Shown: positions 1-64,000 of the stretch, piece after piece
Numbering within the stretch: the first letter of the stretch is position 1
How the letters are laid out: the number at the start of each line of letters is the position of its first letter
NCBI GenBank assembly: GCA_951804945.1
Contig: OX638153.1
Location: forward strand, 37,758,001-37,822,000
DNA from: Podarcis cretensis
Taxonomy: Eukaryota
Length of the DNA: 64,000 nucleotides
Direction of reading: 5' to 3'
The notes under the pieces: model-generated
The model's database searches: none
Told to the model about the DNA's origin: nothing
The model's input: the letters and a program-made list of their open reading frames with translations, nothing else
Position numbers and translations under genes: made by a program

Positions 1-1505
1 TGACTCTGTCCACCCTGCTTTTCAAAAGGGGAGCCTGGGATGGTGTCAAGTGTTGAGACAACATCTTAGCTCACAGCTAGCCATAAACCTTGGAACTCTG
101 CTTTCAGTGCTTGTTTGCACACCGATCTATGTTTGGGCTTTGGAATAAGGCCTTTGAAAATAATCATGCCAAGAGTCCAAGTACTGTGTCTGCAAGTGGG
201 ACCCAGGACATGAATGAGGGCCCACAAGGATGCCACAATTTGACAGAAACTGGTGGCTGTCAAATGCCTTTGTGGGGAGGGCGTTCTTCTGGAGTTAGAA
301 TTCCCCTAGGACTCCCAAACAGCAGATGGCTCTTTCTGGTGACAAAAAATGTCCCTAAACCTTTTTTAAAGTAGTAGAATGAATGAATGAATGAATGAAT
401 GAATGAGCAAACAAACAAACAAACACCCAGCACCTGTAGAAGGAATTTGTTCGCAGAGCAGAATGTGACAACCGACTTTTCTTGAGTTTCAAGCTGGACC
501 TGATCCCACAAGAGTAGCTACATTTCATAGAAGAGAATGTGAGCCAACCAAAAAAACTTCACTCTAGCAAACAAAGAAGAATGTGACCTTGAATGCTAAC
601 AAGGCAACAAGGACTTGTGAAACCTCAACCTCATTCTCCCAGTTATAAAAATGATTTTATTTAATTACTAGCCGAAGGAGTTTCCTGCTGAGCAGCAATA
701 TTGTGAGTTGTTGCCTAACTGTGGTTTGATATTATTGTGCAAGAGAATTACTGATTAACTGTAAGGGAAGAAAACATTCTTATCTTCCATAGGTATGCTA
801 TGCAATTCTGATACAATGCAGATGCAATCTTCATTTATGGGTTTTCTCTTTTAAGCAAACATCATGAGCGAGCCCATGGTTTTAATTCCACCAAATACTC
901 TGAATACAGAGAAACAGCAGCTTCTACTATTCCCCCACCTTGAAATGATCCAGTACAGTAATAAAAATTTAGCAGTTTTTTTAAACACACACGCAATTAA
1001 TAAAGCTGCCAGTATGTTTAGAAAATGTAAGAGCTATTATCTTGCCTGCTGATCAAAATGGGGTTGTGGCTGGAGAAGTATAGTACTGTAGTATCCTAAC
1101 TGGAAGATTTAGTTCTCCCTGTTATCTTTCTTGGAAAATACAACATAAAACTAGTTAGACACTATGTGGCCAGATCAAAACAGGAATAACTAGAAAACAC
1201 CTATTTTAATAATAAATAATGCAAAACTACTCTCTGCCCCCTTTTAGGGTGGTGGGAGAATTACTGAAACTTAATTATAAACTCTTAAGAACTGATAGTA
1301 ATTTGTGTCACCCACCACTAATAAATTTTCAAAACCCTGGGACATAGAAACAATTTTAGGGGAGTGCCTCAAAACACACAGAGTGTATTTGTCAAGCCAT
1401 CAAGAAAATACACCCATCACCACGCAAGATTATTTCGCAAGAGTATGTGGTTTCTTAGTACCTCCGTGCTTAGAACTGAAGGACTGGCACTGTGCTACTG
1501 AACAA

Positions 1506-1521
1506 TAGTGACATCTGCTGG
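1506..1521 (-). promoter_or_regulatory. Candidate CTCF site (CCAGCAGATGTCACTA)
   Basis: Near match to the CTCF core CCASYAGRKGGCRS; motif only. Confidence 0.4.
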
Positions 1522-2117
1522 ATAAAATAAGCTATCTTTCCCTTGGCATTCATTTTCAGGTTAATAGCTCCGTTTCTCACTTCACATCACAGAATGCTGA
1601 CAATGAGCCCATAAGTTATTCTGTCCATTTTCTTTCCTCTTAAACTGAAAATATGAGATTTTCTCCAAAGCTCGTAAACATTGTTGGAAATCTTTGGCAG
1701 ATTTCCCAAGTGCTTTGGAGTTTTAAAGCACATAAACATTGGTGGAAATCTTTGGCAGATTCCTCAAGTGGTTTGAGAGTTTTAATGCCCTAGTGCTGTG
1801 CCAATAGCTCAGCAACTCCTTGTGAGACATGAAAAAGTGATGGTTACACTGGAAAGAAACAGATACGCAGGAGGAAGATTGTGTTTTTGTTGTCTTCAGC
1901 AGTTCTTCAAAAATCAAGTTCTTTTGGGCTTTCTTTTCAGGGAAGAGATGGTGGGAGTTATAGTCAAAGGAATTCCAAAGAAGAGAGATTTCCGAAATAA
2001 ATCCCTGGTTCTGTTCTTACCACAGACCACTGAAGAATAAATCTCCATGTCATTCATGTTATGAATTTTTCAGACAAGCACTTGCCAATGTCATGGACTG
2101 GCCAGATGCAGAGGAAT

Positions 2118-2118
<1 letters not shown>

Positions 2119-2150
<32 letters not shown>
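2119..2150. repeat. (GT)n microsatellite
   Basis: Direct reading. Confidence 0.95.
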
Positions 2151-2153
<3 letters not shown>

Positions 2154-4209
2154 ACCAGCACATCTTAAAACATGAAACATAACATTTCAAAATATCAGAG
2201 TAGAACATTATAGATGACAAAGACTGCAATGTTTATTTTTTTATTAAAAAAATTATAATCATCATCATTCATCAAAACAAAAGATCATGGTAGTGTATGA
2301 ATATTAGAACACTGAAATTCAAGTAAGAGAAAATACGCAATAAAACTCTGTACATGTGTTGTACGCGAGGTATCTTTACAAACAAGAATATTGGGGGTGG
2401 GGGTTAAGTATTTGGGAACTATCTCCACAGCAACAGATTTTATCCCTTTGGCAAAAATGCCATACTTTTTGGAAGCAATGGCAGGAGATGAGGTAATTTT
2501 ACCCGTTCAAGGAAATTCATAACATCATTGCTGTTCAGGAGAAAATTGATTTGATCATTTCTGTAACGATTCGAAACTATTTAAAAGTGAAGCAAGCAGG
2601 GATTTTGTATTGCCAACACCAACAAAAGCTGCTTCCTGGAGGAATCTTATGCAATGCTATGCCACTCCTGTTTCACAGTCTTAATGCACACAAAAACCCT
2701 TAAAGGCCCCAGTGAGTGGATCTATGGCTCAGTCACGTTCCCTGTTCCCAATTGCATTTAATTAGAAGCCTTCAGCTCAAGATGTGGCTGGTTGGTCCAA
2801 AATTTGTGTGTGAAATTCAGCCCACACCCATATTGTTTCTTGTTCCTCGATGCCCACCCAAAAAACAGCGACTTCAAAGTGTCTCTGGGAAAGTCAGCAG
2901 GAAACTATTTCCCCCCTCAGGGCAGGCTTTGAGAAGCCAGCTGTAGAGATTTTGTGTGTGTGTGCTGGGTCCTGTTAAGAGCCAGAAGAAGCCTGTTTGG
3001 GCTGAAACATGACATATATTTACAGAATAAGTTAAATTAAACTGAGGAACTCCTTGCCAATAGAAGTTTGATAAGCCTTTAGAACAGGTGTGGGGGAAAT
3101 TTGGTCCTCAAGGTGTGATGAACCACCACTCCCATCATCCCTGGCCATTGACCATGCTTGCTGGGGCTGATGGGAATTGTAGTTCAGCAACACTGGGAGA
3201 ACCAGCTTGATTTAGAGCATGGCATTTTGTACCAACCAGTTTTCATTGATACATTCTTGATGTTTTCACTGTTGCTAGAGTATTGTTTTTATGTTGTACA
3301 CTGCCTTATTATATAATTTATGAAAGTGCAGTTTGTAAATATTCCAATAAACAAGGTAAATTCATATATAAATCCCCATAACTAAAAAAAGAACCCGTTT
3401 AATTTAAAAACAAGAGACTTACAGTGAATTCCATGGTGCTTGCTCACTCAAAAAGGCTGGTCAGGAAAGGGAAAGCGAATAGCAAGGCTATTCAGGATGC
3501 AAATGCTCTCCTGAGGCCGGGCTGTGTTGGTATGGCTTTCAAGGAAACAGCTGTGCACACGCTCAGAACTATTGTCAGTGATTCTGATAGGCTACTTTGT
3601 GTACCACAGCTGCAGCCCTACTTATGTGGTAATGAGGCAGTATGTTAATCCCTGCATCCTGATTGGCTGGATTGCCATAATGACAAGAACGGGAGGGGAA
3701 TTTGCAAAACAGGTAAAGTTAAGGAGACAATAGTAAAATACAGTTTTTCAAATGTTTTTTCTGTCTGGAGATGGATGAATCTCCGGGCCACAGCAATATA
3801 GTTTTGGGATGGGATTTGCTGGGTGCTGCAGCAGATTGGCCAGAGACTGGAAGATACACTGAAATATCTCCAGGAATCTCTCTAAATTCAGATCAAAGGA
3901 TACAGAGTAATAAAAATAATACTTTTATTATTTATACCCCACCCATCTGGCTGGGTTTGATACCCCACCCCCAGAAAGAATAATGGGAACTGCAGTTTAA
4001 GGATGCTAGGAATTGTAGCTTTGTACAATTGTAACTAGTTTCCAGAGTACATTGGGGAAAGCCATATACTTCAAATGTATGGTGTGGATGTTATCATAGT
4101 ATCTGTTTAAGCCTCTGAACAGCCTTGTGTGGGTTCCAGTCCTTGTTGGAGGGTAGGTTTAAGGTATTTGTTGTTTTCTGTGGTTATAGATGATCTTAAT
4201 ATATGATCT

Positions 4210-4775
4210 ATGATTTTTGGGTAATGGTGGATACCTCAGTGAAAATGTCAACCCAGTGTGTGGCAGCCATTTTAAAAAAAGCAAATTCCATGTTAGGAAA
4301 AAAGATTGAACATGAAGCTGCTAATATCATAATGTTGTCATGCGGCCCTATGATGGGGCTGTATTCACAGTGCATAGTTCTGGTGGCCACATCTAAAAAA
4401 GAATATGGAAAAGGTTAAAAAAGCGGGGGCAACTAAAATGATAACAGGGCTGGACCAACTCCCCATGAGGGAAAGTTACAAAATGTAGGGCTTTTAGCTG
4501 GGGAAAAGCTGCATGGGGGACACAATATACAAATTTAATTAATTAATTAATTAATTAATTATTAATAATAGAGATGTATAGCATTTTGCATGGTGTGGGG
4601 AATGTAGATAGGGAGATGTTGTTCTTTCAGAAGAACAGAACCCAGGAATATTCAATGAAGCTGCATTTTGGAAGATTCAGGGCAGACAAAAAGAAGTGCT
4701 TCACAAGATGTGGCAATGGCCCCCAACTTGGATGACTTTAAAGGGGTTTAGAAAAATTATTGGAGGATAAGCATC
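4210..4775 (+). mobile_element. Degenerate CR1 LINE 3' fragment
   Basis: Translation MSTQCVAA..KKANSMLG and downstream decayed CR1 ORF2 C-terminal motifs. Confidence 0.7.
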
Positions 4776-5601
4776 TAGTTGTAAAATGTGAGAACTGGAT
4801 GCTGGATTTAGATACATCTTTGGATAGATTCAGGAAGGGCCTTCTCATGAAACCACAGCTTATTGTTTAATCCTTCATGTCAGCTTGAATAGCTGCGAGA
4901 CTCTTCTGATATCAATGAAACCAAGCGTGTATTTTTCATTGTATTTATTAGAATTTATGAAATCATATAAACTTATTAAAATATACTTTACATTTCAAAA
5001 TCCAGGAAATTAAAAAGTTGCCTATAAAAAAATAAGCATCTACTACAAACAGCAGCAGCTACAAAAACAGCTTAAGAAGGTGCAATAAAGTCGATGAAAG
5101 TAGTGCAAGGGCAATCCAGCTTAGCTCCCTGATATTTTGCAAAAATAGAGATCGCATATACAGTATTCAAAAGCATTTTTACACTGGTGGTTCCTTAACG
5201 TCAGAGACACTTTTTAAAGAACCAGATTCAAGAGTTGCTGCTTTATCATGACGACTGTCTACTGGCAATATAGCAACATATTGGTATTGGGTACATCAAG
5301 CAGAACCTCCAAAAGACAAAAAAGATACGCCATCTTTTCTGTGTATATTTGTATTATTAGGCCTATCTTATGTTGAACAGACCATAAACAATCTACTGTG
5401 CTGCTCATTCTGATACGTTCTCTTTGGACAAGCCACCGCAGGTCACTATACTGTGACTAACCCATAACACCTTGGTAATTGCTGAGGAAAACTGGAAGGA
5501 GACACAGGAACAGTGCAATTCAAATCTACTTTCCCCTTTGCAAAGTATAATAGGTTAAAGATAATCCATTGGCATTTGTATGCATTAATGAAAGCTACAT
5601 A

Positions 5602-5965
5602 AAAGGTAAAGGTAAAGGTAAAGGTACCCCTGCCCGTACGGGCCAGTCTTGACAGACTCTGGGGTTGTGCGCCCATCTCACTTAAGAGGCCAGGGGCCAG
5701 CGCTGTCCGGAGACACTTCCGGGTCACGTGGCCAGCATGACATCGCTGCTCTGGCGAGCCAGAGCCGCACACGGAAACGCCGTTTACCTTCCCGCTGGTA
5801 AGCGGTCCCTATTTATCTACTTGCACCCGGAGGTGCTTTCGAACTGCTAGGTTGGCAGGCGCTGGGACCGAGCAGCGGGAGCGCACCCCGCCGCAGGGAT
5901 TCGAACCACCGACCTTTCGATCGGCAAGCCCTAGGCGCTGAGGCTTTAACCCACAGCGCCACCTG
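5602..5965 (-). mobile_element. Sauria SINE
   Basis: (ACCTTT)n tail, body near-identical to the three other copies, TSD GCTACATA. Confidence 0.92.
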
Positions 5966-6211
5966 TGGCTGAAGAGACTTCTACAAGACTAGCACGGTGC
6001 TACATATGGAGTGCGCATATCAGGCAGTTGAAAGCTACCCTGAACTATTTTTTATTAAGTTTGAAGTATTTTAATGCTGCCCCTCAATTAATCCCAGGGT
6101 AGTTTGAAAAAAGAAAAGAAAAAGAAAACATAATTTGAAAAACTAATTTCTCAGGAGCTTAGCACCATCCTAAACAGATCTTTTCTAAGTAATGCCAGTT
6201 TTGGATTAGGT

Positions 6212-6347
6212 CAGGCATAGGCAACCTTCAGCCCTCCAGATGTTTTGGACTACGATTCCCATCATCCCTGACTATTGGTTCTGTTAACTAGGGATCATGG
6301 GAGTTGTAGGCCAAAACATCTGGAGGGCCGAAGGTTGCCTATGCCTG
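6212..6347. mobile_element. hAT-type MITE
   Basis: Long TIRs CAGGCATAGGCAACCTTC...; 8-bp TSD GATTAGGT. Confidence 0.88.
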
Positions 6348-7769
6348 GATTAGGTAATTGAGGATTAGCTAGATTTAATTTCCCACAACAGCACTGGGGA
6401 ACTTGTCCCCACTCACACCCCAGATGTTACTGGACTTCACCTCCCATTAGACCCAAAGAGCACAACCAATGGCCAGAAATGATGGGAGTTGCAGTCCACC
6501 AACATCTAGAGAGTCGCAGGTTCCCCACTCACCCTAGAGAAATATTGGAAACATATTTGCAATGGAATAATAACCATATGCCATTTAACCAATGGTAAGG
6601 GAGCTTTACAGCGGAATCCTATTCATTATTCCCTGGCTAGTGTGTACAATACTGCAGCCTCAACAGATCAGTTCACTAAAGAAATGCACACCTCCGTGGG
6701 ACAAACGCATTCTGACAATTTAACTGAGAACTGGTATCCATTCATAGCTTTGTGCAAGGGGGTCACCAACCTCTGGGGGCCAGTGGACACCTTTGGAATT
6801 TAGAGCAAGTACTATGGGGGCACCAGCCACAAAATGGCTGCCATGGGGATCTGACGTAACACAAAATGCCTTCCACACCAAAAAGGGAAGGAAATGAGAC
6901 AAGACCACAGAATGGTGTGGTCATGCCCATTGATGGAAAGGAAGCACCCAGCTAGTGTGGCATTCACTGAGAGAGCTCTTTGCACCTCTCCTCTGTTCAG
7001 AACAGAAAGGAATGTGAATCCCCAAAGATGGCATCCAGTGAATACGGACCTGTTTGTAAGAGGACATGTTCAATGTGAGAGAGGCCAAGGCAGTATAAAT
7101 AGGAACAACAAACAGTTTCTTATGCACTGTAGATTTTTGAAGGACCTGCTGTAGGTGCCATAGGAGGTAGTTGGGCACACTGGTGCCAGCCCAAGGCAGC
7201 GCATTGGTGACCCCAGGCTTATGCCACGAAACAGTCAACTTATTAGCATGATACTAAACCTCATGAGTTGTTCTGGGTAGTTATTTTATCCTTTTAGAAT
7301 TTCACAATTACTCCAATATAATCCTATTCTTCTACTTCTGCGACTTTTCTTACTTCTATTGCTGTCCTTGTGTCCTTGTTGCTTTGCTATAGTACAGTAA
7401 GCCCGCAACTTACGTGCACATTTTGCTTTATGCGCTTTGCAATCAATATTTTTTAAGGGGGGTGAAAATGGAGTGATGTCCGGGAAAATGACTAGCAATC
7501 CCACCTGCCATTGAACCCAATGTGTTTTGACTATACACTATTTTGGCTTTGGGCGCAATTGTGAAATGTAATTCCTGTGTATGCTGAAGTCTCACTGTAC
7601 TATTCTTCCTGTGGGTTATTTGGTTCCCTTTTATGACTGTTACTTTTATGAGAATCATGAAAATGTAATTAAAAGCCAAAGGGTATCTAATAATGCAGTA
7701 CCAGAGATAAATCTGCATTACAGTAGCACCCTGATTCTAAATGGCTTAAAAGTGCCATTTGTCTAAATA

Positions 7770-7991
7770 CAGTCAAACCTCGGTTGTTGAACGTAATCTG
7801 TTCCAGAAGCCCGTACGGCTTCCAAAACTTTCGACAACCGAATCGTGGCTTCCAATTGGTCATAAGAGCTTCTTGCACTCAGCGGAAGCTGCGTCAGACG
7901 TTCGGCTTCCCAAAAACATTCGAAAACTGGAACATTTTGGTGTTCGGAAGCTGAATCGTTCAAAAACGGAGCTGTTCGGGAACTGAGGTAC
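7770..7991. mobile_element. Tc1/mariner (pogo/Tigger-like) MITE, one end truncated
   Basis: TA|CAGT terminus; body similar to 10957-11206. Confidence 0.7.
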
Positions 7992-9853
7992 TTATTTTCA
8001 AGTAAAAGTGCCTATGTGCACTTAGTTGGCAATTAAGTCCCACTAAATATAGTGGGTCTTGCTTCTAAATAAGCATGCATATAACTGGGTCATTCAATTA
8101 GCAAGGACACTTTCAACTCACATAAATGGGATGAAATGCTGGGTTCATGAAATCAAAACAAATATGAACCAAAAATCAGACCAACCCTTTGAAAGAGAAC
8201 AGAACCCAAACCTTACCTGAAGGGATCTGTTAAACCTGAACAGGACTCTAAATTAAGCATAGAGGTTCAAGATAAGGGATCCATCCATTCATTTTTAGTG
8301 TGATAACACTCACAGGTCAACACTATCAGGCCAAAAGGAATCATGAGCATGTGAAATCTGTATTGGGAAGATTTTTACACATCTCGGGCTTGTCCTGAGA
8401 TTTGTCCTCTTAAAAGATTAGGCTGTTCAATAGTATAAAAAAGTCTAGTACTCTAAGCGTGCAAATTAAACATTACACTCTTGTATCAAGTGTTCTAGTT
8501 CTACTGTAGGCATACTTTAGGGAAGTGCCACTTCATAATACTTACAGACAATGGCTGATACTTAAGGTACAATAAACGAATTTTCTGTATATCCCATGAA
8601 CTGAAACAATTCCAGAGGTGTGCTGAACTGGGATTAAACAAAAACAGTGAGATGGATTCAAGTTACCCGTATTGCTTAAAGAGGACAACATGGACATTTT
8701 CTTTTCTTTTTTACATGAAAATAAATCATGTCTATCCTGTCCAATGGATTTCCTGATCACCTGGAACAGGAATAGCATATTCATGCTATGAGGAGTATGA
8801 GGCTGCCATGTGCCCATGTCTCTTCCCTCCATCTCCAAGTAATATTAAGGCTGCAATCCTATGCACACTTACTTGGAAGTAAGCCCAGTAAGGCTTGTTT
8901 CCATGTGGACATGTATAGGCACACACAGTTAACCAAGATAGAAAACAGCATTGGTAACTAGATGGATAACATGTCTGAACTGATGATGTCAAGGCAGTTT
9001 CCTGGCTCCCTATGCCTCAAGGACCCCAATCCTCAAGAAGATCAGCTGCAGCAAAAAATAAATAAAAAATGGGGTGGTTGAGTTGGTGGGTAAAATACCC
9101 TTGACCTTCAGCCCTGGCTGGATTGAGAAGCAGGTATTCAGATATGGCAGTGAACTTGCTCCTTCCTGGCCCCATTTTGGCTTGCTCTGATAGATGTAGC
9201 ACTTTGTTTACCAGAGTAAGCCTCCTTGAACTCTGTGGGACTTCCATCTGCAATACTAGCCCTATACTTCTTCCTGTTCAGAGAACTGGGAAGCATTTAA
9301 CAGTACTTAGGAGGTCATGGCTCAAAAAGGCAGTTGGGATGGGGGGGAAAGAGATTTGAGAACTTGATTAGATTCATGCGAGTATTTTTCTAAGCACATG
9401 CCTTTTCCATGCTCTGAGCACAGCCCACCACACTGCATCAAAGGAGACACCTGAGTTTTTGGAGCAACTTGTTTTAGAAGTCTGGCTACATAGGACAGCT
9501 GCTCATGGGAGAAGCTGAGTATTTATTTAGCATTCCAAAGTATCCTTCACCCACAACAGGCAATGAAGGCTGGAGAGACCTTTCCCTTCTCTTTTTCTAC
9601 CCTCTCAAGGAGAAAGAGCTCTAGGAAAATAAACAAGAACAGCTCGTCAGAGGAAAGAAGTCATATCATTTTAAAACCTAGCTAGGCTCACAGTGACTGT
9701 GTCTTTGGAAAGAAGCGGTTTCTCGTATTGGAAATATTTCCAGGCTCATCGGTCAGACTTCCCCACAGTTGCAAGTGAGGAAGCTGTGCAGTGCAAGTGA
9801 CTAAGCTGTTTTTTTATAGACTAACAACTTCTTTGTGCAATATTCTTACTGTA

Positions 9854-10094
9854 CAGTCGTACCTTGGAAGTAGAACGGAATCCATTTCGGAAGTCTGTTC
9901 AACTACCAAAACATTCGGAAACCAAAGCACGGCTTCTGATTGGCTGCAAGAAACTCCAGCAGCCATTCGGAAGCCCCGTCGGATGTTTGGCTTCCAAAAA
10001 TAGTTAGCAAACTGGAACAGTCACTGCTGGGTTTGCAGTGTTTGGGAGCCAAAACGTTCGGGAACTAAGCTGTTCCAAAACCAAGGTACAACTG
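9854..10094. mobile_element. Tc1/mariner-type MITE
   Basis: TA TSD; TIR CAGTCGTACCTTGG / CCAAGGTACAACTG. Confidence 0.85.
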
Positions 10095-10956
10095 TATATT
10101 CAGAGAGTACTGACATGTATAACATGTTTTTATTCTGAATACTGAATATGCATTAGGAATTTTATTTATCACAATTATGTGCGCAATCAAAGTGACGTCT
10201 GGTGCTCTTACTAAAATACAATCCACATACTAAAGTACATTGACACTAGGAAGTTCTGGGGTGACTGGATTTGTGTTTCAATGAATGCTTCATGATATGC
10301 TTTTCACATTAGCTAGCTGAAAATAAGGTGCATACAGGGAAATGCTAGCCTAATCTGTTGCATATTGTACTTGGTTTTACTGATGTTTCCATCTTGACTT
10401 TTCAATAACAGAATTCTAAATGAAAATAGAAATGGGGTAGCATCCAGGTTTAAGGGTAAACTACATGAAAACAACACCATTTGTGTTTTAAAGAAAAACC
10501 GGCTCTGAGGGATGAAATTTGGAATCTCCTGAACATTGTTCTATTTTTATATCTGGTGATGAAGACACCAATGTAACTATGCATGGGAACTTGGCTTGGG
10601 TTACACCAAACAGGAAATGTTAGCAATGAACAAGCAGTGAGGAGAAAGAAAGATACAAAATGCTGATCACACTGATACCATCTCTGTGGTTTAGCTGACC
10701 ATATTACACACAGACATGCTGCTCTCAAAAATGCAACTCTAACACAGTCAAATGTGAGTGCGGGCAACACCTGCAGAACAAGTCTTGTTGGTTGTAAAAC
10801 CCTGATTCATCCAGATTCTAGTTCATGTGAACATTTTATGATTATACATACATTTCAGACATTTTCATGTTATGTTGTACACATCCATCGCAACTACTGC
10901 AATACAATGTCATTTCATGTCTGAGCAAGGCTTGGCTTTCTGTTTTTGCACCAATA

Positions 10957-11206
10957 CAGTGGTACCTCGGAAGTCGAACGGAATCCGTTCTGGAAGTCCA
11001 TTCGACTTCCAAAACGTTCGGAAACCAAGGTGCAGCTTCCAACTGGCTGCAGGAAGCTCCTGCAGCCAATTGGAAGCGGCGGAAGCCACATCGGATGTTT
11101 GGGTTCCAAAGGACGTTCACAAACCAGAACACTCACTTCCGGGTTTGTGGTGTTTGGGAGCCAAAACGTTCAAGTCGCGAGGCATTCGTCCACCAAGGTA
11201 TGACTG
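10957..11206. mobile_element. Tc1/mariner-type MITE
   Basis: TA TSD; TIR CAGTGGTACCT / AGGTATGACTG. Confidence 0.85.
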
Positions 11207-12095
11207 TACCAAGAAAGATCTCTATGCAAAGACCTGCTGCACCTGACTTCTCCACTATAGTGAATGGGATGTCTATGACAAGCCCACAAATCCAGGGCAA
11301 TAGATCAGGCTGCTTGTTGTTTTGTGTTGCTACAGTATATGTAAACACTGTTCCAGAATTATTATGATAGGCAAAAACCACTTATGCCAAAATGCTTGGA
11401 TTTAAGTTGATAGACACATCAATCCTGAGAATGTATACTAACATAATTTGCAATGGCATGGGGCAGTGTTGATGCATCATCAGCGTACCAGCTTATTGTG
11501 GGTCTCTGGAATGCAGTAGCTTCTGGTGCATCCCACTCTTAGTATATAGGGGCTTAAACTGTCCACCATCCTTAAACCCAAAATTCTGGCAAAACTGACA
11601 AGTAGGTGCTACTTTAATTGCATAGTTAAACAGACAGACATTCAAAACATTTTGCATAGTACTGAGCATGGGTGCCATTGCCTTGGCCATTGTCTTTTCT
11701 TTTCTTTGAATCGTAGCAGCTGAATAGGAGCAGCCAATATGGCCTTTGCTCTGTCTACTCAGGCACAATGTAATAATATAAAAGATATATATTGCTATAA
11801 ATACATTTTAAGATCTGCTTCACCAAAATATAGAAAAATAACTATGCCAAAGCAACAACTAGTAGAAATAACAAAACAAAACGGGAACATTACCAGATTG
11901 AAACATGAACTGGGCACACACTTCAGCCCTACCTGTGCAGGCGCAAGTCTCCGTCTTTGCTAGAGAGAAGTGCCTGGTGCCAGAGTTGGCACATGGGAGC
12001 ACCATCTCCACGAAAAGGAAAGGTGGCGGCGAATTATTTAAAATAAATACTCAAGTGCTTTGCTCTCTTTCAGCAGTGAAATAACACCCCACCTG

Positions 12096-12855
12096 TCAAA
12101 TTTCATTTCCTGTACTTTTTTTCGAGTTTTGATGCCACTTCCGAATGACCGTTCCGGAACTGCTAGCTACTACACAAAGGGCACCTCCGACTGTCCACCA
12201 CGTAGGCAAATGATTGAGGAAAAGAATTTGGAAGATAAAAGCAAACACCACGTCCATTGTTTTCATTATAGCAACAGGACCAGCTTTCTCTATCTGTAGT
12301 GCTTTTGTAAGGAATATTTGGCCACCTAGACCCAACACTCCAATTAATACCAAGAGAAATCTATCTATGCCACAGTTGGGTAAACTCCACTCACCCATTA
12401 CGAAAAGTGCTATTAGGCAAACTATTAACCCAATTACTGCATAATACCAAATGGACAAAAAATAATGCACTGATTTCCCCACCTTCCTTAGTATAACAAA
12501 AGTTGACGCAGCAGCTACGGCACTTGAAACAGCTGCTATTGTTCCTTTCAGGCGATCTCTGTACTCTTCTTCTATTCCAGCAACTCTGGATCCAAATAAA
12601 AAAGGTGGTCTTGCAATAAGCACCACTCCGGTGATTGTAAACAGAGTGAAAAGAATATCCCAAGGACTATACTTCTCCTTGAGAAATATCCAGGCCAGTA
12701 GTGACGTAAAAACTGGGCTGCTGAAAGTAATGACTGTAGCGTCAGCAAGAGGCATCACTTGGAAAGCATAATAGAGAAGAATCATTGCACCAGAGCCAAG
12801 CAATCCTCGAAAGAAAAGAACGAGTCGTTTGCCTTCTGGTCCCAGAAATCCTGTT
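12096..12855 (-). CDS. SLC35G1: SLC35G1 coding exon 3 (last), EamA/DMT transporter body
   Basis: Acceptor ttttag at 12856-12857, phase 2 (AG+A=Arg). Sequence TGFLGPEGKRLVLFFRG...LADATVITFSSPVFTS...ALQIEKAGPVAIMKTMDVVFAFIFQ closely matches vertebrate SLC35G1 (POST/TMEM20). Stop TGA at 12096-12098. Confidence 0.97.
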
Positions 12856-14497
12856 CTAAAATGAAAGAAAGAGAGATGTGTATAATTTAACTCATGGCTT
12901 AAGGTTTCCATATTCATGCATCAATAGGACTTGCAGTGCATTTCAGATCACAGAATGTTAAATAACACTATGATTTTTCCAATGCTGACACTACTAGGAC
13001 ACTTTCACGTTCCAATAGTGTCCCCAACTTTGATGCATTTTGATCAAATGGTTATAAAGACTCTTTGGCATTCCGCTCTTAGTTTGTAGCTAGAAGCCTG
13101 AGATGCAGCAGCTGGGTGACTTGAGGAACAACTTGTTATTTCCAGGACACATGGAGACCAGCCAGCCAGCATGTGAAAGGGCACCAGCAGACATCAGGGA
13201 AGGTTGTTATCAAAGGCTCCTTTGGGTCATTTTATTGGGTGGCAGGAAGACTATGAATTTTAAGCTTGTAGTTGCATGGGGCAGCTTGTTGGGCTTTTCA
13301 TTTTTGGAGCAACTATCAGTATTCTAAGTATTCCTGTTTTTATTATACTTTTTAGAATGTTTTTGGCAGTTTCCATGGTCTTCAACTAGTCCAGACGCAA
13401 GACTCACCTCTGACTTCTAACCTGTACCATGGGACCCACTTTCACATACAGTATTCACTTTTGACTTATACTAACAGTGCTAAAAAGGTACATTATTAAT
13501 CCTAAAAATGGCAATTCATTACCTTAGCATTAGAACTATATGAAAACCAGTGATTTTTACACTTGTTCTGAGCCAAAAGGCTGAGAAGCTATTGAAAACC
13601 AGTGGGTTCTTTTTTTAAAAGACTCTCAATTTCAGTGAAGCATCTGGGCATGTTTGTTTTTTCAGATATAATGATAACAGGTATTCCAGTGACTCTACAG
13701 TGGATGACGACTGTATTCACTGTACACCCTCATACCCTTAAAATCTGCTTATTAGCTTGTTTTCTGGTGAACTATAAAAGCAAAGACTGCTGTGCTGAGC
13801 TCTATGTTTGTGTGTTGTAGGCTAGATTTTAGGGTATTTGAGGGAATCACTGCGGCTTCTGTTCTGGAGAACTGAAGACACTTCTGCATTCTAATCACTG
13901 CAACAGACACTTCTGCATTCTGGTCCCCAGCAAACATCGATTATGCAAGAAGTCTAGAAAGCCACAGGAATAGATCGGAACATGGATGGAGCCCCCATTC
14001 CAGAGAGTTCCCTTACTATGGGCATAGCTACAGGAAGGCGGGGCATACATTTGGCTAGAAATATCTTCCTCTTGCCTTTCTCCTGCCACTTTGCAGCACT
14101 CATTGAAATTGATAAAATGAGTGCCCCATCATAATGATGTGTTCTAGCCCAAACACTGCATGCAGTGCTCTTTTGGTTTGGTCAGCTGTAGCTGGAGTCC
14201 AAAATGGCAGAAGCAGCATTGCGACCCACAGATTGAAGACCTACATGTTTGCCTTGAATCCCTGAATAATTAGAATGGGGGGTGGTGAGAGCAACCTTAG
14301 TTATTTTTGTTCACATAAGCATTTCTCATAATCTCTTCAGGCCTCTAGCCTCACTGAGTGTGGGAGGCAAGGTTGGTGAGCTCATTAGTCTTCTGCCCAG
14401 GGAAGGCTTTTCTCTGCCCCTGCTTATATTGTTTCCCTTGCTGATTTATGGCATTTTGTTGAATCCTTACTGAATACTTGGTCCAAAAAGCGGTATA

Positions 14498-14734
14498 CAG
14501 TTGTACCTCAGCTCCTGAACGCCTTGGAAGTCGAATGTTCCGGCTCCTGAACAATTGAAAAGCGGGAGTGTTCCAGTTTTCGAACGTTCTTTTGGAAGCC
14601 GAATAGCCGAAGGGGCTTTTGTGGTTTCTGATTGGCTGCAGGAGCCAATCAGAAGCTGTGCTTTGGTTTCCGAACGTTTCAGAAGTCAAACAGACTTCCA
14701 GAACAGATTACGTTCGACTTCCGTGGTTTGACTG
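14498..14734. mobile_element. Tc1/mariner-type MITE (SLC35G1 intron 2)
   Basis: TA TSD, CAGT/ACTG termini; same family as 10957 in reverse orientation. Confidence 0.82.
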
Positions 14735-14839
14735 TATAAATAAATGGCAATAATAATAATGACCAAAACAACAACAATAAATAATTCAAAGTGCATTTTT
14801 TCTTAGCCTTGCCTCATATAAAGGAGGCATAATACTCAC

Positions 14840-15020
14840 CTGTAGTATATTAAACCAGGAAGGACAAATGTCATTTGGAAAACACATCTAATGGCACTGA
14901 CTTCCACTGAATGCACACCTTCAATTTTCTTGAGGAATAAAGATGCCACAGAGAAGAGAAAGGCAGACAGCAGCGTATAGAACAGGCCAAGCCCTGGACA
15001 GGTCCTTTTCCCCTTTATTC
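14840..15020 (-). CDS. SLC35G1: SLC35G1 coding exon 2 (181 nt)
   Basis: Acceptor ttccag and donor gtgagt. Encodes KRTCPGLGLFYTLLSAFLFSVASLFLKKIEGVHSVEVSAIRCVFQM, recognisable as the SLC35G1 EamA-repeat start. Confidence 0.95.
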
Positions 15021-16169
15021 CTGGAACAAAACAGTTTCCAGTTAGCAATTAACAATTTAGCTGTAATTTCTTCAACTGAATTTGAAACGGTTCTTTAAAA
15101 AAAAAATGTCTACTGTACTTTGAGGAGGGAAAGAAACAAAAGAAATACGTTTAGTGCAATTGAAGGTATACGGTTGGGTTTTTTTGTAAAAAGTTAACAA
15201 AAAATTTTGACATGATGCTATGGACTATAATTTTACTCTTTCAAAAAGTTCTATGTTTATCTGCATGTTGCATTTTTTCAACTTTTTTTTAAAAGCAGTC
15301 TCAGAGTGGGATGTATAAATCCATGCACCATGTTTGCAAAATAGGTCCATTTGCCACATTCATTACATAGCCCAACCAACCATTCTGATAAATTTTGGCA
15401 TCAAGAAATATTAACCTGCGTTCCCGAGGCTATACGAACGAAAATTACCGTAGGCTCAAGCATCTATCCCAGTGTTTTCCCAAGCATTGTTGGGTAATAC
15501 TTAAGAAACCAACTTTACATCTTATTTGTATTAGGAAAAATCTTGAGTTGTTAAAGCAAATGTAAAATATTAGTTTTCTTATTTAACTGTAATGAATAAA
15601 GATATAACTTACACCCACTAAATATGGTTATTTCTACTTGTTTCATTATATATACAGTGTGATACCCTATTATTTTACAATGAGCTGGCTACTTAGAAGA
15701 AGTTATCCTGTTGTGCAAATATCTTAACTCTAATATCCCAATAATATGAACATAACTCTGGGTAGAGGTGGTAGAATGCCACCAGAGTTTCTTTCCCACA
15801 TTTATATCCAAAACAAATATAATGCTGTTTTGTTAAAAAATATATATATAAAAGAACCTTGAATCCTGGAACTGTTAGCTGTGTAGGGATACCATCTAAG
15901 AAGATTAGAGAGGCAACAGAGTTATCTTCAGAAGAAAGCAGTGGTTTGGCAGGGCATTTCTGTCGGTTGCTAAGCAACTTGGAATCACAACCTGGAAGCT
16001 GATAAGCAACCTGGAAGCTGAGAATCAATGTTTTCTAACATTCAACTGCTGTGAATCCAAGGTGACAGAATATGCACAGACATGCTTTGGCTGCCTTGGT
16101 CCCATAGTCAAAACAAAATAAAAAAATTATTTGCAGTAGCACCTTAGAGACCAACTAAAATCTCATACC

Positions 16170-16305
16170 CAGGCTTCCTCAAACTCGGCCCTCCAGATGT
16201 TTTGAGACAACAATTCCCATTGTCCCTGACCACTGGTCCTGCAAGCTAGGGATCATGGGAATTGTAGGCCAAAAACATCTGGAGGGCCGAGTCTGAGGAA
16301 GCCTG
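16170..16305. mobile_element. hAT-type MITE nested in a palindromic repeat
   Basis: TIR CAGGCTTCCTCA; 8-bp TSD CTCATACC. Confidence 0.88.
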
Positions 16306-17120
16306 CTCATACCAATAACAAACTTAGTTGGTCTCTAAGGTGCTACTGGAAAGTATTTTTTAATTTGGTATGAGGAGTTGGACATGGATTTTACCACGGT
16401 TAAGTAGACAGGGTCCTTTTACCAGCCTGCCTGCATGAAGGTGCAAACAACTCTCTTCTCGATAAAATCAATTCCTGGGAATAAAATCTGAGCACTTCTA
16501 CTTTTAGCCGATTATTTTGAATCTAAAAGTCATCTGGTTAAGTTTCCCACTTAACACAACACTTTCCTCGTTTTGTCCTAGAAGAGGAATCTACTTATGG
16601 AATTCCCTGGAGGCATTCCATGGAGCAGAAGGGGAGAAATTTGGTTCAATTTGCATCTAAAGGCAAACTGTATCAAATTCGCACTTCCTAAAACAATGAA
16701 AGAATCAAAACATTGGCATCCTCCAAAATTCACGCTCATCCAGAATTTGCTGTGTAGTTCTCCAACCAAAGAATGCTTATGCATATATTAGGGGGGGAAG
16801 TGTGCATACAAATGAATATATTAGTGAAAATAACATGCAAAAATTCATAACATTAGGAGAAATTGATTGCAAAAATGTGCTCACTAGTCAAAACTGCACA
16901 TAAAAATGTGTCAGGAAAAATTCACACTAAATGCTGAAGAATTTTCAAGAGGATTTTTTTTAAAAAAAAATTCACAAATTGCTAAAGAAATGTAGAGAAC
17001 TGAGAGAACTGAAACCAACAACTCTTCCATCCTTTTGCGCAATGGGTCTGTTGTGGCCAAGTCCCCAGAAAGCTTTATCATCACTTCTGAGTAAACTGGA
17101 ATTTTAAATATGCTTTAGTA

Positions 17121-17243
17121 CAGCCTTCACCAACCTAGTGTCCACCAGATGTTTTGGACTACAACTCCCATCAACACAACTGACTGGGGCTGATGGGGGT
17201 TGTAGTCCAAAGCATCTCAAGGGCACCAGGTAGGTGAAGACTG
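17121..17243. mobile_element. hAT-type MITE
   Basis: Imperfect TIRs CAGCCTTCACC / GGTGAAGACTG; 8-bp TSD CTTTAGTA. Confidence 0.85.
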
Positions 17244-17846
17244 CTTTAGTATGTAAGAATATAGGAAGAGTTATGCCATAACAGACCCATTGCGCATAAG
17301 GATGGAAGATTACAACACTGGATCATGTAGCAACAGGATGTAAAAAGGATCCAACCAAGCTACTTAAAAAAAAACCTGAAATCAATACAGATAGCTTGGG
17401 GTTCATCCTATGACGTTGCATATTCTCATCTTGCGAAATCCACCATCTCCTCTCGCAATCTCCCTATCTCAGATTCTCTTCCTATTTTCCTAATCTATCT
17501 CGAAAAGCCCTTTCATTTTCTAGCCCTTTTTCTTCCTGTTTATCTGTGGAGATGTCCTCCTTACCTCCACATATTCCTAAACACCAGTTCTAGCTCATGT
17601 TCAGAACTTTCTCTTTGTTTTCAGTCTACTCCAAAATTCTAGACTGCCACAGGCAAACTTGGCACAACGTATAGGTTCTTCACAACACATTTGTCTTCAA
17701 AATCCCCAGAAGTTCTTAATATGGCGATTTAATGTGACCACATACTGTTGTGGTGGAAAGGCAACCAATAAATGAAATGAAATGAAAGTTACATCTACAT
17801 GGGTTTAACTTTCACTGCATTTTACTGGCTTTCTATCAGACCAGTA

Positions 17847-18080
17847 CAGTGGTACCTCGGGTTACATACGCTTCAGGTTGCATATGCTTCAGGTTACAGA
17901 CTCCGCTAACCGAGAAATAGTGCTTCAGGTTAAGAACTTTGCTTCAGGATGAGAACAGAAATCATGCAGCGGCAGCAGCGGGAGGCCCCATTAGCCAAAG
18001 TGGTGTTTCAGGGTAAGAACGGTTTCAGGTTAAGTACGGACCTCCGGAACGAATTAAGTACTTAACCTGAGGTACCACTG
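17847..18080. mobile_element. Tc1/mariner-type MITE (second subfamily)
   Basis: TA TSD; TIR CAGTGGTACCTC / GAGGTACCACTG; internal CTTCAGGTT repeats. Confidence 0.88.
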
Positions 18081-21000
18081 TACTTGAAGCACCTGGGCAG
18101 TAGTTAGTAACAAACAACACCTGGGCCTCTAATTTGTGCATAATCTTATGCATGTCTATTCAGATTTAAATCCCACTGAGCTGAATGGCCCTTACTCCCA
18201 TGTAAGTGTGTTTACAGGAGAATCCCCAGTTATGTGAGGGTTCTGTTCCTGGCCGCCGCATGGATCACTGGGATATGTGTAAGTGAGGATTCCCCCGTTC
18301 TGCCCCTACCCAACCCCCTTTCGGCACTGCAAATGGCGTGTGTGTCAGTGGAAGCGCATGTGCTGATTGTGCACAAGTGGGGAGACACCTGTACAGGAAG
18401 AGGCAAAATCTGAAGAACACATTTGGCAGGGGGGTTGGTTTCAAAATATCATCTGTGGCAGGTATATAAGCAAACTCCAGTAACAGTGAACTAAACAGGG
18501 CTGCCCACTCTCTTTCAGAAAAGCTCCAGAGAAGGGGCCTCTGTGACATATTGGAACAGAAAAGAATAGATTTCAAAGGATGCTAAATCTCAAGGCATAT
18601 TACTGCTTGAGGTAAAGCATACACATCTCTGTTTAATCATAATGGGTTTTAATCTAAAGTGTTATTAGAAGAACAAACGTGCCATTCTCTCTCTGAACCT
18701 ACAGTGTAGCTGTTGGCAGAGCTTCACAACATTAGCCAATACAGACCGATATAGATTTGATCCCTTAATTGCATTATTGCCCCAATTTGCTCTTGTTGTC
18801 CAATACAGTCCCACATTAATGGAAATTTTTGTCTGAAATATTGGATTAAAATAAGGGGACTCAGAATGGACTGAAGCTGAAGAAGGAAAAAAAGCCATGC
18901 TGATCTACAGAGTGAAGAATAAGAACAAAATATCAAGTTTCGGTGTAGTAGTCTACTTTGATAAAAGATAAAAGATAAAAGTGCCAGACTTCTGCACAGA
19001 CTTCGTATATGACACTAATTCTCTGAAGTTGTTGCTGTATAAAAGGATGTTTAGGGATGCTGGAAAAGCGAACCTCTGCATTATTAACAAAACACCAAAC
19101 TTTCATATAATGAAGGGAAGGTATCATAGTCAATTGTACTTTCTTTCTCTTTCTTTTTTTTAAAAAAAAGCTGGGCTGGTATTCCAGACTAGCAAAGCAA
19201 ACACTGTAGAAACGAATGACCTTCTTACTGCAATTAAAAAGAAAGAAAAATATTATAGGTTTTAGAGCATCTGTCCTTTCAATGTAAACTTTAAGAACAG
19301 AATAAGATAACATTCCTCTCTTCTTCAAGCGCTTTCTTGGCAAATGCCTCCAACTCATTGGCAGAGCACATATCTTGCATGCAAAGGTGCCTCTATGTAG
19401 ATCTGGGAAATATGCCTGCTGAAACCCCGGGGGAACTGCTGCCAGTCAGTGTCAACAATACTGAGCTAGATGGATCAATGGTCTGACTTTGTATAAAGCA
19501 GCTTCCCATGTCCCTATGTTCTCAAAGCACAGTAGGTTTCCATTCAGCACTGACAAAACAGTGACAAAAGGTGTTCAGTGCCAAAGCACAGCAAATAGTG
19601 ACACCCACAATATCTCTGCTGGGTATATCAAGTTTTAAGACACAGTGTTATTCTATCAGTATTCCATTTGCCTAATGCTGTTTTATGGCTAGCTCCGCTC
19701 TCAAGAGAAGGATTAAAATGGAGAACTGAAATTACAATAAATAGGTTTTCTATATGGAGGAGCATTCAACCACACAAATCCTCATCCACCTTAAGTTTGA
19801 AGTGGCACAATCCAGACAACATCCAAAATAAGTAGGTCCCCAAAATGGGATGATCCTACAACCTACTCAACAGCTCCCAGAATGTATCAACGCCCATGCT
19901 GGATCAGGCCAGTGGCCCATTTAGTCCAGTATCCTGTTGTCACAGTGGCCAACCTGATGCCTATGGGAAACCTGTAAGTCGGACCTAAACACAACAGCAC
20001 TCTCCTCTCCTGCAGTTTCCAGCAACTGGTATTCAAAAACATTGCCTCCAACTATGGAAAAAGAGTATAGCCATCCTGATTTATAGTCACTGATAGCCTT
20101 TACCTCCCTGAATTTGTCTAATCCTTTACATTATTGACAGACGCTTCAAAACACTGTGTGCAAGACCAGTGTCTCTGACTGTCATAGGAACTTACCACTA
20201 GAAATGCAAAATAATATTAAAGACTCTCTTGATTTGGAAAAGTGGTTGTGGCGGCAGCAGGGGAAAAACAAAATAGTTCATGTGTTATCTAGGTCTCTGG
20301 ACAATCCTTTGCTTTGTAACGTCTCGCCAACTCGTATAAACTTGGACTAAAACTTCTACATAGCAGATTTCTCCGCAAGCTTAATCCTACAAACTATGAT
20401 CGCTCTTGCTGAAAGCACGGTTACTAGCAGCTCACAAAATGCTAGGTTGACAAATCACCACTCTTTAAAACAAAAATGGTTATGTTCTGAGTGCCTCCCT
20501 TATGGCTCCAAGGGGTAGATAATTTTATAATTAAATATTAACATAGCTTTTCAATGTATGATTAAAATAAACAATATGAGATGGCTTTTCCATTGCCAGC
20601 CTGATTAAACATGATAGTTACATATGTTGATGTAATTATTGTGTACGTTAGCAAGAGAGTGTGCAAGTACAAATTATGCTGTAGAACAAAATATCTTTTG
20701 TTGCAGAATATATTTCATACTACAGTACTTCAGGTCGAGAGAGAGAGAGACACATAGTATAGGACCACCAATAGTTTAGTTACCCCTTTACAAAATATAA
20801 CCACCCTTGTGTTTTCATACACAAGCTACATATCTTCCTATATACATAAAAACGTCAGGCTATCTACACACGCATCCCACTTTGGTGGATTTGTTGTACC
20901 CCATCACAACCAACCCTGGATTTACATGAAGTCAGGGTGCAGTAGGGGAGCTAAAGAGAAGGCAGGTTGCACAACAGCAGTGGCCATGGCATGGGAGAGA

Positions 21001-21300
21001 GAAGAGAGGGATACTGAGAGGGGGGAATTGGTGATTTCAAATAGTGGCAGAAGTCAGAGTAAAGCAGGGGTGGAAGGAAGAGGGAAATTGTGGTTTTAAA
21101 CAACAGCAGAGGTTTGAATGAAGTACCTTCATACAATGGAATATGTGAGGGTTCCGCATCCTTTATCTCTCTCACATGAGGCAGCTGAGGAATGGAAGGA
21201 GAAGTCTAAGTACAGCGAGAAGGGAGAAATGGGGTTGGGAAGGTGAAAAGCAAGTTTGTCCTTATACGAGGAAGGGGAAGTTCTATCTTAAAATGTGGGG

Positions 21301-21301
<1 letters not shown>

Positions 21302-21344
<43 letters not shown>

Positions 21345-21420
21345 GTATTTATACCCCTCCCTCCCTGGCCAGAACTGGGCTCAGGGCAGCTAACACCAAA
21401 TATATAATACATTAAAACAC
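21302..21420 (-). mobile_element. L2-type 3' end with (TTA)n tail
   Basis: Reverse complement resembles 39990-40093 (tgttagctgccctgagcccag...ggg..ataaat). Confidence 0.7.
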
Positions 21421-21475
21421 AAAATCAAATGATGGGGAAGTTGCAACCAGAGAAAGCAGAGACACAGCCCCTAGT

Positions 21476-21977
21476 AAAGGTAAAGGTAAAGGTACCCCTG
21501 CCCGTACGGGCCAGTCTTGACAGACTCTGGGGTTGGTGCGCCCATCTCACTCAAGAGGCCGGGGGCCAGCGCTGTCCGGAGACACTTCCGGGTCACGTGG
21601 CCAGCGTGACAAAGCTGCATCTGGCGAGCCAGCGCAGCACACGGAAACGCCGTTTACCTTCCCGCCAGTAAGCGGTCCCTATTTATCTACTTGCACCCGG
21701 GGGTGCTTTCGAACTGCTAGGTTATAATAATAATAATAATAATTTATTATTTGTACCCCGCCCATCTGGCTGGGTCTCCCCAGCCACTCTGGGCGGCTTC
21801 CATAAAAACCAAAAATACACTAAAATATCACAGATTAAAAACTTCCCTGAACAGGTTGGCAGGCGCTGGGACCGAGCAGCGGGAGCGCACCCCGCCGCGG
21901 GGATTCGAACCGCCGACCCTCCGATCGGCAAGCCCTAGGCGCTGAGGCCTTTACCCACAGCGCCACCCGCGTCCCCC
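21476..21977 (-). mobile_element. Sauria SINE interrupted by an L2-type 3' fragment
   Basis: TSD CACAGCCCCTAGT(A) at 21463 and 21978; SINE body is split at 21723/21853. Confidence 0.92.
21724..21852 (-). mobile_element. L2-type LINE 3' end with (TTA)n tail nested in a SINE
   Basis: AGGTT duplicated on both sides; 3' stem-loop region and (TTA)n tail resemble the L2 copy at 39.6-40.1 kb. Confidence 0.8.
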
Positions 21978-22479
21978 CACAGCCCCTAGTACTCTATAAT
22001 AATTAAATTGCAATTCCCCAATTCCTTACTCAATATCATACACATCGATTTTTACACATAAGCACAGGATTTTAAAAATTGGAAGAAAAGTAAAGCTTAT
22101 TAGGGAATAGATAAGCTGTAGTAAGTGATCTTAGGAGGGCAAAGGTGTTAGAGACCAGCGATGGGAAAGGTTTCTCTTTACCTTTTCAACTTGCCACCAT
22201 GATGTGTTCGGTAAAAGAACTATCCTGCCTTGAACAGGGCGCTGGCAAATTCTAGGTTAAGCCCATGCGCCCTAACTCTTAAAAGTTTTAAAACAACGGT
22301 GAAACGGAATCCCTAAAAATGCATTCTTTTTTTCCTTTTTTTTTTAAAGAGAGCCGCACGTGCATGGCACTGTATATAAACAGAACCACAAATCAAAGAA
22401 CCAAGGAGGACCCAGAGAGAAGAAGAATTGTTGTTGTTGTGACTACCTTAAGCGGATGTATTCAAGGTTAGCAAGGATT

Positions 22480-23280
22480 TGGGCAGAGCCTAAAAGGCGC
22501 AGCTCGCGGGCACCTCGCGTGGAGAGAGGCAAGATGCAGCCGGCCTTGCCACGAGGCCAAGCGGCGAGGGAGCGCCGACTCACCCCGAGGGCGCACCAGA
22601 GCACGGAGACGCCCGCCGGTCTGAGCCTCCGCCCGAGGCCGAGAAGAGGCGCGCAAAGCGTGCGGCGTTGCGCCTCCTCGCCCTGCCTGTTGCCAGCTCG
22701 CCACCCTCCTCTCTCCCCGCCCCGCCTGCCCTCACCCACCGGGCGTCCCGCGTCTCCAAGGGAAACTTCCTCGGAAGCAGCCGCCGTCGCCGAGGCTGGC
22801 AGCGCCCGCTGCCGCTTCCAGGTCGTGCACCTGGCAGAGCCCGCCATCCTCGCCGTTCCTGTCGTGGCCCCCGGGAGGAGGGGGATCTTCTGCCTCCCGC
22901 CGCCCTCCTCCTCCTCCGGCGGCGGCGGCGGCGGCGGCATCCTCCTCGCCGCCCTGGCGCTGCACCATGAGGACCGCTCCTCCGGCTCCGGCTTTGCCAC
23001 AAACTGCTCGCCGGCTCTGTCCGGCGAGGAGCCGGCAACTTCGGTGCGCGTGCGCGGCATGCCGGCCGTGACACCGCCCCCCGCCTGCCTGCCTGCCTGC
23101 CTCGCCTGCTCTGCGCCGGCCGGGCGGCCTGCTTCCCCGCCGAGGGGGATGTTTACATGTCCCGGCGTGAACTGCTGCGACCTCCGCGGGGAAGGTGGCA
23201 GCCGCGAAGGCTCCGTCAGGCCGCGGCGCGAAGCCCCCTCTTCCCCATTTCCCCCGCTCTACCGAGAGCCGCGCGATAAA
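22480..23280. promoter_or_regulatory. CpG island over SLC35G1 promoter and exon 1
   Basis: Abrupt very GC- and CpG-rich block with GC-box-like motifs (CCGCCC) in an otherwise AT-rich, CpG-poor window. Confidence 0.9.
22740..22968 (-). CDS. SLC35G1: SLC35G1 coding exon 1 (MVQRQGGEED...PWRRGTP), 229 nt, phase-1 donor GTGGGT
   Basis: ATG at 22968 in a CpG island. The donor at 22739 gives phase 1, matching exon 2 (G+GA=Gly). The three exons total 229+181+760=1170 nt = 389 aa + stop. The N-terminus is poorly conserved, so the start is less certain. Confidence 0.75.
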
Positions 23281-23763
23281 TTCAGCTCTTCCCAAGCTTC
23301 CCCTCAAATAATATTTTGGTGGAGGGAGAAACTCATGCCAGAAATCATGTGTTGAGGTTGTTCCTGGGTTACCGAAATATCCCTTCGTGTGGTTAGCCAA
23401 GAGAAGCTAGGCTTCCTGCGGTTTAAGTCTCGCTTCTGCCCTTATCTCAGTAGGTGACCTTAGGCAAGCCACCTCAGTTCTCTTAAGACCTCCAGGTATA
23501 GGGCGGAATATAAATTCAATAAATAAATTAAGTAATGAGATACATACTAAAAGCCAACTTGCTTTAAAATGAATTGTTCGGAGGTATGAAATAACGTGCG
23601 AAGCGCTTTGAACACCATGTGTGGTGTGCATGTATATGTTGTTGTTATTTATTATTATTTAAAGTATTTGTTCCCAGGAAGCAATGGGTGGGTTATTTGC
23701 ATTTGCTACAGCTACAGCTGAAAATAGTACTTTTAGGCAAGTGCCTGAAGGGAAGGGCTTGAG

Positions 23764-24083
23764 CAGTGCCAGATTTAGGTATAAGCTAAACAAGCTATAG
23801 TTTAGGGCCCCACTCTCTTGGGGGCCCCCCAAAAAATTAAAGGAAAAAACAAACCTGGATGCACATTTCCAAAATATAAGATTAAAATAAAATAAAATAA
23901 AACCTTAATACAGCAACAGTGGCAAATAGCTTTAGATACCTATTAGGTCCATAAATTACCATATAACATATATTCAACACAAAAAACAGTGACAATTTGT
24001 TATTGACAAAGGGCAGCTGGACATATAAAGGGCTCCATTACCTTCAGTAATTTAGGGACTCATCATACCTAAATCCAGCCCTG
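23764..24083. mobile_element. hAT-type non-autonomous element just upstream of SLC35G1
   Basis: Imperfect TIRs (GATTTAGGTAT / ATACCTAAATC); 8-bp TSD GGCTTGAG. Confidence 0.82.
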
Positions 24084-24184
24084 GGCTTGAGCATGCTCAG
24101 TGATGCATTTTGAAAAGCAGACCACCACCTCCCTCCAAGTATAAGCCATTTTTCGAACTCTTCAAACCGCCGGTTCTCACAATA

Positions 24185-24402
24185 CAGTGGTACCTCTGGA
24201 TACGAACGGGATCCGTTCCGGAGCCCCGTTTGCATCTAGAAGCAAACGTAACTAGCGACGGCACATCTGCGCATGCGCGCGTCACTTTTTGCCGCTTCTG
24301 CGTATGCGTGTGACATCATTTTGAGCATCTGTGCATGCGCAAGCAGCGAAACCCAGAAGTAACGCGCTCAACCCGAAGCGCATTCAACCCGAGGTATGAC
24401 TG
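24185..24402. mobile_element. Tc1/mariner-type MITE (third subfamily)
   Basis: TA TSD; CAGTGGTACCTC / GAGGTATGACTG; related to 35998-36215. Confidence 0.85.
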
Positions 24403-24649
24403 TACAGGCCTTGGAACTGTTTCTGACTGGCCTTGGTTTTGTGCAGCAGCTATATCAGGAAAGCTGCTCAGTCAAGCCTGGCTGTCATCAGAAATATGCA
24501 GTAATAGGAACGGGGGGATCCATAGGAAGCAACCACCTCTTAGGAGCGCTTATATTCTTGTCCAGTAGTCCCTGCGTTTTGGCACATTGTAAAGATTTGT
24601 TGTGGAACAGCCAAGTATGTAGCTAATCTTTGGGAAGTTAGCTCTTGAG

Positions 24650-24903
24650 CATGGGTAGGCAAACTAAGGCCCGGGGGCCGGATCTGGCCCAATCACCTTC
24701 TCAATCCGGCCCGTGGACAATCCGGGAATCAGCGTGTTTTTACATGAGTTGAATGTGTCCTTTTATTTAAAATGCATCTCTGGGTAATTTGTGGGGCATA
24801 GGAATTAGTTCATTCTTATTTTTTTCAAAATATAGTCTGCCGCCCCCGCAAGTTCTGAGGGACAGTGGATAGGCCCCCTGCTGAAAATGTTTGCCCACCC
24901 CTG
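24650..24903. mobile_element. hAT-type non-autonomous element
   Basis: TIR CATGGGTAGGCAAAC / GTTTGCCCACCCCTG; TSD CTCTTGAG / CTCTTAAG (7 of 8). Confidence 0.8.
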
Positions 24904-25056
24904 CTCTTAAGGTTTGCAACACAGGGACAGGGGCATACCTAGGAGTTAGCTAGGCTGGCTGCTGCCAAGGACAGAGGTCCTGGGGAGCGCAGAAGGCACA
25001 CTCCTCCACTCTGGTTTTGAGTGGCTAGGATCCCACCTGCCCATTTGCAAGCTCCC

Positions 25057-25342
25057 TGTTATGTACTGAAGTTCTCACCCTGGGCCAGCAGGGGGATACT
25101 GTAGATAGTTATGCAAATGAAGGATCAAAAGTGACATTCAGTGATTGGATAGTTTGTATGCAAATGAAGGATCGAAAGTGACGTTCAGTGATTGGATAGT
25201 TTTAGAAATTTGCTACAGTAACGTACTGGAACTCTATATAAGCAGGCTGACTGAGCTCTTCAGTTCAGTTCTGTTCTGGCCTCTGAATAAACAAGAGTTG
25301 TTTGAAGAATCGCTGTGTCGTCTGATATGTTCACCCACAACA
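25057..25342 (+). mobile_element. Solo-LTR-like element
   Basis: Starts with TGT, has a 47-bp tandem repeat carrying ATGCAAAT and ATTGG, TATATAA at 25235, AATAAA at 25286, and ends near ...CA. No clear TSD. Confidence 0.6.
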
Positions 25343-27994
25343 CTGGCAACACTGCACTGGGCAGCCAGGCTCCTCTGTGCGCCTCAACGGAGGAATCCAG
25401 TCACTTAAGGGACGGGGGGGGGGGGGAGGTGCTGATATAGCTCCTTGCACAGGGGTGGAAACCCAAATAGGAAATTATAAAATGTTAGGTGCACTAATCC
25501 AGTTACTGGGGAAACAAAAGTTCCTGTGGGAGGCAATCAGCTATTTACCAGTACTTTATTGTGCTGTTTGCTAAACAGCAGGTCTGATTGCTCAGTATTA
25601 TGAGTATACATAAAAACTAGTTGTATTACGGTATTTATGCAGTTTAAGCAGGGCCGGATTTAGATGAAAAGAGGCCCTAGGCTACTCCACTGGTGAAGCC
25701 CCTCCCCATCCCCCATCCTCACAACTAGAAGAAAATGGAAGCCAAGGATGATAATGGGTATTTAAAATAATGGGTATTTAAAATTCTACAATTCACAGTT
25801 TCTCCTCTAAAGGACATAAGCTATTATTGCTAAATATCATGGTGTTTTTTAAAAATGAATAAAATTAACACTGAAAAACTTTTGCCTATGGCCTGGGCAG
25901 GCCTGGTCGTCCTCTTATATACCTGCTGGGATTGACAAGGCATCTGACCCTCTCCTTAATCTCATAGCTCTCCTGTAGCTGCCTCTGATTGGTTATCATT
26001 TAACTCTCACATGAAATAATTAGCATCACACGTCATGTGCATGGAAGTGGCCGAACCAATTAACCAACTAGAAGGATTACTGTTAATAGCTCCAGTTTTC
26101 CTATACTGTAACTTGATATTGCTGAATATGGGCAGGCCATTGTGTGTATATTTCAGCAGTTGAATGTACAAGTTTATGGCCATGCTGTAGTGTACTGCTT
26201 ATGCGACTGTGAATAAAAGCTGGCTGGCTTCATTGTCTTGGGGTTTGGGGGGGGGGAGAGGTGACAAAACTGATTTCCAATAAGTGCCCCCCTTTATTTC
26301 CATAACAAGTCCTTGAGTCTGTACTCTGAACAGTGACACCAGGGACCTAGAAGGTGCAGGGCTTGTCAGCCCAACCCCTGCACAGTCTCATTTTAATTGC
26401 TTATATGTCAGCGGCTCCAGGAGCCTTTCTGGCTGGAGAGTGGGAAACGAATGCTCTACTAAATAAGCCATGGGTTGCCCCCTCATTTTAAAAACAAAGC
26501 AACAGTACAATTTCAACTAGCTGAATAGTGTTACCTACACCCCTCAGTGGTGAGAGGTTTCAGGGGTCCCCACACATACCTTAGGTTTGGATTTCTTGGA
26601 ATAAAGGTTATTGGAAACTTCTGTCATTTGTGTGATTTAAGACTTATTTACACATGCATACATTGAACATAATACAAAAGGCTTGCAGCATTAACACTTC
26701 AACATATCATGTTCTCGTATTTAGCTTTGCAGGTGGGCCCAGGTTCAAGAAAGACCCAAAAAGCAGGTTAGCTTTCCTTCTCCCCCTGCCCAGGCAGAGA
26801 ACAAAAAGATGGGCAATCCTCCACCATCTTGCTCATTCAGGAAGGTGAGCTGATAACAAAAGAGCATGCACAAGTAAAGAACTTGCCAGGCCAGTTCCTA
26901 TACTTTTGCTAATCCTCTAATCTGTTTTTTATAGTCCATGGAGGGTGTCCTTGAGAATTTTTTCAAACTACCCCCACAATTGTCTTCCACTTCCTAGGGA
27001 ATTCTGAGATGATAACTATGAGAGGAGACTAGGGATTATTAACAGAGTATTCTCAACACTCTCATCAAATTACAGGATTCTTTGGGGCAGGAGGAATGCC
27101 ATGAGAGGAAAACTGGTTTAAAACAGATGGAAATTTGTATTTTTGGTAGATGTTACTCCCATCTACATGTTTGTTGACAAACTCAGGGGAATTGAAATGT
27201 TTAATGAAGCAGGACACCCCTCAAGAGAAATTGTGCTGATTTTTTGGGCAGCAAGGCATATTTGTTTAATAATTCTGTTTTAATAATGTTGCCTCAAAAC
27301 TATCCAAGGACATACATTAGGTATTTATAATTTCATGCACTGCCCTCTAGATCACTTTTAAAGAAAGGGTATTGCATTAGTAGGGTTGCTGTATTCCAGT
27401 TCCCCAGTTGCATATTCATTGTAAGCTTTCAACACAAAATAAGACATGAGTTAGAAAGCACATGTATTCCCATCTTTGATGCTATGTTGATTTTTTTTTG
27501 TTTTTGTTCTTGAAAAGGGGGCATACTGCTGCCTAATCACACTCTAAAATACTAGATCTCTTATTTTTAAGGGTAGGTATCCCTTTTGCTCTGACAAAGA
27601 GAGAGAAATAGTTTCAAAAGAAACCAGAAAGTTCTATCACACGATCGATTTGTGGCTCATATATTTCCTAATGATATCTCTGCTTCCCTTTTATTTTATT
27701 TCTGTTTCCGTATTTATTTTATTTACATACCACCCAACTGTGAGGGTAGTGGGGAGGGGGCTATTGCCCCCCCCCCAATTTTTATTGTGTATATTGTGTT
27801 TTTATCTTGCATTTTTATGCTGTGAACTGTCCTGAGATCTTCAGATAAAGGGTGGTATACAATTTTTTTCTCAAAGAATACCAAGCATAGTAGTTTGTTA
27901 AGGGTTGCTGGAAATTGTAAGTCTGTGAGGTGTAAACTACAGTCCCCAGAGTTCTTTGAGGGAACTCATCTGTTCTGAATGTGTTTTGCGTACA

Positions 27995-28290
27995 CACGAA
28001 GACTCTCAGAAGCATGCCAGCCAGACTTAGTAACTTTTTCATGTGCATTTTGTTGACAAGCCCTAGAACATCTCATCGTCTCTGCTTGACTTGTCTCATC
28101 AGATATTCTCCCCGAAAAGTGGTTCAGGTGTGAACATCTGTCCAACATCTTCCACACTGAAGAGCAAAACAAAGAATTCTTGTAGCTTCTCTATGGTCTC
28201 CCTGTCTTCCTTCAACAATCATCCTACACATTGACTAACGATTCAGCAGCCTTCCTGGATTTTCTGCTTGTGATGTAAAGGAATCTGTTT
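27995..28290 (-). mobile_element. Degenerate CR1 LINE ORF2 fragment (pre-RT region)
   Basis: Reads EKLQEFFVLLFSVEDVGQMFTPEPLF, resembling the CR1 motif AEKLNEFFASVFT.ED. Confidence 0.6.
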
Positions 28291-29243
28291 TGTTTTGTTT
28301 GTTTTAAACTTTTCACAGTCTTGTTAGGAACACCGGAAGCTGCCTTATGCTGAATTAGACCATAGGTCCATATTCCTCAGTATTGTCTATGCCGAACCAC
28401 AACCCTTCTCCCATTTATTGACAACATAAACTTCCATTTTCTAGACATTGTAATTTTAATTATGCATACCTATAAAAAGACAATAACATATTTACTTTTT
28501 AACCTTGTTATTACTTAGGAGGTAATGTGCAGCACATCTACTCAGATGTAAGCCCCAATGGAGCTTACTCCCAGGTAAGTGTCTATTGAACTGCAGTCTT
28601 CTAAAAAATATTGGGTTGCTTCTGCTGACACCAGGTACTGTGCTCTTGAGGAATAGGATCTGTTTCATAAGCCTAGGCTAATGTGAAAAGGGCTGAGCCA
28701 TTTCAGGGCTGTGCTTGTTTTTGCCAAGATATACAAAGCATCCAATTTCATACTGGCCAAGCAGCCAATAAAACTGCCAAAGATGTGTCATGTCACAAAG
28801 TTCAGAAACACTTGTCCACTTTGATCCTATTTTTTGGACAGTACGGTTAGACCTTCAGAAAATGTAGATGTGCTTTTTACAAACAAATATTTACTCTAAT
28901 GACAAATTAACATAAAATATATTTTATGATAAAAAGGGGGGGGAGTGCTGCACCCAACTAATTTTACAAGTTGGACCTGTAACAAAATGTTGCCATGTGG
29001 AATCCAACCACTCCATTTCCCCTCCCTCTGGTTTTCTGGTTTTCCAATAATAAGCAATAGATGCCCACTGAGCATACCAATTATCACTGGACTCATTTGA
29101 TTTTTTTCCCTTGGGAAGCTTCCCCCAATCCCTTTTGTACTTCTGAAAAACCTCATGGTTCCCCTAAGTCTGCTGATAACTAATGTTTTGTCATATTGCT
29201 TCTAAAAAGAATGGCACTCAGAAAATTGAGGTCACTATTAGTA

Positions 29244-29488
29244 CAGTGGTACCTCGGGTTACAGACACTTTGGGTTACAGACGCTTCAGGTTACAGACTC
29301 TGTTAACCCAGAAATAGTACCTCGGGTTAAGAGCTTTGTTTCAGGATGAGAACAGAAATCGTGGTGCGGCGGTGCAGCAGCAGCAGTGGGAGGCCCCATT
29401 AGCTAAAGTGGTGCTTCAGGTTAAGAACAGTTTCAGGTTAAGAATGGACCTTCAGAAAGAATTAAGTTCTTAACCCTAGGTACCACTG
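29244..29488. mobile_element. Tc1/mariner-type MITE (second subfamily)
   Basis: TA TSD and TIRs; similar to 17847-18080. Confidence 0.88.
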
Positions 29489-32400
29489 TATATAGAGCTG
29501 GATCTGCAACAAACTCTGGTGTTCTGGTTTAATTCCATTCACCCTCCACATACAGCAATAGTGTTCTATTGCCACTGAGCATACTCAGTTCTCTTTTTTT
29601 CTTTTTAAATAGATTTTTATTAGGATTTTTTTTAAAAAGTTACAGAAGAAAAAAGAAAAAATATAAGTAACAATCAAAAAAGGAAAAGAGAGAACAATAC
29701 CTATAAAACAAACATCATCCAAAAACATAAAAGAAAAGAAGAAGAAAAACAAAAACAAAAAACAAATCAAACCTTTACATCACTCATTTTCAATCGCTTA
29801 CTTCCTTGGGAAGTCAATTGTATAGCTAGTTATAAGTACATTGCAGAAAATCTGATCTAGTTTTTATGGTATAATGTGTAGTTCCAATATTTCTTGAAGC
29901 AAACACACACACGCATACACTCATATATGTACACATGCCACATAGAATGCAACTCCTGATACTGGGCAACTCACACCTGCGAGTCCCCGTGTCCCGTCCC
30001 CCCCCCCCCCCCCCGTGGATTCAAATGCAACTGAGGGTTTACACTTGCTGTTTGCATTGGAAGAGAACTTTTCTTCCAATGCAAACAGCAGGCATGAGAG
30101 CCGGACAGTATCAGGACTGCAGCAGGAGGGCAAATGGTTAAACCCCACTGCCTCCCCTGAGTCTCAATCTCGATTGGTTTGGGGCCCCCACACCTCCTAT
30201 GTACTATTTAAAAGCCATTCATGCACACGCTAATTTCATCTAGTTTGGCCATGGCTGATTGCCATGTTTGATGTGGGCAGCAGATTTCCCCATCTGACCT
30301 ATCAGGTCAGATTCACAATGACTCAGGTCCCCCTCCCCAACTCCTATTGTGAGTCATCTTCAGCTGCCTTGCATTCTCTTTATCCGTAACACAGTATTAA
30401 CCAAGGTTAGATGCTGCCTTGATATTTTCAGCTCTGGAAGTATGATTCTATCCTCTCCCATCCCTCTTTCCTTTTGTAATAGAAACTCTTCTGTGGGCAG
30501 TGGGGGTGGGGTGGGCAGCAATGCATCTCAAGCACTAAGCACCCCCCCCCCTAGGTTTGAGATGCTGTTTCTTCGCCTACATGCCCACTTTTCTGTTCTT
30601 CCTGGGCTGCCTCTTTCCCCCTAGCCCCACCCCAACTCCCCTCTGTGGCTCAGCAGCCTTGAACCTTGACCCTGCGTTTCTTGAAGCGGAAATGAAAATG
30701 GATTACCTTGGTCTTCCCTCCGTACACCACTGTCTTCTCCACCCCCACCACCCACCACTTCCCTGCCTTGAGGGCCGCCCTCCCCAAACCCTTAAGCTGG
30801 TCTTAGCTATGAGGAAAGGCTACAACATTTGGGAGATCTTAGTTTAGGACACACGGGTGAGTAGGAGAGGCATAACAGATGTGTGCGAAGTTGTACCCTT
30901 TATCATTATTCTAGGACCTCAGACCATCCAATGGAGCTGAATGTTGGAAGGAGAGGAAACAGAAGTCATGTTGTACCAGTAGATCTCCTATATATGTAAC
31001 AGTGAACTATCACGTTACCAGGGGATCGTAAAATGCTCCTTGCACCTACTTCTGCCAGCCAGGTTCCTGTTTACAGCAGTTTCAAACATATTTCCTGCTG
31101 TGACTTGGCAATATCCCAGTCAGGTGGACGGGCACGCCTGAGCTTGAAGCGTAGCTGTTCTCACACATAACTGTTCTTATCACTTTGTCGTGTAATGCCC
31201 TCAATGACCTTTAACTATTGAAATTAAAATTCTGTTCTATTGAAAGGACATTAAAAGAAACTGGTGCAATCTTGGAACCGTTTATGACCTGAACAAATGT
31301 ACATTATTGAACTTGGGGCATGTTAATGGACCTACCATTGCATACTTTGTTTACATGTATGGATAGATGAAATATTCAATTGACTGAGCATAAACCGGGG
31401 CAGAAATTTGATTAGAACTAGACACAGATCGGATGGGCACATGGATTTTCGCATTCCACTATCCTTTGCCCTTCTAGTAGCAGTTTAGTGAATGCTGCTT
31501 CGATAATTTGCACACATGTACGAGAGACTTATTTATAGAACCAATATATAACAGAGTATGAAAGGAGATGTATGTTGTTTATTTATCTCACACTTCCTCT
31601 CACAACAACCACACAAGAACCCTGTGAGGTTGGATAGACTGAGAGAGTGTCCAGACCAGCCTTTTTCAACCTTGGGTCCCCAGATGCTGTTGGACTAAAC
31701 TCCCATCATCCCTGACCATAAGTCCTGATAGCTGGGGATGATGGAAGTTGTAGTCCAACAGCAGCTGACATGTAACTTTTGAATAAATGTATTATTATTT
31801 TTATTTTAAAAAAAACATCCACACAAAAATGAACAGTGTTCATGTTTAGCATATGTAATTACAAATCTGAACATGTAGGTGCCATGCTCATATTCACAGT
31901 ACATGTTCACATGGATGAGAACATAGAAATGTGGATATTCTCTGCTGAAATGCCAACTCTACTAAATATGTGACTCAGATCTCAAGATGTCAAGATCATA
32001 TGACTGAGATTTTGGGTGTAGGAGTCACAAGAGCAATGAGATAATCCAGTTTGTTATAGTTGAAAGCTCCATACAAAAAAAGTTAAAGCGCTTATGACTA
32101 AATGAGTGCAAGCCAATTTAAGCAAAGGAAATTCTGGAGCCCTGGAAAGGTTGGCACATGATATGTCCTGATAGTATCGGACAGACACTGGGGTACAAAG
32201 CCTACTTTCCAGCAAAGACTGCCACATTCTTTTATTTGATTTTTGATGACATATGTGGTATAAATCTCCCAGGGACATTGTTCAGGCAATTGCTTTGCTT
32301 ATTTATTTCACTATTAACCTTGACCTGGTGTACAATTACATAAGGAGAGTAATTATATTTTCTGGCACAAGAAATATGGGAGGTGTTTTATGGAGAGACT

Positions 32401-35140
32401 TTGCTCACTCTGGTTGGCTGTGGATATCTTAAACCTTCATAAGGAGTTTTATGAAGTCAGTTTGTAATGATTAGGGTTCCCTGCCTTCTGCTGTAACAAC
32501 CGTCTCTCAGAAACGATTTCCCTATCTTTGTTTATAGGGGTTAATTAAATGGATAGCCATGCACAGTGCTGTTCCTCTTCTACTATACATGTGGATACAA
32601 TTTCTTTTTATTATTGATTGGGTCACGATGGCACATGCTTATTGAACAGCTTAGTTTCAGTAGTCTGGATCCTCATATAAGTTAAGGAAGCCCATGGGAA
32701 GTTTCTCACCCTGTCCCTGTTCCCTCCAGTCACAAGCACCTTCAGCAAAGCTTTTTTGGAGTTTGGAAGATGGTTCCTTAACAATGTGTGATGAGGCATG
32801 GGCGAGGGAGAGCTTTTGGGGAAGGGGGATATCACTCCAAATCAGACTTAGATCCTAAGATATGCATATGTTTTGAGTAAGGGACTTCCAACCCTCCATG
32901 GTGACTTTGGGATGTGTGTGCAGATGGATGGGGGAAAGGGAATGGGGAACTTCTGTGAACTGCCTGAAGTCAACTATCTTAGGTTCTAATCCAGTGCGTC
33001 AAGTAGGTTTGAGAACCTTTGACCCTCCAGAGATTATTGGACTCCAGCACCTATTGGCTTCAACCACCATGCCCAATGAGCAGGGATGGCATAGTCCAAC
33101 AACATCTGGAGGGCAACAGGTTCCCCACCATTGATCTGCAGCATATCATCACATACGAATAGGCAAAACAAAGGTATTTGTCAAACATAAACATTTGGAA
33201 GATTCCTGTTGGACTGGCCAATGTCCATCTAGTCCAGAATTTGGTTTCCTTTGGTAGTACCCAGATGGCTGCTTCAAGGGGGCTTACAAGTGTGACACAA
33301 AGGCCCTACATTGCCCCCATCATCTGATATTGAGAGTAAGAACATTACAAGAGCCCTGTTGGATCAGACCAAAGGCTCATCCAGTGCAGTATTCTGTTCT
33401 CACAGTGGTCAACCAGAGGTTGAGCGCCTTCATTTGCTGAAGTGTGTTAAACTTGCACAAAGGAGAGGGCATTTTTCTGTAATGAGGCCTTAACTTTGGA
33501 ACACTCTCCCTACTGAAGTGGAACAGGATGTCAATGTTACATCTTTTCAGTGCCAGGTTAAAACTTGTTTGCTCAGGCATTTAAAATATTTGATTTTGGT
33601 CTGCTTATGCTTTGCTCTTCCACCCCACCCTATTATTTGGGTTTCAAAAGAGAAAAAAATAAACTGATTGCCTAATAATGCATATAATTTCATCTAGACT
33701 GCATCAGATTTTGTGCTCAGCGGCTGCAGTGGGCTATGCCACACATACAGATTATGGCTAGAAAGGGCCGTAGCTTAGTGGTATCAGAGTATGTGTTTTT
33801 TTGTGTGCAGAAGGTCCCAAATTCAATCCCCAACATCTCCAGATTGGGCTGGGGAAGGCTCCCATTTGAAACCCTGGAAAGCCTCAAGCAACAGCCAGGG
33901 TTTATGATGTGTGGATGCATACCCACCCCAGCTGCATCTGAGAGCCACTTTTTCAATTTGCCACAATGACTTTACAGCATCACTCTCACATAGTGTTGAT
34001 CAAAATGCTTCTATTGTCACCAATAGGGAAGCCCTGAGGAGAACTCACCAACTGTCACTGTAGACAATACTGAGATAGGTGGGCCATTAGAGCAACGTTC
34101 TTACGGAGTATAAAAATAGCTTCCTATATTCATGTGCTGCCCATGTGAACTAGCAGCAATCAGCTTAGGAACCAGCATTGCTCTGGTGTGGGTTGTGAGT
34201 TTCAGATGTGCTCATTCAGTGTGCTTGATACTTGACAAATGTTCTGGGTATTCAATGCTACTCAGAATAGGCTCATTGGGTGGTATTAAACTAAATAAAT
34301 GCACGAGTGGAAAAACTTTTGTTTGTGCAACAGGACTTTCCCTCCCCCTCTCCTTCCTCCATGCACATCCCACCACCCCCAGATTTGCTCCAAAGGGTAG
34401 CAAGAACTCCCAGAAGAGATTTAAGGAGCACACAGGGAGAGAAGGGGGGTAGGGAAGTCCTACAAAGTGCTACTTAGCACAGCATTGAAGATGGCTCATT
34501 TAAATTAATAAACATGACTAACTTAGGTTCATTCATTTAAATGGATCTACTCTGACTTGATGACTACAGACCTTTATCTGGAAACACCAGTAGTCTAGAG
34601 CAGATCTCCATGGGAACATACCGAACGCATGGGTTGGTGCTTTGCCACACCAGAAATGTGGGGAAAGTCCTCTGGAAAGGATGGTACGACCAACACAGGG
34701 CAATTGTACACCGGCAACACACTTTGGAAAGTTCCAGTTCAGTGACTGGTAGGTCTTAGGCGTTGCCCTCACTCTAGGGTTGGGGTCATGGTGAGTCTTG
34801 ATAGAAAAGAAGAAAATCATTATCACGATGTCTTTCTTTAAATCCTTGATGAGGTCTATAGTACTAGACAGCCTTCAGTTGTAGAGTGGGCTTTCTAGAA
34901 GATAGATTGATTTTAATACTACAGTGCAGAGCAAAAACAAGGTCTGGAAGGCATTGGTTATAGAAAAAGTATACCGAAAGCGAGTTTAAACAGCTGCCTG
35001 GCTCTGCCCTTTTACCAGAAATCAAATGTTTTGACTACGAATGAATACCTAATGAAACAACTGAAGTAAACCCCACAGGCTATGTCTACAAAAAGGCTAT
35101 TATATCTGATGCAATATAATATATGATATATATGATGTGA

Positions 35141-35512
35141 GGGACGCAGGTGGCGCTGTGGGTTAAAGCCTCAGCGCCTAGGACTTGCCGATCGAAAGGT
35201 CGGCGGTTCGAATCCCTGCGGCGGGGTGCGCTCCCGCTGCTCGGTCCCAGCGCCTGCCAACCTAGCAGTTCGAAAGCACCTCCGGGTGCAAGTAGATAAA
35301 TAGGGACCGCTTACCAGCGGGAAGGTAAACGGCGTTTCCGTGTGCGGCTCTGGCTCTGACTCTGGCCAGAGCAGCGATGTCACGCTGGCCACGTGACCCG
35401 GAAGTGTCTCCGGACAGCGCTGGCCCCTGGCCTCTTAAGTGAGATGGGCGTACAACCCCAGAGTCTGTCAAGACTGGCCCGTACGGGCAGGGGTACCTTT
35501 ACCTTTACCTTT
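35141..35512 (+). mobile_element. Sauria SINE, full length
   Basis: tRNA-like head with B box GGTTCGAATCC, (ACCTTT)n tail, TSD ATATATGATGTGA. Confidence 0.94.
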
Positions 35513-35729
35513 ATATATGATGTGATCTAACATTCCAAAGTGTGGGGTACCACACAATTTTAATTGTGCTTTGAGGATGACCATATGTACGAGATAAACT
35601 GCCATGCTAGGTAACTGTGATGCTACAAACCTTTAATATGTAACTGGAAATGGATGGGATATAAATTTAGTTGGCATTCTTAACCTGCAGTCTTTTGCAC
35701 AGAGATCATGTGGAAAAACAGAGAATAGC

Positions 35730-35745
35730 CAGTGCCACCTGCTGT
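35730..35745 (-). promoter_or_regulatory. Candidate CTCF site (ACAGCAGGTGGCACTG)
   Basis: Near match to the CTCF core, intergenic between LGI1 and SLC35G1; motif only. Confidence 0.4.
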
Positions 35746-35997
35746 TTACAAGTAGGAGCTACAAACTAATAAGGGAATTAAGAACAGGCCATTAAAGAGA
35801 GTTTCTGCCTCCTTCCTCACTGTTGCATTTTTTGTGTTACAAAGATCTGTGTGACAAACGTGCACTTTTCAGAAAAACAACAAATTTACACAATTTGTCA
35901 ACTAATACATAGCAACTGGGGGATGTGGTATTACATGTGTGTGCAAACACAGCTAACTGATTCTATGTGAACATGGCATAAGTCACAGTAACTTATA

Positions 35998-36215
35998 CAG
36001 TCATACCTCGGGTTGAAATTGCTTCAGGTTAAGCATTTTTGGGTTGCACTCGGGTTTTGTCGCTCGCACAGACGGTCAAAATGACATCACACGCATGCCC
36101 AGAAGTGACGAATAGCAGCCCGCACACACACAGATGCACAGACACAGGTTGTGTTCGCTTCAGGATGCAAACAGGGCTCTGGAATGGATCCTGTTCGTAT
36201 CCAGAGGCACCACTG
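35998..36215. mobile_element. Tc1/mariner-type MITE (third subfamily)
   Basis: TA TSD and TIRs; reverse-orientation relative of 24185-24402. Confidence 0.82.
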
Positions 36216-36249
36216 TATATGAAAAGATGTGGCCATCCTTCATAAAATC

Positions 36250-36897
36250 CTGAAAACTACCAAGACAACCTTGAACAATTATACAATTGTAATTTTGAAG
36301 GACTGCATCTGTACCAGGAAACTGACAAGACTTGCCTCACATAGATGGTAACACACGAGAGTTATCCATCTTTCTCTAAAAGGCACTTATCTAGTCATTT
36401 AATGAGGCAAACAAGAAACTTGTCACAGTAGAGAAGCAGGTACTTAGTGCAACACCACAATGGGGATTTCCTTGACTTTGCTCACGGCCCACGAAGAGGT
36501 AGGCAGCTGCACATTGCTGATATAAAACAAGCAAGGAAAACATGGTAGTCACAAGATACTCACATGCACTGTTGACACTGGTGTGATGTTGCTATCTGTT
36601 AGGGTGACACAGATATTTCCAGCTGGTGATGAATTATAGTTGGTTCTTGGATCAAGGAATCATTCCCACTAGACGTTTACTGCTTACTCATGAAATATCT
36701 GAGAAAATGAACGTTCTTCCAATGTTCCGTGTACTTAGAAGATGCGACATGGTGTTATTGCGAGTTTGCAGGTTTCCTACAGGCAACTAGTTGGCCACTA
36801 TGAGAACAGGAGGCTGTGTTAGATGTGCCATTGGCCTGACTGCACCTGCAGGGCTCTTCTTATGCTTTTATCATTTGGAAAGATAACAGCCTGGGTA
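36250..36897 (+). pseudogene. Fossil DNA-transposon nuclease, XPG/PIN-H3TH type (AcademX-like)
   Basis: Decayed motifs in order: VPGN*QD..IDGNTRELSIFL, AHEEVGSCTLL, KILTCTVDTGVMLLSV, VLPMFRVLRRCDMV and FGKITAW, the last following a short inserted repeat. Confidence 0.6.
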
Positions 36898-37512
36898 AGT
36901 TATTATAGCAACGTCGCATTAACATACGATTGACTGATATTTAAAGTTGTATCCTTTCCTCTCCAGCAGAGATCCAAATGCAAAGAGCCCCCTCTGAGCT
37001 GCATTTAGCAAAATGAAAACTTGTCATTGCATACTGCTCAACTGTCCCGATTCTACTGGGGCAGCCATGGAATTAGAAAAGCCACCACGGTTTCTGAGCT
37101 AATCCTGGGGTGCTCAGATTTCTCCCTGCCAGCAGACAGAGGCCATGGAAGCAGCTCCTGAGGCAGCAGCAGTGTTGGGAAGGCGGCATGCTGTTTCTTT
37201 TCATCCACTCAGGCCAAGCATGGCATGCTGACTTCGCATCTGTGGTGGCACTTTTCACAGAGATGAGGAATTGCCTCCCACGCTGCCAGTTTCCAGCTAT
37301 CCCAGCCCTAGTGGACTAGGCCACAATGGCTATTAGTATTGGCAGGAAGTGCTACTGAGGGAATTCCTACCTCAGGGGCTTAAAGTACGCGTGTGGACCA
37401 ATCTCGTGAGGAATCTGCACTTGGAAATGGACAGCCTGGGTGTCGCAAGTGGGACTTAGAGATATGCCTCCTTATCTGGGTGCTGGGAAGGGACTTCGGG
37501 AGAGGCTTTGCT

Positions 37513-37602
37513 CATAGCTGTCAACTTTTCCCTTTTTTAAAGGGAAATTCCCTTATTCTGAATAGGATTCCTCGCAAGAAAAGGGAAAAGTTGACAGCTA
37601 TG
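37513..37602. repeat. Short palindromic MITE-like element
   Basis: CATAGCTGTCAACTTTTCCCTTTT is inverted at the other end; no convincing TSD. Confidence 0.7.
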
Positions 37603-39649
37603 TTCGCTTGTGCTGTCAGGCTAAATCAAGGGTCCGGAGAGGGAGGTGTGGACATGTAGCCAAGCCACAAAATGTTTATTCCCCTCTCTCTTTCCGTCGT
37701 CTTTCTCCAACCCTGGTAAGCAGCAGCAGTTTGGTGCACATTTCTGCCCAAGCTACCTGACCTATGCAGCAACGCCGCACCAAAAGACAGTGTCCCAGTT
37801 TTCTTCTCAGAAGTGTTGGAGGGCTAGCCATTCCCGCCAACTGACCAGTCAATTGACTGGTCCCTCCAGCCTAATTTGTAGTAAGCAGCTTAATCTATTG
37901 GACAGTGGATGCTGGTCCATATGGGCAAATGGATTCCTGCCCCACCAGCCTCAGTGTGCCCTCAGCTGGCCCCCAGCTGCCTGCCTTCTTGCATACTATA
38001 AGTCTAATGCCTATCAGCTTCCTCCTCCTTAGTCTCCATGTTATCCCTTGTAGAATTCAGCAGGGAGGAGGATGGAGACAAACTATAATTAGCTGGCCTT
38101 GCCTGTCATTGTCTCTGCCTCTACTTACTGTTGGTCTCCCTGCCTTTCGCCCTGCAAGTCCATCAATGGGCACCATTCCATAATCTGGATACTGAAGATT
38201 ATTAATTAGAATTTTTTCAGGCCCTGCCAACCTTCCAGCAGCATGAAAGTAACTCATTGTACAGAAACTAGCTTTGCACTGGGCATAGCAAGAGATGTTT
38301 AAGGTATCCTGCTGCTGCTGTCTTATGTCTTTGGGATTTTTACTCGACTAGTAACCTGCATTTCAACCTTTGCTACTGACTTTCCCTCTCCCTTGTTAAT
38401 GCCACCCTAACTTTTATTCCCGCGACTCTTTTGCCTGCTTGCTTCTGCCAGTTCCATTCTGCATCTGGCATGTTCTGGGTGCATGTCCCACGGCACCTTG
38501 AAATGAGTTGCATGCTGGTTGCTTTTGTTGTCAAAGATGCCTTGTACACAGTGGACATTGTGTGCGATTGCATCAAGAACAGGGCGATCTAAAATGTTCT
38601 TGGCGACTTCACTGGCCTGCTCCCCGAATGTCTTGTTACCACTTCCCATAGTTCAGTTAGTCATTTTGTCCCTTGTAATTCTATCTGTCAGCATAGTAGG
38701 CAAGGGGGAAACTGCAGGGGGTCGGGAGTTTCTAGATTAAATCAAGCTTAGTTCGCTGGTCTGTTTCACCTCTCTGTGCTGCTGTTGGACTGATTTCAAA
38801 AGAAAACTTTCAATGAGTTTCAGATTTCACAAGAGGCAACTGGAAGAAAAAAGCCTTCCCATTCCCAGGCATCTATAGGTATGCAAAAGTGTTCCTTGAC
38901 AATAGGCATCTAATTCTAATATCTTTGTTAGCGCTGGGACATGACATCTTGTTCTTCTCAATGCACGAGAAATAACAGTCAGGTTTTAATTTCATTTCCG
39001 TTTGTTTGTTTGTTTGTTTGTAGCAAGCAGAAATGGAGTAGATTATTTATTCATTCATTTAAAATAATAATAAACTGCTGAATCCAAAAACTCTCTAAGT
39101 GGTATACAACTAAACTGATAGATTATTTAGATTAAACCATGCATATATCTGCTATGTCATTATGAAAAACATTATTTAAAAAGAATTAAAAGCTTGTAAC
39201 TCTATTTGGTGTTTCATTGGGTTTTCACCCTCTTTCACGATTTGTTCTCATCTTGATCAGCCCATTCACTTTGCTACTGCTGCTTGTTGAGACGAAACAG
39301 TGTTTTTGACAACCTGGTCCTTCTAAGTTACTAAGCCATGGCAGTGATGAGAGAGGATTCCTCTCAGGTTGCAAATACTCTCCCCTCTGATTTACTTGGT
39401 TGACCAGGGGAAAACCTGTGCAAATCTTTTAGGGGCAGGGGTAGGGTTCTCAATCCTCTGCAGCAATGTTGATGTTTCTGCCAGTAGAGAGGGATTTTAA
39501 AATGATCTTACTCAAAAATCTCTTTGCCAATGTAAAAATGACATTGGCTGCGATTCTCACTCATCTTATAAATGTCAGCCACCCTCATTTTATTTCCTGT
39601 AATATGATGGATGACTTAAATAGCATGAAACTGGCTCCAAGGTAATTTA

Positions 39650-40041
39650 AGCCTCATGTCCCACAGAGGAATTTACGGTCTTCAAACAAAAACATCTTGA
39701 AGGTCCCAGGCCACAGAGAGGTTAGGCTGGCCTCAACTAGAGCCAGGGCTTTTTCGGCTGTGGCTCCAACCTGGTGGAACACTCTGTCACAAGAGACTAG
39801 GGCCCTGCAGGACTTGACATCTTTCCGCAGGGCCTGCAAGACAGAGCTGTTCCACCAGGCCTTTGGCCAGGACACAGCCTGACTCCCTCCTTTGGCAATC
39901 TTCACAGAACTCTAGCCCAATTGTTGCCATCAATTTGATTTGAATTAATTTTATAATGAAATGATTTTAGAATGTTGTATTATTTTATTGTTGTTAGCTG
40001 CCCTGAGCCCAGCTTCGGCTGAGGAGGGCGGGATATAAATA

Positions 40042-40093
<52 letters not shown>
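39650..40093 (+). mobile_element. 5'-truncated L2 LINE (ORF2 C-terminus, 3' UTR, (ATT)n tail)
   Basis: RARAFSAVAPTWWNTL...FRRACKTELFHQAF is the typical L2 ORF2 end, followed by a long (ATT)n tail. Confidence 0.88.
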
Positions 40094-40095
<2 letters not shown>

Positions 40096-40983
40096 GTATT
40101 GGCCAAGATGAGAAGCAGAAGAGGCTGAGTAAAGCTTGCTTTGAATCGGGTTACTCTAAGGAGTTTATACAAGGGAGAGACAGAGAGGGAATTATTATGG
40201 TTTCCTAATTCCTGGTGCAAAGCTGGCACAAATAGATGTTTGCCAAACAGCCTACAATATTGTGCTTTCCCTGTGTGTTTGGGAATGGGTTTGGGTTTAG
40301 GGTTATGCATTCCATGCTCCTCAAATGAGTTCACCAGTATGATGATGTCAACTTTCCTCTTAATGACTTCCTCCAGAGACAAGATCTTGGTGTCTTCTGA
40401 GCAGCTGAGAATAATTATCCATAGCTAACAGCACCAGAAAAGATGCCTTATTCATCTCTTCCAGTGGGGTTACTTGTCTGTCAAAACTTCTGTAGCTGAA
40501 TTCAGCTGAAGTTCTTGTTTAACTTGGTTTGCAGGATGTTTGAATGCATTAGCCAAAATGTTAAAATCATTGGCATCTCTAAAACCATTTCCTAGCACCT
40601 CCCAGACTCCTCTGGGTGTTTTCTTTCAAAACCTGAACCTGCCTCTGGATTGTGCAACATTTGACAAATAACAGGCATTAGTAGAGCAGACCTGTCCTCT
40701 TTATTCAGAACATCACAGCATCAATTAAGGGTTAGTTTAAAACTCTGCTGTTCCTGCAAGCTGGACTGGAGCAGTGGCAGATCTTTGAAGCTTGTTCTTT
40801 ACCAGATCTGTTTTAGTAACTTTTAGGGAAATTATCATTTTTTACTGATGATATTTTATGTCCTTGATATCGAAGATCAGTATGAAGAAGAATCTGGAGA
40901 AACCCAATAGATTGTTAACAGAAGGCAGTCAGAAACGAGAAGCATTTTGAAAAGCCAACTGGTGTCATGTAGTCAGTAGAGTA

Positions 40984-41206
40984 CAGTGGTACCTCAGGTT
41001 AAGTACTTAATTCGTTCCGGAGGTCTGTTCTTAACCTGAAACTGTTCTTAACCTGAAGCACCACTTTAGCTAATGGGGCCTCCTGTTGCCGCTGCACCAC
41101 TGGAGCCCGATTTCTGTCCTTATCCTGAAGCACTATTTTTGGCTTAGTGGAGTGTGCAACCTGAAGCGTATGTAACCTGAAGCGTATGTAACCCGAGGTA
41201 CAACTG
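40984..41206. mobile_element. Tc1/mariner-type MITE (second subfamily)
   Basis: TA TSD and TIRs; reverse-orientation relative of 17847-18080. Confidence 0.86.
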
Positions 41207-41581
41207 TATTGAGCTTGGCAGAGGCTACTGTATGTGAGTTCAGATCCCTCTCCAGCTACTAAGCTCACTGTGTAGCCCTCGCCAAGTCACTGGTTATTTC
41301 CATGTTATATCTGTATCACAGATTCTTTTTGGAGCACTTACTGGGTCTCCATGTCTTAAGTTTTAACTTAGAAGGAGTTCAGTCCTGTTTTCTTAGATTT
41401 ATATTTGGCACATCAAGATGTGTTGCCGATGCTGCTTTTGGAAACTGAACTTAGCTTGGATGTATTCCATTCACTTTTGGCTCCACTGCTCTTTTGCTTC
41501 CTCCCAGTTCCTTTGTTTTCCAGGTGATGAGAGACTCTCATAAGGTTGCCTAGATGAAGGAATTACTGCAAAATGTTGTTA

Positions 41582-42058
41582 CAGTGGTACCTTGGTTCTC
41601 AAACTTAATCCATTCCAGAAGTCCGTTCCAAAACCAAAGCGTTCCAAAACCAAGGCACGCTTTCCCATATAAAGTAATGCAAAATGGATTAATCTGTTCC
41701 AGGGTTTTAAAACGCAATTTAACATGAATTTTACTATCTAACGAGACCATTGATTGACAAAATGAAAGCAATAAATAATGTACTGCGGTCACATCAATCA
41801 ATCTGTAGCTGAACTGGGCTCCATACAGTCACAAAAACAAATAGCCGCAAAAATGCAAAATAAGTAGCAAAAACAGACAGACCTCAGCGTAACACTCAAA
41901 ACAGAAGTGTGGCACTCAAATCGGAAGCGTAATACTCAAAACAGAGCATGCTCGGCTTCCGAAAAAGTTAACAAACTGGAACACTTACTTCTGGGTTTGC
42001 AGTGTTTGGGTTCCAAGTTGTTTGAGTACCAAGGCATTTGAGAACGAAGGTACCACTG
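41582..42058. mobile_element. Longer Tc1/mariner-type non-autonomous element
   Basis: TA TSD; TIR CAGTGGTACCTT(G/C)GTTCTCAAA at both ends. Confidence 0.88.
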
Positions 42059-45000
42059 TACTTGAGTTTTCACCTTCTTATTGTCTATAGCCTATAAGCA
42101 AGTCAAGTGTGGCTTTAATGCTTGCATCCATCCCAAGTAAAGCGGTATATCAAACTATCTTTAGTTCCCTGGTTTTTGTTTAAAAAGGCATATCTAAACA
42201 CCATTTGGCACCAACTCTACCTTCTTGTGATGACAAGGGCAGTATTTGTTATTTATAGGAACTTGGATATATGTTCCCCATAAAAGCTTTTGAGGGTTAG
42301 GCATTTAAGGGTGCCAGATAAAAGGCTTTCCTGCATTTAGGAACAGATAACCATTTCAGATAAGGCATCCCATTCTTAGAAGTGGAATTTGGCAAACCCA
42401 GCAACTGAGAGCAAGGCTTCTTGGCCCCATGCCATACACTCTTGTAGGTTAATTGCCGTTAGTCTCTGTTTGACAATACATTTGGCTTGCTTCTAAGCTA
42501 TAGATAAGTGCAAATTTTTGAAGAATGGCTGTGATTTGGTTCAATTCACTTTGCATTTAAAGGTAAATTCACATTTAAAAGCAGACTGAATAAAGTTGCT
42601 TTCCCATCCCTAGGGAGGGGTGGTGATGGCACTGGAATTGCACTACCTCTGTTCCAAAACTTCAAAAAATACCTGGAGGCCCCAGTTGCCCTTCTCCACA
42701 CTCTCATCCTTAGGTAATGGTATAAAGACTGTGAGTATGTGATGAGTTATAGTAACCTTTGGTGTAGCTTCAGGTAAATTAACAGTATCTCACCAGGGAT
42801 GAATTTGTCCTGTGTTGCTTAATTTGTGTTTCAGATTAAAAGAGCATCATAAATTACCATAGCACAATGGAGCAAATCTCTATTAACACAATTAATTTAG
42901 GGAAGGCCCTCTTTTATGGCGGTAGCATACTTAAGTTGATTGGATTCACAGACTGTAGGAAAGGACAACTCAGATGATGAAAAAGGAAAAGCAAAAATTT
43001 GTATTTTTATAGCTTAGATTAAAAAAAAGATGCCATAGGAAAGGGAAGAGAAGCAGATGGAAGTTATGTGAGGTTTGGAGAAAGTGGACAGAAAGATACA
43101 ACATTCTCCATCCCTCATAGCACCAGCAGAACCGATCAACAGGGGAGACAAAATAAAATACTTTTTCAGACAAATAATTAATGCATGAAATTTATAACCC
43201 CAAGATGTGTTATTTTTAACTTTTTTTTGCTTTTATGATTTTATTGTTTGGTTTTATGTTATCATATTGCTGCAAAACACTGTAATACAGCGGCATATAA
43301 ATACTTTTATAAATAAAATAATTATGCACTGGCTCACATTGTTTTAAAAGGTCATTAGACAAATTCAGAGAGCATGGCTATTGGGCACAACAAAATGTGG
43401 CACTGTTGAGTCTGGGTTGAAGTTTCTAGGTATTCTACCCATCCTCCCCATAAAAAAGAGTTTGCAGAGTCATCTGACACTGGGAATTGTATGTAAGACT
43501 AGATGGACCTTTCGTTGGGAGACTGATATGGAGAGAGGAGACCTTGCTTAACATCATCTATTTGAGCTTAGGAACTTCCTGACTCATCATAGCTCATCCA
43601 CTGGCGGAGGAAGAGGAGTGTGGGGGGAGCCCATCGCCCCTGGCAGTGCGATCCTGGTAGAGTGCCATCGTGGCTGTCCCCCCGCCCGCTCTGCATGCCA
43701 TGCCCCTGCGGGCAGTGTGCCACGCCCCCAGGACCTGTGCCAGCCCCACCCCCACCTGCTCTCCGCCCCCCGGTGCCAGAGCATGAAGCTCTACCACTGT
43801 CACTATCCCTTAACTACAAATTGACGCAAATGTATTGAATATCTCCAGAAAAAGTTGAATGGGGTTCTGTGTTTAATGTCTCCTATCCTGTGAAAAATTC
43901 ATTTCTTAAATACACTGATGTCAAATTATTTGGAACAGATGGGTAAAATCTTAGCTCCTTTATGGGAGTAAACAAAGGCATGTGGAATTCACTAACCTTA
44001 TGCACACATATCATTTAAAAATTAATACAGCAATAGATAAGAGAGCTAGGGGTATATGATAAAATTCCATTAATAGGACTATTATGGCTAAGACATTAAA
44101 GTGAGGCATATCAAAGTGAAGTTGCTACATTAAAAAAAATTGATCTGTAGTTTGCATCCATTAATAACTTTCTGCATTGCTTATCATTTCAGGAACATTT
44201 GGTCCTTGCATGTGATCTGTCAATCAAAAGCAAAACCATCAGGGAGCACCAAAAAGCCATTACAGCTTCAAACATCAGTATGGAAGCAAAAAAATAACAT
44301 ATATTGCACTAGCAGAAAAATCTGTTGTTGCTTCTCTTAAGTATTACTTTGGAGGAAATTATTAACATAATAATGATTAACCATGTTATATTTAACCACG
44401 ATCCAGTCCATAAAAATAAGTGATGATTCTCCAGAGGCCTATGAAAGAATGTGGTTCAGTATCCATAATGAACAGTGAAATTATTATCTGTCTCAAAGTC
44501 AATGTAGAAAGCTGCCTATTCAACCTTTACTCTCCTGCACTTTAAAGATAGCTCACCTATCATGAATCCTGTGCTAAAAATATCCCATTCCTTGTGTTGC
44601 TCACTGAAAAGCTATCTCTATGTTATATTTTCTGTGCTGGGAATATCCGTAGAGATCTTTTAATGCTGAAAATTGCAGTTTGAATTTTGCACTATATCTG
44701 GAGATCACTGGAAATTCTGAGTGATAACACAATATCCCAATTTTTAGCTTCTGATTAAAACTGCGTGAGGCTGAGAAACCCCTTTGAAGATACAATTTGA
44801 TGTTCAAATTATGTATACATTCAATACTGATCCAAAGAATCCCAGGAGCGTGTTGAATCAGTAAGCACAGTGGAACCCAAGAAATAGCAAATGTGCAGAG
44901 AAAATTGTGGCCAGAGCTGTGTCATTCCATTGCCCCTAAAATCCATGTATATTTACTTGTGTTCAAGGGTAGCATCCAGCTAAATAGTGCAAGGACTTTG

Positions 45001-45731
45001 GGCTGTGCAAAAGCATTTTCCCTCCCTCTCCTCTCATTGCAGCCCTTCCGTGTCCCCCTACATATGTTCTGGGATTTCCAGCCCTCACAAGGTCCCATTA
45101 AACCCTTCAGCCTTGTGCAAGATCTCACAAGGGGCTACAATAAGTGGGAAGCAGAAGCTCCACCCCCACTTAACCATTCTGGAACCCCTGTGTCCCCAAA
45201 GGCACCCCATTTACAGGATACGTGGAGCGGCAGCTATTGGAGGGAAAGTCAGCCAGAAATCAGTCATCTAGAGGAAATGCTGTCTATCATTGCTATGATC
45301 CAGCTGTAAGGATAGGGATGCTGATTTTTGGCCTCATGGTTTCCTAAAAACCACAGGGAAGGCTCAGCAACCAATCAAGGGTCAGAACAGAAAAGTTAGA
45401 ATGACATTCCTCTTTGGTTTCCTAAATTTCCTGCATTTATCTCTGCATCTTCATTTGTGTGCTCTAACAACAAACATTTCTGGGAGTGGGGTGAGTTAAA
45501 GACTCATATGACCATAAGCTCAAATATAACTGCACATCTAGGTGCTTGTATGATGTTACTCTTAATAGTGCTGAGATGACAACATCCACAGAGACTGGTG
45601 GTAACAGACCTTGAACCCAACTTCGATGGGGGTCCAATTAGGGGCCATTTGTAGCAACTAGTTATTTCAGACTTCTTTAGTCTAGACTCTTCAAGAATCT
45701 GCCCCAAAAGGAGGTGCTCAATTCTTTTTTT

Positions 45732-46096
45732 GGGGACGCAGGTGGCGCTGTGGGTTAAAGCCTCAGCGCCTAGGGCTTGCCGATCGAAAGGTCGGCGGTT
45801 CGAATCCCTGCGGCGGGGTGCGCTCCCGCTGCTCGGTCCCAGCGCCTGCCAACCTAGCAGTTCGAAAGCACCTCCGGGTGCAAGTAGATAAATAGGGACC
45901 GCTTACCAGCGGGAAGGTAAACGGCGTTTCCGTGTGCGGCTCTGGCTCGCCAGAGCAGTGATGTCACGCTGGCCACGTGACCCGGAAGTGTCTTCGGACA
46001 GCGCTGGCCCCTGGCCTCTTAAGTGAGATGGGCGCACAACCCCAGAGTCTGTCAAGACTGGCCCGTACGGGCAGGGGTACCTTTACCTTTACCTTT
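45732..46096 (+). mobile_element. Sauria SINE, full length
   Basis: Same head and tail; TSD AATTCTTTTTTT. Confidence 0.94.
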
Positions 46097-46528
46097 AATT
46101 CTTTTTTTAGGTGATGAGATTAATGACATTGCTGCCTATTGAAAAACAGTCAGAGAAAGCACAATGGGGGGGCAGTCTTGAGGTGCCAAAATCATTCTGT
46201 TGCATTGTATTTTCCCCAACAGATACACTTAAACAGTGAGCAAGGGTGTGATTCTGTACCCACTTACCAGGGAGTAAGCCCCACTGAACTTAGTGGGACT
46301 TGCTTCCTAATAGATGTGCATAGTATTATACTGAATCCATCTGTGGCTGTGTGCAACACAATACCCTTGCTGGTTCTTAACTCCTTTTTTTGAAGCTGCA
46401 GCCATTGAGCAAGTGTATACTTGTAAATTGACATCCAAGAGTCTCCATTTTAAAACCAGGATTTGGTGTTGTGTGTCCTGTGTCTGCTTTCTGATTTTCT
46501 CATGACTTAAACACAGCGGGGGGGGGGG

Positions 46529-46530
<2 letters not shown>

Positions 46531-46575
<45 letters not shown>
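46531..46575. repeat. (GA)n microsatellite after a poly-G run
   Basis: Direct reading. Confidence 0.95.
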
Positions 46576-46578
<3 letters not shown>

Positions 46579-47896
46579 TAGCTCTAGGAGATCCTGTAAT
46601 GTCTGCCATGTTATTCCAGGAACTATTCGCTTGAGAATATGTTTGCATCAATACCGTGCCAGGAATTTGGAGGGCTGTCTTTGAAGCACAGTTCTGTGAA
46701 AAGAACTCGCAGTGACAGCACTGTGGGACAAAACATCTGATAACTGTTTAGTGAGTGGCTCATGCTGCATTCCTGCTAATTAGCGAGGTGACAGGTTTTC
46801 TTCTCCAGAACTGTCGCTCTGCTTTAATTCAGGGTGCATCAGACACTCCCAACTGTAGCTGGCATATTGTCAAGTTCAGTCCTTCGCGGTACATGACTGG
46901 GGACATTTCATTTCATGTTAGATTCATGATTTTTCTTTCTCTCTGTTGAAAGAAGAGTTGCATCCCCAGCATCTTGATTAAAGACTGTGTTAACTAGCCA
47001 CGTAAACAGGGCAAACAGGAACGGCATCTCAGGATATCCCCAAATAACATCCCAGTATATTCTGAAATAGTATCACTGAGTGCTGCTGTTTGGAAGGAAG
47101 GAAGGGCAGTTTATATTGGGTTGCCAGACCTTCGGGGATGACCCAAACTCTCCAGGTTTGCTTGGCTCCCTCCAGGTAGCAAAGGAAAGTCTTGAATGTC
47201 CAGGTGTGTGAGAATGCCTTAATTTATTTATTTTTTAATTAAGACATTTCTGCACGCAGCTTGCACATTTCAGCCTGGCAGGAGCTGGCTGCAAATTATT
47301 GCATATACTTTTTTTTGCTGGTGGTGGGAACTGCCCTTCTCTGCTGTCTCCCAGTTAACCTCCATCTCCAGGGTTCAATAGAGGGAGGGAGCACAGAGGA
47401 AGAAAGATCTGGGCCCACTCCTATGACATCACCAGGGGCTGTCCCTAAGTCTCATGTTTAGGCCGAGAAATTTCAGGGTCTGCGATGCCCCTGACCTGGC
47501 AACCCTATGATTATGACAGCGGGACTTGCTTCTGAATAAACACTGCATATTTTTCATTAAAATGAAAAGCCTTAGAAATATGGATTAATGATAAATATTT
47601 AACTAGTAATTTACTAAGAAGTTCTGTGCAAAAGTAATATTTGCTTGAGCTTCACCCACAGTATCTTGAGCTCCTCCCACAGTATGGATATGTAAGGAAT
47701 TATTGGAAGCAAAAAGAGCAGAATTCAACAGAATTTTTTCCCCTATGTAAGTCATGGAAAGTGCGGGTGCCACACACTCATTTCCTCCATTTCTATGGAG
47801 CTGTGTTGTACCCAAAGATATCCATATTTAGAGTTTGGGAGCTATGCACTTCAAGTGGCTAGAAAAGTCCAACAGTGTCATAACATAGGTCCAGGT

Positions 47897-49182
47897 TCAT
47901 TTCCAGCTACTTCACGAGTCAATGGCAGTTGTTCTTCGCAGCCCTCCACAAGCTGCAAGGAAGCTCAGGCAGGGGAAAGCGAGGACTTATGAGGCATAAA
48001 TATTCGCAATGCTCCACAGTAGGGTCTGGGGAGTTCACTGCATCCCACAGTACCATGAAATCCTGTGTCTGCCAACTTGAAAGGCAGAGTGGGAACGACC
48101 TGGAAGTGTGTCCCTGCCTTGGACGATCCTCTATTACCGGCGTGATTTGTGGTTGGCTCCTCCTTAATCTGGACAATTGGCTTTAATCAAGAAGCGCTCC
48201 TGGACTGACATATGCTAATGGGCTGCAATCAATCAGCTGCCAAAAGGACTGGGCTTGGCTCTCTGAATGTATCTGAATGTTTTTTAGAAGCTTGAGAACC
48301 CCTACAACAGCCGGGAAAGGAAGAGGGAGGACAAGGTGCTTTGTGCTTTCTTATGGTTTTCAAATGGTCTTTCCTTTTCTTGACCTCCCCTGCATAATGA
48401 AAGAGACGTGTGTAGCCACTGCTTTGTTATTCTGTCTGATACTTGGAAAAAGAGGGGAGGGGAGGCTTTTGATTTATGCTAAGGAATTTAATAAGGTTTT
48501 GGTATGCCCTCCCCCTCGGTCGAGGCTGAATGGACTTTATCTGCAACTATTTCTGGACTGGAGTGTTGCCAGAGGAATGCGGGGGGTGAACTGCAGCCGA
48601 ACAGATGTGGTAAAGAGACTGAATTTGAGGAAAGATCTTGCTCTTAACTGTGTGCCGAGAAAGGACTCCAGAGCGGAATTTAATGGCAGAGCCTGGATGT
48701 ACACCCTGTGAGTTATTAATGGCTGTGGCCCATACGCTAGTCTGTAAACAGCGGACGGAATGGGATGTGACTTTGTACCATCCAGATAAACACTGCAAAG
48801 AACTGAACAATGGAAGATAGTAATGAACTCTCCCAGCACACCAGGTCTGGAACAAAAATGTATATGAAGGACTACACACGTGAACTGGATTTTATATTTG
48901 TAAGACGTAGCAGAGATGCTGTTTGTAAGGGGGGGAAGCAGTCAGCTGGAAGAATGGTTTAATGGCAAGCGAAGGATGACAACTGGACACTAAATAAGAA
49001 ATGATGCATCTACGGGAAGAAATGATTGCCATATGTTTGAAACAGGAGCGGGAAACCCGATTTTAAGAAATTGTATTAAAATAATGTAATTAGACTTGAT
49101 TTGCATAATTTTGAAAAATAATAAAAAGAATGATAAAAAAAAGAAAACAGCTCTTTAAACTTAAAAATAATAATAAAAAACC
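47897..49182 (+). mobile_element. Second non-autonomous A-tailed retroposon, about 1.29 kb
   Basis: 14-bp TSD ACATAGGTCCAGGT (47883-47896 and 49183-49196), with AATAAA/A-rich 3' ends at about 49119-49148 and 49163-49180. Confidence 0.78.
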
Positions 49183-49335
49183 ACATAGGTCCAGGTCTAG
49201 TGTTACATTTGCGGCATCCTCACAGTGGATCTCAATGTCCCTAGGAAACTGCTGAATTGGCGCAAAAGTACATTAAAAAAATGACATAATTCTGAAACAA
49301 AAAACCATTTGGAATATGAAAGAAAATGTAAACGT

Positions 49336-49341
49336 TTTATT
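49336..49341 (-). terminator. Candidate LGI1 polyadenylation signal (AATAAA on minus strand)
   Basis: TTTATT on the plus strand about 660 nt downstream of the LGI1 stop. Motif only, no transcript evidence. Confidence 0.4.
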
Positions 49342-49998
49342 TGGCAGTTTTCAAATAGGTGAAGAATGGAAAATTACATCTTATTGGATCCCCCCCCCCC
49401 CAAGATAGATGGAGTTTCACTACATATTTACAGAGCACTGGATCCAGACTACCTGCATACACATGATATATTTTAAGGACCCCCACCCCCGGGCAAAGAA
49501 TCCTGTGAGCTGTAGTTTGTTAAGGATGCTGGGAATTGTAGCTCTGTGAAAGATAAACTGCAGTTCCCAGGATTCTTGGGTGAGGGGAATGTGCTTTAAA
49601 TGTGCTCTAAATGTATGGTGTGTATGCAACCTTAGTCATGTTTAGAGTAGACCCACTGGAATCAGTGGGGCTTGAGTTACTCATCACTGTACTATGTGCC
49701 ATTGATATCAATGGGTCTACTTTAAGCATGACTAAATTTGGATCCAAGCCATTGTGACTGCAAATAATAATTAATGATTTGTCTTTTCTTAAAAAAAAAA
49801 AAAAAGCAATTCCCAACAGCACTAGACGTGACTAGATTTACGGATGAAGATACTTGTAGTATTTGATTCTAGCAATCTGATCCGTTAAAGGCATTCCGCA
49901 GACTGGAAGTAAAGAGAATCATCATCATGCATTTAGTTCATTAGGTCCTTGTTATCATTGGAGGAAGCCTCACAACAAATTCCCAAAATCTCTGTGTG

Positions 49999-50816
49999 TC
50001 ACGCACTTAGGTCCACTATGATATGTTTATAAATCACTGTATTCCCTTTAAAGCTTGAGGCAAAGAGAAAATCTTGCTTGTCGACAAAAACGTGTGTGAA
50101 AGATCTTGGAGCTTGTATATTTAATTCCTGAAACTTCACAAATTTGGCCTTTCCTGCCTCCCAGAAATAGACTTGAGTAAATGAATAATCACTTCCAAGA
50201 ATAGCATATTGATAATTCTTTATCTGAAGTGGCTGGAATACCATTGACCCTCTCGACGGCATCCTTTGTAAATCCAGAAATTTCGAACCTCCCCATTTCA
50301 TTACTTTGGAATCACCAATGAATCTTGTTAGACAAACGTAAATGTCATCTTTCACAGTGAAGTGCTTCACAGCATAAACATCCTCCATATCTGGAATGTC
50401 AACAGGGTCAACAAATTTGTTTGTTCCTTTGTTCCACTGATAGATGACAGGGTGCTGAGAACTACTGGACAGGATCAAGTGAGGTTTGCCAGCTATTTCA
50501 AGGTACTCCACATCAGTATCTCTATACCACTCATGCAAAGACTGGTCAGAATAAAATCCGATTCCATTCCATTTGTAAACAGTGGTGATTCCAGCTTTTG
50601 AACTGTCTGCAATTGCAAAATACCATTCTTTCGCCATCGTAAATATTTCAATGTCATTAGGCTTTCTGATTTTGAGAATCTCAATATCCTGAATTTTAGT
50701 GAATTTATTTGCATTAACGTCTCTTTTGTATATGTGGGAGCCGCCGAAGAGTTGGGCAACTATGATGTACAGGTTTCTCTCAACAATGACAGGCTTGCAT
50801 ACAACCACTGACGTCC
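49999..50816 (-). CDS. LGI1: LGI1 exon 8 (last coding exon, EPTP/EAR repeats), 818 nt
   Basis: Acceptor ttttttatccag. Encodes [33 protein letters not shown]...QAPRSFTHV...[21 protein letters not shown], matching the LGI1 C-terminus. Syntenic with SLC35G1. Confidence 0.97.
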
Positions 50817-50917
50817 CTGGATAAAAAAAGTATAAAAGAGATAAAAGATTGCTTCATCATCAACTGGCATTTAGATCAGGTAGCAACACAATGCCTATGG
50901 AGACGAATCATTCATAC

Positions 50918-51082
50918 CTGTAATGTTGTCAAAATTTCTAAAAGTCCCTTCCACATGGTCCCATTGAAGGAAGATACACTTTCCAGTAAAAGGCTGGGCA
51001 ATGACAACAAATTCATCATTCTCAAACGAGAATGTGTCCACCGATAGTGACTGATAAGGCAGCTTCCGAAAAACAACAAATT
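50918..51082 (-). CDS. LGI1: LGI1 exon 7 (165 nt)
   Basis: ttttgcag acceptor and gtatga donor. Encodes [56 protein letters not shown]; phases 1/1 fit the neighbouring exons. Confidence 0.95.
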
Positions 51083-51114
51083 CTGCAAAAAAGGCACACC
51101 AAAAGGAGACATGC

Positions 51115-51116
<2 letters not shown>

Positions 51117-51161
<45 letters not shown>
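51117..51161. repeat. (AAT)n microsatellite in LGI1 intron 6, about 35 nt from the exon 7 acceptor
   Basis: Direct reading. Confidence 0.95.
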
Positions 51162-51752
51162 TTAAAAAGGTTTCCAGACATAGGTGCCGGCTCCCTGGGG
51201 CCCTGGGTGCTCAAGCACCCACAAAATTCTCCATGAAGGGGCTGGGCACCAACAAATTTTCACTCCAGGGCCATGCACACTGCTTGGCACCCACAGCCCC
51301 AAGAACCCACAGTCACGGGGCCAAGCTGGCACTCCTGTTCCCAGACAGTGGTTACTTTCTAAAGTCCCTTATTTCTGTTAACCTGGGCAAAGTACCTAAC
51401 GCAGGAAGTTTCAATGCTGTTACTCAGTTCTTTACTGGAATGAATGGTTGTTGAGTGGAAGCAAAGCTTCATGGGTGTTTGGTTGTTGTTGTTGTTTTAA
51501 AAAAGCTCAAGAACTGAAGAATTGCCAGAGTAATCCAAAGTATCACCTGGGAGGAGCTGAGAGGGGGCAGTTAACACACAGTCTGGTGGACAAGGTGTCA
51601 CGCCAGCAGAAAACCTGCATACTAGCAGAACCATGTCCACATGCCAGTGGGCAGCTTAGCAGGCATGTGATATGTCCACCAACATACGGCCCAAAATGAG
51701 GTGTTCTAAAGGCAGGGAATGGGCATGGGGAGGGAAGGAATCATTCTAATTA

Positions 51753-52003
51753 CAGTGGTACCTTAGTTCCCGAACGGCGTAGTTGTCGAATAAATTGGCT
51801 CCCAAACACCGCAAACCTGGAAGTAGGTGTTCCGGTTTGCAAACATTTTTCAGAAGCCGAAGGTCTGACATGGCTTCTGCAACTTCTGCTTGAGTATAGG
51901 AAGCTTCTGCAGCCAATTGGAAGTCGTGCCTTGGTTTTCAAATGGTTTCTGGAGTCGAATGGACTCCCAGAGCGGATTAAGTTTGAGAACTGAGGTACTA
52001 CTG
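51753..52003. mobile_element. Tc1/mariner-type MITE (LGI1 intron 6)
   Basis: TA TSD and TIRs; related to the 10957 family. Confidence 0.85.
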
Positions 52004-52191
52004 TACATCCAGTCCCCTATTAGGTGCTAGGCATGCCCCAGAATCTAAAGGCGAGGCTTGAAGAGGGTTAGTAGAGCTGGGACACATGTCCCATGGGGTG
52101 TGCTATATATCCCCATTCTATAGCATATGGCGAGAGTGACTTGTAAAATATGCCATCAATGCAGTAAACGGAAGGCAGTTAGAACACTCAC

Positions 52192-52361
52192 CTGTAATAA
52201 TGCAATCAAATTCATTGGGAGAGAGGCTGTTGATTTTTCGCTTCTTATATTCCGGAGGACTTTCACAATAAATGTCCTCTACTGTTGCATTTGTTCTGCT
52301 CACCCACGCAACCAACCACTTTAATTTGCAGTCACATTTGAATGCATTACCTCTAAGGTCC
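52192..52361 (-). CDS. LGI1: LGI1 exon 6 (170 nt, LRRCT)
   Basis: Encodes [56 protein letters not shown]. Boundaries gacag and gtgagt. Confidence 0.96.
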
Positions 52362-53834
52362 CTGTCGGAAGGAGAAAGGAGGGGCGGGGGTTGTAGGTGC
52401 AATACAAGTGCTTTTGAAACATTCGTTTTCCATTTCTTACTTATCAATCAATCAACACTTTATTACGGTCATAGAGCAGCGTAAGGAGGGAGCATTTCTT
52501 ACTTATTTGCAGATATGATTGTAAGTGTGTTCAAATATTGCAACCCCCTTTTCATCTAGCTAAGTCTCACTGCTCTCAGTATGGGCTCTCATTTTATTCC
52601 ACTCATAACTATTATTTTATTTAATCCGTAAAATTTATATACAGCTTGATTGCAAAAAAAATATTCAAAGTGGAATAAAATAATTAGTTAAAAGAGTTAA
52701 AACATTCTCTATTATTGAAACCTGGGTGGGCTTGTCTAAACAAAAATGCTTTTAGCAGGTGCCGAAAATAGTATAGTGAAGGCATCTGCTTGATATCAAC
52801 AGGCAAGGAGTTCCAAAGTGTAGGTGCCACCACATTATAGATCCTAGTAAACGTAGCTTATACTCTGCAAGCACAGGGATGCTCCTGGCTGCCACTGAAA
52901 ATGTCCTCCCCTCTCCAAGCCTCGTCTCTACTGCAGGTATGCCTTGGTTTGCTCTCCACTAAAACACTGGTGACTATGCCCTCCTAATAGTGCAGCAATA
53001 AAACTGCCAGCACATTTGCAAAGCTAAGCAGGGTCTGGTCTCTTTTCAAATTGGATGGGGTACAGTGTAAGCCAACCTCACAATGCCTAGGACAGAAATG
53101 TCTCATACTGAATGTAACCGACGTGTAGAAAGGACTTTATTAACTGAAAACAGATGTTAATATGCATCTTTGTTATACATGAAAATCTTTTAATAAAAAT
53201 AAACTTTTTAAAAAATGGATGGAGGACTGCATGTTGGGATTCCGGCATTGCAGGGGTTTGGACTAGATGACCCTCAGGGTCCCTTCCAACTCTATATGAT
53301 TTTATTATTCTCTGACAAGGGAGGTTTGATGGCACACAGTCTACCCCATTTTTCAACTTTCCCTGTATATAATCAGGGTGTTTTCGACTGTGTCTCAAAT
53401 CTCAACTTTCGGCTGTAGAATTGCACAAACAATGTTAATACCCTTGACAGTGTTCCAATCACTGTCTTCATCAATTGGAAAGGTTTGGTTCAAAACAAAG
53501 TAATTTGCTTGCTATGCAGCCAACTGAACAATTAGGCAGCAGCCTCGTCCTTGCTAGTGCTTGCTGCGTTTCTATTTTGTTATACATTTTTGAAGCTTTA
53601 AAAAATTGGTAGGTTGGAGAGATGTTTGGTAACAGGCAAAATATATCTCCTAATGGAACCAGTTGGTGCCTGAATGTAAATTGACAATGCAACTGGCAGC
53701 AATGGTTTTAATGCATCTGTCACACCACGCCCACCTAATGAGTGGCCAGACCTGTACTTATTCTGTAATAATTACTAGTGAGCATTGATCTCTTGTCTTT
53801 CAAATCATAGTGTTAAAATGAAGAAGCTTTCTTA

Positions 53835-53924
<90 letters not shown>

Positions 53925-55029
53925 TTATTCTTAGCACAAGATCATCCTTTCATTCATTTCTAATCTGTTTCATCAAATACTTCTACGGCAAACAATTAAG
54001 GAGTGCTATGCAAATGCCAAGAAGTGTTTTTCTTTAAAGGATTATTTGTCAGAGCAACTTATTTAACAGTTCTTTGTTAAAATATCATGACTGCACTTCC
54101 AATTGCTCTCCAAAACAATTGTCGAATGTGAAGATTTCCCATGCCTTGTCCATATTTTGACAAACTCTGTGACTTTTTGCTTTCTTTTAATTGTTCTGAA
54201 GATGCAAAGTTATTTTATTTATCTTATTTAATATATCCCACCCCTCAACTGAGAAACAACAACAACCCAAAACAAGCCAGGGTGACTTGCACAATATTAA
54301 GCAAAAACCATCAACAACCAATGTCAAGAAAGAGTTTTCATTACATGCATAAATACAAATTTCTGCCCCCTTTCTGCACGCCAAGTGATATTCAACAAAT
54401 CAAAGCTGTGACTTTTAAAAAAATCCTTTTCTGTTGAAAACAAATTGTCTGAAGCATATTTAGTATTAAATGACTCTCTGCTGTCAAGAAGCCAATTTAT
54501 AATTATATTTTTAATAGCTGCTTGAATCATTATACTTCTATGTAAAAGTTCATTTGAATGAAACTAGTGTGTCAGGAACTAAATTAATCAGCTGCTGTAA
54601 GTTCACAGAACAGTTTAATAGGCATCATTATCACAAATTTATTTGCTGTGCTGTATAGGAATATAATGGCCCAGTTCAGACCTAATGCTAAACTATGGAT
54701 TAGTGTTACATGCACAAACTGTATTGAGCCTCAAACTCATGTGCTTCTCCCTCCTCTAACAGGGCATTAAAGAAGAGATCAGAAATCTCTATTTCTACTT
54801 TTAAATTAGCTAGAGTTACTCTTTATGTCTGAAATGAATGAAGATACTTGTTAAACTATAGTTTGTTTAATCTTGGCTTATTTGAACACGCCATAGTTTT
54901 AGTCAACGTAATAAGGAACCTCGTTTGCTGGAAGTGAAAGCTTCTGATCTCTTTGTTGTGACCATGGTGGAAAAGAAGGAAAGGAGGGGCCCAAGGATTC
55001 CACCCCCCGCTTAGTAGTTCATAGACAGG

Positions 55030-55439
55030 TGTGGTGGGATAATGAGCTGCTTGTGCGTTGAAGCTGGATCCCTCAGAGCTCACTCAGTCTAGTGAAGCCC
55101 TGCCTTGAGCGGAGCCCTTCAGCATGGCTCCGTCAGTCGCTGGTAGAATCTGACAGTGGGCGTTTGCGGAAACGTTTCCAACATAAAAGCTGTTTCACGG
55201 ACATGCGCCTCCTGGATTCCCTGCGTGACAGTTTCCGGCGGGGGGTGGGGGTCCTTAAAGGCTGTCCTGATACCTCCTCACTGTTCTCACTGGAAGTATC
55301 CCAGAGCCTCCCCTCCGACTCCCTTTCCTTTGGAGCTCCCGCACTCCCCCTACTGGTTCCCTCTTCTGCTGAAGAAGTGTCTCTCCTATTCTCCTGAAGC
55401 CTTCTCACCACCTGTGCTTCCGATGGCAGTTCCCTGACA
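55030..55439 (-). repeat. 3' LTR (410 bp)
   Basis: Direct repeat of 59831-60240, preceded in element sense by the polypurine tract. Confidence 0.97.
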
Positions 55440-58400
55440 TCCACCTCCCCCCCAGGGCCCCCTTCACCCCCTCCCGCCTCTTCTCTTACTGGCGGCGAGG
55501 ACGGAAATCCCTGGAAGGAACTCCCCTCATCCTCCGAGGATTCAAACACTTCTAACCACGACCTTCCGTCTCTTTCCCCCTCTTCCTCTCCTTCGTCGGA
55601 ATCTGTTTCCACCTCCACTCCCGACTCTGGGAACCCTTCAAACTCCCCTTCCTCATCTGTAGTCCCGAAGTGTTCCCTCCTAAATCTTGCCACTGGTTGT
55701 GGTTTCCTTGGGAAACGCCGATGAAACGTTTCTATTAAAATCTCGTCTTTGACTTCCTCTGCCGGTACCCATGTGTTTTCTGACTCTTCCTCCCCCTCCC
55801 ATTCTACCAAGTATTCCACCTGATTCCCCTTCCACCTGGAATCAATGATCCCTGCCACATCCATGTTGCGTTCTCTCTCTTCTATGACGGGTGTCCGGGT
55901 GACCTCCCTCTCATGTTCCCCCCACTCACATCCCTCTCTGTATGGCGACAGTAATGACCTGTGAAATACTGGGTGCAATTTCATGTGACTGGGCAATCGG
56001 AGTTTGAATGCTACTGGGTTGACCTGCTGTATGACCTCAAAGGGTCCCAACCGTTTGGGTCTCAATTTCTTACACCCTCCCTTGAACGGCAGTCCTTGGG
56101 TGGATAGCCACACCCGGTTACCCACCCTTATGGTTTCGCCTTCCCTCCTATTTCTGTCTGCTTGCTTCTTATATTCTTCTTTGGCTTTCTCTAAGTTGAG
56201 TTGGAGCTGACGGTGGATCGCTTCCATCTCTTCAACAAAATTTTCCGCTGCAGGTACACTCCACCTTCCCCCGCCCTCTCCTGGAAACGCCCGAGGATGA
56301 CACCCATAATTGGCTAGAAAGGGACTCATCCCTGTGGACACGTTCTCCGCGTTGTTGTAGGCAAATTCTGCCAGAGGTAACCAGTCTACCCAATCAGTTT
56401 CTCTGTCCTTTACATAACACCTCAGATATTGTTGCAAAACCCCGTTTGCCCTTTCTGCTTGCCCATTTGTTTCTGGGTGCCTGGCGGTGGAAAAACTTAC
56501 CTCCACATGCAACATGCTCATTAGTTTCCTCCAGAACCTAGAAGTAAATTGTTTTCCTCTGTCGCTCAAAACCCTCAAGGGGGCGCCATGCAACCTAAAA
56601 ATGTGCTCCACAAACAACCTTGCGGTTTCTTCCGCTGTCACTGCATGTGAACAAGCTATAAAGTGGCACATCTTAGTTAGTAGATCTACCACCACCATGA
56701 CCGCGGTTTTCCCTTTGGATCTCGGTAGATCGGTCATGAAGTCTATGGATACCATCTCCCATGGCCTTTCTGGGGTGGGTAAGGGTTCTAATAACCCTGC
56801 TGGCGCCAACCTCTCTCCCTTTGCTCTTTGGCACCTGTCACATCCCCTGACATACTCCCGCACGTCTTCCCGCACCTTGGGCCACCAAAACTCCCTGGTA
56901 ACCAACCACATGGTCTTGTGCTGCCCGAAGTGCCCCGCCGTGGGGCTGTCATGCAACTGTTTAAGCACCCGCCCTCTTAGTTCCCCACCTGGTATGTAGA
57001 GCGCCCCTTTGTAATATAGTTTTCCGTTCTTTTCCTCAAACCCCCCTGCGTTCTCACCTGTCTCCCTGAGTTCCCTAAGTTTTTCTTGGGCATATTCATC
57101 GTTTTCAATACCCTCTACCAGTTCTCTTTGCCCCACCAATGCCGCCCCACAAACCCAGTGGTCCTCTGAGATGATATGTCTTTCTTCCGCCCCTCCTTCC
57201 CCCTCCAAGTACTCAGGTTTTCTGGAGAGAGCGTCCGCCCTGACATTCTCAGCCCCTGGCACGTAGCGAATTTCAAAATTGAACTTGGAGAACTCTTGCG
57301 CCCATCTTACTTGTCTCTGGTTCAATACTCGGGCTGTTCTCCAGTATTCTAGATTTTTGTGGTCTGTCCGCACTTGAACCTTGTGTTGCGCCCCAATCAA
57401 CAGGTGTCTCCATCTCTTGAACGCTTCGTGGACGGCGAGTAATTCTCTGTCGTACACTGTATAATTCCTCTCAGACTTGTTCAATTTCCTCGAGAAGAAG
57501 GCACACGGTCTCCATTCCGACACCGCTTGCACCTTGCTAGGATCCATGGCCAGCCCCTTGTCCGACAACCGGTACCCAAGGAATTCCACCTCCCTGGTGT
57601 GAAACTGACACTTCTCCAGTTTCACCCACAGCTGGTTTTCTTGCAGTTTGCTCAGTACCTCTCGTACATCTCGCACATGCTGCTCTTCATCCTCTGAGTA
57701 CACCAGTACATCGTCCAAGAACGCAGCGCAGTTCTTGTACAGCAATGGTCCTAGTACGTGATTCATGAATGATTGAAATACTGCTGATCCCGCCTGGAGG
57801 CCGAAAGGCATAACGCAGTACTCAAATGCCCCCAAGGGGGTGAACATAGTGGTTTTCCACTCATCTCCCTTTCTCATACGTATCAGGTTATACGCCCCCC
57901 TCAGGTCCAGCTTGGTAAAAATCTTCCCTTTTCTCACCCGGGTCAGAATGTCATCGATTCTGGGCATAGGGAAAGTCACGGGTTCGGACACTGCGTTTAG
58001 GGCCCTGAAATCCACAATTAATCTCGGCTTGTCCGAGTTTTTTTTGTCCACAAAGAACACTGGGCTACCCCCCACCGCTCGTGACTCCCTGATGAACCCA
58101 CGCTTGAGGTTTTTGTCAATAAACTCCCTTAGCTCCTGCATCTCCCTGTCAGACATTGCATACACCTTGCCCACTGGCAATTGCGCTCCTGGGAGTAAGT
58201 TGATTTGGCAGTCAAAGGGTCTGTGCGGGGGTAGTTTATCTGCTTCCCTTTCGCTGAAGACGTCGGCAAAATCTGCATATTGTCGTGGTACCCTACCTTG
58301 ATCCATTGCTTCTATCTTTGCTAATGTGGCCTGAGTGCCTACTTGGCCCCCTTTTTCTGTGCAGTGTCCCATACAATGTGCTGACCCAAAGGAAACCACT

Positions 58401-58837
58401 CTCTGATGCCATCCCACAAGCGGATCATGCAGCGCTAGCCAGCTCATCCCCAAAATGATGAGCGCTCCTCCCAACGTGGCTATATTAAACGCTATCCGTT
58501 CCGTGTGTCTTGCCACCCTCATTGTCATGGGGACAGTCTGCTGGTCTACTTCTCCCCCCAACAGCGCCCTCCCATCAATCGTGGTCACCTGCAGGGGATT
58601 TTTTAAAGGAATGGTCTGTATCTGATGTGCGGCTGCAAACTCCTTACTCATAAAGTTGCAGGAGCTGCCTGAGTCTAATAGCGCCTTCACTTTTAGTGGG
58701 TGTCCGTTTGCCAGCTCCAGCAATACCTCTATTACAAGAGCTGGTCTTGGGGGTTCTGGCGTGGGCACATTTACTGTTCCTTGGCCTGGCTGCTGTGCCC
58801 CGTCGGTGGCAGCCAGGCGTTGGCTTTTACTTGCTCC
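55133..58837 (-). CDS. pol: pol polyprotein (PR-RT-partial RNase H-IN-chromodomain), -1 frame relative to gag
   Basis: LLDSGS protease; KLDLRGAY, MPFGL and FLDD in RT; H-x6-H...CDRC zinc finger; IDF, SDRG and downstream E as integrase DDE; LGPF motif; chromodomain IIDSRWKGNQVEYLVEWEG...NTWVP. The frame is open from the TAA at 58838-58840. Confidence 0.93.
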   Translation of the reverse strand, partial: GASKSQRLAATDGAQQPGQGTVNVPTPEPPRPALVIEVLLELANGHPLKVKALLDSGSSCNFMSKEFAAAHQIQTIPLKNPLQVTTIDGRALLGGEVDQQTVPMTMRVARHTERIAFNIATLGGALIILGMSWLALHDPLVGWHQRVVSFGSAHCMGHCTEKGGQVGTQATLAKIEAMDQGRVPRQYADFADVFSEREADKLPPHRPFDCQINLLPGAQLPVGKVYAMSDREMQELREFIDKNLKRGFIRESRAVGGSPVFFVDKKNSDKPRLIVDFRALNAVSEPVTFPMPRIDDILTRVRKGKIFTKLDLRGAYNLIRMRKGDEWKTTMFTPLGAFEYCVMPFGLQAGSAVFQSFMNHVLGPLLYKNCAAFLDDVLVYSEDEEQHVRDVREVLSKLQENQLWVKLEKCQFHTREVEFLGYRLSDKGLAMDPSKVQAVSEWRPCAFFSRKLNKSERNYTVYDRELLAVHEAFKRWRHLLIGAQHKVQVRTDHKNLEYWRTARVLNQRQVRWAQEFSKFNFEIRYVPGAENVRADALSRKPEYLEGEGGAEERHIISEDHWVCGAALVGQRELVEGIENDEYAQEKLRELRETGENAGGFEEKNGKLYYKGALYIPGGELRGRVLKQLHDSPTAGHFGQHKTMWLVTREFWWPKVREDVREYVRGCDRCQRAKGERLAPAGLLEPLPTPERPWEMVSIDFMTDLPRSKGKTAVMVVVDLLTKMCHFIACSHAVTAEETARLFVEHIFRLHGAPLRVLSDRGKQFTSRFWRKLMSMLHVEVSFSTARHPETNGQAERANGVLQQYLRCYVKDRETDWVDWLPLAEFAYNNAENVSTGMSPFLANYGCHPRAFPGEGGGRWSVPAAENFVEEMEAIHRQLQLNLEKAKEEYKKQADRNRREGETIRVGNRVWLSTQGLPFKGGCKKLRPKRLGPFEVIQQVNPVAFKLRLPSHMKLHPVFHRSLLSPYREGCEWGEHEREVTRTPVIEERERNMDVAGIIDSRWKGNQVEYLVEWEGEEESENTWVPAEEVKDEILIETFHRRFPRKPQPVARFRREHFGTTDEEGEFEGFPESGVEVETDSDEGEEEGERDGRSWLEVFESSEDEGSSFQGFPSSPPVREEAGGGEGGPGGEVDVRELPSEAQVVRRLQENRRDTSSAEEGTSRGSAGAPKERESEGRLWDTSSENSEEVSGQPLRTPTPRRKLSRRESRRRMSVKQLLCWKRFRKRPLSDSTSD
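55440..55453 (-). other. Polypurine tract (GGGGGGGAGGTGGA)
   Basis: Purine run immediately 5' of the 3' LTR TG in element sense. Confidence 0.85.
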
Positions 58838-59785
58838 TTAGCTCCTTCTCCCTCCTCCCCAACAGCTCCCGCCATTCCTTGCCATTCCTTTCTTTGCGGA
58901 CAAACTCTGGCAAAATGACCTGGCTGTTGGCAGAGAAAACATTTCTTGGCGCCTTTTCCCTCCTTCTTCCGCCCTTCACTGGGGTTTGAAATTGCGCGCG
59001 CGCGCGCTGTTCCGATTTCCATCGGCTCTGCTGGCAGAGAAGGCTGCTCTGGCATCTCTGGAATGCGGAAATCCCTCCAACGCTCCCCTTTCCCTTCCCG
59101 CTTCTCCAAGGCTCTGGCCTCCTGGCGTGATCCTATGGCCAGCGCTGATTTAGTCAGATGGTCCATAGACTCCGCCCTGGGCCCCCGGGAAAGTTCGTCT
59201 TACCACTGCCGAAGATAGTCCTTCTTCGAACAGCATTTGTATCGGTTCCGCTGACAAATCCCAACCTAATTTATGGATCAACATGGTGAACTCAGTCCAG
59301 TACTCACGGACAGATCGGTTCCCTTGTTTACACGCCATTAACTGCCTGCGCGCCACTCCCTGCTCAATCTCGCTGGAAAACATCAGATCCATGGTGCGAA
59401 AAAACTTCCTTGTGTCCCTTAGGGCTTCATTATTGGCTGCCATTAGTGGCCTCACCCAATGTTTTGCCCCGCCTTCGAGATGGCCAATCACATAAGCAAC
59501 CCTCGATTCCTCATCAGGAAAATCATCAAACTGCAGATTGAGGGCATATTGCATCTCTGTCCTGAAGGCTTGATAATTCCTGGGATCACCCCCAAACTTC
59601 TGCACCAGTCCAGGCACTTTCCTCGAGAGCTGGGCGGCTTTCCCCTTTTCTGCATCATGAGCCCTCCTCTCCTCCAGCCTCGCCGTTTGCAGAGCTAACT
59701 GTACCTCCAACATCCTGTACCTTTCTTCCAGGCTAGGACCGGCTGCAGCTGCTCCCCCATCTCCGGCTCCGGCTGGGTTGCTCAT
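58771..59785 (-). pseudogene. gag: gag (capsid plus CCHC zinc knuckle), disrupted by a net +1 frameshift near 59200
   Basis: ORF 59150-59785 has PEG10/RTL-like capsid motifs (KFGGDP..., HLEGGAKHW, KQGNRSVREYWTEF, FEEGLS). ORF 58771-59166 has CFLCQQPGHFARVC. The total span of 1015 nt is 3n+1. Confidence 0.88.
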
Positions 59786-59830
59786 GATGCCTCTCTTTGC
59801 ACAAGCTGCTTTCAGGGACTGTCAGATTGC

Positions 59831-60240
59831 TGTGGTGGGATAATGAGCTGCTTGTGCGTTGAAGCTGGATCCCTCAGAGCTCACTCAGTCTAGTGAAGCC
59901 CTGCCTTGAGCGGAGCCCTTCAGCATGGCTCCGTCAGTCGCTGGTAGAATCTGACAGTGGGCGTTTGCGGAAACGTTTCCAACATAAAAGCTGTTTCACG
60001 GACATGCGCCTCCTGGATTCCCTGCGTGACAGTTTCCGGCGGGGGGTGGGGGTCCTTAAAGGCTGTCCTGATACCTCCTCACTGTTCTCACTGGAAGTAT
60101 CCCAGAGCCTCCCCTCCGACTCCCTTTCCTTTGGAGCTCCCGCACTCCCCCTACTGGTTCCCTCTTCTGCTGAAGAAGTGTCTCTCCTATTCTCCTGAAG
60201 CCTTCTCACCACCTGTGCTTCCGATGGCAGTTCCCTGACA
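59831..60240 (-). repeat. 5' LTR (410 bp)
   Basis: Direct repeat of 55030-55439. No differences seen by eye, and the ORF track gives identical translations for both copies. Confidence 0.97.
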
Positions 60241-61030
60241 ACAGGGATGGAGAATATGTGGCCTTCCAGATGTTTTTCAACTACAATGTCCTTTGTCCCA
60301 GCTGATTGGCTATGCTGGCTGGGGCTGATGAGAACTGGAGGCCAAAAACATCTGGAGGACCACAGGATTACTGATTACATCTATATACATTGTACTTGAA
60401 CATGATATATCTGATAATATATTTATGGGATGAAGCAGGGATTGAACTGACCACAAGTCCTGTTCCATAATCAAATGTCATCCCACTGGAAATGTGATTC
60501 CCCCTTCTCAATACTGTCTTTTTTAGATCTTTTAATATTTTTTTTTTCACTTGAACATTTGAAAGAAGATGAGGCATCAGGATATGCCTATTTTTTTAGC
60601 TTCTTGGACTGTGCCAATTAGTTTCATTGACCAATATGAGCCTAATTTTATGATGTTTACACACACACAGTATTATTATTGCTGGTTTTAAATCATACAC
60701 TACCCTGTGATCATTGAATGTATGTACGTGATGTAGTTATAAATTTAACAACTACAATAAAAATTTCATTTTATGATAGTATATATTGTTTCACTGTTCC
60801 ATTTTCTGTGGATTGTTTTTATGTACACCACTTAGAAATGTGAATAACTAAGCGGTATATAAATGTATTAAATAAATAATATTGTTTTCATATCAAAATT
60901 TTCCATTATTTTATATTATTTATGCATGATTAAAATAAATTAAAAAAAAGACTTTGAACTACATATGCCAGGGGTGGGGTTGGGGGTGGTAGTTCTAGTG
61001 CATTCCCATATTCTGAAAGTAACCTTATTT

Positions 61031-62730
61031 AGGAACAATCGGACTAAATTATCAACCCGTGAGTAATATGGAAATTGGAACCTTTTATAAAAATTTTGCT
61101 GGATTAGGAACGAGCGGGGAAGGGTTAAAAAGGAAGTCCACCCCCCCCCTTAGTAAACAATCTAAAGCAAAGGACCTGTCAGCTAAGGTCGAGAGAATCT
61201 TTTTTTGCTTTTTAGTAAAAGATTTTAACTGCACGATTTTGACATTGTAAGAAGTTTTGCTGGAGGATTAAGGATTAATTTGGGGAGCTGAAGTTCACCC
61301 CCTCAGAACCGGGAGCGTCCCGTGAGAAAGCCTGTTGATGAAATACTGAAGAGTTTTGACAGCTGTCAAGTTAGCTGTCAAGATGGAAAGGAAACTTTGT
61401 TTCTGTTGCTTCTGCTGGTTTTACGTGTTACAATTTATTGGAAAAAAAGGAAGGACTGATACAAATAACTTGACTTTTGGACTTGAGCCGAAAGGAATAT
61501 CTAAGGAACTAAAATCCCCCTAGAGGGGTTTAGTGACATTACAGGAATGGCTGGAGAAGGGAAAATCCAAGCTGAACTGGATAGAGCATTTGTTCTCTTG
61601 GGAAAGTTACAAGGCCAATTCAATGTTTTGGCTATTAACGCTACAGCTCTAAGTTTGACAGTAAACAACATTGTCCAACCTGATAAGGATTTGAAACAGG
61701 AAGCTAATTCAACTGGAAAAATAAAGGAAACTGAAAGTTTTGACAATATGGAAAAGGGGACATATGCTGCCCCTGAAGAAGAGGAAGGAGGAGCTGAAAC
61801 TTTGCAGACGCCAAAGGAGAGCTGCAATTTGAAGCCTGATATGACAACAAAAAAGGAAAATAAAAATTTGATGGGGAAGGCCTGGCCTGAACTGGAGATT
61901 GAAAGGAGATCTGAAGACCTGAGGATTACAAATTGGTTTAAGATGAAAGTTGGAGCCCTGGGGACAATTGGACTTGAAAGGAATATGAAACAAAAGTTGG
62001 AGTACCCCATAGGCTTTGCTTTTAAATTTGGAGGTCTGGCTGGCAGAAATATGGATCCTGTCGGGTCGGTGCCTCTCCGAGATCTGGGGTTTAACATTAA
62101 GGACTATCAAAAAGACCGGCACAGAGGAACTGAGAGAGACTTAAAAGCCTCGGACGTGAGATCTCCAGGCTAGATAGTTTATAGAGACTGATGGACATCT
62201 GTTGGGGACTAACCGGGAAAAGGGTGGGTAGAGTTTGGGAATCCAAAGGGTATATAGATATAATTTGTTCTGTTTTTTATTTTTTGTTTGACTATTTTTA
62301 TGGAAACTGGGAAAATCGTGGAAGGGAAATTTTGGTCGACTTTAGGAAAAAGGTTTAAGATTAATTAATGAGATATAAGTATTGATGCATAAAATTGGGA
62401 TAAGTTAAAATTGGTTTTTAAATTAAATAAAAATAAGGCCTGCAAAGATAATATTGAGGAAATGGAAGAAAGAAGAAAAGTAAAATAATATCATGTTAGA
62501 ATAAATTATTAAGTTAAAGTGGAGAAATATGTTAAGGATTTGCTGTGCTGATAACTTAAATTGGAATACTAGAAGGGGAGGTGTGAGGAGGTCTGAGAAA
62601 TAAGGTAAAAGAAAATAAGTAATTGAAATTTTATGTGTTTTTAATTCTTTTGGATTTTTGTTTTTTTGTTAATTTTTGTTTTTGTTTTATATGTTTCTGG
62701 AAAATCCCAATAAATATTCATTAAAAAAAA
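61031..62730 (+). mobile_element. Non-autonomous poly(A) retroposon (probably L1-mobilised), 1.7 kb
   Basis: 17-bp TSD TGAAAGTAACCTTATTT (61014-61030 and 62731-62747), AATAAA at 62709-62714 followed by an A8 tail. No RT or endonuclease recognisable. Confidence 0.85.
61547..62173 (+). CDS. Orphan 208-aa ORF inside the retroposon (heptad-like N-terminus, acidic middle)
   Basis: Uninterrupted ATG-to-TAG ORF with good Kozak context (GGAATGG), in the same orientation as the poly(A) tail. No family recognised. Confidence 0.45.
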   Translation: MAGEGKIQAELDRAFVLLGKLQGQFNVLAINATALSLTVNNIVQPDKDLKQEANSTGKIKETESFDNMEKGTYAAPEEEEGGAETLQTPKESCNLKPDMTTKKENKNLMGKAWPELEIERRSEDLRITNWFKMKVGALGTIGLERNMKQKLEYPIGFAFKFGGLAGRNMDPVGSVPLRDLGFNIKDYQKDRHRGTERDLKASDVRSPG

Positions 62731-63559
62731 TGAAAGTAACCTTATTTGGAGAAAGCATTTTTCACGTATAATTTACAGTATAAATAAATTTGGTTTCTGC
62801 TAATGGTGGTAATTTGACTGTGAAATATTGTTTTGTACTAGCACTTCTCCCTTTAGATTCAATCCAAAAGATATGAACCCCATGCACAACACTGACACCC
62901 CACGCTTGTTGATTTGCACAATTTTCATTTTAGGGTGAAGTTTTAAAAGTATTTCTGTGGCTAAGTTGCTGGTGGATGGAGAAGAAGAAAATGTGCTATT
63001 TTATTGTGTGTTATTCACTTTTCTCCGAATTGCAAACCATGAAGCATGCCAAGAGATTGATAGTTTCATTCATGTATGCAAAAGACCTTATGCATAAACT
63101 TTAATGCCTGGATCACACTGGCTGAGATCCAAAGAGTTACTTTAGGATTACCCAAGGATTTGGGCATACCCAGTGGAACTGTTTAATTTCCCCCACTGCA
63201 TGGCACACCTCCACAATATCACAAATTGCTTTTGAACCTTCTTTAAATTTAAAATCTTGCCATGAAGGGCAATTCAGGGGGTGAAACAAAAGTCAAGCTC
63301 AAAGCTTCCTTGTATATGCAAAGCAGTTTCTTGATTCCTTGGATCCAAGCTGCAGATACTAACACTACTCACAGAACAGGATTTGAATTATTAAATGATA
63401 CATTAGGCAATTGCCTGTTTAATTGTATAATCAATTGATTAATGGCAAAACAGGTAATCAGCCCCCGAAACCTTTAGCTGGTTAACATCTTCAAAAGAAA
63501 TATGTCATTGACATAGTTCTGTAAAGATGGCAAGGAATAAAATGAACACTTTTACTTAC

Positions 63560-63631
63560 AGGTGAATTAAAGATTTCAGTCCTCGGAAGGAAGTGTTTGA
63601 AAGAGACTTGATGTTGTTGTTCTCTATAAAC
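63560..63631 (-). CDS. LGI1: LGI1 exon 4 (72 nt LRR)
   Basis: ttgcag and gtaagt boundaries. Encodes FIENNNIKSLSNTSFRGLKSLIHL. Confidence 0.95.
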
Positions 63632-63729
63632 CTGCAATGGGTCATAAAGGCAGCTTGGTCAAAGGAATTTCTTTATCTCAAGCACACAACCACTCTCAAG
63701 AAATCTTTCACATTATTTTTTCAACTCAC

Positions 63730-63801
63730 AAATATTCTAGATGAGGAAGGCCCATGAAGGCATCACCGCTAATGACATCAAATGTATTTGCTGTAAATAA
63801 C
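63730..63801 (-). CDS. LGI1: LGI1 exon 3 (72 nt LRR); exons 1-2 lie outside the window
   Basis: atacag and gtgagt boundaries. Encodes LFTANTFDVISGDAFMGLPHLEYL, followed by a 98-nt intron to exon 4. Confidence 0.95.
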
Positions 63802-64000
63802 CTGTATAAAGAAATATAAAGCAAAAAATAACTAAACAGTGACATGCTGTTGGAACAGATGTTTAAAAGCCACGTTGCTGGTTCTTGGTTAAAGTTAAAA
63901 ATGAAGAACCACAGATTTCAGGAGGCATAGTCTATCTCCTGCATAAGGACAACCCAAGGGAAATATTGTAATACAACGCCCAGATCCTAAGCAGGAAAAC

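Follow-up and report, generated by a model that had tools for sequence, protein, structure and literature searches.

The 64,000-nucleotide stretch of Podarcis cretensis DNA analyzed here (the window) carries a Ty3/gypsy chromovirus copy that is recent and defective. Its primer-binding site can pair with a segment of the element's own long terminal repeat (LTR), and the family to which it belongs likely primes reverse transcription in the manner of Tf1, using the 5' terminus of the element RNA (probability about 0.86). The site pairs with the LTR, lies at a fixed offset of 2 nt from the LTR end and has kept its pairing through changes on both sides. Self-priming by the RNA 5' end has been demonstrated by experiment for Tf1 of Schizosaccharomyces pombe (PMC7175516) and is described, in the portions available of the sources, as common among Tf1/sushi elements, those of fungi and of vertebrates included (PMC4600332, PMC6317226, 10.1101/2022.12.06.519325); the available portion of PMC3601003 adds little on self-priming. 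In a lizard chromovirus, self-priming is the expected mechanism for a member of this group, for which it has already been proposed, vertebrates included. The work to cite for the vertebrate Tf1/sushi elements (sushi-ichi, Amn; the V-clade of GyDB) is reportedly that of Butler et al. from 2001.

The element runs on the minus strand from 60240 to 55030 and is bounded by two 410-bp LTRs, which are identical at 410 of 410 positions and have TG...CA ends (Table 1). These LTRs, a target-site duplication, a polypurine tract (PPT) and the domain order PR-RT-RH-IN are those of Ty3/gypsy elements; the closest solved relative of the reverse transcriptase (RT) is the Ty3 RT (E 1e-44), and the chromodomain found with Pfam (PF00385, E 8e-10) after SH3_Tf2-1 at the integrase C terminus is that of a chromovirus. 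Among the best 120 of 679 RT matches, the nearest lizard ones were four Podarcis muralis proteins with 87-92% identity, in line with the initial annotation, which had called the element a lizard one; the other relatives among these 120, at ~40-70%, belong to lizard, snake, amphibian (frog, salamander), fish and fungal elements, the named entries being vertebrates, fungi and one protist and many entries being unnamed. The genome contains 474 matches to the leader pattern of the family, and the LTR pairs are identical in 17 of 20 close copies, which agrees with its earlier description as very young.

In the window copy gag is frameshifted near 59200, and the start of RNase H has been lost to a deletion near 57520; both defects are unique to it among 21 copies (20 close copies and the window), and sister elements contain a complete RNase H domain. 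In the close copies the gag and pol frames (element positions 420 and 1403) overlap in a -1 relation, which is usual for non-yeast members of the Tf1/sushi group; no classic slippery heptamer was recognized by eye. The element has inserted into an intron of an LGI-family gene (49999-63760, minus strand), in the same orientation as the gene. A 222-codon open frame on the plus strand (61505-62173), which gave no Pfam match, is probably a fragment of another repeat.

Table 1. Features of the element and of its host gene in the window
Feature	Position	Strand	Remark
LRR-like exons of LGI-family gene	near 52200, 53880, 63590, 63760	-	
EPTP exon of LGI-family gene	49999-50853	-	
Target-site duplication CCTGT, 5' side	60241..60245	-	
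5' LTR	59831..60240	-	410 bp, TG...CA, identical to 3' LTR
TATA-like TTTTATG	59983..59989	-	-31 to -25 from predicted start 59958
Initiator-like CCCACT	59956..59961	-	A at 59958; motif position, putative role; initiator consensus is BBCA+1BW
Putative self-primer ACTGTCAGATT	59948..59958	-	predicted first 11 nt of RNA
U5 arm GCACAAGCAGC	59847..59857	-	predicted U5-leader stem
Spacer GC	59829..59830	-	2 nt, LTR end to primer-binding site
Primer-binding site AATCTGACAGT	59818..59828	-	without TGG
Leader arm GCAGCTTGTGC	59799..59809	-	predicted U5-leader stem
gag	58771..59785	-	Retrotrans_gag, Ty3 capsid-like, zinc knuckle; frameshift near 59200
pol frame	55133..58837	-	protease, RT, partial RNase H, integrase, SH3_Tf2-1, chromodomain, tail through PPT and U3
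PPT	55440..55453	-	adjoins 3' LTR
3' LTR	55030..55439	-	first 307 nt = last ~100 Pol codons, stop 55135-55133
Second copy of 11-mer	55157-55147	-	inside 3' LTR
Target-site duplication CCTGT, 3' side	55025..55029	-	

The primer-binding site AATCTGACAGT (59828-59818) and the LTR segment ACTGTCAGATT (59958-59948) are exact 11-nt complements on the minus strand, and these 11 nt are the longest exact match between the 45 nt after the LTR and the LTR itself. The initial annotation had reported both this complement, bounded at 11 nt, and the lack of a TGG-type site, and both were reproduced, the site starting 2 nt (GC) past the 5' LTR with letters other than TGG. The chance of an 11-nt complement is ~5e-4 (analytical estimate, five offsets against a 400-nt LTR), and a comparable LTR complement was found at 0 of 4345 interior positions of the element. 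Regarding the TTTTATG that had been proposed as a weak TATA-like box 25-30 nt upstream of the RNA start, the position (-31 to -25) stands, yet the motif is weak evidence, because it is variable in relatives (CTCTTATG, CTCTTACG, CCCTTATG, CTTCTATG) and falls within conserved Pol codons (L-L-C).

Within the window's clade, pairing over 11 of 11 nt was found in 70 of 83 distinct insertions, with five primer/site variants (primer middle GTCA in 48, GTCG in 11, GACG in 6, GGCA in 3 and GACA in 2). Deviations at one pair occur in 12 of the 83 (3 G-U, 9 mismatches), CpG decay being plausible for six of these and none of the 12 being fixed in a subfamily; the one further insertion has a disrupted LTR. 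The search pattern for these copies fixed the first three bases of the site, and the sample is biased, with 30 loci closest to the window and 20 hand-picked for variant sites. In a 48-row alignment (which omits the disrupted L177, as does the tree, and in which the identical window row stands in for L146) the primer/site helix is 98.3% paired, and two pairs are changed on both sides. The covariation of the two-helix structure was 0.135, compared with 0.060 in shuffled alignments (0 of 500 reached the observed value) and at most 0.046 in slid controls, a score with which kinship among sequences can by itself beat shuffles. Kinship was handled with a tree built without the primer and site columns, on which primer position 5 changed twice, the site matching each time, and primer position 7 yielded about three concordant and no discordant phylogenetically independent pairs (p 0.25), too few for significance. 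Locus L151, with both sides changed in the G/C subfamily, was rejected as a compensatory event, as two CpG decays could explain it. Regarding the comparison of relatives suggested earlier, changes on both sides of the pairing were present in the alignment and among the variants, and loss of complementarity, which had been named as evidence to the contrary, was seen in none of the sampled subfamilies. At locus L131 (G000:C17:14807343) an 11-nt near-duplication covers the end of the LTR and the first part of the primer-binding site, possibly the product of a slip in priming or strand transfer.

The strongest evidence for the predicted self-priming is the comparison between groups, in which the letters of the site are unrelated, the geometry is constant and the site is always complementary to the element's own LTR. 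The distant sister groups A, B and C were found via a capsid-profile search and 20 full-length stretches. Group A sites (TTGCTCCCAC or TTGCTCCCGC) match their own LTR over 10 nt in six of nine loci, the remaining ones being two with indels in the site and one without a full LTR pair; an 11-nt match was present in one of two group B loci, and a match of at least 10 nt in all 38 scorable of 40 group C copies (L206 and L209 unscored). The sites of these three groups start 2 nt after the CA end of the LTR, with a GT spacer, and in all of them, as in the window's clade, an AT-rich box lies ~30 nt above the LTR partner. In group C (L194-L233) base 11 of the site, opposite the nucleotide with which the RNA is predicted to begin, is a C or A rather than T, leaving it unpaired, in 37 of 38 copies; the primer of this group may be 10 nt long, or the capped first base may not be copied.

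Tf1 requires three duplexes around its primer-binding site, according to the available text of 10.1101/2022.12.06.519325. Judged from the aligned copies, the central one is strongly supported in the lizard family and the U5-leader duplex moderately. In the predicted U5-leader stem, formed by 59857-59847 and 59809-59799, pairing reaches 91.4%, and four of its pairs are changed on both sides, three of these through a single subfamily; in single sequences the stem is not above chance (52 of 300 shuffles for the window copy). The third duplex of the Tf1 "pretzel" was not found across the clade at thresholds of at least 5 bp and 85% pairing, and the folding energy of the whole leader is ordinary in comparison with shuffles (z -1.0). 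Two candidates were rejected because they did not turn up in the clade-wide duplex scan: pairing of the leader with the first bases of the LTR, and a GGGAT/ATCCC duplex upstream of the site.

If the family follows Tf1, transcription would start at A59958, nucleotides 1-11 of the RNA would fold back onto the primer-binding site, RNase H would cut after nucleotide 11, and RT would then proceed from the 3' end so created across the 2-nt spacer and on into U5, with the U5-leader stem helping to keep the site accessible. Copying of the primer into the site of the progeny would by itself carry changes in the LTR over to the site. Tf1 cDNA carries the copied site at its 3' end (available text of PMC11042837); if the same applies here, both templating and selection may have contributed to the covariation, and each of them points to the 11-mer as primer. 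With its incomplete RNase H and frameshifted gag, the window copy would depend for self-priming on another copy to provide RT/RNase H. Regarding the family, the earlier proposal of self-priming is supported by the both-sided changes, the retained pairing and a partial tRNA screen, the putative start and cleavage being modelled on Tf1.

The pairing might be real and selected and yet do another job, such as leader closure, joining of RNA ends via the 11-mer of the 3' LTR, or strand transfer, with some other molecule as primer. A second copy of the 11-mer would indeed be present in the RNA (Table 1), covariation shows pairing or templating and not purpose, and the start site and primer are predicted rather than observed. 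This reading is nevertheless improbable when set against a paired stretch that begins in four groups, with unrelated letters, always exactly 2 nt past the LTR end, where a primer 3' end would be placed, against an LTR partner ~30 nt below an AT-rich box, and against the absence of any visible alternative primer site.

The remaining alternatives are less probable still. A transcript ending at the 11-mer of the 3' LTR could snap back and prime from its 3' end without RNase H cleavage, which would suit both the identity of the 11-mer in the two LTRs and the absence of a canonical poly(A) signal from R/U5 in 8 of 8 representatives, an absence that also speaks against priming by the 5' end; such an RNA, however, would be a non-stop message, as the Pol stop lies beyond the 11-mer, U5 and the repeated end for strand transfer would presumably be hard to regenerate from it, and the precedent of Tf1 uses the 5' end (PMC7175516, in part), so that we regard this route as very unlikely. 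The same low standing is given to a host tRNA, tRNA half or other small RNA as primer, the LTR match being incidental. Half-tRNA priming without TGG exists in copia elements (PMC6317226, available text), and the tRNA screen spans 26 distinct genes for 8 amino acids, a partial set; within this set no tRNA complementary to the site was found, as expected from the initial annotation, and the best 3'-anchored match of the clade primers was 4 nt. The site is also without TGG, and five site variants in the clade and at least four sequences in the sister groups each track their own LTR, which one host RNA cannot explain.

The Pol frame of the element continues across the PPT and U3 and ends at a stop codon 12 nt past the 11-mer of the 3' LTR. 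In 78 of 80 insertions the length of U3 is divisible by three, whereas R+U5 varies by single steps, and stops within U3 were found in 5 of 80 insertions in the Pol frame versus 68 and 80 of 80 in the other frames (L161 and L177 left out of this count). The dN/dS of the U3-encoded Pol tail between subfamilies was 0.19-0.38 (nine pairs listed), and the Pol tail through U3 and primer is under purifying selection. Both primer positions that vary belong to a single S/T/A codon, as its first and third bases; coding may explain the constancy of other LTR positions, but not that the site follows the primer. In group C Pol likewise reads through U3 (open in 37 of 38 copies). The window's clade, group B and group C have in common a tail that passes from acidic to basic and closes with an L-L-x(1,2)-W motif. 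At the group A locus L068 the Pol tail also enters the 3' LTR and contains RRSARL, which we take to be a nucleosome acidic-patch-binding motif; its stop lies just upstream of a GATAAA box. Integrase tails encoded in the LTR have a precedent in the plant CRM group A chromoviruses (PMC3059260, in the portion available). CRM elements are centromeric and primed by tRNA-Met; in the lizard family, unlike CRM, the LTR-encoded tail follows the chromodomain and overlaps the predicted self-primer.

Group C, a young, putatively self-priming sister family with a 784-bp LTR, is a candidate telomere-targeting LTR retrotransposon. Two telomere units in one phase precede the LTR start at 249 junctions, in both orientations; all 20 telomeric junctions that were fetched belong to group C, and none was found for the window's family. 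The first 100 of 740 group C LTR starts yielded 43 host junctions with a pattern that drops some non-telomeric junctions, and 18 of these 43 were telomeric (15 exact, 3 degenerate); perfect TTAGGG tracts amount to ~0.36 Mb or 0.024% of the assembly (60,024 overlapping matches). Examples from G000 (L071, L072, L194-L213; C1:34.9 kb, C3:121.84-121.95 Mb, C13:57.58-57.65 Mb) lie at chromosome ends and in interstitial clusters. All 15 telomeric copies with both ends resolved show a 5-bp duplication GTTAG/CTAAC. The target-site duplications of the window's clade and group C lean to S-W-W-W-S (CATAC, GTATG, GTATC), a pattern that the telomeric GTTAG fits and that can explain the fixed telomeric phase, but not the enrichment; the concentration of group C in telomeric repeats may be due to retention bias. 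On a tree of 33 of the 40 group C loci (those 6-7 kb long), 14 telomeric and 19 interstitial copies are intermixed (11 changes versus 10.9 +/- 1.4 when shuffled), and every pair of telomeric copies is at least 6 differences apart, which favours independent insertion over array amplification as the probable origin of the telomeric copies. The chromodomain of group C was missed by Pfam, and a chromodomain-like stretch is visible by eye. Regarding group B, many copies with the 377-aa gag frames of groups B and C (L038, L055, L070) lie within ~1 Mb of chromosome ends, which suggests a subtelomeric bias of group B; the two group B loci that were read (L069, L070) both had no telomeric flanks.

In the available portions of PMC10088271 and PMC4700185, elements in telomere repeats are described as non-LTR or Penelope-like, and Ty5 is described as going to silent chromatin near telomeres. 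No vertebrate LTR element in telomere repeats appeared among the publications listed in literature searches, and Repbase or Dfam may already contain the lizard families. Whether the lizard elements combine a selected, LTR-encoded coding tail with true and previously undescribed targeting of telomere repeats by group C is, in our estimate, evenly balanced. If they do, a single LTR stretch would serve as promoter and self-primer and also encode the final ~100-240 codons of integrase, and group C would populate the TTAGGG arrays at most chromosome ends through separate integration events. That the LTR-encoded tail is itself the targeting part, steering insertion together with the chromodomain, is a guess that we hold to be rather doubtful.

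With Tf1/Tf2 the lizard family shares the 11-nt complement of site and LTR, the lack of a tRNA site (as far as the partial screen goes), the chromodomain integrase and an RT with RNase H (PMC7175516, available text), a site that complements the own LTR instead of a tRNA being characteristic of the Tf1/sushi group; it differs in that only two of the three duplexes are supported by sequence comparison. Tf1 consists of a single ORF (10.1101/2022.12.06.519325, available text), whereas the lizard family has a gag with a CCHC knuckle and a separate -1 pol frame. With the vertebrate Tf1/sushi elements it has in common that it is a vertebrate chromovirus with a separate -1 pol frame and predicted self-priming; it differs from these in being lacertid, with copies so many and so young (the 474 leader matches) that a covariation test is possible, and in having Pol run through U3 and primer.

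Self-priming is proven in fission yeast and, in the sources available, only predicted for the vertebrate relatives. The lizard genome adds comparative support, with both-sided changes within a clade and different primers between groups, and hundreds of young copies whose natural RNA and cDNA could reveal the start site, the cut and the primer. The 2001 proposal thereby becomes testable in an amniote, an outcome that would not surprise a specialist; an LTR serving as promoter, primer and coding tail at once could do so, as could a sister family concentrated in telomeric repeats. The telomeric sister family, if true, bears on the construction of lizard telomeres and on integrase targeting.
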